From assembly GCF_018977255.1 (NCBI RefSeq), contig NW_024704742.1, positions 47,246,001-47,310,000 of the forward strand: a stretch of DNA of 64,000 bases. The letters are read 5' to 3'. This stretch comes from Callorhinchus milii (Eukaryota). The translations under genes were made by a program, and so were the position numbers. The stretch's first letter is position 1. Every line of letters begins with the position of its first letter. This document shows positions 1 to 64,000 of this stretch, in pieces. The notes beneath the pieces are model-generated. The model saw only the letters and a program-made list of their open reading frames with translations, did not search any database and had not been told where the DNA came from.

Positions 1-19
1 CTGCTGAATTTGCTTACAA

Positions 20-220
20 ATAATAATAATAACAATCTGCATTTGGTATAACACCCTATCATTGTTGAGACATCTCAAACCACTTCATAGGACATGTTGT
101 GAAGTGGATTCACTGTGTATTTTGTGGGCCAACAGTCATCTCACTTTACAGTAAAATACTTTGAGATTTTCACCAACCTGATAAGGTGCTTTATAAAATA
201 CAAGATTATTATTATTATTG
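20..220. mobile_element. Two oppositely oriented SINE 3' tail fragments (L2-type tail, (ATT)n ends)
   Basis: aataataat..tgcatttggtata..gagacatctcaaac (minus) and ttgagatt..gataaggtgct..caagattattattatt (plus) match the SINE tail repeated across the window. Confidence 0.6.
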
Positions 221-1761
221 CCTCATTATACTCTGTGATTGTTCAATACAATATGTAATTTGAGCTTGTCAGTAAAATATTATAAAAGTTTCCTCCATTT
301 CACTTAAATTATCTCTCTTCTGCTGAGCAACGTGACACAAGCCAGCAATCATTTTGTATTGCAGTTTGTAGAGGACAGAGGACGGCAGCTTGGCAAAGAA
401 ATGTTAATATAAAATGGCATAATCAGGACAAATTATCTCTCACTCCTGACCAATAAGCAATATGACATTCACTGAGGATTCACAAGACTTTAGAAATAGC
501 TTTGCTAGATTCCTGGAAGTCTGCACTGTGAAATATTGCTCTGCCATGCCTTCTGTCATTATCTCCGAGTTGGACAACTATAGTGGAGCTGAGACAACCG
601 TCCAACAGTTTATGTAGATAACATCTATCTGTGCAGAGGAGTGTTATTTGGCTTTAAGATAAATGTGGCTACTTGATGTCATAAATCATGGGGGGGAAAA
701 AAGTGCAAGCAGCTTACACAATTATCAAAATAATGTGGTCTGGTCACATTCTCATCCATCTGTTTTAATAAAATGTACACAACGCAGTGCACATAATGTT
801 GATTGATGGGGATAATGGAAAATGAGACCTTGAATGAGAAGATTCTACAATACGAAAAAACTTTTTTGTTTTATTCTCCATTCTCTGTATGCTAACATAG
901 CTGAGGAGGTTTGCTTTGCGATTGCACATCACATAACAGGAAGTTGGGGTTTAACTAAAGCAAAAGAGCAAAATGTGTGGTCATATGATCTGATAAAAAT
1001 AGAATTTTTTGAACTAAGGTATTGTGCTTCGCCAGTTTCCTCAGGATCCTGTACGCATTATAGGAACATGATATGATAATTTGAAAGGCTAACCTTCAAT
1101 TTCAAAAAACCTAACCACCGAAAATATCATCAATTTATTTTAAAAATTGCCCAAACAATTAGAACATGGAGATTAATGTAAATTCATTCAGCTCCCTCCT
1201 ACACTGGTGTACTTCATGGTCTGATGCCTCTGAGTTGTATTGTGTGGGTGAGCATGGCAATTGCACAAATGGTTAGTATCAGAGGAGCTCTCTACCAATT
1301 TTCAGTTTATTCAGACTTTGATAAAATGTGTAATAAAGAAGGGCATTGAAAGTAAATGTGGCACAGTGCCAATACATTTGGAACATAGTTGCACTGTATT
1401 ATAGAGTAATAGCACGTTGGATAGTGTTTGTAGCACCACACAGGGAGTTGCCACTCTCAGCCGTGCTGTCATAGTGAAACAACAAGCAGGTTATCATTCT
1501 TTTCCATGGGGAGGGAAAGGAATTCGCATCTCCATTTCCTCTGAGCCACTCGTACAATTCAAATGACTTCCTTCAAAAGGGTATTGATAGGTTTACAGTT
1601 TCCCCACTTAACATCCTCAACACTGCTCTGTTGAGATGGTTTGACTGTTTGAAATGATTTTCTATGCTTGGGAAAGGAATAGAATATTTAATAAAATTAA
1701 TAATATAACAATTACCCGTAGCATAGAAGTCCAGTAACCTATTAGTTGGAGCCCTCACCAT

Positions 1762-2017
1762 ACACCTCTATTTACCTAGCAGGAAGTAGGAACCCGGTTG
1801 TTAGTTGATTGGCAGATCTCTTCTCAGGAATAATAGTCCCTCAAAAAAAATGTGGTCACTCAATCCACGAGTTTGTGGGACACTGTTGTGCACAAATGGC
1901 TGCCGCGTTTCGCCCACAAAATACAGTCAATTCATTTTACAGTATGTTCTGTGAAACGCTTTGCAACGTCTGATCAACGTGATAAGGTCCTGTGTCAAAT
2001 GCAAGGATTATTATTAT
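1762..2017 (+). mobile_element. 5'-truncated tRNA-SINE (CORE/Meta-like body, L2-type tail)
   Basis: ctctatttacctagcag..gtaggaaccc, tttgtgggacactg..ggctgccgcgtttcgcccacaaa, ends caaatgcaaggattattatt. Confidence 0.75.
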
Positions 2018-2906
2018 AAATTATACATTTATTAAATACTGCTCTGAGAGCCTCAAGATCTTCATTGAGTATTTGAGATTCCAACTGAGATTGAACAGAA
2101 GATCTTCTCTATAGTGCCATGACCTGAAAGGAAACAACATTTGGCCTTCTATCTGAATTTATATAAAGCACTGATTGATATCACACATGTGGGTCCGCAG
2201 TATTCCAGGGCCCTGTTGAAGACAGACCAACCGACCTGGGTCATCAGCAGGACTTGGGAAACAGATCAGTCACTCGGATTCCTCAGTTAACAGGGAATGA
2301 ACCACCATGGAAAGAGTACACATTCCATTCCAGACACAGGGAAATTTCCATATAAAAGTGGCATATATACTGTGTATGTAACTCTCAGTCTACTTAGAAC
2401 ACTCTTCAATAACAGCGTTGTAAGGACCATGTATTAACCCCCCTACTTTTCTGAAGTTCTTTCCTCTTGTTAATGTACAATTTAAACTTATTATTGTTTG
2501 TGTGATTTACTGGTGCAAATTGGCTGACACTTGCATGTGCTCACTGGCCAACTAAGCTGTCTTGGATAGCTCTCTGTGACCTGGGTTTCAAAGAAGAGGA
2601 CTTTTCAGACCAATTTGGGTCATAAAACTCATTTTGTTTTACTGAAAAATCATAATGGAAAATCAGCTTTTCATACCTCATGGCAGTAGATCAATGGAAC
2701 GAGTCAGCTGCTCCGTCCAAGCTTTTGTACCCATTCTATACTCATTTGGCTGCATTAGCCATGACAGGTAGGAATTGTAAATCATGTGACTCAGTTGTAT
2801 GATCCCTTGCCTAGAGTAATGTTGAACAGTATTGGTAAAACCACAAAAGTTTGAATTGTTGAAACAACCTACTAGAAAGAATTAAGAGGTTGGACTCGTT
2901 AATTGT

Positions 2907-3269
2907 GTGTCAGCCTGGTTCAGTGGTAATATTCTCGCCTCTGAGTCAGAAGGTTGTGGGTTCAATCCCACAGCGGGACTTAGAATCACATTGTCTAAGC
3001 TGACACTCCAAACATTAAACCAAGGTCCCGACTGCATGTTCAGGTGGACGTTAAAGATCCTATGGCACTGTTCAAAAAGAGAAGGGAGTTTCTCCTGGTT
3101 TCCTGGCCAACAATAAAATGGGTTTCTCACTCCATGGTTGTTTGTGGGACATTGCTATGCGCAAAATGGCTGCTGCATTTCAACCACAAAATACACAGTC
3201 AATCCACTTTACAGTATATCCTGTGAAACACTTTAAGATGTCTTGATGACATGATAGGGATTATTATTA
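2907..3269 (+). mobile_element. Deu-domain-type tRNA-SINE
   Basis: tRNA-like head (tggttcagtgg A-box-like, gggttcaatccc B-box); central caggtggacgttaaagatcctatggcact..tcctggccaa block resembling the Deu domain; L2-type tail with (ATT)n. Confidence 0.75.
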
Positions 3270-3982
3270 GAATGTAATTTAACTTAAAAAAGATAGATTG
3301 GTGATCAGTGAAATCCGGAACATTTGTTTTGATATTTAAGCAAGTCATGCTGTTTAATTACATTCTTTTTACAACACTTGCAATTTTTTTTACCCTGAAA
3401 TAAGTTATTTTCATCAACTTAGTTTATTCTACGAGTGCTGCAGAGAATGTTCAACATTCCCAACCATTATCTGACACCAGGACTATCCACATGAATCCAA
3501 CGGTTCATGCAAAACAATAATAATAATAAACCTTGGGCGTGGTATAGCACCTCCGACAAGCTCGTGGCACCCTTAGCATGTATTGGAGTGATAGCCTAGA
3601 ATCGATTACGTGAGTTCAAAGGCCCAATGTGGGGCTTGAACCCATAACCTTCTGACTCAGAGGAGAGAGTGCTGCTAACCTCAAGGCTGACCATCTGAAT
3701 GTGTCCAATGTCTACAGTTGTGAGAATGCCATTCATTGCAGATTTGGTTAATACGCCATTCATATATTTAAGATAGCATTCCACTGCACAATGTTGTGCA
3801 TTTTAGAAAAACTATTTTTTAATGACGTTGAGCCTTAAGAGTTGGTGAGTAATAGTCACCCCATTATAAAAATATTAATTTGGATTTCATTCATGCATCT
3901 ACCAATTTTTCCCAGACACAGGCTGAAGAAGTCATCTTTTGAAGAGTAGTGACGTAACTTCAAAGGAGGAAGTTGCTTTTGC

Positions 3983-4066
3983 TTACCATAGTGACCGTTT
4001 CTGCTGCTATAGCGACCACTTCTATAACTAAAGTGACCACTTCTGTTACTATGGTGACATTTTCAT
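3983..4066. repeat. Four degenerate 21-bp tandem units, each with an RFX X-box-like motif
   Basis: ttaccatagtgaccgtttctg / ctgctatagcgaccacttcta / taactaaagtgaccacttctg / ttactatggtgacattttcat. Confidence 0.7.
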
Positions 4067-6611
4067 TTAGAGTAAAAGTTATTTCAGGATAATTTATGGC
4101 ATTTTGGAGATTTGGACTGAACGCAGCACAATATTGAAACTGATTCTTCAGAAAAGAGGAAACAATATACTTATTAACAATAATATTATTTCTAAATGAA
4201 TGCTTTTCACGTTGGAAGGACGTCTCAAAAGGCTTCACAGGATAAGTTGTAAAATAAGGGTGACTTTTTTTGTGGACGATGAGACAAATTTTAACGAAAG
4301 AAATATCTTAACAATGATGTTAATTAGAACATGTTAAGTATCTCAATAGGACTTTGTTTAAATACCTCCCTGTTTAACATGGCCCAATACTTTCCTGCCA
4401 TTGTCTTTCCTTTTCCTTTGAAACAGTTAACCACTGAATGTGCTTGGCCGTAAATTAAAACGAAAGAATCAATTACCAGTTAGAAACCAGAGAGAAAATG
4501 TCAGCAGTGTGAGTCATGATTTTCTTCTCAGTGTCACTGGGCCTTTTTCCTTTCATGTTCTGCAGATATGTGACAAACGGAAACTTGGGGGCAGCTGCAC
4601 AGTTTTAAACGGTCAACAGTTTGTAGACAGTCGCGGACATCACTAAAACACCAGTCATATTCCAATGGTTATTAAAGGTTAGAAATTAAGGATTTATCTG
4701 GAACATATAAGTCAGGAAGTCCAACAGAGCTGTGTGGTAGCAGTCCTTAGACTGAATCTCATCAACGAGTTGCTGCAGTTTTAAAAAGGAAACCGTTAAA
4801 GAGCAAGTGATCCAGAATTATAATTTACACTTTTGTGGCAGGGCATCCTAATAAAATATTTAGTTGGCGTTGATCATACTCAAAATAAGCTCTATTTATC
4901 TCTCCTAACTGCTTCCATTTCTTAATTTATATCAGAATATTATCCACATTTTAAAAAAAAGTCTGTGGATTTGTTGCATTAATTACAAGTTTGGGTTTGA
5001 TAATATTTAAATATTGTTAATTTGACCCCAAGGAAATGAGGAACAATGCAACAAATGAGCTAAATTGTGACAGACAGATTGTGATTACCTCCCCACATCA
5101 CGGCTCGGAGTCGGGCTCTGCCACTGTTAAGCCCTCTGAGACGCTACTCTGCGTGGAGGGCACTACATAAGTGCAAGTTGTTGTTGATACAAATAAATAC
5201 AAGGTAATGCACAATGGAACAGGAAATGGCAAACAGCGAAGAGGTGTCAATTAGTAACGGTAAAGAAGGAGTGGGTGTCATTATTTGCTGATTCAATTAA
5301 GGTTTCCAGCTGCCTGTAACTGTTTTCAATGTTTTGTTTTCAATTCGTGGGATATTGGTGTTCACAAATTTTGTTTTCCTACAAAATGCACTATCACAAT
5401 ACTTTACATTATGTCTTGTGAAGCCCTTTGAGATAGCTCAATGACGTGATAAGGTACTATATCAAATTCAAGGATTATTATTATTATGTTTTCAGAAAAT
5501 CACACAAGATTACAGGATTAGTTTGGATGAAGAAAGTCCTTCAGTCCATTTAATCTAATTTTTCCGAATACCTACTCTACCATCCTACCATTTAGTGCTC
5601 CATTTGAACATTGAACACAATTAAGTTGCTTTATAATATCATGAAGAATCTTTTATAATACCTAATTATGACAAAATAAAGAATAAATTAGTATACAAAT
5701 TATACATGTTCTATATGTTTATTTGAAATCAATTGAGACCAAAGGATACAAGGAAATCATCACTGGTGGTAATCCCATCAAAATAAAGTCAAATCAAAAC
5801 ATTTCAAAGAGCTTCACAACAATACCGTGGATCACGGGATTCAAACAACAATATAAACTGCAGAAATAAAACATAACAATAAACATCCTTGCACTTTTCT
5901 TGGATTAAGCACTTTACAGGGCTTCAGCACATCATTACCATTTGAAATAATTTATATGGAAATTCTCTGATTCACTCATACGCTCGACAAACAAATGCGA
6001 AAATTAAATTTGTCTTTAACTGCTGTGCAATAGGATTTAAACAGGACTTCACTGATGTGCCTATTGATGAAAATCCTTGGGTGCATAGTACGCATTTCAG
6101 TGTCTGAGGATAACAGCACAAACACAGCATAGTCCTATTGTTACATGCCCTTGTCTGTTTCAGTTTTTAAAAACAACTGTATAATTACTGCAGAAAGAGT
6201 TTAAATAACTTTTCGTCACAGGTTCCAGTCGGTGAGGTAAAACACTTGTTGCAAATTTCCAGCTGTATGTGTGAACTATGGAGGTGTCTTTGTGTTCAGA
6301 ATAAAATCCGCAGATCTATTCATTAGGATGACTCGGAAAACTGTGATATGTTCTGTGGCCATGTTTATTGTTTTTTGCCAATTTTTGTTTGTCCTCCAAT
6401 TTTCTCTTCTCTTCCCCATTTCATTCCTTTTTCCCTTGGGCTTGGCTGGTGATCAGGAGTGGAAACCATGGATGATTGTCCCAGGGCACAGTGATCACAA
6501 GATCACAAGATTGGTCTGGGTAAAGAAGACTCTTCAGCCTATCCCATCTCATCTCTCCAGAACACCCACCATCCCATTCCCTCATCACTGCATCAAACTG
6601 CTTTTTAAATA

Positions 6612-6962
6612 AGTCTAGTGTATGAGGAGGGTAGAGTGGTCAACAGTATTGAAGACAGCAGATAGGTCAAGGAGGACGAGGAGACAGAAGGAGCCCCTGT
6701 CACAAATGTCATTTGTCACTTTGACCAGGGCTGTTTCTGTGCTGTTGGAGAGGTTTGTTAAGGGAGTGGCAGGAGAAGAAAGAGCGAAGCTGAGAAGCAA
6801 TGACTCGTTCCAGGTCCTTGGAAAGGAAAGGGAGGTTGGAGATGGGGTGGTAGTTTGAGAGCAGGGATGAATCCAGGGAAATATTTTTGAGGATAGGATA
6901 TAATGGCTGTTTTTAAGGGGGTGGGAATGGTGCCAGTGGACAGGGAGAGGTTGGTAATGTCG
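6612..6962 (-). mobile_element. L2 LINE RT fragment (decayed)
   Basis: Minus-strand translations [28 protein letters not shown] and [18 protein letters not shown] match the intact L2 ORF at 37235. Confidence 0.9.
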
Positions 6963-7619
6963 AATGCAAAGATAATTATTATTCTGTTATTATTCTGTCT
7001 ATATCTGCCTACATTCATTATCTACTCCGTTATATCATTAATACTAAAAACAGCATCCATTCTGGGGCCAACACAGAGGAATTTCACTGCTTACAGATGC
7101 CTTAATAGAATTAATGTCTAACTATAAATAAGTAATAACAACCCTCACCATATGCCTTCCCCCACTGCCACTGCCCTGCACAGTTTTGCCTCCATTTCTC
7201 CCTCGGTCCCTCTTCATCATAATCTACATGAAACTTACCACCTGCTCCCTTAATCTGCTCCTCACCCAGCTCTTGATCACCCATATATCCCTCCACTGCC
7301 ATCTGCTGCTAGATATAGCCAATTTCTCCCCCTCCTCTCTCCTGACACTGCTCCCCCTCACCTTCACTGTCATCAACCCCCTCCTTTTTTGCAGCTTAAC
7401 ATGGACAAGAAGGAAACCATCCTGCTCCATCCCACTAATGTCTCCTCACTTCCTGCTCTCACATGTTCGACCTCCCTGGCCTTTCTGTTAAACTCACTGA
7501 ACCAGTGCACAATCTTCGTGTTCGGTTTAATCTTTAACTTCTTCCTTCCTCGCATTCAATAACAACAGCAAATTAAATTTGTAAAGCGCCTTTCACGTCT
7601 GGAGGACTTCCTCACTCAC

Positions 7620-7850
7620 TAAATATGATCACTTTCTTCATCTTCTCCCCTACCTCACATCAAATGCTGCTGAAAAAACTCTGATTCCTGCCTTTGTTAC
7701 CTCCCGACTAGACTTTCCAAATGCATTCCTCGCCGGTCTCTGTGCTTCCACCATCACCCTAGGCCTTGTCAGGTGCCATTGTTTTCATGTATCGCAACAG
7801 ATCAACTTCAAGTTCCTCACCTATAAATCCCTTCACACTGCAGTATCTCC
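7620..7850 (+). mobile_element. Old L2 3' ORF fragment
   Basis: gcctttgttacctcccgactagac and atcaacttcaag..cctcacctataaatcccttcac resemble AFVTSRLD and [11 protein letters not shown] of the intact L2. Confidence 0.6.
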
Positions 7851-8659
7851 GATTTTCTCTCATGTCTTCTGGTATTCTGTGGCTCTACAGCGTAACCACA
7901 TTATATCTGGACCTGAGGCATACTGCAGCAGTATGTGGATAACCATAAAATGGAGTCCAACCTCAACTTAAATCCAGATAAATGCAACATGATCAGAATC
8001 CCCTTAGCAACAGTTTCAGCTTGAGTAGCTGTTGTGATTCAGCAGATAGAAAGTCAAACCTCTTCAGCTAAAGGAAAAGATTTAATGGGATAATTATTGA
8101 TAATTATGAAACTGTCATGAAACATCAAATGCAAGGATTATTACTAGTATTATTATCAATTAGTGTAAGGGAGAATTTGCTCTAGTTGGAATAATGAACT
8201 TGTACACCATTAACCACAATCAGAACCGTACAAATGAAAGTCTTCAGAAGCAATATTGCTCTTTGCTCTGAGGGTTTCCACATGATTGTCACACATCTGG
8301 TTCTTGTCAGGCATTATGCAATCAGCTCGAGTCAATTGAGTTATTTCCCCCAATTACAGTACTGTGTGTGGTACTGTAAATATGTCAGTTTAAATTAGTG
8401 AAATAGAATCAGCCAAATGCAGGGCAGATCTGGCAGTATTCCACTCTTGTCTGATCTTAGGAAATACTGGAATGAATGTCAATCACACCCATGTAGGCCA
8501 TTGCTAAGACTTACCTCATAATAGGTTTCTATTATGTTATTAAGGACCAGAAAGTGAAGAGGCAAACAACCACATTTCTTCCTTAAAAAATATTTCATTT
8601 GAATTCTTAAATGTTAAATGTCGGAGTGAAATGTACCTGAATTTTAAAATTTTCTTTAA

Positions 8660-8851
<192 letters not shown>

Positions 8852-9220
8852 TAAATTCTGAAGGAATACCCTGATCAAACTGTTGATTGAAAATATAGTA
8901 AATGAATGTGGTAAAATAGAGATAATTGAACAAATTTTGACAAATGCATGAGACAGCCTGCAATAATTTAGTTATTTTGAGGTTGCAGGTCAATATGTTT
9001 CTTAACATATTTAATTTGTGCTCTTTTAAGACACTTGACTGGTTTATTCTTGAAATGCCTAACCACTCGTTGCTGCTCACTAAACAACTTTTTTTTATCC
9101 GAATTGATTTTTGTTTGGTCATGTTAAGGTGGGAAATTTGCATTTTATACCAACTTTATAATTTCATTAAATTTATTGCATTGTTACCAGCAATGCAAAA
9201 ACAGTACAATAAATGTAACA

Positions 9221-9540
9221 TCCTGTAGCTCAGTGGTTAGAGCACTCGCTTTGCAAGTGAGAGACCTGAGTTCAATTCCAGGCAGGGCGAAACCTTGGGC
9301 AAGTTTCCTTACTCCACACAGAGCCTAATAATAATCCCTCCAAAAAAACAATAATAATAAATTGGTCATTTTCAATCCATGACTGTTTGTGGGACATTGC
9401 TGTGCGCAATGGCTGCCACGTTCGCCCACAAATATACAGTCAATTCACTTTGCAATATATTCTGTGAAGCGCTTTGGGACGTCTAGAAGACGTGAAAAGC
9501 GCTATATCAAATGCAAGGATTATTATTATTATTATTATAA
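9221..9540 (+). mobile_element. tRNA-derived SINE, short (centrally deleted) subfamily
   Basis: tagctcagtggttagagc A-box, gagttcaattcc B-box, ccttgggcaagtttccttactcc, tail agcgctttgggacgtc..gacgtgaaaagcgct, (ATT)n. Confidence 0.9.
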
Positions 9541-11544
9541 TGCCAGGAGTCCAATGTGTTAGGTGGTGGGGGGGGGCTTCTGAGTTCAACCTTTGTGAAT
9601 GAGATGGGAGATGCGGTGGAGTGGGGGGGGGCTCATTGACCTATGGATTGGTCTGTAGTTAACACATCGATCGCTGATTTCGGTGTTAGAATTAGCCATG
9701 TCATTGTTCATCAACACGTCACATGTAATAATTACCATCCTTCTAACTTTGTTTTGATTGATAATACAGTACAGTGTTCGCAAATTAAAATACAGACCCA
9801 GCTTTGAGCTTTGGTATGTATCAAGTCAATTCTTTGGGGCAGCACTACACGTGGCCCTCAAGTTCACCGGCACACAAAAAATACAACTTGCCTGTTTGTG
9901 AGCACTGACCAGCAGCCCTGGGAATGTATAGACGCCATGTGGTCGCAAAGTCAGGTAAAGCTGTGATATCTCCCTAGGTTGAAAGGAAGAATGACTATTG
10001 TAGAAGGTGCTTTATCTCTTGGTCAATGGGTGTATGTATAATAGACCAGCTAAATAATGTGTAAACATAGCTGGATTATGTGCTATGTGTAAGTGAGTGT
10101 ATTCAGAGGTATGCAGGTAATAACCAATGAAAAGCTTCTATGAATTAAGTCATTAATAACCAATCATTTTCATTTCTTATTATTGACATAACTCATGATA
10201 TATCTAATCCTAAGCAGTAATTTCCTATGTTCAGATGTGTTTGCATGGGGTGCATGATGCAGCTTTACTTAAGCATGGTTTACACATGACACATTATAGA
10301 CCCCAGTATCATACAAAGTTGGGAGTCAATGGTACAGGCAGGGTTAATCAACTGCTTTAAGATCCTTGTCCTAAATTTCAAATCCCTTCACAGTCTCACT
10401 TTTCCTATGCCATTTCCTCTATCCCTTCTCTCCTCCCTCTAAGCCTCCTCCAATTTTGGTCTATTAGTCATTCCTCACTCCTTCCATCCATTGTTGATGG
10501 CTGATCCTTCAACCCTACACTCTGCCCTCAGGAACTTTACTCTCCTTGGCTCGCTTGCTCTTCCCTGCCTTCAAAACCCTCCTAAAAACAAATCTTTTCA
10601 GCCATGTTTTGGTCAACATTTCTAACTTTCCTTTTGCTCTGCTCAGGGTTCCCTATTATAAGTTCTAAGTGCTTCAAGACATTCATTTTACATGAAGTGA
10701 TCTGTGGAAGTGGAAGGCATTGATGTGTAAAATATTGCGAGCAGTTGTCCCCCTTTCGTCAGCTTGCTACTTGCCTGCTATCCGACCTTGGCTTTCAAAA
10801 TGCTTATTGCTGCCTTTGGTGCCAAATGTTATGTAGAAGCATCGTGTTGTGAAATTTGAAACAGCAGCTCTCATTTAGGTGTGAGGAGAATGTTAAGATT
10901 CCTGGCATTTAGCCATGCTCATGTTTACATACATGTGCCAATTGGGATTGCAATTGAAAGGTTAAGGACAGAGTTTACACGTCAGTAATCTTGCTATAAT
11001 AGTGCCTGTTATAGTGCTCAAAAATACTTGTTGCCCTTTTTGTTCTCCTTGGGATAGAGTTATCTCCAAAAGGTCATGCGTTTGAATCCCAGGCTGTATA
11101 TACGTGGGGTAGATGAGTTTTATCAAAGAATTGCAGCATCTGCACAGGAGAAAAGCACGGCTACAAATCTTTTAAGATCAAATGTTATTTTAATCAGGAA
11201 TGATTTGCTCAAATGCTACACTATAAAACTATAATAATGGGTACTGCAATGGAGAATGGCGATATTCAGGGTGCTTTTGAAGTGTTCACAAATTTCTTCC
11301 ACTGAGGTTAAAGTAGGCCACTCACAAGCAGATATTGTGTTCATTGAAATTTCTGGTTTGAGCTAAATTCTGCAATTTTTACCAAATTCAATGGTGAATT
11401 TGCTAAATTCGCCACAATCTTGAAGGGCCAGTAAAGGCATATTAATATGTTTTGCTTTCTGCAACATAGAACTCTTTTCAAGCAGAAACGGCCTGAAAAT
11501 AAAACATTGACATTAATCACCATTTCCATTGGTCAAATGCAGAA

Positions 11545-11908
11545 CTTCCAGCTCATATTCTAAGCTGTCACCTTAGTACAATATTGCAGGAGCCTGCATT
11601 GTTGGAGGTGCCATTCTCCAGATGAAATATTAAAACAAGTCCCGACTGCCTGTTCAGGTGGACTTTAAAGATCCCACGATTCTGTTGAAAAAGAGAGGGA
11701 GTTTCTCCCAGTGTCCTGGCCAACAAACAACCAGATTAAAAAAAAGTTGTTCACTTCACTAGCTATTTGTGGAACATTGCTGTGTGCAAATTGGCTGCCA
11801 CGTTGGCCTACAAATACAGTCACTGTAGTTTACAGAACAATTCTGTGAAGCACTTTGAGACGTTCTCAACGTTATAGACGCTATATTAAATTTAAGGATT
11901 ATCATTAG
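11545..11908 (+). mobile_element. Deu-domain-type SINE, headless
   Basis: caggtggactttaaagatccc..gtgtcctggccaa, then the shared 3' body and tail. Confidence 0.75.
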
Positions 11909-12049
11909 TTGATCAAGTGACTTGGGTGCATATAGACTCGATAAATTTCGCAGCTCTTAGCTGAGCCACAAGATGGTGCTCCTCATGTGGGGTGGAAATG
12001 TATCCTAACTACTTCACTTCACGAGGCAACTGAGTCACTAAGCACCATA

Positions 12050-12790
12050 TGATATTAACGCCTTATCACATTGTTGAGACATCACAAAGCATTCCACAGA
12101 ATATACTGTAAAGTGAATTGACTGTACATTTTGTGGCAGTCAATTGCGCACAGCAGTATCTCAAAATAGTCATGGATTGAGTGACCAAATTATTTATTTA
12201 TTTGTTTATTTTTTTGAAGGGATTATTACCTCGGAAATTGATCTGCCAATCGACTAACCACCGGGTTTCTACTTACTGCTAGGTAAACAGAGGGTATGGA
12301 ATAATGATAATAATAATAATTCTTGCATTTGAGATAGCGTCTTATAATGTCTTCAAGACATCTCAAAGCACCACAGAATAATAATAATCCTTGCATTTGA
12401 TATAGTGCTTTTCACGTCGGGAGGACGTCCCAAAGCGCTTCACAGAACACACTGTAAAGTGAATTGACTGTATATTTGTGGGCGAACGCGGCAGCCAATT
12501 GCGCACAGCAATGTCCCACAAACAGTCGTAGATTGAAAATGACCAATTTATTATTGTTTTTGGTTTTGGAGGGATTATTATTAGGTGTGTGGAGTAAGGA
12601 AACTTGCCCAAGGTTTCGCCCTGCCTGGAATTGAACTTATACTGTAAAGTGAATTGACTGAATATTTTGTGGGTGAAATGCTATATCATATATTATATAT
12701 AATATATATTCATATGTAAGGAAACTTGCCCAAATCAAACCCAGGTCCTTTTGCTTGTGAGGGCGAGTACTCTAACCAACACACTTCAGG
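12050..12790 (-). mobile_element. Three nested tRNA-SINE copies
   Basis: Outer copy split at ..tatgga|gtaagg (12300/12716); middle copy split at ..cagaata|tatactg (12380/12638); inner copy ~12381-12637. Confidence 0.8.
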
Positions 12791-12937
12791 ACTGCAATGC
12801 AAAAAGATAACTGGATTTTCTTTGGAGACAGCCTTTGGCAAATGATGTGCTGTGCATAAATTACAGGCATTCAATGCTAAATTACTATTCAGTTTAGTTC
12901 AGATTTCTAGCGCCTCTTTGATCTTTAATGTGAATGG

Positions 12938-13365
12938 AACAACAACAACAAATTGCATCTAGATAGGTGTAGGGCAAGGAGGTTGGGGGTGGGAAGATGA
13001 CTGAAGGCACAGTCAAATAGGAAGGTCTTGAGACTGGCCTTCAAGGAAGCAAGGGAGGAAGCAAGGCAAAGCGAATCCAGGATGGAATTCCAGAAGGTGA
13101 GGGAAGAAAACCTGAAGGCCCGACCGCGATGGTGGGGCGGCCAAGGTGTGGGACATAGAGCAGGCCAGTGCCCACTGAGGGGAGGGGACAGGAAGGTTGG
13201 TCTGGTGTTCGTAGGTCACAGAGGTAGGGAGGAGCAAGACCATGAAAGGCTTTGAAAGTGTGAACAGGGATCTTAAACTCGATCCTCTGGAGGATGGGGA
13301 GCCAGTGAATCCGGGCGAAGATAGGGGTGATTGTCTCACAGAGTTTGGTGCTGCTCTTGTATGAT
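12938..13365 (-). mobile_element. L2 3' end fragment
   Basis: ITPIFARIHWLPILQRIEFKI on the minus strand; (CAA)n tail at ~12938. Confidence 0.9.
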
Positions 13366-13550
13366 TGATGCATCGTAGCGATCTTGACTCATCATGAAAC
13401 ATTCTTTCATTTGTTACTTTATATGAAAAACATGCTCTGAACTTGCAGAGAAACTGTTGTTGGCAACAAGGACAAATAATTTATTGAGGTGCAGCAGAGG
13501 GTATTCCACATGAGATTTACCCAATTTTGACCAAATGCTCCTAACAAGTA

Positions 13551-13877
13551 CAGGATGTCCACAAAGTCCTCTTATCCCCTGTTACAAAACAGCGGTATGA
13601 GACTACGGAGAAGCTGAAACAAGCTATCAGAGATCCATTTCGCCTCCTCACTCCGTCATGTTACGGAAGATGTCACACCAAACATGGTAACAGATCATTT
13701 TCTGCCATGAAAGCGATGGCGCTCACACTGATTTTCTGGACGTCTAAATACAGTTAAACACTTGTACTGAATACAATTAAGTACCCCCTAAATACAAATA
13801 TCATCATTCTTCCACATGTTTCAGTTGTTGGTCAGTGAACTGTAGGAAAAAAGTAACAGGACTTTGTGGACACCCTG
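13551..13877. mobile_element. Non-autonomous Tc1/mariner-type MITE, 327 bp
   Basis: TIRs CAGGATGTCCACAAAGTCCT / AGGACTTTGTGGACACCCTG (1 mismatch in 20), TA on both flanks, no ORF. Confidence 0.85.
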
Positions 13878-14366
13878 TAGATTAGTCCATTGTTGCATTG
13901 GGTTTCACAGGTTGCAGGTTGTAATCCTAGTCAGCACTTTATCTCAGGTGGGATGGAAGTTACAATTGGTCTCAAAGCCCGTGGGATAGGGAGCATTAAA
14001 TCTTCCTGATTCCTAACCAGAGATTCTGAGGAGGCATATACCTGATCATTAGATGAGGATAGGATCAGGATCACAAGTAATGCCTCATCTCTGGGATCAA
14101 AGTTATCTGCCAACGTTCACCGTGAAAGCCTGCTCTTGAATGCGAAGGGAATAATGAACATGGGCCAGCAAGGAAGATTGACTTCAGCAAATAGGGCATC
14201 TGGAACTGATTAGTAAGAAACGGAAGGAGATTCAAAAGAAACACCAGTTCCGGGTCAAATGGCTGCTGTCACTGCTGGAAGAATCAATGATCCCAGGTTT
14301 GAAAGCGAAAAGTCCATCTGGAGATCTTGGTCATCATTATTACCAGTGACTAGTGCTGTAGATTCA

Positions 14367-14485
14367 GGGTGGTCACGTGTGGTGTCCCTCAAAGTCCTGT
14401 CCTTGGTCCCCTCCTTTTCAACATCTACATGCTCCTCCTTGGTGACATAATCCGTAGACATGGGGTCAACTTCCACATGTATGTG
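14367..14485 (+). mobile_element. Short L2 RT fragment
   Basis: Translates as [37 protein letters not shown]. Confidence 0.9.
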
Positions 14486-14490
14486 AATTG

Positions 14491-14620
14491 GGTTCTGACG
14501 AAGGGTCGTGGACCCGAATCGTTGATTCACTTTCTCCATAGATGCTGCCTGACTTGCTGAGTGCTCCCAGCGACTTCTGTTTTTGCTTTCAGATTTTCAG
14601 CATCTGCAGTATTTTGCGTT
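14491..14620 (+). mobile_element. Penelope-like repeat remnant with degenerate minimal hammerhead
   Basis: CTGACGA-A-GGGTC-gtg-GACCC-GAATC-GTT, then tctccatagatgctgcctgacttgctgagt..cagcatctgcagt, resembling a shark Penelope-type repeat as I recall it. Confidence 0.65.
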
Positions 14621-16439
14621 TTGTTCAAGAACAACCTATTTGATATTGCAATTTGATTACTCTCGGTGGTTGTTTCATTGCTACTCTGAAGTGTATGGCC
14701 AAATGGAAGAAAACATCCAGCACTGAGAGAGTTAAGCAGAATGCTGAGGCAGTTCCTGAGTGCCATTCACCACAAGTAAAAAGGAAATTGGATTTCAGTC
14801 ACATATCCTGCTGTCTCTCATCAAGTGGTGATTTGCTCAGGTCAGGATGTCAGCTGCTTGGTGTGATGTCATTGGGTGAGAGAATCTTTTGGGGGATCTG
14901 CTTGAGTTTGGAGAAGTTTTATCCTGTAGTAACTTTGAAAGTTGAGTGAGATGAAAGCAAGACTGCAGAAACTGAACTTTCTTAAGATAGATACCAGACA
15001 TGACAAAGAATATAAGGTAGGTCTGAAATCTGCTCAGTCTTATAATAGAGGCTTTTAACTATCAGTTGGGTAAATCTTAAGATTTATTGTATGTCCCATG
15101 CATAGTGCATGTTGTGAAACGTACCACAGTTAAATGCAAGGCAGCACTTGTTGTAAACTGATTTATTTCATTTTTTTTCCCAACAAAAGTGCTGCAGTTT
15201 GCCAGCAGTATGGGTTGTAGCGCTTCAGTCTGCTTTGATTTTGAAGATTTTACTTCGACTGTGCAGCTTTGTGTCTTGGGGAATCCTTCAGTACAGAAAC
15301 TGATGTCCCTGTGTCCTGCTGGCAGAGGAGTGCTGCGCATGTATATTGATATTATCACATTGCTCCTGTACAAAGGAAAGCTCTGTGGAGTTTTATTTCC
15401 AGGTTGCATGGTGATAATGAGCTATGTGATTTTTATATTGAAAGGTTCACAGACTACAGCACACTGAAGTTAACTTTGTGAACTGTGATTCTAAATGAGC
15501 ACTGCACGTTCTGTACAAAGTGTTCTTTTGTTCACAGTGATTAATACAATTTCCAACAAAAGTCATTTAAAGTCTTGGTACTTATAATATTATTAAGTCA
15601 TTTATGTGTGTCTTATCCTGTAGGAATTATGCCACATTTAGCTCCAGGCTCTCAGTGATGTGCGGCTGAGGCATGGTCGCTGTAATGAATCTTTTTACTT
15701 GAGCCAGAATTGTAGACTTTGGGCAGTTTGAACGTGGGGGAGGGAATTTTTGGCTGTCTGTGGAAACGGCTCACCGTGCTTCATATCCAAATCAAGCTAC
15801 CGAGAATTTCACTTCTATGTTTCACATCTATATTCTTTCTCTGGACATACTCCCCTCGCCTAATCCCAGGAAGTATTAAACAGCAACTTCGACAACAATT
15901 TGCATATAGTCCCCTTCATGTGGGGTAGTGTTCTGGAGCAGTTCTCAGGTTGGTGAAAAACAAGACTTGAGGATACGAGAGTGTGCATTGGAATACTGCT
16001 GAAGCTTAACCAGTTTGCTATTGTGAATGTCAATTGGAAAGCTTTCCGCTGGTAGGACCAAACTACCATTTGAGTTGGGCAGTTAACGGAGGGCAAGTGG
16101 GAATAATCCCTGTCCCAAGTGAATGGTTTTCCCCTCCGAGTTCTGCTGACAAGCCAGGTTGTGCTTTTTCCATCTTGAACAGTGCGTTGGTATACACTGC
16201 AGATCTGCCTGACTTGGGAATCAGACTAATGAGACTGCCGCAGAGGAGCAATTTTCTTCTGAAGTTCCATTGCCATGTTTAGTCATTTTGGCAACTCTGC
16301 CCCCAAAGAGACCCTGTTTACCTCCCCCTTCCCTTAGAGGAGAGGTGGGTGTATATCGATCAGTTAGAATCAGAAGGTGTCCCAGTGTGTCTGTCCCTGT
16401 GCTGTTGTCACAGATGGACCTGATCATTATCTATCCTCT

Positions 16440-16670
16440 CTGCCTTCACCCTCTGGAATTTCATCCCACAGACCCTCTGCTTCGCCCCTCCCTTGCCTCC
16501 AAGAACCATCTCAAGACCCTGCTATTTGTGCCTTCAGTCACCCTCCTACCCCTAACCTCCCCGCCCTCCACCCCTTCTGATCCTAACCACCAGCTGCGGA
16601 TCCTTGGTTGTCCAGCGCCTTGGGACGTCCTCCTGATGTGAAAGGCGCTACACAAATATAATTTGTTGTT
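16440..16670 (+). mobile_element. L2 3' end with terminal stem-loop and (TTG)n
   Basis: ctctggaat..ctcaagaccc; agcgccttgggacgtcctcctgatgtgaaaggcgct; ttgttgtt. Confidence 0.85.
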
Positions 16671-16789
16671 TGCTCTTCTTGTATTTACCCATTGAGCCAG
16701 TAGGAGTTTAACCATTCCCTTTTAATTGTGGATTTTGTTAGCTAATTACAGTAATTTTATTAGATAGTGTTAATACGGCTCTGGCTCTG

Positions 16790-17105
16790 AATAATAATAA
16801 CCCTTACATTTGGTATAGCACATTTTTCATGGCGGGAGGATGTCCCAAATTGCTTTACAGATGTTCTGTAACGTGCAGTGAATATGTGCTTTGTGGGTGA
16901 ATGCAGCAGCTGATATGCACACATCAATGACCCATGAACAGCCATGAAGCGATTGGCCAATTTTATTCAGGGGATTTGTTGGCCAACGTCTACCTGGTCA
17001 GCCAGGTGGGGCCTCAGTTTTACGTCTTACGAAGAATGGTACCTTCAATAATGAGCATGTCCCCAGCATTGCTTTGTAGTGTCATCTTAGACTACAGTAT
17101 ATGAG
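16790..17105 (-). mobile_element. Decayed Deu-type SINE
   Basis: aataataataa..catttggtatagc..gtcccaaa tail and ttggccaa body on the minus strand. Confidence 0.6.
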
Positions 17106-18017
17106 ATCCTTGGAGCAATTTTTCTTGCTCAGCTGGAGGGAATATACAATCAAAGCCAACCCAAGAAAGAGCAGAAATACATTTTTGACAGGTATCTCAG
17201 GGAGGAAGCCACGTAGAAGAGATGAGCTATTTATTACAGGCTGGGAAATAAACTTATGTACCTCAGATCTGTACATGGCTTCCTCCCAGAGCCACCACGG
17301 ATGGTCTTTCAAGTTTACAATATTTTCTGCTCTTTCTTGGAAATATTAAGAATGGGTTTCTCTCTTAGTCATAATATGAATCAGTAATACATACACTATG
17401 AAAAGTACAAATAAGGGAGGAGAGAAAGAAACAGATTAAAGACTGTTTTTCCCTTGACTCAGAAATGGAGGGGGGGTGGGGGGAGCGAAGAGTAAAAAAA
17501 GAACCAACCCTTTGAAATGGAAACTAATAGCCCTTGGTTGTTCTCTGACCTCTGTGATCTGCATTCCTTGAATGCAGCTGTGTGTATCAAGTTCTCAGTG
17601 TTTGAATAATATTCGTTTTTAAAATGATTAAAAAATTTGCTTACATGACGGTCGCTGTCCTTATAGTAACTTGTGTGAAGTGTTTTGAGGTTATTTTCCA
17701 AAGGTTATTTTAAGAGGCATATCAAATGCAATTTATGTGAAATGCATCTCAATTTTGTGAATTGACTTGTCCCTTGAGTACTTCAGTGTTTGTTTGCCTT
17801 TATTTTATTTGGTGAGTTCATTGCATTTGTTCACTTGCCCATAGATCATCATTATCTCTGTGATGATTGAAATATTTGAAGTGGTATCTTTGTATCTAAG
17901 ATACTTTGTTTGACCCCCGTTCTCTGCTTTTGGCCTGCTCCCATATGCAGCAACTATCTGGTTGGGAATAATTCACCTCATACTTTCGTGCTTCAGTTGT
18001 GGGCCATGATGTTGTGG

Positions 18018-19212
18018 AAACTACAGGCCAGTCAGCCTAATGTCAGTTGTGGCGAAACTTCTAGAGACTATAATCTGGGACAAAATTATTTTTTACTTAA
18101 AAAAATATTGGTTAATAAAGGACAGTCGACATGGATTTGTTAAAGGCAAATCGTGTTTAACAAACCTGATAAGAGTTTTTGATGAAGTAATGGAGAGGGT
18201 GGATGTAAGTAGTGAAGTTGATGTAGTTTATATGGATTTTCAAAGGGGTCGGTATTGGGACCACTGATCTATATAAATGACCTGGACTGGAGTATAATTT
18301 CCAAGTTTGCAGATGATACTAAGCTTGGAAAAGTCGTAAACAGTGAGGAGGACAGTAGCAGACTGCAAGAGGACATAGACAGACTGGTAAAATGGGCAGA
18401 CAGGTGGCAGATGAAGTTTAATGTGGAGAAATCCGATGTGATGCATTTTGCGAGGAAGAATGAGGAGAGGCAACATAAGCTGATGGTACAATCTTAAAAG
18501 GAGTGAAGGAACAGAGAGACCTGGGGGTTCATATAAGTAAATCTTTGAAGGTGGCAGGACAGGCAGATAAAGCTGTTAAAAAGCATATGGGATACAAGGC
18601 TTTATAAATAGGGGCATAGAATACAAAAGTCAGGAGATCACGATGAACCTTTCTAAAACACTGGTTTGGCCTCAGCTCGAGTACGGTGTTCAGTTCTGGG
18701 CCCCACACTTTAGGAAGGATGTCAAGGCATTGGAGAAGGTGCAAAGGAGATTTACCAGGATGGTACGAGGAATAAAGGACTTCAGTTATCAGGAGAGGCT
18801 AGAGAAGCTGGGATTATTCTCCTTGGAGCAGAGAAGGTTAAGAGGCGACTTAATACAAGTTTTCAAAATTATGACGGGATTCAATAGGGTGAACAAGGAG
18901 AAACTATTTCCACTGGCGGGTGGGTTGGTAACCCGAGGACACCGATTTAAAATGGTTGTTTAAAAAAAACAGAAGGGAGGTGAGGAGAAATGTTTTCACA
19001 CAGCGAGTTGTTCAGATCTGGAATGCATTGCCTGAAAGGGTGGTGGAAGCCAATTCGATAACAACTTTTAAAGAGAAGTAGATAATTATTTGACACGTTT
19101 TCAGGGTTATGGGGTGAGAGCGGGGGAGTGGGATTGATTTGGACAGATTTCAAAGAGCCGGCACAGACACGATGGGCTGAGTAGCCTCTTTCTGTGCTGT
19201 ATGATTCTATGA
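18018..19212 (+). mobile_element. CR1 LINE 3' portion (RT, internally deleted, frameshifted)
   Basis: [60 protein letters not shown]; tail tctgtgctgtatgattctatg. Confidence 0.95.
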
Positions 19213-21554
19213 TGTTGATAATATGTTCAAATATGTTCAAATATAATTCAAATTGGCCGATGAGAGTAAATGTGAGCAATGTATTAAAGTTATTTAAAAC
19301 AATTAAATAATAAAACAATTATTGATAAATAAAAACAATAAAAATTGCAGAAGGAAATAAACCCAATATGCTATGAGGACCATTTCGCCCATAAAATGCA
19401 GTCAATCCACTTTACAGTATACCCTGTGAAGCATCTTGAGATGTCCCAAAGGTGTGATAATGCGCTATATCAAATCAAGTATTATTAAATTTGTTGTGCT
19501 TCTAAAAGCTACCTCCTGAAGTTTGTTGATTTATTTTAACAATCCTCAATTTCACTGTCTTCAAGTAAACAATTCTAAACACTGAGTTCTGTGAAGGTTG
19601 GAGGAGATGACCAAGTCTATTCACCATGTGTATAACGCTGGAATAATGCTGAAAACCCAGAACTGAACTCTTTCTTGGAGGTAGCATTGAAGGTACACAA
19701 TCCCAGGTACACAATCTGCAGAAGAAAATTGCAGCTCCTTAATTTTCATTGGAAATAATTTATGACTGTAGCAATTAACAAGTTACTTATTTACATTCAA
19801 GGAAGATTTTATTGTGCGTTGCACATTTACTTCAGGAGATCGTGTGGATGTCAGCAGGTTACTTAACTTGGATTGGATTGTGAGATTAGACTAAATGAAT
19901 ATAAAATGAACAGCCTAAACAAGATAACAGTAGCGGGTGGAATCAACTTGGGAAAAGCAGAGTATTATCTGGTTATCATTTAAGGGTGAAATATGAAATT
20001 AAATTTCTAAAACCGCTGGGTCTGTGTAAATGTCGTCTTTAAGGTTAGTCATTGTGGATTGGATCCTTTTGTTGAGTTATGCTGTGGCTGGGTAGGAGCT
20101 GTGCAGAATCTTTCATCGGAAAATTGACTAGTTCATGTGGTTTAGTTTTAATGATTGTCCACTGGTTATTTCAGGATGGAGAATTGGTTAAGCAATTAAG
20201 GAGCAATACACAATTCACTCATTTCTCCCTGGTTCTTGGGTTTAGATCTGAATGTTTGATAAATGGTTTCAGCGAGATATGCTTAAAGTAGAAACCACTT
20301 GTCTTCTTGCTTTTGTTAAAAAAAACTTTGCATTTTGGTATAGCTCCTTATCATGTCGGAAAGACTTCTCAAAGCACTTCAACAGTGAAGCGCGAATTAA
20401 TAGCACTGTCACCTGTGGGTCAAATGGTTCAGGCTGGCAATGAAGCAGGAAGAGTGCTGCATTGTCATTAGTGCAAATGGTCGCTAAACTTAACAGCAAT
20501 TTCCAATGAGGGCAGTGGTGGACTAGTTCCCCGAAAGGGCTTGGAATTGCCATGTAAAATGGGAACGCTAATTGGTGGGGGGGCAAACGGCATGAAACAT
20601 TCATGCGTTTAAAAACTTTCTCAGCCTTAAATGGAACTTCTGAACTAGACTGCGTGAAATGGTAAGCATCGGGGAACATTCACTGGGTCCATTTCCTCTG
20701 TCCGCCCTTGCAATGAGGTACTTTGAGCTGGTTTGTATTTGAGCACGATACTAAATGTAGGTCTCATTTTTGCAGTTCTCTCGGTGACCTGACCAGAGCA
20801 CAACACAACACAAATATAACGTCTGGGGGTCTGAATTTTACTGACATGGCAATACATCATCTTGTTTGCCAATCAATTCTTCAATGTCCTATTCTGAAGT
20901 AGGGCACACATTACTGCTAATTTGGCCTCTCCATTGCTGAAGGCAAGGTGACAGTAACATTTGGATTTATAGTTACGTGCCCTGCAAATGCACTCTAATA
21001 TTTGAATCTTGTTGACAACAACGTCATATTGAATAAAAGGGCTGTTGATGTGTTTTTATTTGGTCATGCTGACAGTTTGTTGCTTAGTAACAGCTGCAAT
21101 TACTGGTGAAGAATATGGCCGTGTTAGGAAGGCGTGGCTCGGTCAATTGAACACGAACCAACTGACCTCATTAAACAGTGTTTGACTATCTCTGTGACAT
21201 AAATAGGTGACGTGTCATGGTCAGCAAAGGAGCTTAGTCAGACACACAGCTAAGATTTTATCACATTGAACCTGATGGCCAAAGTTCAAACTTACTTTGC
21301 CAATCACTCTGTAAGTCGCTAACCTTTTTACAGGGTACACTTCCATGTCACTAGCTAAAGAAGATGTTTGTGTCCATTAAAACTCACAAGTCTGATCTGT
21401 ATAGATCTGTATATCTGTACAGCTGCCCAAGTCCTGGTGAATTTCCTATTTAATCCATTTAAATGTATCTGTACCAGTCGTATTAACAACCGTGCAACTC
21501 GTACCACACTTCCAAATACTGAACTTATCACATTGCACACTCCACCTCACTGAG

Positions 21555-22265
21555 CCAGTCTGGATCCTTTCTACCCCACATCTGTGCCATGACCTGCTCT
21601 GCCTTCCCCCACCTCAGCGACATTGCCCGACTCCGCCAATGTCTCACACCGCAGGCCCCCGAAACCCTCATACACCCATTCATTATATCCAGACTCGACT
21701 ATGCAAACTCCTTGCTTGTCGGCCTCTCCAACTACTCCCTCCACAGACTGCAGATCATCCAGAACTCTGCAGCCCATGTCTTCTCCCGCACCAGGCTCCA
21801 TGATCCTTTCACCCCTATCCTCGCCTGACTCCACTGGCTTCCCATCACACAGAGTATACAGCTCAAGATCCTGGTCCTCAGCTTCAAAGCGTGTTGCTCC
21901 CCCCTACCTCTGCGATCTCCTAATCCCATACCATCCAGCCGCGCTGTCCGCTCCGCTGGCTCTGGCCTGCTTCACGTCCCCCGCCTTGCCCCCCCACCAT
22001 TGGCGGGTGGCCTTCTGCCATTCTGCCCCCACCCTCTGGAACTCCATCAGCATTCCCTCCGCCTCGCCCGTTCCCTTTACTCTTTCAAGACCCATCTCAA
22101 GGCCCTCCTCTTCGATCATGCCTTTGGCCATCCCCCCATTCCCCCCTGCCCTCCTCCCCTTCTGACCCCAACTACCAGCTCGGGTCCAAAACCCCTGAAT
22201 GTCCAGCGCCCTGGGACATCTTGTCAATGTGAAGAGCGCTATACAAGCGTAATTTGTTGTTGTTT
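21555..22265 (+). mobile_element. 5'-truncated L2, decayed
   Basis: IARLRQCLTP..SRLDYANSLL..LQIIQNSAA; tail stem-loop and (TTG)n. Confidence 0.9.
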
Positions 22266-25200
22266 GTTGGTTTATAAATGCATATTGTTGTTGTTGCTGT
22301 TCGTAACAAGACCAACAACTGTCTGTGAAGATGGACGCGTGTTCTCAATGATGAGTCATCAAAAACACTCAGATTTACAATGATTCACGATGAAGTGAAT
22401 GCACTTACAATCCTGCCTATTGAGCATGATTTAAAATGTAAACTAAGTTTGGATCATGCAGTTTACTTGTTTGCAACTATGAAGTCATGCAAGAAACTAT
22501 TTTGAAGAGGCATTGTTGCATATTTTGAGCACATGGTTCAAAGGGCTTCCAATTGTGATCTGGCTTAGGGTCCTCATATCTCATAATCTTGCCCTGTGTG
22601 TATGTATCTCGTCTTTGCTCTCTTTCCCCCCAGCCCCCCCAAAACAATTCTGTCCCAATCTGAATCATGACCATCTGTTAACTCAAAAGCAGTGTTGGGT
22701 TCAAGAAATGAACTGATCTTTTTTTAAAAGAACACATCCATGTGTTAAAGTGGTATAAATTAATATTTGATGCCTGACTTGAAAGACTGCATCCTTTTGA
22801 AGTTCAGTGATGGTATGACACATTGTGCCGAATGTACATTTCCAGTTCACTTTGGACAGCGTTTAAGTGACTCAACAGATCATGTAGTAATTTGGCTGGA
22901 CAGAGCTGCTGAGATGCATTTATAATGCTGCTTGACTGAGTCATAATGTGGGGGTAAAGGATTTCCATTGTAGTATTCAGCCAACTCACTAATTTTAAGC
23001 AGTGAACACTAGAAAAGTTCAATTGGTGGTGGTTTCTATCCATGCTGCTTAGCTTGATGAACAGGAGAGGACCATTCAGCCCATCGAGCCTTTTATTAGT
23101 TCAGTACATCTTTCTATTTCTAATCCCATTTCCTTGCCCTTTTCCATATGTTAACACTGTTGCTTCTAAGCCAATCCTCCCAAATATAGTACAGCCTTGT
23201 TGGGGTGGAGTGGGGAGGTAAGCTGGGGCTCCTTGTGGCCAAGCTCATAATCTTGGAACTGGTTCCTAGGTTACACAAAATGTCGAACCCAAGTCAATCC
23301 ATGATGACAGTCTCTGTAAATCTGGTTTGTGAGCCAGGTGGGTGAGCAGTACTCAACAGATTGCTGATGACAGACCCGACCAGGAAATCACAATCATTCT
23401 GGCTCATTGGTAAGACTTGGAGGGTCAGACTGGTCACTCGGAACAAAGATTTTTCTCACTCAGCTCCTATTAACATTGCAAGCCAAAGTCCTCATGGGGA
23501 GGATGGTCCTATCTAGACAAGTAGCAGACTACCTACATCATGACACCAACGATGTCATGATTGAAACCTGATATGGCCAAGTGCCTCCATTTCTTCAGAA
23601 CCGTGGCTCTGCCTCTATTTCTAAGGAAACTGAGGTGACCGAGAGCTAATGCTTTGCCTCTGCACAGCACAGCCACGATGATGCCCTGCAATGCCACATT
23701 TTTAAAACAATTGGGAATTTGAAAGTGAGTAAATTATTTGCAGTCAATTTTGGCTGATTGACATACAAAATTGGCTGACCTCAAAGTGATGGAGTAGGTC
23801 ATGAGTCCTCCCTGAGCCACCATTGGCTCTGCCACTGTACAACCCACTTATGCTATACAAGTGTAGCACTCAGCGGCTCTTTAAATTGTTCCAAAATTCC
23901 TTCAAAGAAAATAATCTCTTGTAGTTGATCCAGTGGATTTTTTTTTTTGGTCAGCCGGATGTCGGACACATGCGGAAACCCATCACCATGCTCAAGAGTC
24001 TCCAAGCCAAGCTGAGATTTCCATGCATCCCACCTACACGTTGAAATCCCAGAGATAGATTGTTGGAATGGAATGCGCACTCTTTCCCTGGAGCGACACA
24101 TCCTGCTCACCTAATTCTGGAAAGTATTAGGCGCAGGTTGGCAAGAGCCAAGGCTTGGTGTCCCCAGAGTGTGCAATGGAGTAACTGCTGGAGTCTAACC
24201 AACTAAAACTACATAGCTTGCCATTGATGGTACTGTTCTAATTTCTATTTCCCCCCCAAAGACAAACTAGCATGTTTTTCTGTAATTGTTCGCCCCTATT
24301 AACACCAACAATCCCAAAGTTCACTTAGGCTGTACATTTTACAAGGAAATTTTTCCAGCTTGTGTCTATAAGCTGAAATGCTTTTTTGGTTTTGTTGATG
24401 ACTACAATTGTTAAGCATTGACAGACGCAATATAAAGTGAGAACAGCACACTGGGTCTAATTCAGACATACATGGTTTTGTATTGTAGTGCCAGCCACGT
24501 TATGGGTACCACATATGTTATATTTAAAAATCCCAGTTTTTCTTCATTTGTGTGCCATCGTATGTTTTGGCAGTGACTTCTACTAATTGTTTGATAAATT
24601 AATATTATCCCAATGCACATTCTGGGGTTCCAAGCACTCTTTCTGGCCTGCGCCGAAACTCTCTGGGGTTAGGTTAAACACGCCACTCTCCATGCCAGAA
24701 TACCAAGATGCCATTTTCCCCATCAACATTATTAGTGGAGTCCTGCACCCCGGCCTCATACACTGGTGAGCAACTCCAAGTGTAATATTGAATTGAATGC
24801 TGTTAAATCGCAGACTTGGCCAAGAAGCTGTAACAAAGGTGGATGATGTCAGCGCACAAGTCAGACCTACAAATGAGCATGCCATAAAGCATTGCAGAAA
24901 GTGCAGTTTATACATTAGATTGCAGGATAATAAAGAGAATTGCAGTCACATTTTAGAGTGGTTGTCAGGGTCTCAGTGGGGGTGGGGTTGAACAGGATCC
25001 AGCTGTACCTCCGCTCACTTGTCACTTTCAGTTCATACCTGTTAAAAACTAATCTGATAGGCTGGTTTCTTTTCAATCCCACGTGATGTGACGTGGAAGC
25101 AGTGCTTTGAAAGGATTGGGGAACAATACTTGAGGAAGCTTTCTTCACTTTTAGCAACATTCAGGCATTGTGCCCAATTTATATCTGGATTCATATTGAT

Positions 25201-25743
25201 ATACAATGCCCTGCAACAGTCTTGTGTTTACACTCTACGTGAATCATTCTTTCTCAGTGAGAAAACTGAAAATTTATTATTTGAGCCATTTTACCAGCTA
25301 ATTAGCTGCTCTGAATATAGGTTTTCTCTCTCTTTCGCTATATAAAAGAATATCAGTATTTAGCCTTGGCTTTATTTAAATGTCTGGCTTCATGTGTTTA
25401 TACAAGGCTGCCAAGCGAGAACTTCCACATATTTACAAACTTCCTGACTAAGGCCCAGAATGAATGCCCTGTTGGTTGAGCCGGCTGATGTGGGCGGGTA
25501 TTTTCTCAGGGGCCTGAGCACATTCTCTTCACAAAGTGTTGCTTGCGAGGCTACTGAGAGTCTGATTGTGAAAGGGGTGGGTGGGGAGACCAGATGATCT
25601 CACAACAAGAAAAGCTGCGAGCTGTGCACACTGCTCTGTGTATTCTGGGTTTGTGTTTTTAAGTCCTTGAAACAAGCAAATGTAGCTTAAGGTGGTTGCT
25701 TTAACTGCATATGAGTTTAAATAGGAAGACAAGCTGAAAGCTT

Positions 25744-25779
25744 ATGGAAATGGCACCATTGTTCAGCTGGGTGGCGAAG
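25744..25779 (+). CDS. TBC1D1: Candidate alternative first coding exon of TBC1D1 (MEMAPLFSWVAK); 5' UTR extent unknown
   Basis: ATG plus 11 codons ending AAG|GTAAGG, a strong phase-0 donor in frame with the phase-0 exon at 50825; repeat-free context with a GC box (~25492) and TATAAAA (25341). Confidence 0.55.
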
Positions 25780-28249
25780 GTAAGGAGTTCAGAAATTCAT
25801 ATTTACTCACCTCTCTGCTGCGAAACAGCTCTTTTGTTTTACCTTCTCTGCAGATGCTGAAAATGAAGATCTCTTTTTAAAAACTTTTTAAATGTTCTCT
25901 CGTCTTCAATATGATTGATCACTCAGTTTTTATTTTAAATAATTTTTTGTATTGTGAAATGCAGTGTTTTTCTCCATGCAGCATGACATGAATACTATAC
26001 TATATTTACTAGTATTGAACTGTCCTAAGGGCCATGGCTGGCCTCTGATCAGATTTGTTTGAGTTGGCTTTTAATTGTTCACTGTGGCAAATGTTACAGA
26101 CCCTAATTTTATATCCAGTTTGGTTGTGAACCAAGATTAAACTAATGTTGATTTGTAATGTGTTTTCTTTCTGTGGTTTGGGTCTGGCTTTGAGGTTGAT
26201 TATCTAAAAGCAGATGAGGTTCATCTGACATTCCTTTTGAGGCTGGTTTACTTATTTCTGTGTTGATGGTGCTATAGAGCAACAATTTGGTGGGGTTCAG
26301 ACGTGTGTGTATGGCTGATTGAAATATTAGGCCAGGGTTGTTTCCAGTGAATATTTTTCATTTCATTCTTGACTGAGTGTTTACTTTTCTTTTTCTCCCT
26401 CTACCCTTTCCCTCTTCCTTTCAGGCAATCTAACTGATAAACTATCATCCTAGAAGTGGGGGGATAGTGGGGGAGAGAAATGTAAGAAGGATCCCTTTGG
26501 GACTGGCTCCATGGGACATGCCTTGCAATGGAATATTAAAATTGAGTTAGTGTCTCGATAGTCTGGTTCCTGAGCCTGGTGTGCATTACGTCAAGGCATT
26601 GCTGATGACAGACCAGTTGACCAGACTTGTCAACAAGACTTGAAGGAACAGACTGGTCACTGAGGGCAGGAATTCTTGCGCCCTCTGGGATTGCCCACAA
26701 AAATGCCCACAGTAACATCTATATGCTGTGTATCCTATGAAGCACTTTGAGACATTTCAATGATGTGATACGGTGCTATATCAAATGCAAGTATTATCAT
26801 AATAATTACTATTATGGGGGGAAAAGGGAAATTGGGCTGGTGGGGGTTGTTTAACAGGTTGCTATTAGTTTGCTTCCTATTGGGAGGGAGTTGGAGGTGG
26901 TTTGGAAAGCAAGCTGAGGCCTGCCCACACTTTAAAACTTGGCGAGGAAACAGGCTGTGATGTTTCAAAACAAAAAAAAGACAATCTTTTTGTCTTAAAC
27001 GTTTTTTAACCTTTACATCTCTTCAGTTACAGGTTATGATTTATATTCATTGACCCCCACCCTTGGTTATTGCAAGATGTTTTCAAATTCATCTTAAGGG
27101 AATCTTACTGAAGGCTGTATTGTAAACCACAGGTTTTGTTACCGTCAGCCTTTCATTTTATACATTATATATCTATTAGTGGGTAGATATCAGGGTGAGG
27201 GCTAGGATCTTCTGCTTGGGCACTCCCATCTCCCAGTATTTCTGAACCTGACACATGTTAAGAAAATTGTACTGTTTTTTTTGTCATGCATGTGAATCAG
27301 TATTTAAAGTTGATTTGCAAAATTAATAGGTATTGGCTGGAAACTTTCAAGAATATAACATTGTTGTCTAATTCCTAATAAAGTTGTTCCTGCAAATTTT
27401 CATGTATTATCTCTATCTGGCTATGCTAGAGCTTGCTTTCAACACTGATTTTTCTTTATTTGGAAAGCAGCAGAATGGCTAGCTTTGCTTTTTGGTGTGT
27501 GCTGTAAATTTGCTTTAAAAAGCCTTGCAAAAGTAGACAGTTATAAATTGCCAAGTATAGTTCAACATAGCAAAATGAGACTGTACACCCTGGATATAAT
27601 AATAATCATCCTTGCATTTGATACAGCACCTTATCACGTCTTTAAGACATCTTAAAGCGCTTCACAGAATATACTGTAAAGTGAATTGATTATATTTTGT
27701 GGGTGGAAAATGGCAGTAGATTCTTAATTGGAAGGCATTAGATGGACAATTAAACAGATTATCAAATATTCTAGACTGAATTGGATAGTCGTTTGGTGAA
27801 GAAAGGACGGTCGGAGAGACAAGTCATGGCAAATTCATGTGGGTATGTACAGCACTATGCAGGTGGGGGATATTGGATACAGTTTCTGGTCCTCGATAGC
27901 TTATGTATTCTAAATATTTTTTTAACACCAGTAATCATTTCATTTAATTGGTTGACGAGTGAAGCTGTATATATAAATGTAAATTAGGAATGTATGGTAA
28001 TTTCTTTCCCCTCTCTGAATTCACTGACTGATGCTGGAGCATGTCTCCGCAGGCACTGTCTACCCTTCTCCAATAACTTACCCAAGTGACCATTCTTCAT
28101 TTGTGATCCTTGATATTAAAGTGCGGGAAGCCATCCCGTCAAGTCCATTTCTGTCCTCCCCTAAGAGCTCCTCTCATACTTTGCAATGTATCCCCTTTCC
28201 CCCAAACTCAGGGGTGCTGAAAGTAACTGTAGAACCCCTACAGCTGCCT

Positions 28250-28625
28250 TAGCAACAACAACAATTTGCACTATATAGCGTCCTCCACGCCGTTCAGCAT
28301 CTCAGAGCGCTTAACAGTGGCAAAGCCTTGCACCGAGCCGAGGGGAGGGGAGAGTTGGCCGTAAGCACGGTCAAACAGAAAAGTTTTCAGGCGGGACTTG
28401 AAAGAGGGGAGAGAGGGGGCAAGGCGTAGGGATTGTGGGAGAGTGTTCCAGAGTTTTGTGGTGCAGTGGCTGAAAGCATGACCTCCGATGGTGGGGCGGA
28501 GGGTGTGAGGGATGAGCAGGAGGCTGGTGCCAGTTGAGCGGAGGTGGTGGATGGGGGAGTGAAGAGGTCGGAGAAGTAGGGAGGTGCCACAAGTGAATGG
28601 AATTGAACACGAGTAAGGATCGATC
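28250..28625 (-). mobile_element. L2 3' end fragment
   Basis: [29 protein letters not shown] on the minus strand; (CAA)n tail. Confidence 0.9.
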
Positions 28626-29822
28626 ACTTGGGAGAGACAAGAGGTCAAACCACCTTTTTGAATTTATTAACTTTTTTATTGTACTTATTACAGTTCTGGA
28701 CCATGAATGTGTCTTTTTGTCCTTCAGCCCATCCCTCAATGTAATATTGATGCCTTCTGTTAAAGTCAATGTGCTCTTTAAGATGGTGAGCAGTAGCGGG
28801 GAAGGTGATAAATGTTTCAGGTTGTCACTGAAAAATGTTCAGTGTGCTTGGTGAAGTGAAGGAGAAGGAATTCTTGTATTGATGTGCTACTCGTGTTATG
28901 ACTTTGGCTCAAGTGCTAACAAAAATGTACTGTTTGGGATGGCTATTTGTGAGGCTGAGGAAGTGTACGCAAGACTAAGTTTAACATTTATATAGAAAAG
29001 CTGGCTTAGCTGGACTCCTCCCAAACCAGATGTAAGGGATCAAATTTTAGGTCTCGGAAAATTCCAGATGCTTCGGCATGTAATGGTACATAAAATTACA
29101 AGTAACCTATTTGATATACATTTCAGCTACTGTGTACATGTGGATGATTTGAACCATATGTTGCTCCACCCTAGAGAAGAGATTTTACCTGAATAGTCTT
29201 GTTTTGAAAATGGCTCAGAGCATGAGTGAGTGGAAGGTCTATTGGAAAAGAAAAGGGAGTGTGTGGGTTGGACAGATTTAGTTCAAACTGAGTGGCTATA
29301 CGCTCCTATAAAAACATTGACTTCCTCGAATTCTAATTACATTTAAGCTTAAATCATGCCAACATTATTTATTCTACAGTTTAAAGCTCAATGGTTTATT
29401 TGACCAATATGCTCAATTGCCTACTATATGTATTGGTGCTACACTTGAGCAATGTTAGTTTTATGCTTGAGTATTCTAGGGTGATAGTGGTGATATAGTT
29501 GCTGGATGTCGGGTAATACAGTATTGTATGCCGGTTTCAATGCTCTACCTTATAATAATGAGCCTTGCATTTGATACGTCACTGATGTAAGATAACTAGA
29601 GTTGAGGACATCTGAAAACTGATGACTACCATACTTCAAGAGGAAGTTTCAAAACATTTCCTAATAACCACAGTGTTCTTTGTGTCAGGCAGTGCCTTCT
29701 GTTTCCAATGCTATTTTGTTTTGAAGCAACATTTGCATCCAGTCCTGCTTGTGGCAGTGACTGATGTCCTAATCCAAGATAATTTTTTTTAAATCAACAT
29801 TTTGCAAGGAAGTGTTTTGCAG

Positions 29823-30015
29823 AAAATTTTACATAGTTACATCGCAGAAATAAACCATTAAAGCCCATCAAATCTCCTTTGGTGGGCGTTTTTCCTCTAC
29901 ATGAGCCATCTTGTCTGTCCCCAGTCTCTTGCTCGCTTCCCATACCCTTCAATATATTTTTGAGCAAAAATTCCCTTTTAAAAATAATACATGATTTTGC
30001 CTCAATAATGAAAGG
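29823..30015 (-). mobile_element. Old CR1 3' end remnant
   Basis: acatagttac..ccattaaagcccatc..cccatacccttc resembles a CR1 tail on the minus strand. Confidence 0.5.
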
Positions 30016-30685
30016 ACATTCAGAAGCAATTTGTAATCTTGACATTTCATCCATATTCTTTCTCATTCAGTTGAAACAATAATGAGGGATTACAGTTTAA
30101 AAACAAAAGTGTTACTTATAAAACCAAGCAGAACTACAACTGAATCGTGAAGCTGCTTTACCACAGATTCCAATCATTGAATTATTTCCGTGCCTAATTC
30201 AAAGTAAGGGTTGTTTTTTGAAGAAGTAATGGGTTTTGTTTTCACTGGACTCTTCCTTGCTGCTTGTTCGGTTTCTGGTGATCAGTAAACCCAAAGAAAA
30301 ACATTGAGTTTAGTGTTGTGAGTGAGCCCTGCACACAGATATTTGCGGAGGGGGGGAAGGAGGGAGCAATTCACAAGCAGACACTTAGGACTAAGCACAG
30401 AAGAATTGCCTTTTTTGGATTCATTTTCCCTGTTTGCTCTGTACTTGCCTATACAAACGAGGTAGGGGGAGAAAAAAGTGCAAATATGGCCAAGTGGTCC
30501 GTCTGCACTAGAATCTACTATCTTTATCTTGGATTCTTCAGTAGGTGGAAAGGGGAAGGTTTTAGATGGGGGGAAGGGTTTACAAGTGCATAGTTTTGAG
30601 ATGCATTTCACAACTTTTACTCAATGTAAATTCCTGAATGTTTGAGTAATGGACTGAGCCTGCTAATAATACTACTACTGTACCC

Positions 30686-31120
30686 ATAATAATCCTTGTA
30701 TTTGGAATAGCGCATTTCACATTGGAGGACATCTGAAAGCACATGACAGAATATACTGTAAAATGTAGTGACTTGAGTGTTTTGTGGGTGAACACGGCAG
30801 CCTATTTGTATGCAGCAATTTCCTACGAAGTCATGGAATGAATGATAAGTTTTATTTTGGAGGGGAATTGTTGGCCAGGGCACCGGGAGAAACTCCCTTC
30901 TCTTTTAAAATAGTGCCTTGGGATGTTTAACAATCATCAGCAGACAGTACCTTGGATTAAATGTCTCATCCAAAGGATAACAACTCTGACAATCCAACAT
31001 ACTCCCAGCACTATTTTGGAATATCATCTTTGACGACATGAATTCCAAGACTCAATATGGAGCTTGAACCAACAACCTTCTGACTCCAGAGACAAGAATG
31101 CTACCAACTGCGCCAGACTG
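30686..31120 (-). mobile_element. Deu-type tRNA-SINE
   Basis: Tail at 30686, ttggccagggcaccgggagaaactccc body, head cttgaacc..accttctgactc..gctaccaactg. Confidence 0.75.
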
Positions 31121-31145
31121 TTAACCTCATGGTAGCAACATAAAT

Positions 31146-31621
31146 ACAACAACAAGATTCCATTTATAGAGCGCCTTTCATGTCAGGAGGACGTCCCAAG
31201 GCGCTGGACAGTTGGGTCAGGACCCAAGCAGGGGGGAAATGGTCAGGGTGAGGGAAGGGAGGGAGCGAGGAGGGGGTAGAGAGTCGAGAGGGGAGCTGAA
31301 GGCACGGTCAAAGAGAAAGGTCTTGAGACCGGCCTTGAAGGAGGAAAGGGAGGAAGCAAGGTGAAGGCACTGGGGGATGGAGTTCCAGAGCCTCAGGGCT
31401 GAAGGCCCGGCCACCGATGGCAGGGCAGTTTGGGCGGGGGATGTGGAGCAGACCGGAGCCAGAGGAATGGAGGGTACGGGCAGGTAGGTAGGGGGATAGT
31501 AGGTCGGAGAGGTAGGAGGAAGCAAGGCCGTGAATAGCCTTGTAGGTGAGGATAAGGATCTTGAATTCAAGGTGAGGATGAGGATCTTGAATTCGAGGTG
31601 AGGATGAGGATCTTGAATTCA
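31146..31621 (-). mobile_element. Recent 5'-truncated copy of the intact L2 family, with a triplicated 26-mer at its 5' junction
   Basis: Near-identical to the reverse complement of ~40155-40640 ([42 protein letters not shown]). Confidence 0.95.
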
Positions 31622-32298
31622 ATTAGCTGGTTTAGGTATTATAGGGAGCTATTTGTGATTGTTGTATGGTTCAAAAACAGTCAAAGTATTGGATCTATAG
31701 TGAAATGTTGAGTGCAAAATTGGAAATGCAGATCTCAAAAGAACGAGTGAAGCAATAAAAAATGTAAGAAATGAGACCCTTGGTTCGATTCACTTCCCTG
31801 TGCCTTTGTGGTCTCTGCCTTTGGGTATTATGCTTGTATGTGCTTTGCCCATGTATAGACACTCTGAGTTCTACCGTCCCTGTGTGTAGAGTTGGGGTTC
31901 TATGCTCTTCTCAAAGCCTGTATCTGTGACAGGTCTAATTCTGGCCTGTGCTGTGCCCCAATCTGTAGTGTTTAGTGTTACTGCAGACTGTAAGTAAGGT
32001 TTGTTTCACACTTGAGTTTGAGGGATAGTTAATCCAAAGCTGTCCATTTCACTAGATATTGTGCTAAATCCCAAGGTCCTTGCTCTACTGCAACACAACC
32101 TGGGAAAAGCCAGCAGGTGCAGTGGTGTGACAGAGAGAAATGCAGTAAAGCAGATTCCTTCATGATGTGACAATAAGTTTAAGTATTTTCTAATCTTCAA
32201 AGCCTATTGCCTGCCTAAGAATTTGCCTCAAAATATTCAAATTGCATTCTTACAGGATCTAAATTGAATTACAGGCCTGCGCTGTGATGGGGCAGTAG

Positions 32299-32655
32299 AT
32301 AATAATAATAATAATCCTTGAATTTGTTCACCTTATCACAATTTTGAGTCTCAAAGAGCTTCACAGTATATACTGTAAAGTGAATTGACTGTATATTTTG
32401 TGGGCGAAACACGGCAGCCAATTGTGCACAGCAGTGTCCCACAAACAGTCGTGGATTGAGCGACCAATTTTTGTTTTTAAGAAATTATTATCCCGGAAAA
32501 GTGATCCGCCAATCAACGAACACCTGGGTCCCTACTTACTTCCAGGTAAACAGAGGCGTGCGGAGTAAAGAAACTTGCCCAACATTTTGCCCTGCTGGGA
32601 ATCAAACCCATGTCTCTCACTTGTGAGGAGAGTGCTCTAACCATTGAACTACTGC
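32299..32655 (-). mobile_element. Near full-length tRNA-SINE (long subfamily)
   Basis: (AAT)n tail, shared body, gtaaacagaggcgtgcggagtaaagaaacttgccc, head gagtgctctaaccattgaacta. Confidence 0.9.
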
Positions 32656-33029
32656 ACTCCACAGATCTCAATACAATAGATTCAGTATTGCGGTATTGAA
32701 CCAAACCAATCAGGAAGAATTACACCCTTCCTCTCCTTCCTCGTTCATCCAGAGATTACATTCCTTTTTGCTTTGCTGATACTACTTTTATGCTTCAACT
32801 GCTCCATGATACCATAATTGTTGTGGTAACATAGGGGTAAAATTGTAACATTTCATAATAGTTTCAATGTGAGCTCATCAAATCTGAACTGAAATGTTAC
32901 AAAATACATTCATTGTAACTGAAATAAGTATAAGCCATCAGCCCATTGAGCATTTTCCACAATTTTCTTTGATAAAAGCCAAACTTGTAAAACCATATTA
33001 CTCCTTTTCCTCCATATTTCTTAATACTC

Positions 33030-33213
33030 AGTGGCTAGCTCAGCGGTTAGAGCACTTGCCTCGCAAGCGAGAGATCTGGGTTTGATTCCCAGCAAAACAA
33101 AATGTTGGGCAAGTTTCGTTACTCCATACACCTCTGTTTACCCGGCATTAAGTAGGAATCCGGTTGTTAGTCGATCGGCGGATCACTTTTCCTGGGATCA
33201 TAATTCCTTAAAA
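33030..33213 (+). mobile_element. tRNA-SINE 5' half
   Basis: tagctcagcggttagagcac..ggtttgattcc..ttgggcaagtttcgttactcc. Confidence 0.85.
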
Positions 33214-35774
33214 ATATCTAATCCCTCCTGCTGTAGCTCTCTTCCCGTTGCTCTCTATGCTGCTCAGGCAGGAAGAGAGCTGGAGTGATTCAGTTGTGAA
33301 AACTGACATGTGACGTACCCAGAAAAGGCAGGACTTTTGACAGTTGCTTACAAAGGTCGGCGAGCTGATGAGCAATGAGAAGAGAGCAGGACTGTTCCAG
33401 GAGTTACGAGGCAGCGCGGAGAGCGACTAGTGGGCCTGGGTGCTAATTGGGTGGACCCAGCAGCCAGTGTATATATTACCAGGCTCTTGGACTGTAAGGG
33501 CAGTATAGCCAAGGACAGTCCTGTATTTTATTATGCCCCACTTATACCTCAGCTGAGATTGACTATCTGCAGACCCAGCAGGGATGGTTAAGCACCTAAA
33601 ATTGCACTGGAGGAAGTTCTCTACACTAGTTTTAAATAACCTTTATTCTGAGCACTGCAACTACTGGCTCTTGCAATGCACAACGACTGATGTCAGCAGC
33701 AGGACAAAATGTTTGAGAATTTAAAACCACTTTGAAACTATAAAGGGAGTGCTGCAATGAAACCAACGTAACTGATAGATTACTGACTAAGGCTTGATCT
33801 GAAAATTGCATCTCCCTAAGTATTGTATTTATAATTCCCCAAATTATTAGTTGGGTGACTATCACTAAGAGTTACCACACTAACTCAGTGCGGTGTTTAC
33901 ACCTGTGTTTATTGTTGCCTGTTGATAGAAATCGGAATGCATCTAACAGACATCGAGTGGAAGAAATCTGACCTTCACAATATTTTATAACTGTTGAATT
34001 GTTCCAATGTAACTACAGTGTTCTGTCCAGCTCACTGGTGTGTCCAAACAGCTCCTCTGTGGCACCTACTAAATATGTTCTCTCTCAAACTCCAGACCAC
34101 AGGAATATGCTTCTTCTCAAAAACTGCTGCGTAAACGTCAGGTACTTTACAGTTGGAACTTATAAATCGTAGCTAATGATGCATTTTAGCCATTTAAATT
34201 TTTAAATCATGTAATCTTTTAACATTCTTTCACTTTTTACAGGCTTCAGATCAATCATTTGAACTCGCTGTAAAGAAAATGTTAACTATTTTCTGTGATT
34301 CCATTAATACATATTTTTGAAATTGAGGTGAGTGGCTAGAAAATGCTCAGATTTTTGCACACAAGAGATCTGAAGAAACAAATTGATTTAATAATAGCAA
34401 CTCAGTTACCAAAAGGAAAGGTTGGGTGCAACTCAGTATCTCAGTATTTGGGAGTTGAAATCTATGACATTTTCTTGCAGATTCAAAGTGCTAATTATCC
34501 TTGAATCCATTAAGAAATAGACCATCTCTCACCTCTTGGTATTAGCAAAAGCCTCCATTAGCTTTGAAGATTGTTTTATTTATTAGTTTAATAATATTGT
34601 CATTCAATCTATGATTGTGGGACACTGCTATGCACAATTGGCTGCTACGTTTCACCCACAAAATATACAGTCAATTCACTTTACAGTATATACTGTGAAG
34701 CGCTTTGGGACGTCTCAACAACGTGATAAGGCACTATATCAAATACAAGTATCATTATTATATCACATTCAATATATCAAACTCAGTATATTCCCATCCT
34801 TCTGGAGTTTCTTTCCAAACCTTTTGCTTTACCATGAACACTCTGAAGGTCCAGTGAATTGATTAGCAACTCCCATTTTAAATCAGCATCCCCATAAACA
34901 GCACCAGTGGAAAGATCCTGCTGATCACATCCATAGCGCTCTTCAACCACCTACCCAATTGGCTGCCGCGTTTCACCTACAAGATACAGTCAATCCACTT
35001 TACAGTATAGTCTGTGAAGCGCTTCGAGACGTCTCAATGACGTGATAAGACGCTGTATCAAATCAAGGATTATTATTATTATTACCTTATCTGTTGCATC
35101 AGTGTGGCTTTTTCATAAGCCTCGTTAAGAATTCCAGTTGCTGTCAAAACTGCTCGTTTGTGCTGTGTAACTGGTATTTTTGTGGTACAGCCTCATTGAA
35201 TCATTTGCCCACAATAGTCACTATGCTTTACCATAAATCCTTTGAGAGACTTCAAAATGTTTCAATGATGTGATAAAGCACTATATCAAATGCAAGGATT
35301 ATTCTATCTAGTTTTTGTCCAGAGCAGATTTTCCAAGGTTATATTCAAATCTCCAATGAAGTGACTGTGACCTCATCTCAATCCTGTTTTCATGTATTTT
35401 ATTTTCACTCCTGTTAAGGAAAATTTATTTATTAGATTTTGAGCTTGTCCAACGGTAAGTCACTGCCAAGAGAGAAATTGTGCACCCAGATGTTCCCATC
35501 TATAATGTGGCATTATATATGCTACAATTGGTCTTTGACTTCTGCACTCCTAGACTAAGTAGAGAATAAAACCATTTTATTTCCAGATTGATATCCCATC
35601 ACCCCTGCTGAAAGTTGTGTAAAATGGCCAGAATCTCTGGAATTGGATCCTGGTATGTGTCGGTATTGTCAGAACATTGGGGGAAGGATCACGCTTAATG
35701 TCTCGAACACTGTCTGCTTTTTTTGCAATTAATACCACACTAGAGAACAAGTCGATTATCCTTTTGAAATTTGC

Positions 35775-35844
35775 TACATGTATGAGGATGATACTCAAAT
35801 CTATCTCTCTGCCTCCACCCTCGACTCCAGTTCCACTGCTGTCC
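35775..35844 (+). mobile_element. Left half of an older L2 interrupted by the intact L2
   Basis: Translates as MYEDDTQIYLSASTLDSSSTAV (RT YADD region); continues at 40644. Confidence 0.85.
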
Positions 35845-36988
35845 CAGTCGGGGAGCGGCAGCAGGACAGCGCGGGGAGGAGCCTGGGCCTACTGACCCAG
35901 GTACTTAAACTCGACGCCGGAGCGAGTGCAGCCAGTCGGGGAGCGGCAGCAGGACAGCGCGGGGAGGAGCCTGGGCCTACTGACCCAGGTACTTAAACTC
36001 GACGCCGGAGCGAGTGCAGCCAGTCGGGGAGCGGCAGCAGGACAGCGCGGGGAGGAGCCTGGGCCTACTGACCCAGGTACTTAAACTCGACGCCGGAGCG
36101 AGTGCAGCCAGTCGGGGAGCGGCAGCAGGACAGCGCGGGGAGGAGCCTGGGCCTACTGACCCAGGTACTTAAACTCGACGCCGGAGCGAGTGCAGCCAGT
36201 CGGGGAGCGGCAGCAGGACAGCGCGGGGAGGAGCCTGGGCCTACTGACCCAGGTACTTAAACTCGACGCCGGAGCGAGTGCAGCCAGTCGGGGAGCGGCA
36301 GCAGGACAGCGCGGGGAGGAGCCTGGGCCTACTGACCCAGGTACTTAAACTCGACGCCGGAGCGAGTGCAGCCAGTCGGGGAGCGGCAGCAGGACAGCGC
36401 GGGGAGGAGCCTGGGCCTACTGACCCAGGTACTTAAACTCGACGCCGGAGCGAGTGCAGCCAGTCGGGGAGCGGCAGCAGGACAGCGCGGGGAGGAGCCT
36501 GGGCCTACTGACCCAGGTACTTAAACTCGACGCCGGAGCGAGTGCAGCCAGTCGGGGAGCGGCAGCAGGACAGCGCGGGGAGGAGCCTGGGCCTACTGAC
36601 CCAGGTACTTAAACTCGACGCCGGAGCGAGTGCAGCCAGTCGGGGAGCGGCAGCAGGACAGCGCGGGGAGGAGCCTGGGCCTACTGACCCAGGTACTTAA
36701 ACTCGACGCCGGAGCGAGTGCAGCCAGTCGGGGAGCGGCAGCAGGACAGCGCGGGGAGGAGCCTGGGCCTACTGACCCAGGTACTTAAACTCGACGCCGG
36801 AGCGAGTGCAGCCAGTCGGGGAGCGGCAGCAGGACAGCGCGGGGAGGAGCCTGGGCCTACTGACCCAGGTACTTAAACTCGACGCCGGAGCGAGTGCAGC
36901 CAGTCGGGGAGCGGCAGCAGGACAGCGCGGGGAGGAGCCTGGGCCTACTGACCCAGGTACTTAAACTCGACGCCGGAGCGAGTGCAGC
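35845..36988 (+). repeat. 13 identical 88-bp GC/CpG-rich tandem monomers (LINE 5' UTR)
   Basis: Unit cagtcggggagcggcagcaggacagcgcggggaggagcctgggcctactgacccaggtacttaaactcgacgccggagcgagtgcagc; period 88; 8 CpG per unit. Confidence 0.97.
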
Positions 36989-36990
36989 TA

Positions 36991-37040
36991 GGGGCAGTGG
37001 AGGGAGGTGTGGGGGCGGAGCGGGGGAACTGCGACGTCAT
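36991..37040 (+). promoter_or_regulatory. Promoter-like block in the LINE 5' UTR: G4-capable tract, GC box, CRE-like site
   Basis: GGGG-7-GGG-6-GGGGG-6-GGGGG (36991-37026), GGGGCGGAG, GACGTCA (37033-37039). Confidence 0.45.
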
Positions 37041-37071
37041 AGATTAGTTTTCAGGTGAGTGCGCGCGCACA

Positions 37072-37108
<37 letters not shown>

Positions 37109-37234
37109 CTCTGCGCCCCCCCCCCCCCCAGGGCTCACATCAGAGCCCACTATGGTCCTGTTGGGTTCGATGCCCCAATCTGCGGGATAATGCCATCCAC
37201 CTGACCGCTCGCTCCCGGTCCCCGCGTGCGCACT

Positions 37235-40200
37235 ATGGCTGCCGCTTTGACCCGAGCCCCCTCACCCCCTCCCTCCCTCCCCCCTCCTCTCTCCCCCCAA
37301 ACCCTCCCCCCTCTGCATCTCTCCCGCTCTCTCCTCCTCTCTCTCCGTCCCTCTCGTCTTCTATCCCCACTTGACCCTCCCACAACCTCCCTCTGTTCCA
37401 GTCTGGGAATCCTCCGCCGGGCTCACCGTGGCACTCGGCGTTGGCTGTCCAGCAGCAGCCACACCGACTGCCCCATTCCCCACCACTCTCGCCAGCCACC
37501 CCGGACACAGACCCGGGGAGTCAACCTCTCCTCCCTCATCCCCATCTCCCCCACCCCTGCCTCACAACCTGGACCCCCCTCCCCTCCCACACACCCTTCT
37601 GTCAACCGCTCCCTCCACATCGGACTGCAAAATGTCCGCTCCCTCTGCAACAAGGCCCTGGTCATCAACGATCTCATCCTTGATGAGAACGTTGATATCA
37701 TGGCCTTGACAGAAACGTGGCTCACCCCAGGCGACACCTTCCCCCTCACGGAGGCCACGCCACCCGGCTACACCTCCCACCACATCCCCCGCCCCAACCG
37801 CCGTGGCGGTGGTGTTGCCCTTATCTCAAGGACACCACTTGCCCTATCCCCCTACTCCACTGGCTCTTTCCCCTCCTTCGAGCACCTCACCCTCTCCCAC
37901 CCCTCATTCCTCTCCCTTAAAATCCTCCTCCTCTACCGGCCCCCTAAAACCTCTCCCACCTTCATCTCTGACATTTCAACACTCCTCACATCTCTTTGCC
38001 TCTGCTCCGATCGCCTCATCATCCTGGGCGACTTTAACCTACACTTCACCCCCTCCTGCTCCATCTCCACAGACTTCTCTTCCCTGCTCTCCTCACTCAA
38101 CCTTTCCCTACACATAAACTCCCCCACTCACAGTCACGGCCACCCACTCGATTTGGTGATCACCCGGGGCCTCAGTGTCTCGGATGTCACTATTACCGAC
38201 AAGGCCATCTCCGACCACTACTTCATCTCCTTCACCACCTCCACCCCCCTCCCCACCTCCACCAGACCCACCACCATCTTCTACCGCCCTTGGAAGAAGT
38301 TACCCCCACAATCCCTAACCGATGCCTTGGAGTCCTCTGAACTCCTCTCCCTCTGGCCTTCAACCCTCACCGACCCCTCTTCTCCTCTCTCCCTCCTCCA
38401 CAATATCCTCTCCTCCACACTCGATACTCTTGCCCCCATCACTTCCCGCACTGTCTCCTACTCCCGCTCCTCCCCCTGGTACACCACCCACCTCCGCTCA
38501 CTGAAATGCCAGGTGCGGGCTGCTGAGCGCACCTTTGTCAAATCCGGCTTAACGGTCCACCGACAAATCTGGCTGGACCTCCTCAAAATTTACCGCTCCA
38601 CTCTAGCCTCGGCCAAGTCGTCCTTCTACTCCAGGATAATCCTGGAGGCGAAGAACAACCCCAGGCTACTGTTTTCCACCACATCCCGACTCCTCCGTCC
38701 CCCCCGCCACCCCGCGCAGGTCATCTCCTCCAACCTTCACTGCGAGGAGATGCTGGATTTCCTTGAATCCAAGATCAAGGGAATCCGCTCCGCGGTCACT
38801 TCCCCTCCAACTTCCACCCACCACCCACCCCTTCCCTCCCACACTCCGACTCCTACCCATCCTCCCCTACACACCTTCGTACCCGTTTCCCCACCCTCTG
38901 TCACTGAACTCATCCTATCCCTAAAACCAACCACCTGCTCCCTTGACCCCATCCCCACTCCACTCCTTATCTCCCAGCTCCATTTTCTTGCCCCACACAT
39001 CACTGACATCATAAACCTGTCCCTCTCCTCTGGCTCTGTCCCCATTCCATTAAAAACTGCCATCATCACGCCCACCCTGAAAAAACCCTCCCTTGATGCG
39101 TCGCAGCTATCAAGCTACCGGCCCATCTCCAACCTCCCCTTTCTCTCCAAGGTCTTGGAAAGAGTTGTCGCCTCCCAACTGCGCTCTTTCCTCTCCACCC
39201 ATTCTCTTTTTGAACCCCTTCAGTCAGGTTTCCGTGCTGCTCATAGCACAGAAACTGCCCTGGTCAAGGTCACCAATGATATCCTGACCATCTGTGACCA
39301 GGGCTCCCTCTGTCTCCTCGTCCTCCTCGACCTATCGGCAGCATTCGATACGGTCGACCACACTATCCTACTCCACCGCTTGTCCTCCCACCTCAACCTT
39401 CAAGGCACTGTCCTTGAATGGTTTAGGTCGTACCTTTCTCACCGTCTTCACTTCGTCTCAACGAATGGCTTCTCCTCCACCCCCCGTACTGTCTCATGTG
39501 GTGTCCCTCAGGGCTCTGTCCTCGGTCCCCTCCTCTTCACCCTCTATATGCTCCCCCTTGGTGACATCATCCGCAAACATGGGGTTAACTTCCACATGTA
39601 TGCGGATGACACCCAACTCTACCTTTCCTCCTCTACTCTCAACTCCACGACCACCGATGTCCTGACAGCCTGCCTGTCCGACATCGAGTCCTGGACGAGA
39701 GACAACTTTCTTCAGCTCAACGTGCAAAAAACCGAGGCCCTCCTGATTGGCTCACGTCAGCGCCTCCGCACCTCAGGCGCTGACACCATCAGCATCCAAG
39801 GCTGCACTCTCCACCTCTCAAAGCCAGTCAGGAACCTCGGCGTTTTGTTCGACCCTGAGCTGTCCTTTCTCCCTCACATCCGCACCACAACTGGCACCGC
39901 CTTCCATCACCTCCGGAATATCGCCAGATTACGGCACTACCTCACCCCTCACGCTGCTGAAACCCTGGTTCACGCCTTTGTCACCTCAAGGCTGGACTAT
40001 GGGAACTCTCTCCTCGCCGGCCTTCCCGCCACCTCCCTCCACAAGCTGCAGGTCATTCAGAACTCTGCAGCTCGTGTACTGTCCCGCACCAGGCTTCGGG
40101 ACCACATCACTCCCACCCTCGCTCGCCTCCACTGGCTCCCCATCCCCCAGAGGATTGATTTCAAGATCCTCATCCTCACCTACAAGGCCATTCACGGCCT

Positions 40201-40495
40201 TGCTCCCTCCTACCTCTCCAACCTACTATCCCCCTACCTACCTGCCCGTACCCTCCGTTCCTCTGGCTCCGGTCTGCTCCACGTCCCCCGCCCCAACCGC
40301 CCTACTATCGGTGGTCGGGCCTTCAGCCTCTCAGCCCCGAGGCTCTGGAACTCCATCCCCCAGTGCCTTCGCCTTGCTTCCTCCCTTTCCTCCTTCAAGG
40401 CCGGTCTCAAAACCTTTCTCTTTGACCGTGCCTTCAGCTCCCCTCTCGACTCTCTTCCTCCTCCTCGCTCCCTCCCTTCCCTCCCCTCACCCTGA
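37235..40495 (+). CDS. L2 LINE polyprotein (APE endonuclease + reverse transcriptase), 1086 aa from the first in-frame ATG
   Basis: APE motifs LQNVRSL, ALTETWL, RRGGGVA, YRPP, ILGDFN, SDH; RT motifs [40 protein letters not shown]; no stops; ATG in ACTATGG Kozak context (track starts at GTG 37226). Confidence 0.97.
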
Positions 40496-40577
40496 CCATT
40501 TCCCCCTCCTCTCTCCCTCCCTTCCCTCCCCTCACCCTGACCATTTCCCCCCTGCTCGGGTCATGACCCAACTGTGC

Positions 40578-40613
40578 AGCGCCTTGGGACGTCCTCCTGA
40601 CGTGAAAGGCGCT
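40578..40613 (+). other. L2 3' terminal stem-loop (probable RT recognition signal)
   Basis: AGCGCCTT-ggg-ACGTC-ctcct-GACGT-ga-AAGGCGCT; variants close most LINE and SINE tails in the window. Confidence 0.8.
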
Positions 40614-40643
40614 CTATAAATGGAATCTTGTTGTTGTTGTTGT

Positions 40644-41537
40644 TGTCCTGAATGTCTGTCAGACATCAAGTCCTGGACGAGAGCTAATTTTCTTCAGTTC
40701 AGGGTCAGCAAGACCGAGGCTTTCCTGATTGGCTCCTGTCAGCGCCTCTTCACCTCGGGCGCTGACAGCATCACCATCCATGGATACACACTGCACCAGT
40801 CCAGAACCTTGGCGTCTTGGTTGAACCTCAATTGTCCTTCCTACCTCACATCGGTGCCGTGTCCCGCTCTGCCTTCCCCCAGCTCTGTAAAATCGCCCGG
40901 CTCCACCACTGTCTCACACCACAGGCGGCAGATACCCTCATACATGCTTTCATAACATCCAGGCTCAACTAAACAAACTCCCTGCTTGTCGGCTTCCCCA
41001 ACTCCTCCCTCCATAGGCTGCAGCCCGTGTCCTCTCCCACACTATGCTCCGTGACCCTATCGCCCCCATCCTCGCCCGACTCCACTAGTTTCCCATCACA
41101 CAGAGGATACAGTTCAAGATCCTAGTCCTCACCTTCAAAGCCCTCCATGGCCTTGCTACCCCCTCATCTCTGCCACCTCCTAACCCCCTGCCAACCTGCT
41201 CGCTCCCTCTGCTCAGTGGGATTTGACCTGCTTAAAGTCTATAGCCTCGCCTGCACCACCATTGGCGGGCAGGCCTTCTATTCACCTTGCCCCCACCCTC
41301 TGGAACTCCATCCCGCAGTCCTTCCTCCTCGCCCCCTCCCTTGCCTCCTTCAAGACCCATCTCAAGACCCTCCTCTTCGACCGTGCCTTCAATCACCTGC
41401 ATTCTCCCCTCCCACCCGCTCTCCACCCTCCCCGATCCTGACCCCCCCCAGCTCAGGTCCGAAACACTGATTGACCAGCGCCTTGGGACGTCCTCCCAAC
41501 GTGAGAGGCGCTTTACAAATGTAATTTTGTTGTTGTT
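40644..41537 (+). mobile_element. Right half of the interrupted older L2, through its 3' tail
   Basis: ECLSDIKSWTRANFLQ..KTEAFLIGS directly continues 35775-35844; ends in stem-loop and (TTG)n. Confidence 0.9.
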
Positions 41538-42617
41538 GCTTCTCTTGGGCAAGCCTCTCCACCAATTTATATTCTAGCATTTAGACATTGCTGGGTTGTT
41601 TACAAATGGCACCAGCAAAGCTGACAGTGATATGTATGAGGTGGTTTGTTGCCAGGGGTAACCTGTAGTTTTGTTCAAGGTTGTAATGGCACCAATCTGG
41701 TGGTGAGACACTTTGATGATACGTGTGACATACATGAGCAAGAAGGGAATGGAGGGGGTAGAGAGAGGGATTTGGATTGGGTGGAGATTCCTCCTGTGAA
41801 GTACAAACAGCATAGACTAGCTGTGCTGAATGGCCTGTTTCCGTGCTGTACACTCTATTGCATGTGATACTATATGATATTGCCTCAGATTGGGATGGTG
41901 AGAGAATTAGAAAAATGTCTGGTCTGACTACGACATGCTGCAGCCTTGTTTAAGACCAGTGACCAATGAAGTGGTATTGCTGTTGATGGCCTGTGGGTCT
42001 CTTTACTCACCTTTGTGAAATGTATGACTGAGAAATGTTTGTCCATGATTCTAAAATTGCTGTTCATTTGATGTAAATCAGGCTGTTTCTAGCACTTCTG
42101 CTCTATCAGTTGAGTGAGTCATACAGCAGCAAGATTGGAAGCTGGTGATGGAAAGCTGCTTTAAGCATTGATGATTCCTAGATTTAATTTTAATTTTAAA
42201 TTTTGGTAAATGAATATTTGTAACTGCCAATGAAGCTGTAACCTTGAATGTGGCTTACAGATTTCCAGGAAATGATTCACAAATACAATTCACAAATCAT
42301 ATTCAGATGTTTTGTTTCCTATTAGGTTACCACACTCCCAAAGAATATTAATTGTTGTGGTCGGTTAACTTCCTCAACAGTAATTTAGTCAACAGGTTAA
42401 TACCTAGCATCTGTAGACTCTTTATATAGTTTTCTTACCTTGGGTTAATGGGAGGGTGACTAAGAAAAACATCTGGTCTGACTACAATACTCTGCAGCCT
42501 TGTTTAATGCTGTGTATTCTCAAGCAGACATCATCTTATCTGGATCAGCTGTTCAGGGGGGCATTGCTGATGACAAACCAGGCAGCCTTGACTGCTGCCT
42601 AGGACCTGGCTACTACC

Positions 42618-43143
42618 ACTACCATCCATAAAATCCAAATCATTCAAAACTCTGCCGCCCGCATTCTCACCCACATGAAACTCCGTTCCCCAATCACCCC
42701 AGTTCTTGCCAGACTGCACTGGCTGCCTATCCCAGAGAAGATCGATTTCAAGATCCTCACCTTTGTATTCAAATCCCTGCATTCCTCTGCACCCCCCTAC
42801 CTCTCTGACCTCCCTGACCTCCTCTCTCCTCAAAACCGTACCCGTTGCCTTCGTTCCTCCGGGTCTGGCCTCCTCCTCGTCCCCCAAGTCCTCCGCTCCA
42901 CCCTCGGCGGCCGGTGCCTTCAGCCACTATGCCCCGAGGCTCTGGAACTGCCTTCCTCACTCCATTCGTCTCGCTCCCTCCCTTCCCATTTTCAGGTCTC
43001 TGCTGAAGATCTTTCTTTTTGACCGAGCCTTTGTCACCTCCCCCCCCTCCCCCTGGCTCGGTCCCGGGATCCGTTACTGTAGAGCACTCTGAGACGCCGT
43101 CCGGCGTGGAGAGTGCTATATAAATCCAAGTTGTTGTTGTTGT
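42618..43143 (+). mobile_element. L2 3' fragment (different tail variant)
   Basis: [24 protein letters not shown]; tail agcactctgagacgccgtccggcgtggagagtgct and (TTG)n. Confidence 0.9.
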
Positions 43144-43179
43144 CCCACAAACATCTCTGCACCCCCACCCAGTAAGTTC

Positions 43180-43600
43180 ACCATCCAGGCCTTGATGTCT
43201 GACAAGTAAATGGATTAAAAGATGGATGAACCTGGGGGTCACAGCTGGAAGAGAAGTATATTTGGGTGTCCGCTTATGTGTGGGAGTTGATCCCACGTCA
43301 GTGGATGACATCACAGAGAAGGAATCAAGGATGGAGCCTTGGGGTTCACCGCATGTGACGGGGTGGGAGGAAAAACTATTTGCGGAGATGAAGTGATGCC
43401 ACTGGATCAGGTAGGACTGGAACCATGCTAGTGCGGTCCTACTGAGGCGGATGAGGAGGGAGAGGCAGTGGAGGAGAATGGCGTGGTCAACTGTGTCAAA
43501 GGCAGCAGAAAGCTCCAGGAGGACAATGAGATAGAGGGAGCCCTGGTCACGGAGAGAGTGAGGATGGGTATGATGGTCCTTGTTGAAGAAGCTTGTCACA
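43180..43600 (-). mobile_element. L2 RT fragment
   Basis: [34 protein letters not shown] on the minus strand. Confidence 0.9.
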
Positions 43601-43950
43601 AAGTGTCCAATGTTTGTTTGGTTTCAGCTGGTTAAAGTCTTAACAGTACCCCAGCACACATTCTGCGATCAAAAGACTTGACTCTCTTGCCAACCTGCAT
43701 TTAATATTTTGCGGAGTATTCCTCCTCTGCAAAGACCATGCACATGTGCTCCATTCCAGACAAAGGAATATTCTCAGTGCATACTTAGAACTGTCAGGAG
43801 TTTGGATTCAAGATGCTCAAACATTGTGATGAGTTTCAGTTATGCTTCAGACACTTAGCTCCCATCTGTCAAAGAGAGAGAATGGGGTGGGGGTAGGGGT
43901 GAGTTTGAGAGGCACAGATAATCAGACAGAGAGAAAAAATAGTTAGTGAG

Positions 43951-44040
43951 AGAAATGAGTTGTGTGGTGGAAATGAGTTGGCATTGTGTGGTGGAAATGA
44001 GTTGTCTTTTGTGGTGGAAATGAGTTGGCATTGTGGTGGA
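43951..44040. repeat. Short imperfect minisatellite (about 4 units of ~20-24 bp)
   Basis: Repeated gtggtggaaatgagttg(gcatt). Confidence 0.75.
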
Positions 44041-44326
44041 GGAGGCCTCTCTACTGATAGTGTTTCACTAGTTAAGACTAAAATCACAAATTGCAATAAG
44101 GATTTGTGTAGGTGAGCTTCAGACATTAAATGGATGTCTGCATTTACTTGCTTGGCAATTCAGGTTGTGGGCTTTTTTGTATTCTATGGCCGTGTTGTGA
44201 CTGGAAAATAGGATTTCCCCAAACATGCTTTGTAACTCTGAGCCATCAGACTTTAAAGTTCTGCTGATTTGAACCCGGCTAGGTCTGAGATCAAAGGTTG
44301 TTGTTTAACACACAATAGCACCCAGT

Positions 44327-45400
44327 GAACATAAGAATTAGGAGCAGGAATAGGCCATTCGGACCCTCAACCCTGCCCCGCCATTCAATAAGATCATGGC
44401 TGATCTATTCTAATTCCACCTACCCGCCTTATCCCCATATCCCTTAATCCGTTTATCCACAAGAAATCTATCAATCTCAGTCTTGAATATGTTCAAGGAC
44501 TGAGCATCTACAGCCCTTTGGGGTAAAGAATTCCATAAATTCACTATCCTCTGAGTGAAGAAGTTTTTCCTCAACTCAGTGCAAAAGGGCTTACCCCTAA
44601 TTTTAAGACTGTGACCCCTGGTTATAGTTTCTCCAACCAGGGGAAAAAGTCTCCCGCTATCTATTCTGTCGTGCCCCTTCATAATCGTATAGGTTTCTAT
44701 AAGATCATCTCTCATTCTTCTATATTTTAGAGAATAAATTACTCAACCTATCCTCATAACTCAACCCCCTCACCCCAGGTACCAACCTAGTGAATCTAAG
44801 TTGTTCCCCCTCCAAGGCGAGTACATCCTTTCTTAAATAAGGAGACCAAAACTGCACACAATACTCTGGATGCGGTCTCACCAGGGCCCTGTACAGTTGC
44901 AGCAAGACTTCCCTACTCTTATATTCTAACCCTTTTGTAACAAATGCCAACATACCATTAGCCTTCCTAATTGTTTACTGTACCTGCAAATTAACTTTTT
45001 GTGACTGGTGTACACGAACACCCAAGTCCTTCTGAACGCTACCACTATCTAGTCTCTCCCCTTCTAAAAAATAAACTGCTCTTACTGTTTTTGCCACCTA
45101 GGTGGATGACTTCACACTTCCCTACATTATACTTCATCTGCCACTTATTTGCCCACTCACCTACCCTATCTATATCTTGTTGCATTTTTTAATGTCATCC
45201 TTGCTGTTTACTCTACCTCCTAGTTTAGTGTCATCCGCAAATTTGGATATATTAAGTTCGATATCCTCGTCTAGAGCATTGATGTAGATTGTAAATAGTT
45301 GAGACCCAAGCACTGATCCTTGTGGCACTCCACTAGTCACATCCCACCAATCTGAGAAGGACCCGTTTATCCCCACTATTTGTTTTCTTCCCGTTAGCCA
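44327..45400 (-). mobile_element. CR1 LINE 3' portion (RT, frameshifted)
   Basis: [48 protein letters not shown]; tail gaacataagaattaggagcagg. Confidence 0.95.
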
Positions 45401-45725
45401 CTAATATTAATACTGTATTGCAGTTTTAATTCAAACTAATGTATTGCATACTTTGCTAGCACAGGACTTTCACTGTACTAACTCAGAATGAATGTCATTT
45501 TCATTGTGATTTGATATGGTTGTGACCCATTCCAAATAAACTAGGACTTGCAGGTTATTCTGTCTAAGGTCATGGTGTTCAGATTTGTCTTTTGACGGCA
45601 CTGTGTGAGTCAGTGGTTTAAACAGCTCATTGCAGCTTAGCTCCAAGGGGAATTGAAGCATAAACGTCTGCAGCTGAAGACAGAGTGTGTGCAAGGTATT
45701 CAGTGGCTTGAATGCCACACAGTGG

Positions 45726-46891
45726 TGTTAGAATTTACACTTTTTGTATAATGTTAGAATCATAATAGATGTTGCGAATGAGTTAAGTTAAGTGTGGGGT
45801 CAACTGGACTGACACTCATGATTAACACTCAAAAGCGACAGAAGGCAACCCTCAAGAATAGCAACTAATGATCAAGTTGCTTAAACTAGAGGGCCTTGGT
45901 ACCATCCCGGGATACTGATAAGAAATAACCAGTCACTTAAAAGGAATGTACTAATGATCCCACCTTACAAAATAACAAGCATCAGATAACAGGGGTCTTA
46001 AGGACAATGTGTATGTGTGTGAGGCACGTACACCCCATGAGGTGTTCACGTGCATGATTTTGACAGGTGATCTAATGTCCGCACCATGATTGGACGAACA
46101 TCGGTAAAGAGTTCCGATAACTTTGTGTACGGGACCATCCCGGGTCACGGAGACAAGGGTACGTGAGATGGGGCCATCCCGGGTCGCGGAGACGAGGGTA
46201 CGGGAGATGGGGCCATCCCGGGTCGCGGAGACAAGGGTACGGGAGATGGGGCCATCCCGGGCTGCGGAGACGAGGGTACTGGAGATGGAGCCATCCCGGG
46301 TTGCGGAGACAAGGATACGGGAGATGGAAGACAGAGCTAGAAACACTAAGACTGAGAATATCAGATGGAAGATTGAAAGCTGTAAGCAAGAAGACTGAAA
46401 GCATGAAGAATCAAGCTTGTGTGCTGTAAAGACACAGTGTTGAACTCGAGATATCTACGGTGGTATTGTTCTGTTATAAGATCTGTTGATTGTACCGGCC
46501 TTTGGTCTGACCCATCGGGATATTGGGGAATAACGAACGAATAATAATAAAACAGTCAGCTATCTGGTTAAAGGAATTAGCGTTATTTCCTTACAGATTT
46601 GGCTGATTTTATTTTCTAACAACTTGGGATTCGGCGGGATACTCTGAATTAATACACTCGGCAGTTGACGTGTTTATGAGTCCGGTACGACCGTAACTAG
46701 TAAACAGTTGGGACGGTGGCCATGGTACTTGCAGAAATTAGGAGTACGGTACGACCGTAACTCGTAAATAGTTGGGACGGTGGCCGTGCCTGCGGGCAAT
46801 TAACTGAGTGTATTAACCCATTGGGATTCTGAGTATTAAAGAACTAATACAATCCATTTGAGCGAGTGTCTCTTATTTGGATTTTCTAACA
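45726..46891 (+). mobile_element. Non-coding LTR-like element (solo LTR or internally deleted provirus), 1166 bp
   Basis: Termini TGTTAGAA...TTCTAACA, 4-bp TSD GTGG (45722-45725, 46892-46895), AATAAA at ~46546, internal minisatellite; strand inferred from AATAAA. Confidence 0.8.
46135..46329. repeat. Five 39-bp GC-rich tandem units inside the LTR-like element
   Basis: Unit ccatcccgggtcgcggagacaagggtacgggagatgggg starting at 46135, 46174, 46213, 46252, 46291. Confidence 0.95.
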
Positions 46892-47269
46892 GTGGTAGCA
46901 GCTGGATTGCATTAACTTTATTTCTTTTAATATGGACGAAAAAGCTTCCTTTATTACATTTAAGATCTGTTCACCCATTGTAAACTGTTGTCCCCGGCCT
47001 CTTGACCAGTGAATTGCACATTGTACCTGGAAGACTAAAATTGCAGTAAGAGAATCCAAATGTGGTTAGGCTTCTTCCCTTGCATTACATCTTGTTCCAT
47101 TGTACATTATTGTGTATCTGAGCCTTTGTGCATAACTTGCAGGAGTGATGAGATGCTTAATTTAAACAGTTTGTAGTAGGGGGGGATAAAAATTTGGGAG
47201 GGGAAGATCAAGTGAGACATTTTAATGAACGGTTAGACCTAGCAAGTGCATCCTCTTTTTGGTTCCCAA

Positions 47270-47537
47270 TCTCCAATCCCTCCCCTTGTGCCGCTGAGAC
47301 CCTTATTCATGCTTTCATCACGTCCAGGCTTGACAAGGCCAACTCCCTTCTCTCCAGACTTCCTAACTCTTCCCTCCACAAACTGCACATTATTCAGAAC
47401 TCTGTAGCTTGTGACCTCTCCTGCACTAAGCTCCTTGAGCCTATCCCCTCCATTCTGCCCAGTACACTCTCCCAGGATCCCCAACCCCAAAGGATCGTGT
47501 TTAAGATCCTCATCATCACTTTTAAAGCCCTCCACTC
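47270..47537 (+). mobile_element. L2 ORF fragment
   Basis: AAETLIHAFITSRLDKANSLL..QRIVFKILIITFKALH. Confidence 0.9.
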
Positions 47538-48536
47538 AATTTCTCAAGAGCAATAATATCTCTGCTAAGATTAAATGACCAAAACAGCATATAGTTGTTC
47601 AGGTTGTTAGCACTTAGTCAGAAGATTGTGTGTTTGAGCTCTACGTCAGGACTTATGGCCTTAGCTGACATCTCAATTTCTGGCTTCTGTTAATCATAAA
47701 CTACGTGGACAGAATTTTGCCAAGTAGGTTCCTCTTTGGGAGAAAAAACAAAAATTCTGTACAAATTACCATCCTGTGCATTAAGAGGTATGAAATTCTA
47801 CCAGGCAGTAAGATAATTCCATGATCTATAGGCAAAAAATTTGCAACCTAAGATGAAAATTTTGCACATTCAATTTAAGACGAGGTATCAGGCTCTGCCA
47901 CTGTTGAGCACTCCGAGATGCCGTCTGGCATGAAGGGTGCTACATAAATGCACGTTGTTGTGATATTTCATGCTTCTGATGTTTAGATTATTTTACTCTG
48001 GCACGCTACCCTGCGTGAGGAGTGATATATAAATCAGGTTGTTGCTGTTTTGCCTGCCTGCCAGTAATTCTACTCAATGCAATGGGAGAAGGTACCATTA
48101 ATCTTGTGTAATGCATCCATACAGTTGTCAAGATTTTGAGAGGTGAATGGGTCACTGGAGAAGGGATTTATTTTCTCCTCTAAGCTCCTGTTAATCGAAC
48201 TGGTCAAGCAGCGGGAGGCTTGCTCAACGGTGCTCTGAATGGCAAATTGTTGATTGCTGGTTAAACTCCAGAGTATCCCCAATCCACACTCTGCGGGATC
48301 CGAACCTTGGTTTGCAACAATCTATGCCTCATCCTCTCCAGAATTGGGTAAACAAGGTTATTCCCTCCAGGGAGAGTAGGCTTTCCATTCCAGACATGGG
48401 GAAAATTAAATGTAGGTGACATACATGGAACTCTGTCTGATTTGGATAGTCTTGACCATGGTGATGTGTTTCTGCATGTCTGAGACCTGGCTGAACAAAC
48501 TGTTCAAAAGTGAAGCGTTTGTTTTAAATGTGGAGT

Positions 48537-48896
48537 CCTATAGCATATTGTTTCGAGCACTCGTTTCGCAAACAAGTGGACCCGGGTTCGATTCCCTGGC
48601 TGCACAAAACATTAGGCAAGTTTCCTTACTCCACACACCTCTATTTACCTAGCAGTAAGTAGGAACCCGTTTGTTAATTGTTTGGTGGATCACTTTTCTG
48701 GGGGTGGTAATCCCTTCAAAAATAAATAATTTGTTTATTTAATCCATAACTGTTTGTGGAGCACTACTGTGTGCAATTGGCTGCTGTGTTTTGCCCACAA
48801 AATATACAGTCAATTCACTTTACAGTAATTTCACTTTACTGTGAAGTGCTTTGAGATGTCTCGAAGATGTGATAAGGCACTATATCAAATGCAAGG
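48537..48896 (+). mobile_element. Near full-length tRNA-SINE (long subfamily)
   Basis: gggttcgattcc B-box, ggcaagtttccttactccacacacctctatttacctagcagtaagtaggaacc, shared tail. Confidence 0.85.
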
Positions 48897-50824
48897 TGAT
48901 TGACAGCCTTGGAGCAACTTATGAATGGATGGGTCCAGCCATTGATGAGCAGCTCCAGCTGTCAATCAATCACAATTTGACTCCAACCATTCCCCCCCTT
49001 GTTCTTCCTCATCCTCCACCTCTTCAGCGATTGACAGCCCAAATCTACTTGTGAATGGTTGGAATCCACTGTCAATCACAGTTTGATTCCTCCAAAATCA
49101 ATCCCGGAGCAGCTTATGACACAGAAGGTGCAAGTGAGTACCTTTAGTAGTGATCAGGATGGCATTTTGTCCCAATTAACTGGATTGTTGTACAAATTAA
49201 GCAACATATATAAAGCGGGTAAGAATACAAATGAATCCGGGCTGGGCATTTTGTCCAAAAACAGGTTAAAAACAGAGCAATAATACATCTTATCCGCAGA
49301 TTCCAGAATCATGTACTGGCAGGTTGTAATAGACGTCTCTCATAATGCTTGAATAACATGATCAGATGTCAGCAGTCTATTTTCATGCCCATTACACCGG
49401 TGCGTGCTCAGTTCAGTGAGATGCTATTATAGTACAAGCAAAGGATTTGATTTATTTTAGTACTGCAGAAGGAAGTTATTCAGCACCTCTATTTTGTATT
49501 GCTTAATGTAATAATGTGCAGTATACTTATTCACTAAGCTCACAAGACTATTTTTAATGTTTCTCTTTATTGCGTAGTGAAAGATTGAATGCTCTGAATG
49601 CTCACTGGTGCTTCTTGTGCACAATGGGTGGAATGAGAGAAGGCTAACTGGTGTCACGTTGCTCTTATTTTTGTGAAGGCATTCTAACAACTCTGATTGA
49701 AGAAAGTTTACAGGTCATGAATTCTTAGAAACAGTCAGTTAGTTAGTTACAGAGGGGCAAATATTAGTTCCTTTCCCATCTGAAAAGGACAGTTTCTGTA
49801 CCTGCCAGCTCTTAAAAAATGAATTTTTTAATTAATCAATCCTATTCTATGATTCGTCTGAGAAGAATTGTTGCTTTTGAAAAGGTACTGTTTTGACAGG
49901 AGTGATGAACCTTTCATTTTTCAGTAAGTGAATCCAGATGAGTTTGACATCATTGTGGAAAAGGCCTGAAGCTAGTCTCCTCTTAAAGCAAGCCTTCTAT
50001 CTTCCTGTTCTGTATGATGGAAACCTTGCCTCTTCACACTATAATCTCATTCCGATGCAGTGGGCTTTGTTTGTAATATGCCAAGTTCAGTTTACACTTG
50101 TGAACATTCCCTTTCACAGCACAAATATTGAAGTGGCACATATTTTTCAAATATGATGGTTAGAGAGAGGCACATCACTCCATTTTCGAAAAGTTATTCT
50201 TGTTTTTCTGTAATAATTTCACAAAACATATGAATCAAAGTTTCCTTAATCTTTATAAATACTATTTGGGAGAGCGAGAAGAAATGTATGCAGATGACTA
50301 ATAGGTTTAGAAATAGCCCAATAGCACACAACTTACCTAGTTCCTGACATTGTTTTCAGTCTAAAGCTGTTCACGTAATTCCAATACTCCAGTTCTATTT
50401 GGGATATGGCACAGCAATGATGAGTTGCAACTAACCTAGATTCTGATCTCTGTTCAGTAATCCACACACTTTTTTCTTTTCTCTTTTGCTTCTTTAATAA
50501 TGGTTTGTACCAGAAATTCCACCCTGTGTATAAAGCATTTTTAATTTCAAACCTCTTTTTTAAAATAAAATTTGTGACCAGTAATATTCTCGTAAATATT
50601 CATTGCACCTTTTCTATTGCTTTTATATCCTTCAAGCTATGAGGAGAATGTTTACATTGAAACCAGACATGAACATGTACCATTTAGCTGGAAAGTTTAT
50701 TGTGTACGTGTGAAGACTTGCTGTGCTGTGTGATCAGTTTCTGTGCTGACTGGGTCTTACGGAAGTGGGTAACCTCCTGTCACCTTGAAGTGTGACTATC
50801 TATTCTGACCCTCTCGTTTTTCAG

Positions 50825-51370
50825 GTACCTGAAATCATCAGTACGATCCGTCAAGCTGGTAAGATCGCCCGTCAGGAAGAGGCTCAGAGACCGGCCCACG
50901 AGTTGGATGATGCTTTCTCACAGAAGTATGAAGTGCTGTTCTGTGGCAGGGTGACCGTGGCTCACAAGAAGGCTCCGCCAGCCCTGATCGATGAGTGTAT
51001 TGAAAAATTTAACCACCTCCGAACAAGCGACGACAAGGAAAGCAAAGAGTCAGCTGAGCAGAAAGGAACCGGGGGGCTGAGCGCTGGACATTCACTGCTC
51101 TCAAACTCTAAACTGCCTGGGTGCGTGGTACCAACAACAGCCAAGGGAGAAAAGAGCAACAAAGCTGTCACCAAGCTGGGTGGCCAGCATGTACCTTGCA
51201 CTGCACAGTCACAAAGTCTTCTGCAGAGATGGGACTTGTGTGATGGGAGCAGCAACTCAAACTGCAGTGAGCAGGACAGCGGTGGTTCACTGGATCTCTG
51301 GAGACACAGCAGTGCCTCCGACATGGTGCAACCCACAGACATGAAGGCCAATAGGACCATGCTGTTCACG
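50825..51370 (+). CDS. TBC1D1: TBC1D1 coding exon (546 nt, phase 0-0; start of second PTB region)
   Basis: ttttcag|GTA; VPEIISTIRQAGKIARQEE..YEVLFCGRVTVAHKKAPPALIDECIEKF..VQPTDMKANRTMLFT|gtaatg; residues match TBC1D1 better than TBC1D4. Confidence 0.96.
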
Positions 51371-51755
51371 GTAATGTTCATCTGGTTTGTTTATTTTTGC
51401 TTATTATGCTGAATCCTGACCTCAAACAACATGCTAACATCACTTTAGTAGCAAGTCAGCCAACCAGTTCCTTGGTGGAATAATCTCCTCTAGTCTTACT
51501 GTGTGCATTATAAGCCTTTGAGTTTAGATGTTGGCCACATTTTGCATTGATGGTTTATGGGCAGTTAAACTAGAAATATGATTGAGGAAAGTGTAATGCT
51601 TGTACACTTTTGGAAGACTATAGGATGTTTGGTCTAATCATTTTTCCCTTTTACAACTTGGCTGTTTGAGACACGTAAAGAGTTGAGATGAGGCAATGTG
51701 GACTGCTCTTGCTGCCTATCTGGTGGCAGTTGAGGATGTTGCCTATCTGGTGGAC

Positions 51756-52051
51756 GCTAGAGCACTCGCATCACAAGTGAGAGACCTGGGTTCGATTCCC
51801 AGCAGAGAAAAAACCTTGGGCAAGTTTCCTTATTCCGCATGCCTGATCATAATCCCTCAAGAAAAGAAACAATAATAATTTGGTCACCCAATCCACTGAC
51901 TGTTTGTGGGACATTGCTGTGCACAATTGGTTGCTGCATTTCGCCCACAAATATACAGTCAATTCACTTTACAGTGTATTCTGTGAAGCGCTTTGGGACA
52001 TCCTCCCGATGTAAAAAGCGCTATATCAAGTGCAAGGATTATTATTATTAT
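51756..52051 (+). mobile_element. tRNA-SINE, short subfamily
   Basis: agagcactcgc..gggttcgattccc..ccttgggcaagtttcc, shared tail, (ATT)n. Confidence 0.85.
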
Positions 52052-53440
52052 TTGTGAATCAGTCCAATATGGAAACACAGCTAAGTTTTACACTTTTGTT
52101 TGTGATGAAAGTAAAGGCTATGCCTTCTGTGAACAGGCCCCAAAGTGAAGTTCAATCAAAATGACCTCTGTTTGCTTCAAATTGCCATGTGTTTACAGAG
52201 AAATAGATGCATTACATGCAGACCTTTGCGCTTGTGCAGTACAATGGGGAGGGAGCAATGAGATAAAACTATTATCACAGCTGCCTCTTGACTGGAATCT
52301 GTGCTTGCTGCTCCTGTCTGAAAGGGATTCATTGTACCACAGCAGATACATCACTATTTTTGTAGTAGGATAAGCATCCAGCTTTTCAATCTAATTATTG
52401 CCATATGAATAAGTTAATGAGCAAGATCATGCAATTCTATTCTGGGAACTGGGATGATCTCTTACCTGTGGAATCCTTCACATGTCCAGAAGATAATAGT
52501 TCTATTCCTGTCCAGAGAGTGTTGGCTGAGTATGCTAGTCAGTCAAAGGTGGAACGGAGTATATGAATCATTTGAAATCTGAACTGCTGACTTTTTTTCT
52601 GCTCTGTACAGCATTGCGTACAGTCTATTCCTTCAATACTGCATATGTTCCCAGCCACGGATATCAATCTCGTCTAATATACAGTGTACTTTGGTGATCA
52701 CTGAGGTAGTGCCTTAGCCATCGAAGTTGTGGCTGCTGAGATTTTAATGCTTTTTTGCCAAAACAAGATGTTGTGCTATTTTTCCATTTACAAATGCATT
52801 TAATTTACACGAATAGTCTGTTTTTTAAACAAAATGTCAACACTAACTTCAGTACTTAATTAGAGCAGTTTCATTGAGTGAGTCAAAGAAAAAAAATAAA
52901 CCTTTGTGTTTGCTTATTATTGATTTCCAGTGGCACAGATTAGATTACTTTATTGGTTTTATAACAATAATATAAATATAATAATCCTTGCATTTGATGC
53001 AGGAATTTCATATAGCTCCTATAAAACTGTTTCGAAGTGCTTCACAGATAATTTCTGTAAAGCGTAGTGAAATGCTGCAGCCAACTGGTGCACAGAATGA
53101 CCCACGGCGGTGAAGTGAGTGATCAATTTATTTAACCACTTCTCCTAATGCTTTGATTGGTCCAAATTAAATACAACAGGAAGACAAATAAAAGAATGTG
53201 TTTGAAGGGCGAGTTTATGATGTGTTGGGAAATTATAAAAGGCGGAATATTTATTCTGGATAGAATCAACGGTGTACCAATGGCCAATTAGTGTCTGGAG
53301 GACCCTTGATACTTAAGACCGCATAACTTTGAACCAACAATTAAATCTTGAAACTTAGTAATGTGTAAAACCAACTGAATTATCTAATCCTGCTTTCTTG
53401 ACTGAACATCTCGGCATCATTTTTAGTTTCCTCATCCACG

Positions 53441-54287
53441 GTGTCAGCCTGGCTGAGTTTTTAGCATTCTTCTGTTCTGAATCACAAGTTTGTGATTTCA
53501 AGCCCCCATGTCAACTTTGAACTTAATTTTTAGGCTGATACTCTGATACAGTACTTGGGGAACCCTGCTTTGTTGTTGGTGCTGTCCTTCCGATGAGACA
53601 CTAAACCAAGATCTTGTCTGCCTGTACAGGTGGATAATAACAATAATTATCAATATTATTGAAATTGATATGGCGCCTTATCACATCTTCGAGACGTCTC
53701 AAAGCACTTCACAGAGTATACTGTAAACTGAATTGACTATTTTGTGGATGTTAAAGATCCCATCGCACTATTCAAAAAGAGAATTCATTCAATTCATGCC
53801 TGTTTCCACAACAATGCGGTGTCCTAATTGGGACTGGTGCTCGCCTACAAAATACATGCAGCCCTCTAGCTCACTGGTTAGAGCGCTTGCCTCGCAAGCA
53901 AGAGTCCTGGGTTTGATTCCCAGCAGGGGGAATGTTTGGACAGTTTTTCTTACTTCACACGCCTCGGTTTACCTAGCAGTAATAGGAACCCAATTGTTAT
54001 CGATTGGCGGATCGCTTTTTCAGGGGTAATAATTTCTTCAAAAAAATATAATAACTTGCTCACTCAGTCCATGACTGTTTGTGGGACACTGCTGTATGCA
54101 ATTAGCTGCCGCATTTCGCCCACAACATATACAATCAATTCACTTTACAGTATATTTCTGTGAAACCCTTTGAGATGTCTCAAAAACGTGATAAGGCGCT
54201 ACATCAAATGCAAGGATTATTATTATTACACTGCACTGTACAGTAAATCCTGTGAAGCATTTTGTGACAGCCTCCCAATGTGAAAAA
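53441..54287 (+). mobile_element. Deu-type SINE interrupted by two younger SINE insertions (53636-53743 minus tail; ~53860-54228 plus, full length)
   Basis: caggtggat|insert|gtggatgttaaagatccc with GTGGAT on both sides; tail resumes after 54228 (actgtacagtaaatcctgtgaagc). Confidence 0.75.
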
Positions 54288-54861
54288 TCTTGAATATTAA
54301 TTGACAAAAACCTGTCATTTTGGCATTTCGCTAATGCAAGAAATAGTCTCACTTTGTCTTCTCGACCAAATAATTTTTTTCTTTTACTGGGATGTGATTT
54401 AATTGCTCTTGGGAATCTTGCTTATTGATGACCAACAAGCAATGGTTGTACGAAATCTGTGTGCCCTCTAAGTGCACCACAGAATTTGAGTTGTATTGCT
54501 CAGTGTGAATTTGATCGATCCTGCCTGATATCCACATGTGCAACTGTAGCAAGGGTCTCTGAATAGTATTAAGAGCAGGAATCTCAACTGAATTTTCTCA
54601 CCTTCTTTCTCTTTCCAAAACCCAGGACACTAGGGTTAATTGGAACACCACTGTTGCCAGCGAAGGCTGACTCAGCACAGACCAGGGATCGAGCCTTGAA
54701 TTAATAGTCTCTGGCTCAGTTACTCACTGAATAAACATGCTGAGTCATCAAGAGAGCACATGCAGTTTTTCTGAACTTGGGATTTCTTTTGGCAAGAAAT
54801 TAAGCTCTTTAGCGAAATGCCAAAATCACAGGTTTTTGTCAATTAATATTCAAGATTTTTC
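54282..54861. repeat. 53-bp inverted repeat pair (54282-54334 / 54809-54861), 1 mismatch, 474-bp spacer
   Basis: gaaaaatcttgaatattaattgacaaaaacctgt[c/g]attttggcatttcgctaa and its reverse complement. Confidence 0.95.
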
Positions 54862-55115
54862 TAGATTTGATTATGCAAAATAGTCCGTCCAACATGGCAG
54901 TCATTCTAAACTCAAAAGTCTATCCTTAGTCAAAGCCTATTGAATTGAGCTCATCTCTTAATCTAAGCACGGTGGTAGATGTGATGTTGCTGTGCCACAG
55001 TATTGCTGTCAGAGGGAAATAAATTCCCAAATTCATCCCTGCTGTGGTTTTGGAACTGCCACAGCTTCACAAGATGTGTTTTCGTTCTCTCATTTCTATT
55101 TATTTTCCTGTTTAG

Positions 55116-55205
55116 ATTGGTCAGTCGGAAATTTACCTCATAAGTCCTGACACAAAGAAGGTGGCAATTGAGAAAAGCTTCAAAGAAATCTCCTTCTGTT
55201 CTCAG
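55116..55205 (+). CDS. TBC1D1: TBC1D1 coding exon (90 nt, phase 0-0)
   Basis: tttag|[30 protein letters not shown]|gttagt. Confidence 0.96.
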
Positions 55206-55642
55206 GTTAGTATAAAGATACTTTTTGTTGCTTTCCTCACCTACCTCTAAATGCTGAATCCAGGGCCAGAGCCAACATTACTTTATGCTTTTTGTTTTTC
55301 TGAATGTTTTTTGAAACACTCTTATACTATATTGTATTGAATGTGTTTTTGTATAAATATATACAGAATCACAGCTGAGCCAGATCCTCTCCAGACAGCC
55401 ACACACCAATAGTCTTTAATCCGTGATTAGGAGCAGAAACCCTAACTTGTGTTTTCTGGATGTGAAAATGATTTTGATTCCAAGAAGAGCCTGAGATGTC
55501 TTATATCAACATTGGAGAAGTTTATTTTTATACTGTACAAAGTAAGGCAAGGCCTCTTGGATCATTCAAACTGAAGTATTGAGATGGACCTTTATTCAAG
55601 GCACCAAAGGAAGTTTATCATGGTGCGTCTGAAGTTTGTATT

Positions 55643-55946
55643 CAACAACAACAAGATTGCATTTATAGAGCGCCTTTCACATCGGGACAATGTCCCAAGG
55701 CGCTGGACAGTTGGGTCGGGACCCGAGCAGGGGGGGAACTGGGGAGGGAAGGGAGGGAGCGAGGAGGGGGTAGAGAGTCGAGAGGGGAGCTGAAGGCACG
55801 GTTGAAGAGAAAGGTCTTGAGACCGGCCTTGAAGGAGGAAAGGGAGGAGGCGGCGAAGGCACTGGGGAATAGAGTTTCAGAGCTTCGGGGCCGAGAGGCT
55901 GAAAGCCCGGCCATCGATGTTAGGGATGTGGATCAGACCGGAGCCA
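55643..55946 (-). mobile_element. Recent 5'-truncated copy of the intact L2 family
   Basis: [34 protein letters not shown] on the minus strand, (CAA)n tail. Confidence 0.93.
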
Positions 55947-57126
55947 TTCACATGACAAAAGCAGAATAGTTAATTTCAAATCTGTGATAATCGTTAATAA
56001 TTGACCATCGTAATGTAAAACTGACTTAATTAACCATGAAATGTCTCCATGAACGCAGCAACCACAAATTAAATGGCAACTAGTCACGTATTTGACTTCA
56101 GTCAGCAACGCATTTCATTGTCCATATCTGGTTTATTTGATCTCCCGTGAATAAGAATCTAATCAATATGTTCCTTGTGGGCACTCAGCAAGACAATGTG
56201 TGAATGATGTACGTGAAATCTGGTTTTACAAAATATGCTATTGTCCAGTAATGTCACTTGTAGCCTTGGGGTTGTAGTTTGCTTCACAATTAATTGAGCA
56301 CTGGAATTTCCTCTTTATGTTGGGTATAAAATTTCACAATTCAAGAGTCAGTGAAACAATATTCATATGTAGATGATTCATGTTAACTGGCTGTTAACAA
56401 GACTGTGATGTGAATACTGATGATTTGAGGAGCTACTTATTATTGCCTAAATTCATTCTCCTTAGCTTCCAGAGTAATTTTCTGGTCGAAGTTTAAAATA
56501 ATTTGCATCAAATGTATGACTTCAAATATTTGGTACAGTTATGACTGTATGATTATTTATAATGGACAAGCAAAGGGTCATTTGTAGTAATGCATAAATT
56601 ATACCACAAAATTGTAGTCTAAAATCTTGTGAAGGTTTGATTTATGTCCTAGATTGTACAGTAACCTTGCTTCTTCTGTCTGCCCTGTGATCCTGTCATT
56701 AGGTGGACGTCAAAGATCCCATGGCACAATTAAAAGTGTTACTTCCAGTGACCTTGTTAACAATTCCCCAGATTAAATAAGTCATTCATTTCATGGCTGT
56801 TTGTGGAACATTTCTGTGCGCAAATTTGGCTTCCACTGTTGTCTACAAAATACATAGTCACTACACTTTACAGTAAAATCCTGTGAACAACTTTTATTAT
56901 CCAAACCAAACAGAGTTTCATGAATCCCACTAAATGTGGGAATTCCCAGAGTATTGGAATGGAATGCGCACTCGGTCCCTGGAGTTCTCTAGGTCCATTT
57001 CCAATGCTGCGTACCAAGTTTACTCAGCGCCAGCTGCTTAGACGATCATTTCTTTAATAGAAAATTATGACAAACTATACAGGATTAATGTAATCAGTGC
57101 AACTGAATCCTTCCTCCTCTCCACAG

Positions 57127-57231
57127 GGAATTAAGCACGTGGATCACTTTGGATTTATCTGCAGGGAGAATCCAGACACTGGGAGCTGCCATTTTGTCTG
57201 TTATGTGTTCCAATGTACAAATGAGGCCTTG
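57127..57231 (+). CDS. TBC1D1: TBC1D1 coding exon (105 nt, phase 0-0)
   Basis: ccacag|[35 protein letters not shown]|gtaagt. Confidence 0.96.
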
Positions 57232-58886
57232 GTAAGTAAAATGCCAAACAGGATATGTTGAGGCGTCAAGGATAAGCGAAAATTGCCAAATCCAAACAGT
57301 CTAGGAATATCAGTCCCATTGTTTTTCTTTAAATTTTCAAGTACAATTGAAGATTAAACAGCTGGCAATGTTGAGATAGACTACATGACCACATTGAAAA
57401 GGGAATTGAATAGCTATTTAATTGAAAGAATTGCATAGAATTCTTTATTCACTTTGAGTTACTCATGGACCTCATTAGTCTTTTTCAGTCTTGAATGTTG
57501 CGGTGTGATTAAATCCCATTCTGGTGCTGCCCACTGTGGTATTTCAGTGGTGCAACAACATGCATTGCGTGTGATTATAAATAAATTCCTTACAGTCTTG
57601 TACCAGACATTGTTACTACAGGCTGGGTTGTCTGTGTGAGTTATAAGGTCTCCGAGACACTGCCCACGTGAAGAACATGATAAATGCGAGTTGTTGTTGA
57701 TGTATTCTTCAGTATGAAGCTTCACTGTACTTGATTTGTAAAGTGGTTCAGTGGTTAATGAAGTTTAATGGTTCTGCAGCTCTTCCATGTATTCATATTG
57801 AATATTAAACTAGTTATACTGTATACCGGGTCATAAATATAAGTACATGCAAATTGTACACATTTTAGACAATATTATGTTTTAGTTTTGAACCTTTCAC
57901 ATGGCCGGCTTTTAAAGATGTACCCAAAACATTAACTTATTTTTCCAATTTTGCCTTATCTGCTGTGGGTTTCTAACATTCAGTTTTTCTTTGTGCAAAC
58001 AGCTGCACAGTATATGCTGTGGGTTTCAGTCCTGAGGTCATGACAATTGTGGCTAACTGGAAGCAATGAGTTTATGATAAGAGGCTGTTGCAATGTTGTA
58101 ACAATTGAACATTCAAGCGACTTGTTGAAACGGGTTGAGTTTCACAAGTGTGTTAAGGAAGGAAACACCTAGGCTTCTCCAGTATTGTTGTCTGGTAATT
58201 TTCTGTGACCTTCCATTACATTCTGAGGTCTAATTTGCAGTATTTCTTAATTGGAATAGTGTGAGCCTAGCTCAGTGGTAGCACTCTGACCTCTACGTCA
58301 AGGTTGTGGGTTCAAGCCCCATGTCAGCACTTGGAATCACATAGTCTAAGCCACGGTGGTCCAATAGGCCTCCTCCAGGCCGCATCTGTCCCAGTGGATG
58401 ATTTCATCTGCACCAAGACCTGCGTGTGTGTGTCAGGAAGCCTGAGCTGAGGGGAAGGCAAGTGGGTCTTCTTGTCCACCGTTTCCTTACCAACCGCTGC
58501 CTCCTGCCACTGTCAGTGAACCAACCTGCGTGACCCAGAGTGCGGCAAGTATTGTTTAGCTTCTGCAGCTGACATGTGGTCATTCTTGACTGGGGAATGG
58601 TTGATCATGAAAGTCAGCGGCTAGTGTATGGGTGTGTGGGGGGGTGTGTGGCGAGAGGGAAGAAAGAGGCAAATGTTATGTGTCTCAGCAGGGACCTCCG
58701 TCTTCTAATAGTCAAATTAAAAATAGAAATGTGGGCTATTCTGATTTGAAATGTTTTTCTTTCTCCCAGTTACTCGAATCAATGCAAAGTTGCATAGTTT
58801 AGACCTACCCCGCACCCACTGAGGAAGATCTTGGGGGGGTTCTGCTCAGTTTTACATTGAAATCCAACAAACTGTTCTTTTGGCAG

Positions 58887-59013
58887 GTCGATGACATCAT
58901 GCTGACCCTGAGGCAAGCATTCACTGCAGCGGCAATCCATCAAAACGTCAGGATCCAACTATGTGAGAGCTGCCCAATGAACTGCCTTCACAAGCTCTGT
59001 GAAAGGATAGAAG
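58887..59013 (+). CDS. TBC1D1: TBC1D1 coding exon (127 nt, phase 0-1)
   Basis: ggcag|[43 protein letters not shown]|gtaagg. Confidence 0.96.
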
Positions 59014-59117
59014 GTAAGGATTAAAAGCCAGCTCTGTTTTACATTTGTCGTCCTGACATGAACATAGGACAGGCGGTACATCTTCATCCAAACTGATCTT
59101 GATTACTAAATGAGGAT

Positions 59118-59285
59118 GATAATAATAATAATACTAATCCTTGCATTTGATACAGCACCTTATCACGTTTGCGGGATGTCTCAAAGCGTTTTACAGAATA
59201 TACTGTAAAGTGGAGTGACTGTATAGCTTGTGCGCAAAACGCGGCAGCCAATGTCGCACAAACAGTCGTGGGTTAAGTGATCAAG
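59118..59285 (-). mobile_element. SINE 3' half
   Basis: aataataat..ccttgcatttgatacagcaccttatcacg..tactgtaaagtgg..gcggcagccaa. Confidence 0.75.
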
Positions 59286-59723
59286 TTATTGTGATTTTAA
59301 TGTACAATATACACCCTGCAGCCTCCTGTGAATCAACTACAACATCGAACTTTGGTTATCTCTCATGCTTTCCCTCCCATTCCACCCCCAAAAAAGTTGA
59401 AGTTGGATCTGCCTGATTGAACACATTTGCAATACAGATGGATTTAATCTGTGGATACAGGAGATTTTTGATGAGTTGGGCTGTATCGGGGTAACTGTCA
59501 GTAGGAAAAAAAAATGGGTCTCAATGTTGAGTTTGCTGTAACTGGAGGGATCGTAATAACTAGAGATCATTATACAGATGCTGCAGAGTGACTAATGATG
59601 CCTCAATCCTTTTTATACCCCCCTTCACCCCACAAACTAATTCATTTGTAAATCGAAGTTGAATTAAGTTCAGACAATGTACTTCCATCTGTTAAGTACT
59701 CCTTCTTTTTCTCGTTTCACAAG

Positions 59724-59815
59724 GTTTCTCCCCTTCAAAGGCAAAATTGGAAATTCAGAAACATTTGTCAACTTTTAGCAACCCGGATCAAGCCTCAATA
59801 TTCGAAGATGTTCAG
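59724..59815 (+). CDS. TBC1D1: TBC1D1 coding exon (92 nt, phase 1-0)
   Basis: cacaag|(G)FSPSKAKLEIQKHLSTFSNPDQASIFEDVQ|gtaacg. Confidence 0.95.
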
Positions 59816-61129
59816 GTAACGAAATAAAAGCTTTTAGACCAAAGTAATAGAATTTTGGTCAAATTAGTCCTTGTTAAGATGAAGAGAGGCAGTATGCAAA
59901 TTATGATTTTACTTCTTATAACCGGAATTTCAATCAGTAAACTACAAGTGTAGTCGAAACTATAGTTCTAACAATAAAAAACAAAATTAGTATACGCTGC
60001 TTTGTCACCTTAGGCATTTTTCATTGTAGCCAAGCAGGAGACTGTTCAGAGCCTACAAAAAGGAAAAATTCACTTTCTGTTCAAGGCCCATTTTTGGTAA
60101 CAATTAATCGGGAGTGATGGAAGAGCTCTCAACTTGAATTTGGTTCACAACTGGACCTCATTTGCCATATTTACAAACTGGTGTCAAAGTACTTATTGCG
60201 ACTTCCATTTGTGAATATTGAAAGCTGTCTAATCTTAGTGAATTGTGATTTCAGAAAGGTGCAGAGAGGAAACAATCTCACTAAATAGATAGGTTTCAAT
60301 ATTCACAACTAGAAGACACAATTAGTGTTAGAATCCAGTTTGTGAAAATTACTAATTAGGCACGGATAGGTATAATTCATTCAATATTCTCATATCTTTG
60401 GATTTTGCATTTTTTTTTAAATATTGTGCATGTTCAAACTCTGAAGACATTAGTTTGTTTTCTGTCTTGAAGTTGGAAAAACATAAAATGCCTTTCAAGG
60501 GTAGGATAAGTGATTTTAGTAGGATGTGAAATTGTATTGCTTGACTTAAAAATGTGTTCAGTTTTTATTCACAAAGAACCAATTGATACATTGCCTAACT
60601 TTCCGACTGCTTTTAAGTCACGGTTTTTCATCTGCAGTAAATACTATAGTTAGATTTCAGGCTTCTCTGGTATTTGTATGCAGGTTTACATAAGTCAAAT
60701 GTGAATTGGTAAAAAGGACAAATAGTGCAGAGTCTTTCAATCTTAATCTAAGATTTAAAATTGCTGTCCTTTGTGTATTTGACCAACCAATAAAAAAATG
60801 TTTTAATGTCCAGTATTGGGTAGGGACAGATATGTGGGCAATCATACTGTAAGCTACACAGTTTGATTTGCATCAAGCAAGAGAATAATATAGTGTACAA
60901 AATTACATTTGTATAGTGCCTTTCAGATCGGGAGGATGTCCCAATTAATCTAGTTTGTATTAACAATTCTGATCACAAACTCAAAATATGAACTGTCCAA
61001 TCAGGTCAAATACCACCTTTCCATGTTAGTCACGTATTGGTGCTTGTAATTTGTTTCAGGATTGTTTCCTTCCAAATACAGTATTTGGCCATAGGTTGAC
61101 AAAACAAATCATTCCTTATAAAATATTTA

Positions 61130-61270
61130 GAAAGATCGACTGTGCCTTTGGTGACCCTCCAACCCCTACCCTTCCTGTACTCCACCCTTCCTGATCCGAA
61201 TCCTGATTGTCCATGTCTTGGGAAATCTTACCTGACGTAAAAGGCGCTATACAAACAGTTGTTGTTGTTG
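61130..61270 (+). mobile_element. L2 3' tail
   Basis: cgactgtgcctttgg..gacgtaaaaggcgctatac..gttgttgttg. Confidence 0.7.
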
Positions 61271-62497
61271 ACTTATGTAGAACTAAATGACAGGAATCTT
61301 GTGAAGTGGATTCACTGCTGCCACCTATGGGATATTTGGTTACATTGCATCTGATATAAAGAAAATACTGCAAATGATTGAGGACGGCAGAGTTCTGCAC
61401 TGGATGTTCTCTCCCTATTGAGAGATTAAGACCAAAACAAAACTTCTCTTGAGATTAAGACATTTGGGATCTGAAATTATATGTTTTCATTTAAGCACTA
61501 ATGAGCTGATTCCATCGATTTGTCCAGTTAGGAACCGTATAATCATTGGTGTGCCGGCTGGCAAAAAATTATTAGAACCAAAGTGGTAAGAATCAAAGCC
61601 CTAGTAACTTGTCTACCTCTTGAAGTCCCATCAATTTGTGAACATGCTAGAAAATCGAGCTTAGAACTGAGTAGGTCAGAAATTAGATCAGAAAACAGTG
61701 CTGTAAAAATGTGCTCAGAAGTACATTGACGAAGGAATCAACTAAGGTGTTTAAAAGAAAATAGATACTTGAGAAGTAAGGGTAATAGGGAAAATGCAGG
61801 GAAATGCGAATAAAATATCTGCCTTGGTCCTATACATGATGGAATAGATGTAATGGGTTAAGTGGCCTCCACCTTTTCTAAATCAACCAGTAATACCAAC
61901 AATACTTTGTTCCTGGTTTGGTTTGCAGATTGAGATGCCATATAATCTTGGCTCAACTCAAATCTCCCTGTGATGGGCATGTCATCTCTCAGCCGAGAAG
62001 CTCTTAATTCCTTCCCTCACCTACTGGTTACTGTGTAGCTTCGGGAGCAGAATCATAAACAAAAATTGCCAAATCAGGTAAAGGGGCATGCTTCGTAGGA
62101 AAATACACCAAGGCATTGTGTGGCATTGAGCAACGCAGATCTGGGACTTCTGTGTTTACTCCCTGGTGCACTGTTTGCTGATTTAAGATGGGCTAGTAAT
62201 AACAGATCCTTGGAAAGACTGCATGATTTGCCCAATTAGATGAGCTAATTTCCAACTTGGTTTTTATATGAATGTTTGTGTCTTTTCAAACGATGTTTCC
62301 CCATCGGCACATGCCTCTTTGATCCTGGTCTGATCTGCTTTTTTGGCCAGCAAAGTGAGCACTTTCTCCTTAGAGTGATGCACCCCACTTATCAAATTCT
62401 GGAGAGAAGTTTGGTACACATTGGTAAGAGTCAGCGCTTGGGGATTTCGGAGCGTGCACTCCAAGTGTTTAACCTCTAAACAAATGCTCGCTTACAG

Positions 62498-62608
62498 AAA
62501 ATGAAGCCAAAAAATGAACAAGAAGAAAACGAGCTAGTTCTATCGATGCTGAGACAGCTGTATGAGGAGCAACAGAAACTGCACAACCACAATGGAGATG
62601 CAAAGCAG
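62498..62608 (+). CDS. TBC1D1: TBC1D1 coding exon (111 nt, phase 0-0); gene continues beyond the window
   Basis: ttacag|KMKPKNEQEENELVLSMLRQLYEEQQKLHNHNGDAKQ|gtcaaa; homologous to KLRPRNEQRENELIISFLRCLYEE of mammalian TBC1D1. Confidence 0.92.
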
Positions 62609-64000
62609 GTCAAAAAATGCTCCTTGCATTCGATTATTGCTTTGTACAAATATATTGTCTTTTTTTGTGGTGGAATTGTTCTAAAATGAAAAATAGCAGT
62701 ATTATTTGTGTAGTGTAACACATTTGATCAATTCTTTCATTTATTACAGCATGATGTTCATTACATAATGTTTGACATAAGCTGCTGAGGATTCATAGGG
62801 GGTTTAATTTGTGGTTTGCATAAACAACCCAGAGACAACATTGTCAGGTGGCTATTGAAGCTGATTCAATAGAATTGTTTAAAAGGGGAACCATTCTATT
62901 GTTCCCCATATTTCTTAATGTAAAAACATTCAGGGATGTGGAGAAAAGCTGCAAGGTGGGATTTATAAGAAAGGTCACCTCAGAGACACCCACTAAAGTG
63001 GTCAACTTGCTAATGTGGACGTTTTTTCCAATCACTTCCATTTGCACATTATAGTTAGAGTTTCTGATTTTCAGGGTTAATTGTTTTAGAAATATTCGGA
63101 CCATCTATGTAGATGTCCAAAAATGGGTGTTTTTCATGGATTTTGCTTTTAAGCTTTGCATCCTTGTTATTGAACCCCTGGTTTAGCATTTAATACATGT
63201 AACATTCCCTGGCACTAGACCTATATTATTTACAACACTTTTACCATTCTAAATTTATATGCTAACACCAGATTGCACCAATGCCCCTATAAATTCATCC
63301 AGAACATCAATCCCCTAATTTCTTTTTCTTTTAAGCCTTTCCATAGTTTCATTATATAACAACTGATTTGTAGCACTAGAGGCACTTGGTTCTGAAGGTG
63401 TATTTTTCAGGTGTATATGGGTTACTCAACCAGAATTACAGAACTGCAGATGTTCGCTAATTCTGGTAGAAGTTGTTCCTGCCACAATATGTATTGTAAG
63501 TCTACAGTACCTTCTATAGAAATGCAGGAATTTGCCACCACTCAAGCCAAGGATCAGGGACGTCGCAGGAAAGGGATGAGAAATCAACTTGAATTGAGGA
63601 ACTACTTCTAGGGTTCATTGGACACGTACAGATTTCATTTTTTTTGTATAAGGAGTATTTAATGGGGGTTATTGGTTAAAACTGAATCAGAAGCCCTATT
63701 TATAGTATATTGTATCGTAATAGAAACTCCTTTAGGCCGCCACCTCACGTCCTGTTCAGTTGGTCACTGATCGATGTTCCTAACTGCTATTCATCAATGG
63801 AGAGGTCGGCCAGAGTGTGTGCAGCACCTTCATGATGTGTAATCAAAATAGCAAACCGCACTGAAGTATTTTAGGACTATTCCCCCTGGATGAGGCACTG
63901 TATTAGTGGATCATGCAGCAGCATGAGTTGCTTCCATGAACGTGGGAGGAAAAAGAAAACAACCCAATTCTGATTTGAAACTGCAGATATTTCAGGCCTC

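Follow-up and report, generated by a model that had tools for sequence, protein, structure and literature searches.

The window, the 64-kb stretch of DNA analysed here, contains a 4.8-kb LINE whose parts follow one another in the order monomer array, 246-bp tether, one APE-RT open reading frame (ORF), 3' stem-loop and (TTG)n tail (Table 1). The array consists of 13 perfect copies of an 88-bp unit. Tandem Repeats Finder places it at 35844-36988 with a period of 88 and reports 13.0 copies, 100% matches, 0 indels and a score of 2290, in agreement with an earlier note on this DNA, which had claimed 13 units free of substitutions. A 46-nt core of the unit has 13 matches in the 64-kb window, all within the array and all with 0 mismatches; the number expected from 100 shuffles is 0. 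The unit reads CAGTCGG...GTGCAGC and is rich in G and C (GC 0.68), with 8 CpG dinucleotides and a CpG observed/expected ratio of 0.80. It contains two small inverted repeats: CCTGGG at unit positions 38-43 with CCCAGG at 52-57 (spacer 8), and ACTCG at 65-69 with CGAGT at 79-83 (spacer 9). The CpG count and the two hairpins with their spacers had already been described in the earlier note and came out the same when recomputed. The only AT-rich block of the unit is TACTTAAA, at unit positions 58-65. Each monomer begins with CAGTCGG, and a GCCAGT is formed across every unit-unit junction.

Table 1. Features of the LINE in the window and of the sequence into which it is inserted
Feature	Coordinates	Strand	Basis
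Upstream piece of an older, 5'-truncated related LINE	35768..35844	+	75% identical to 39587-39662 of the new element
Left target-site duplication, TGTCC (certain core TCC)	35840..35844	+	Sequence; empty site read through in the older host
13 identical 88-bp monomers, 5' end of the element	35845..36988	+	Repeat finding; the unit heads other copies too
Non-repeated tether between array and ORF, 246 bases	36989..37234	+	Sequence, repeat finding
Single ORF, 1086 codons, open; ATG at 37235	37235..40495	+	ORF and Pfam
3' UTR with stem-loop at about 40578-40613	40496..40627	+	RNA folding
(TTG)6 microsatellite tail	40628..40645	+	Sequence
Right target-site duplication, TG common to the tail plus TCC	40644..40648	+	Sequence; empty-site comparison
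Downstream piece of the same older LINE copy	40653..41538	+	68% identical to 39671-40639 of the new element

The host of the insertion is itself a LINE: an older relative, truncated at its 5' end, which shares 68-75% identity with the new element and is continuous across the empty site. Its downstream piece closes with a stem-loop and a TTG tail of its own. Because the host LINE is continuous across the empty site and a target-site duplication is present on both sides, the ends of the insertion are exact and the array lies inside them. The duplication and the empty-site read-through bear out the claim that the array begins at the first base after TGTCC and arrived with the element.

The tether opens with a hypervariable G-rich segment and includes an A34 run (37073-37106) and a C run, and the lengths of these runs vary among copies. 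It also holds GGGGGCGG at 37011-37018, presumably a GC box, and CGACGTCA at 37032-37039, presumably a CRE-like site, both named for their likeness to a consensus. Two further tether motifs, CAG/GTGAGT at 37052-37060 and (C)nAG/G at about 37131, resemble splice sites placed around the A and C runs. A mini-intron nevertheless found no support: a 31-nt probe for the spliced junction has 0 copies in the genome, and no joint crosses the interval in the collapsed contigs (60-320 bases on this repeat) of four public sequencing runs, which are not on record as RNA and display neither starts nor strands. In the older subfamily (see below) the donor-like site reads GTGCGT, GTACGT or GTATGT, and the pair remains an unexplained look-alike.

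Within the ORF, Pfam detects Exo_endo_phos at aa 143-338, RVT_1 at aa 626-879 and no further domain, which places an apurinic-type endonuclease at about 37631-38218 and a reverse transcriptase at about 39080-39841. The N-terminal stretch of about 130 aa is rich in Pro and Ser. No ORF1 was found between the array and the ATG, as the earlier note had stated; the 246 bases that separate them leave no room for one. The nearest public proteins are fish APE-RT proteins of about 900-1250 aa with 43-54% identity over the full length, and the names attached to these homologs in the homolog search and the protein atlas are generic or absent. The 3' stem-loop pairs GCGCCUUG with AAGGCGC around an inner ACGUC/GACGU and has a minimum free energy of -28.8 kcal/mol (z -1.96 against 200 shuffles, of which 8 are as stable or more so). 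The 3' end was located in 20 of 21 copies, and each of the 20 has a (TTG)n tail; it is a pure run in 18 of them and carries one interruption in each of the other two (L034 and L050).

With one ORF, a stem-loop in the 3' UTR and a tail of short repeats, the element is consistent with L2, a putative label that derives from layout. An L2 can encode one APE-RT protein without an ORF1, and this enzyme requires the 3' UTR of its own element (PMC3880073). Eel UnaL2 and zebrafish ZfL2-2 are single-ORF L2s, and the window element shares this arrangement. Members of the L1 clade have two ORFs, ORF1 and ORF2, and carry poly(A) at the 3' end, whereas the window element has a single ORF and ends in (TTG)n. 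The element resembles mouse L1 at its 5' end, yet it is not an L1.

We then asked how the 88-mer is distributed in the genome, a 991.5-Mb assembly of 1762 contigs. A query of two units gave 115 matches in the best 40 of 402 candidate loci, and from these we read 20 of the 21 other plus-strand array loci and 5 of the 18 on the minus strand. All 20 plus-strand arrays run straight into the same tether and body, which are 97.0-99.6% identical to those of the window copy. Eighteen of the 20 align to the 3' end; L031 aligns over 1.8 kb only, and L047 has an internal gap of about 600 bases. On the minus strand, the tether follows the units at 5 of 5 loci. A second sample, blind to the array, was drawn with the start of the ORF as query: 19 of the best 40 of 1695 candidates were not in the array list, and 10 of these 19 were read. 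Seven carry one unit, one carries two, one carries three and one a partial unit. Among these 10 copies, chosen by ORF-start similarity, we found no full-length copy without unit sequence. Full-length copies lacking the unit, which the earlier note had named as evidence that would count against its reading, were thus not encountered in this sample, since 9 of the 10 have at least one whole unit and the tenth has part of one.

Contig C1 gave the same picture. It holds 29 loci with an exact-core unit, and an exact tether anchor stands at the expected distance in 21 of them; the remaining 8 all have a slightly diverged tether and belong to an older subfamily. One further tether on this contig, L069, bears a 5'-cut unit. 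At all 44 loci read, the units are followed by the tether or an L2-like body, and among these loci the 88-mer was never found apart from the LINE. The proposal that such arrays always lie 5' of an L2-like LINE therefore holds at 44 of 44 loci read, and the array is a feature of the LINE family, not a local accident.

Copies of the element are small (3.7-5.0 kb), and the bodies of the 20 plus-strand copies diverge from that of the window copy by 0.4-3.0%. Of the 20 copies that could be evaluated, a set without L049, 8 retain an open 1086-codon frame. In six copies the frame ends at codon 157 as a result of single-C losses at four different C runs, which could reflect either genuine mutation or homopolymer error in the assembly. 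Judged from these sequences, the LINE family is young and recently mobile; the earlier suggestion of a recently active family agrees with the 97.0-99.6% identity of the bodies and with the open frames in 8 of 20.

Unit number varies widely across the family. The loci read carry 1, 2, 3, 4, 5, 6, 7, 8, 10, 11, 13, 14 or 16 units, and the longest array, of 16 units, is at L017. Genome-wide pattern counts, which tolerate up to 2 mismatches, gave 501 copies of the 46-nt unit core, 276 of the unit-unit junction and 187 of a 35-nt tether anchor. Together, the 501 cores and 276 junctions imply about 225 arrays, which hold some 2.2 units on average. On contig C1, where the exact matches are complete, loci counted by exact cores only comprise 17 with one unit and 7 with two, the others having 6, 6, 8, 13 and 14. 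One unit is therefore the commonest class on this contig (17 of 29 loci), and so a large array is not needed for a copy to exist. The 13 units in the window lie at the long end of the range and are not typical. Other perfect long arrays are those of L042, whose 14 units differ only in the first two bases, which adjoin the flank, and of L040, with 10. Where units do vary, the changes are chiefly 16A>G, 23C>G and 84G>T; the arrays are mosaics of these variants, which often occur in runs of neighbouring units. The states 16G and 84T are those of the older, mostly single-unit subfamily. We saw no trend by eye between array length and body identity over the 20 plus-strand loci.

To compare 5' ends, we assembled junctions from 44 independent loci: the window, 19 of the loci L031-L050 (with L035 and L049 counted once), five minus-strand loci, L051-L060 and L061-L069. 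In 41 of the 44, the copy starts at unit positions -4 to +7, an interval of 12 bases, and mostly at C1, A2 or G3 of CAGTCGG. If starts were spread evenly across the 88 positions, the chance of 41 of 44 falling in register would be 2.9e-32. The three exceptions start near unit position 29 (L048), 42 (L055) and 60 (L069) and look like ordinary 5' truncations or later insertions; the start of L048 comes directly after the ATT-repeat tail of another element. The expectation that arrays begin in one register is thus upheld by 41 of the 44. A full-length LINE insertion is copied as far as the 5' end of its RNA, so the shared start corresponds to the 5' end of the RNA. The same argument has been made for mouse L1, where a common 5' truncation point of the first monomer is taken as the start of the parent transcript and agrees with CAGE (PMC6454616).

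Starts at the junction between unit and tether, which lacks the CAGT motif, are near absent, and this fits a need for an initiator. Bases of a previous unit do not occur just upstream of the start above chance in the 44 junctions, with a C at -1 in about 8 of 44 and two longer matches, so that these junctions give no direct sign of initiation at internal units. As a separate observation, a G lies immediately upstream in 6 of the 10 copies that start at A2, which is no more than suggestive of a copied cap.

We consider it probable, from the register of the 5' ends and the arrangement of motifs, that the array is a stack of Pol II promoter modules, one per unit, and that every unit boundary supplies a start site. 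RNA polymerase II would start at the A or G of (C)CAGTCGG, within the initiator-like GCCAGT that spans each junction. A start at GCCAGT is likely because the RNA 5' end falls at one unit position, and the motif fits the initiator consensus BBCABW. The AT-rich block TACTTAAA lies at -32..-25 relative to the A in the CAGTC of the next unit, that is, in the preceding unit, and it matches the TATA consensus at only 6 of 8 positions. Every junction in an array would therefore rebuild a pair of box and initiator at textbook spacing, which places the box some 30 bases before a YYANWYY or BBCABW start, and the GC-box and CRE-like sites in the tether could assist from downstream. All 170 units examined, which come from 41 loci, have the block intact, a count that carries little weight given the low diversity of the units. 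We infer that the shared 5' ends are transcription starts and, by analogy with mouse L1, more units would be expected to give more transcription.

The first unit of an array poses a question for the promoter reading, in that no AT-rich box lies upstream of it, yet first units set the 5' end of every copy. Single-unit copies could arise in two ways. Signals downstream of the start, in the unit body and the tether, may suffice, as in the internal promoters of other LINEs; or single-unit copies may mostly be terminal products of masters with several units, in which the last junction fired. Starts at different units, combined with an occasional duplication of a unit at the 5' end, would then yield the observed range of 1-16 whole units.

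Evidence on how arrays gain units comes from a few loci. In L036, the two 5'-most units share a 1-base deletion that is found twice in the genome, both times there. This private deletion indicates that the array grew at its 5' end by duplication of a unit. Five other copies (L033, L038, L059, L062 and L017) have re-copies of 6-10 bases of their own start just upstream of the 5' end, and in L031 an inverted short re-copy abuts the start; the short re-copies look like stutters of a copying enzyme at the end of the RNA. The segmental duplicates L035 and L049 are 99.64% identical over 9.9 kb and have 8 units each, which hints, from this one pair, that unit number changes with transposition rather than in place. 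Finally, the first repeated base coincides exactly with the RNA 5' end, and the repeats give way to the tether after a whole unit, a layout that a duplication mechanism tied to the end would yield and that random internal duplication would rarely yield. Taken together, the L036 duplication, the stutters, the layout and the L035/L049 pair weakly favour change at transposition.

These observations bear on the strongest alternative to stacked promoters, namely that only the first unit matters. The element would then have an ordinary internal promoter with its start at the first base of the 5' UTR, and its first 88 bases would by coincidence be an unstable GC-rich minisatellite, which expands or contracts in DNA by slippage or unequal exchange and leaves transcription unaffected. 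That one unit is the commonest class on contig C1 agrees with this alternative, but the whole units that run exactly from the RNA 5' end to the tether do not, as random duplication would produce them about 1 time in 88. Runs of neighbouring units with 16A>G or 23C>G, together with the private duplicate in L036, have the pattern of duplication at the DNA level. Against instability in place, L035 and L049 have kept 8 units each at 0.36% divergence, and copies that are 0.4-3.0% from the window copy span 2 to 14 units. Moreover, each unit recreates the same spacing from AT block to initiator. Unequal crossing-over is one accepted model for the arrays of mouse L1 (PMC6454616); for the element studied here we regard the minisatellite explanation as improbable.

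How stacked promoter units would be maintained is a separate matter. It is possible, though rather doubtful, that the element's own reverse transcriptase rebuilds the array at transposition, in place of slow DNA recombination. The enzyme at the capped 5' end of the RNA, or priming of the second strand, would re-copy the first 88 bases and so add whole units. If the reverse transcriptase re-copies from the capped end, the unit boundary would be the RNA 5' end by construction. The stutters and the inverted snap-back would then represent failed attempts, and the private two-unit duplication a successful one. The earlier note had pictured a recently active L2 with a self-renewing monomer promoter. 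Its linkage of array and LINE, the 5' register and the youth of the family all stand; regrowth of the array, its "self-renewal", is hinted at by one private two-unit duplication and a few terminal stutters.

Ends in register could also be made by RNA processing, through a self-cleaving ribozyme or a nuclease site in each unit or at each junction. HDV-like ribozymes trim the 5' ends of R2 and L1Tc, and site-specific cleavage predicts sharp ends at one position equally well. The unit does have one solid hairpin in its centroid fold, CCUGGG-8-CCCAGG. The dimer of the unit, however, folds no better than shuffled sequence (z +1.12; 176 of 200 shuffles at least as good), and a scan of 35700-37300 with all 4227 Rfam families, at E up to 10, returned two chance-level matches, neither of them to a ribozyme. 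Efficient cutting at every junction would also leave one unit per RNA, yet arrays of up to 16 units exist. We therefore consider processing very unlikely. The earlier note had attributed the whole-number unit count to either transcription or processing in register; the register itself is confirmed in 41 of 44 copies, whereas the idea of self-cleavage finds no support in the Rfam scan or the dimer fold. That the long perfect array is an assembly artefact, with a true unit number lower or higher, is scarcely credible: the length of an array of 13 identical 88-bp units is difficult to establish from short reads, and the single-C losses in C runs of several copies suggest homopolymer errors in the assembly, but arrays lie between unique flanks at 40 or more loci and have many different unit numbers, 1144 bp is well inside long-read length, and neighbouring arrays hold internal variants in a fixed order.

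The closest known parallel to stacked promoter units is found in rodents. Mouse L1 (L1Md A, Tf and Gf) and rat L1 have the same succession of tandem CpG-rich 5' monomers, tether and coding region (PMC5381506, PMC6454616). Mouse L1 also combines a variable number of monomers with a shared 5' end point, a layout that the element described here shares. For the extension of mouse L1 arrays, the two papers present second-strand priming and unequal crossing-over as models, and the choice between them is unsettled (PMC5381506, PMC6454616). The differences are nonetheless clear. The element described here belongs to a different LINE lineage, with one ORF, no ORF1, a 3' stem-loop and (TTG)n in place of poly(A). 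Its unit is 88 bp, compared with about 200 bp in mouse L1 and about 650 bp in rat L1. Copies start at the unit boundary and contain whole units, whereas in mouse type A the start lies about a third of the way into a monomer. The monomers of mouse L1 are proven promoters; here promoter activity is predicted from sequence.

Shorter tandem duplications are known from other mammals. The L1 5' UTRs of horse, elephant, opossum, hyrax and rat contain tandem duplications of 70-100 bp, similar in size and position to the unit described here (PMC5381506). Those duplications are fixed at 2-3 copies, whereas copies of this L2-like element have 1 to 16 units. The same paper reports that lizard L1 5' UTRs lack tandem duplications, and it mentions none for frog or fish (PMC5381506). 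Within the literature searched, to which the original UnaL2 and ZfL2 papers do not belong, we found no description of 5' monomer arrays in UnaL2 or ZfL2. Nor did our searches of the full-text literature yield any account of monomer arrays in L2 or CR1 elements, a scope that takes in neither most subscription papers nor Repbase reports. In the telomeric HeT-A and TART elements of Drosophila, which form head-to-tail arrays, transcription of each unit begins from a promoter element located in the repeat before it. The repeat in HeT-A and TART is the whole element at chromosome ends, whereas here it is an 88-bp module inside a dispersed element.

Until now, stacks of monomer promoters have been characteristic of the L1s of mouse and rat. 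An L2-like LINE with one ORF, in a vertebrate outside the mammals, has apparently acquired the monomer-stack design independently; the design is convergent with that of mouse L1, and simpler and sharper than the mouse case. How such promoter stacks originate and are kept up despite 5' truncation is a standing question for L1 (PMC6454616). The element described here offers a simple form of the problem: a near-invariant unit of 88 bp, copies made of whole units, a sharp start, a small element and several open frames. Because of this simplicity, the relation of unit number to activity, the identity of the unit that fires and the change in unit number per round of retrotransposition are directly testable. 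The 88-mer also serves as an annotation marker for the full-length young copies of the family, of which the genome contains about 190-225.

Among the copies of this LINE family, we observed that the first ~20 bases of the tether, the non-repeated stretch leading from the last 88-bp unit to the ORF, are hypervariable from copy to copy, across the window and all other loci. The variants at this position read TAGGGGCAGTGG..., TAGGGGGAGGGGAC..., CCCGGGGGGGG... and TCGGCAGTGG..., and one copy (L047) carries an extra partial 88-bp unit here. This hypervariable start could be what is left of a unit that has decayed, or a G-rich tract prone to slippage. An A run and a C run in the 5' UTR also vary in length across nearly all copies (the window and L031-L069, found elsewhere in the genome), the A run from ~8 to at least 45 bases, with interruptions in some copies, and the C run from ~8 to 27 bases. 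The internal poly(A) could be the scar of a polyadenylated RNA that was captured long ago as a new 5' end.

Features in and around the young element, in window positions
Feature	Position	Description
Hypervariable tether start	36989-37010	directly 3' of the last 88-bp unit
Splice-like sites	37052-37132	in the tether
A run and C run	37073-37129	in the 5' UTR
Internal repeat	40455-40551	45-bp unit, 2.2 copies, 96% matches; spans ORF end and stop codon
Older related LINE	35768-35844 and 40653-41538	5'-truncated; 68-75% identical to the young element

In the window, the A34 run and C run of the tether are flanked by a splice donor look-alike, CAG/GTGAGT, which is perfect in appearance, and, 77 bases downstream of it, a C-run acceptor look-alike, (C)nAG/G. 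Spliced copies of the tether gave 0 matches genome-wide, and the donor is not kept in the older subfamily, whose mostly single-unit members have a slightly diverged tether.

By BLAST, the internal repeat at the ORF end is also present in the other copies. Six copies (L031, L032, L038, L042, L044 and L047) have a frame broken within the first 350 bases of the ORF by single-C deletions, which fall in four different C runs, and all six stop at codon 157. This frame loss could be real decay or could reflect homopolymer errors in the assembly. Two further copies, L035 (contig G000:C8, 23.92 Mb) and L049 (contig G000:C1, 18.45 Mb), represent one insertion sharing the same flanks on two contigs, with 99.64% identity across 9.9 kb; the pair is either a segmental duplication or an assembly region present twice.

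At bases ~1440-1500 of copy L048, the 3' end of another retroposon adjoins an 88-bp unit cut at about position 29; this 3' end carries a similar ...AAGGCGCTATATCAAATGCAAAC motif and is tailed by (ATT)n. The junction may have formed by insertion into the array, or by truncation beside an older element. In the window, the young LINE inserted into its older relative, which has a separate 3' stem-loop and TTG tail of its own, and related LINE sequence lies immediately upstream of L038 and L040 as well.
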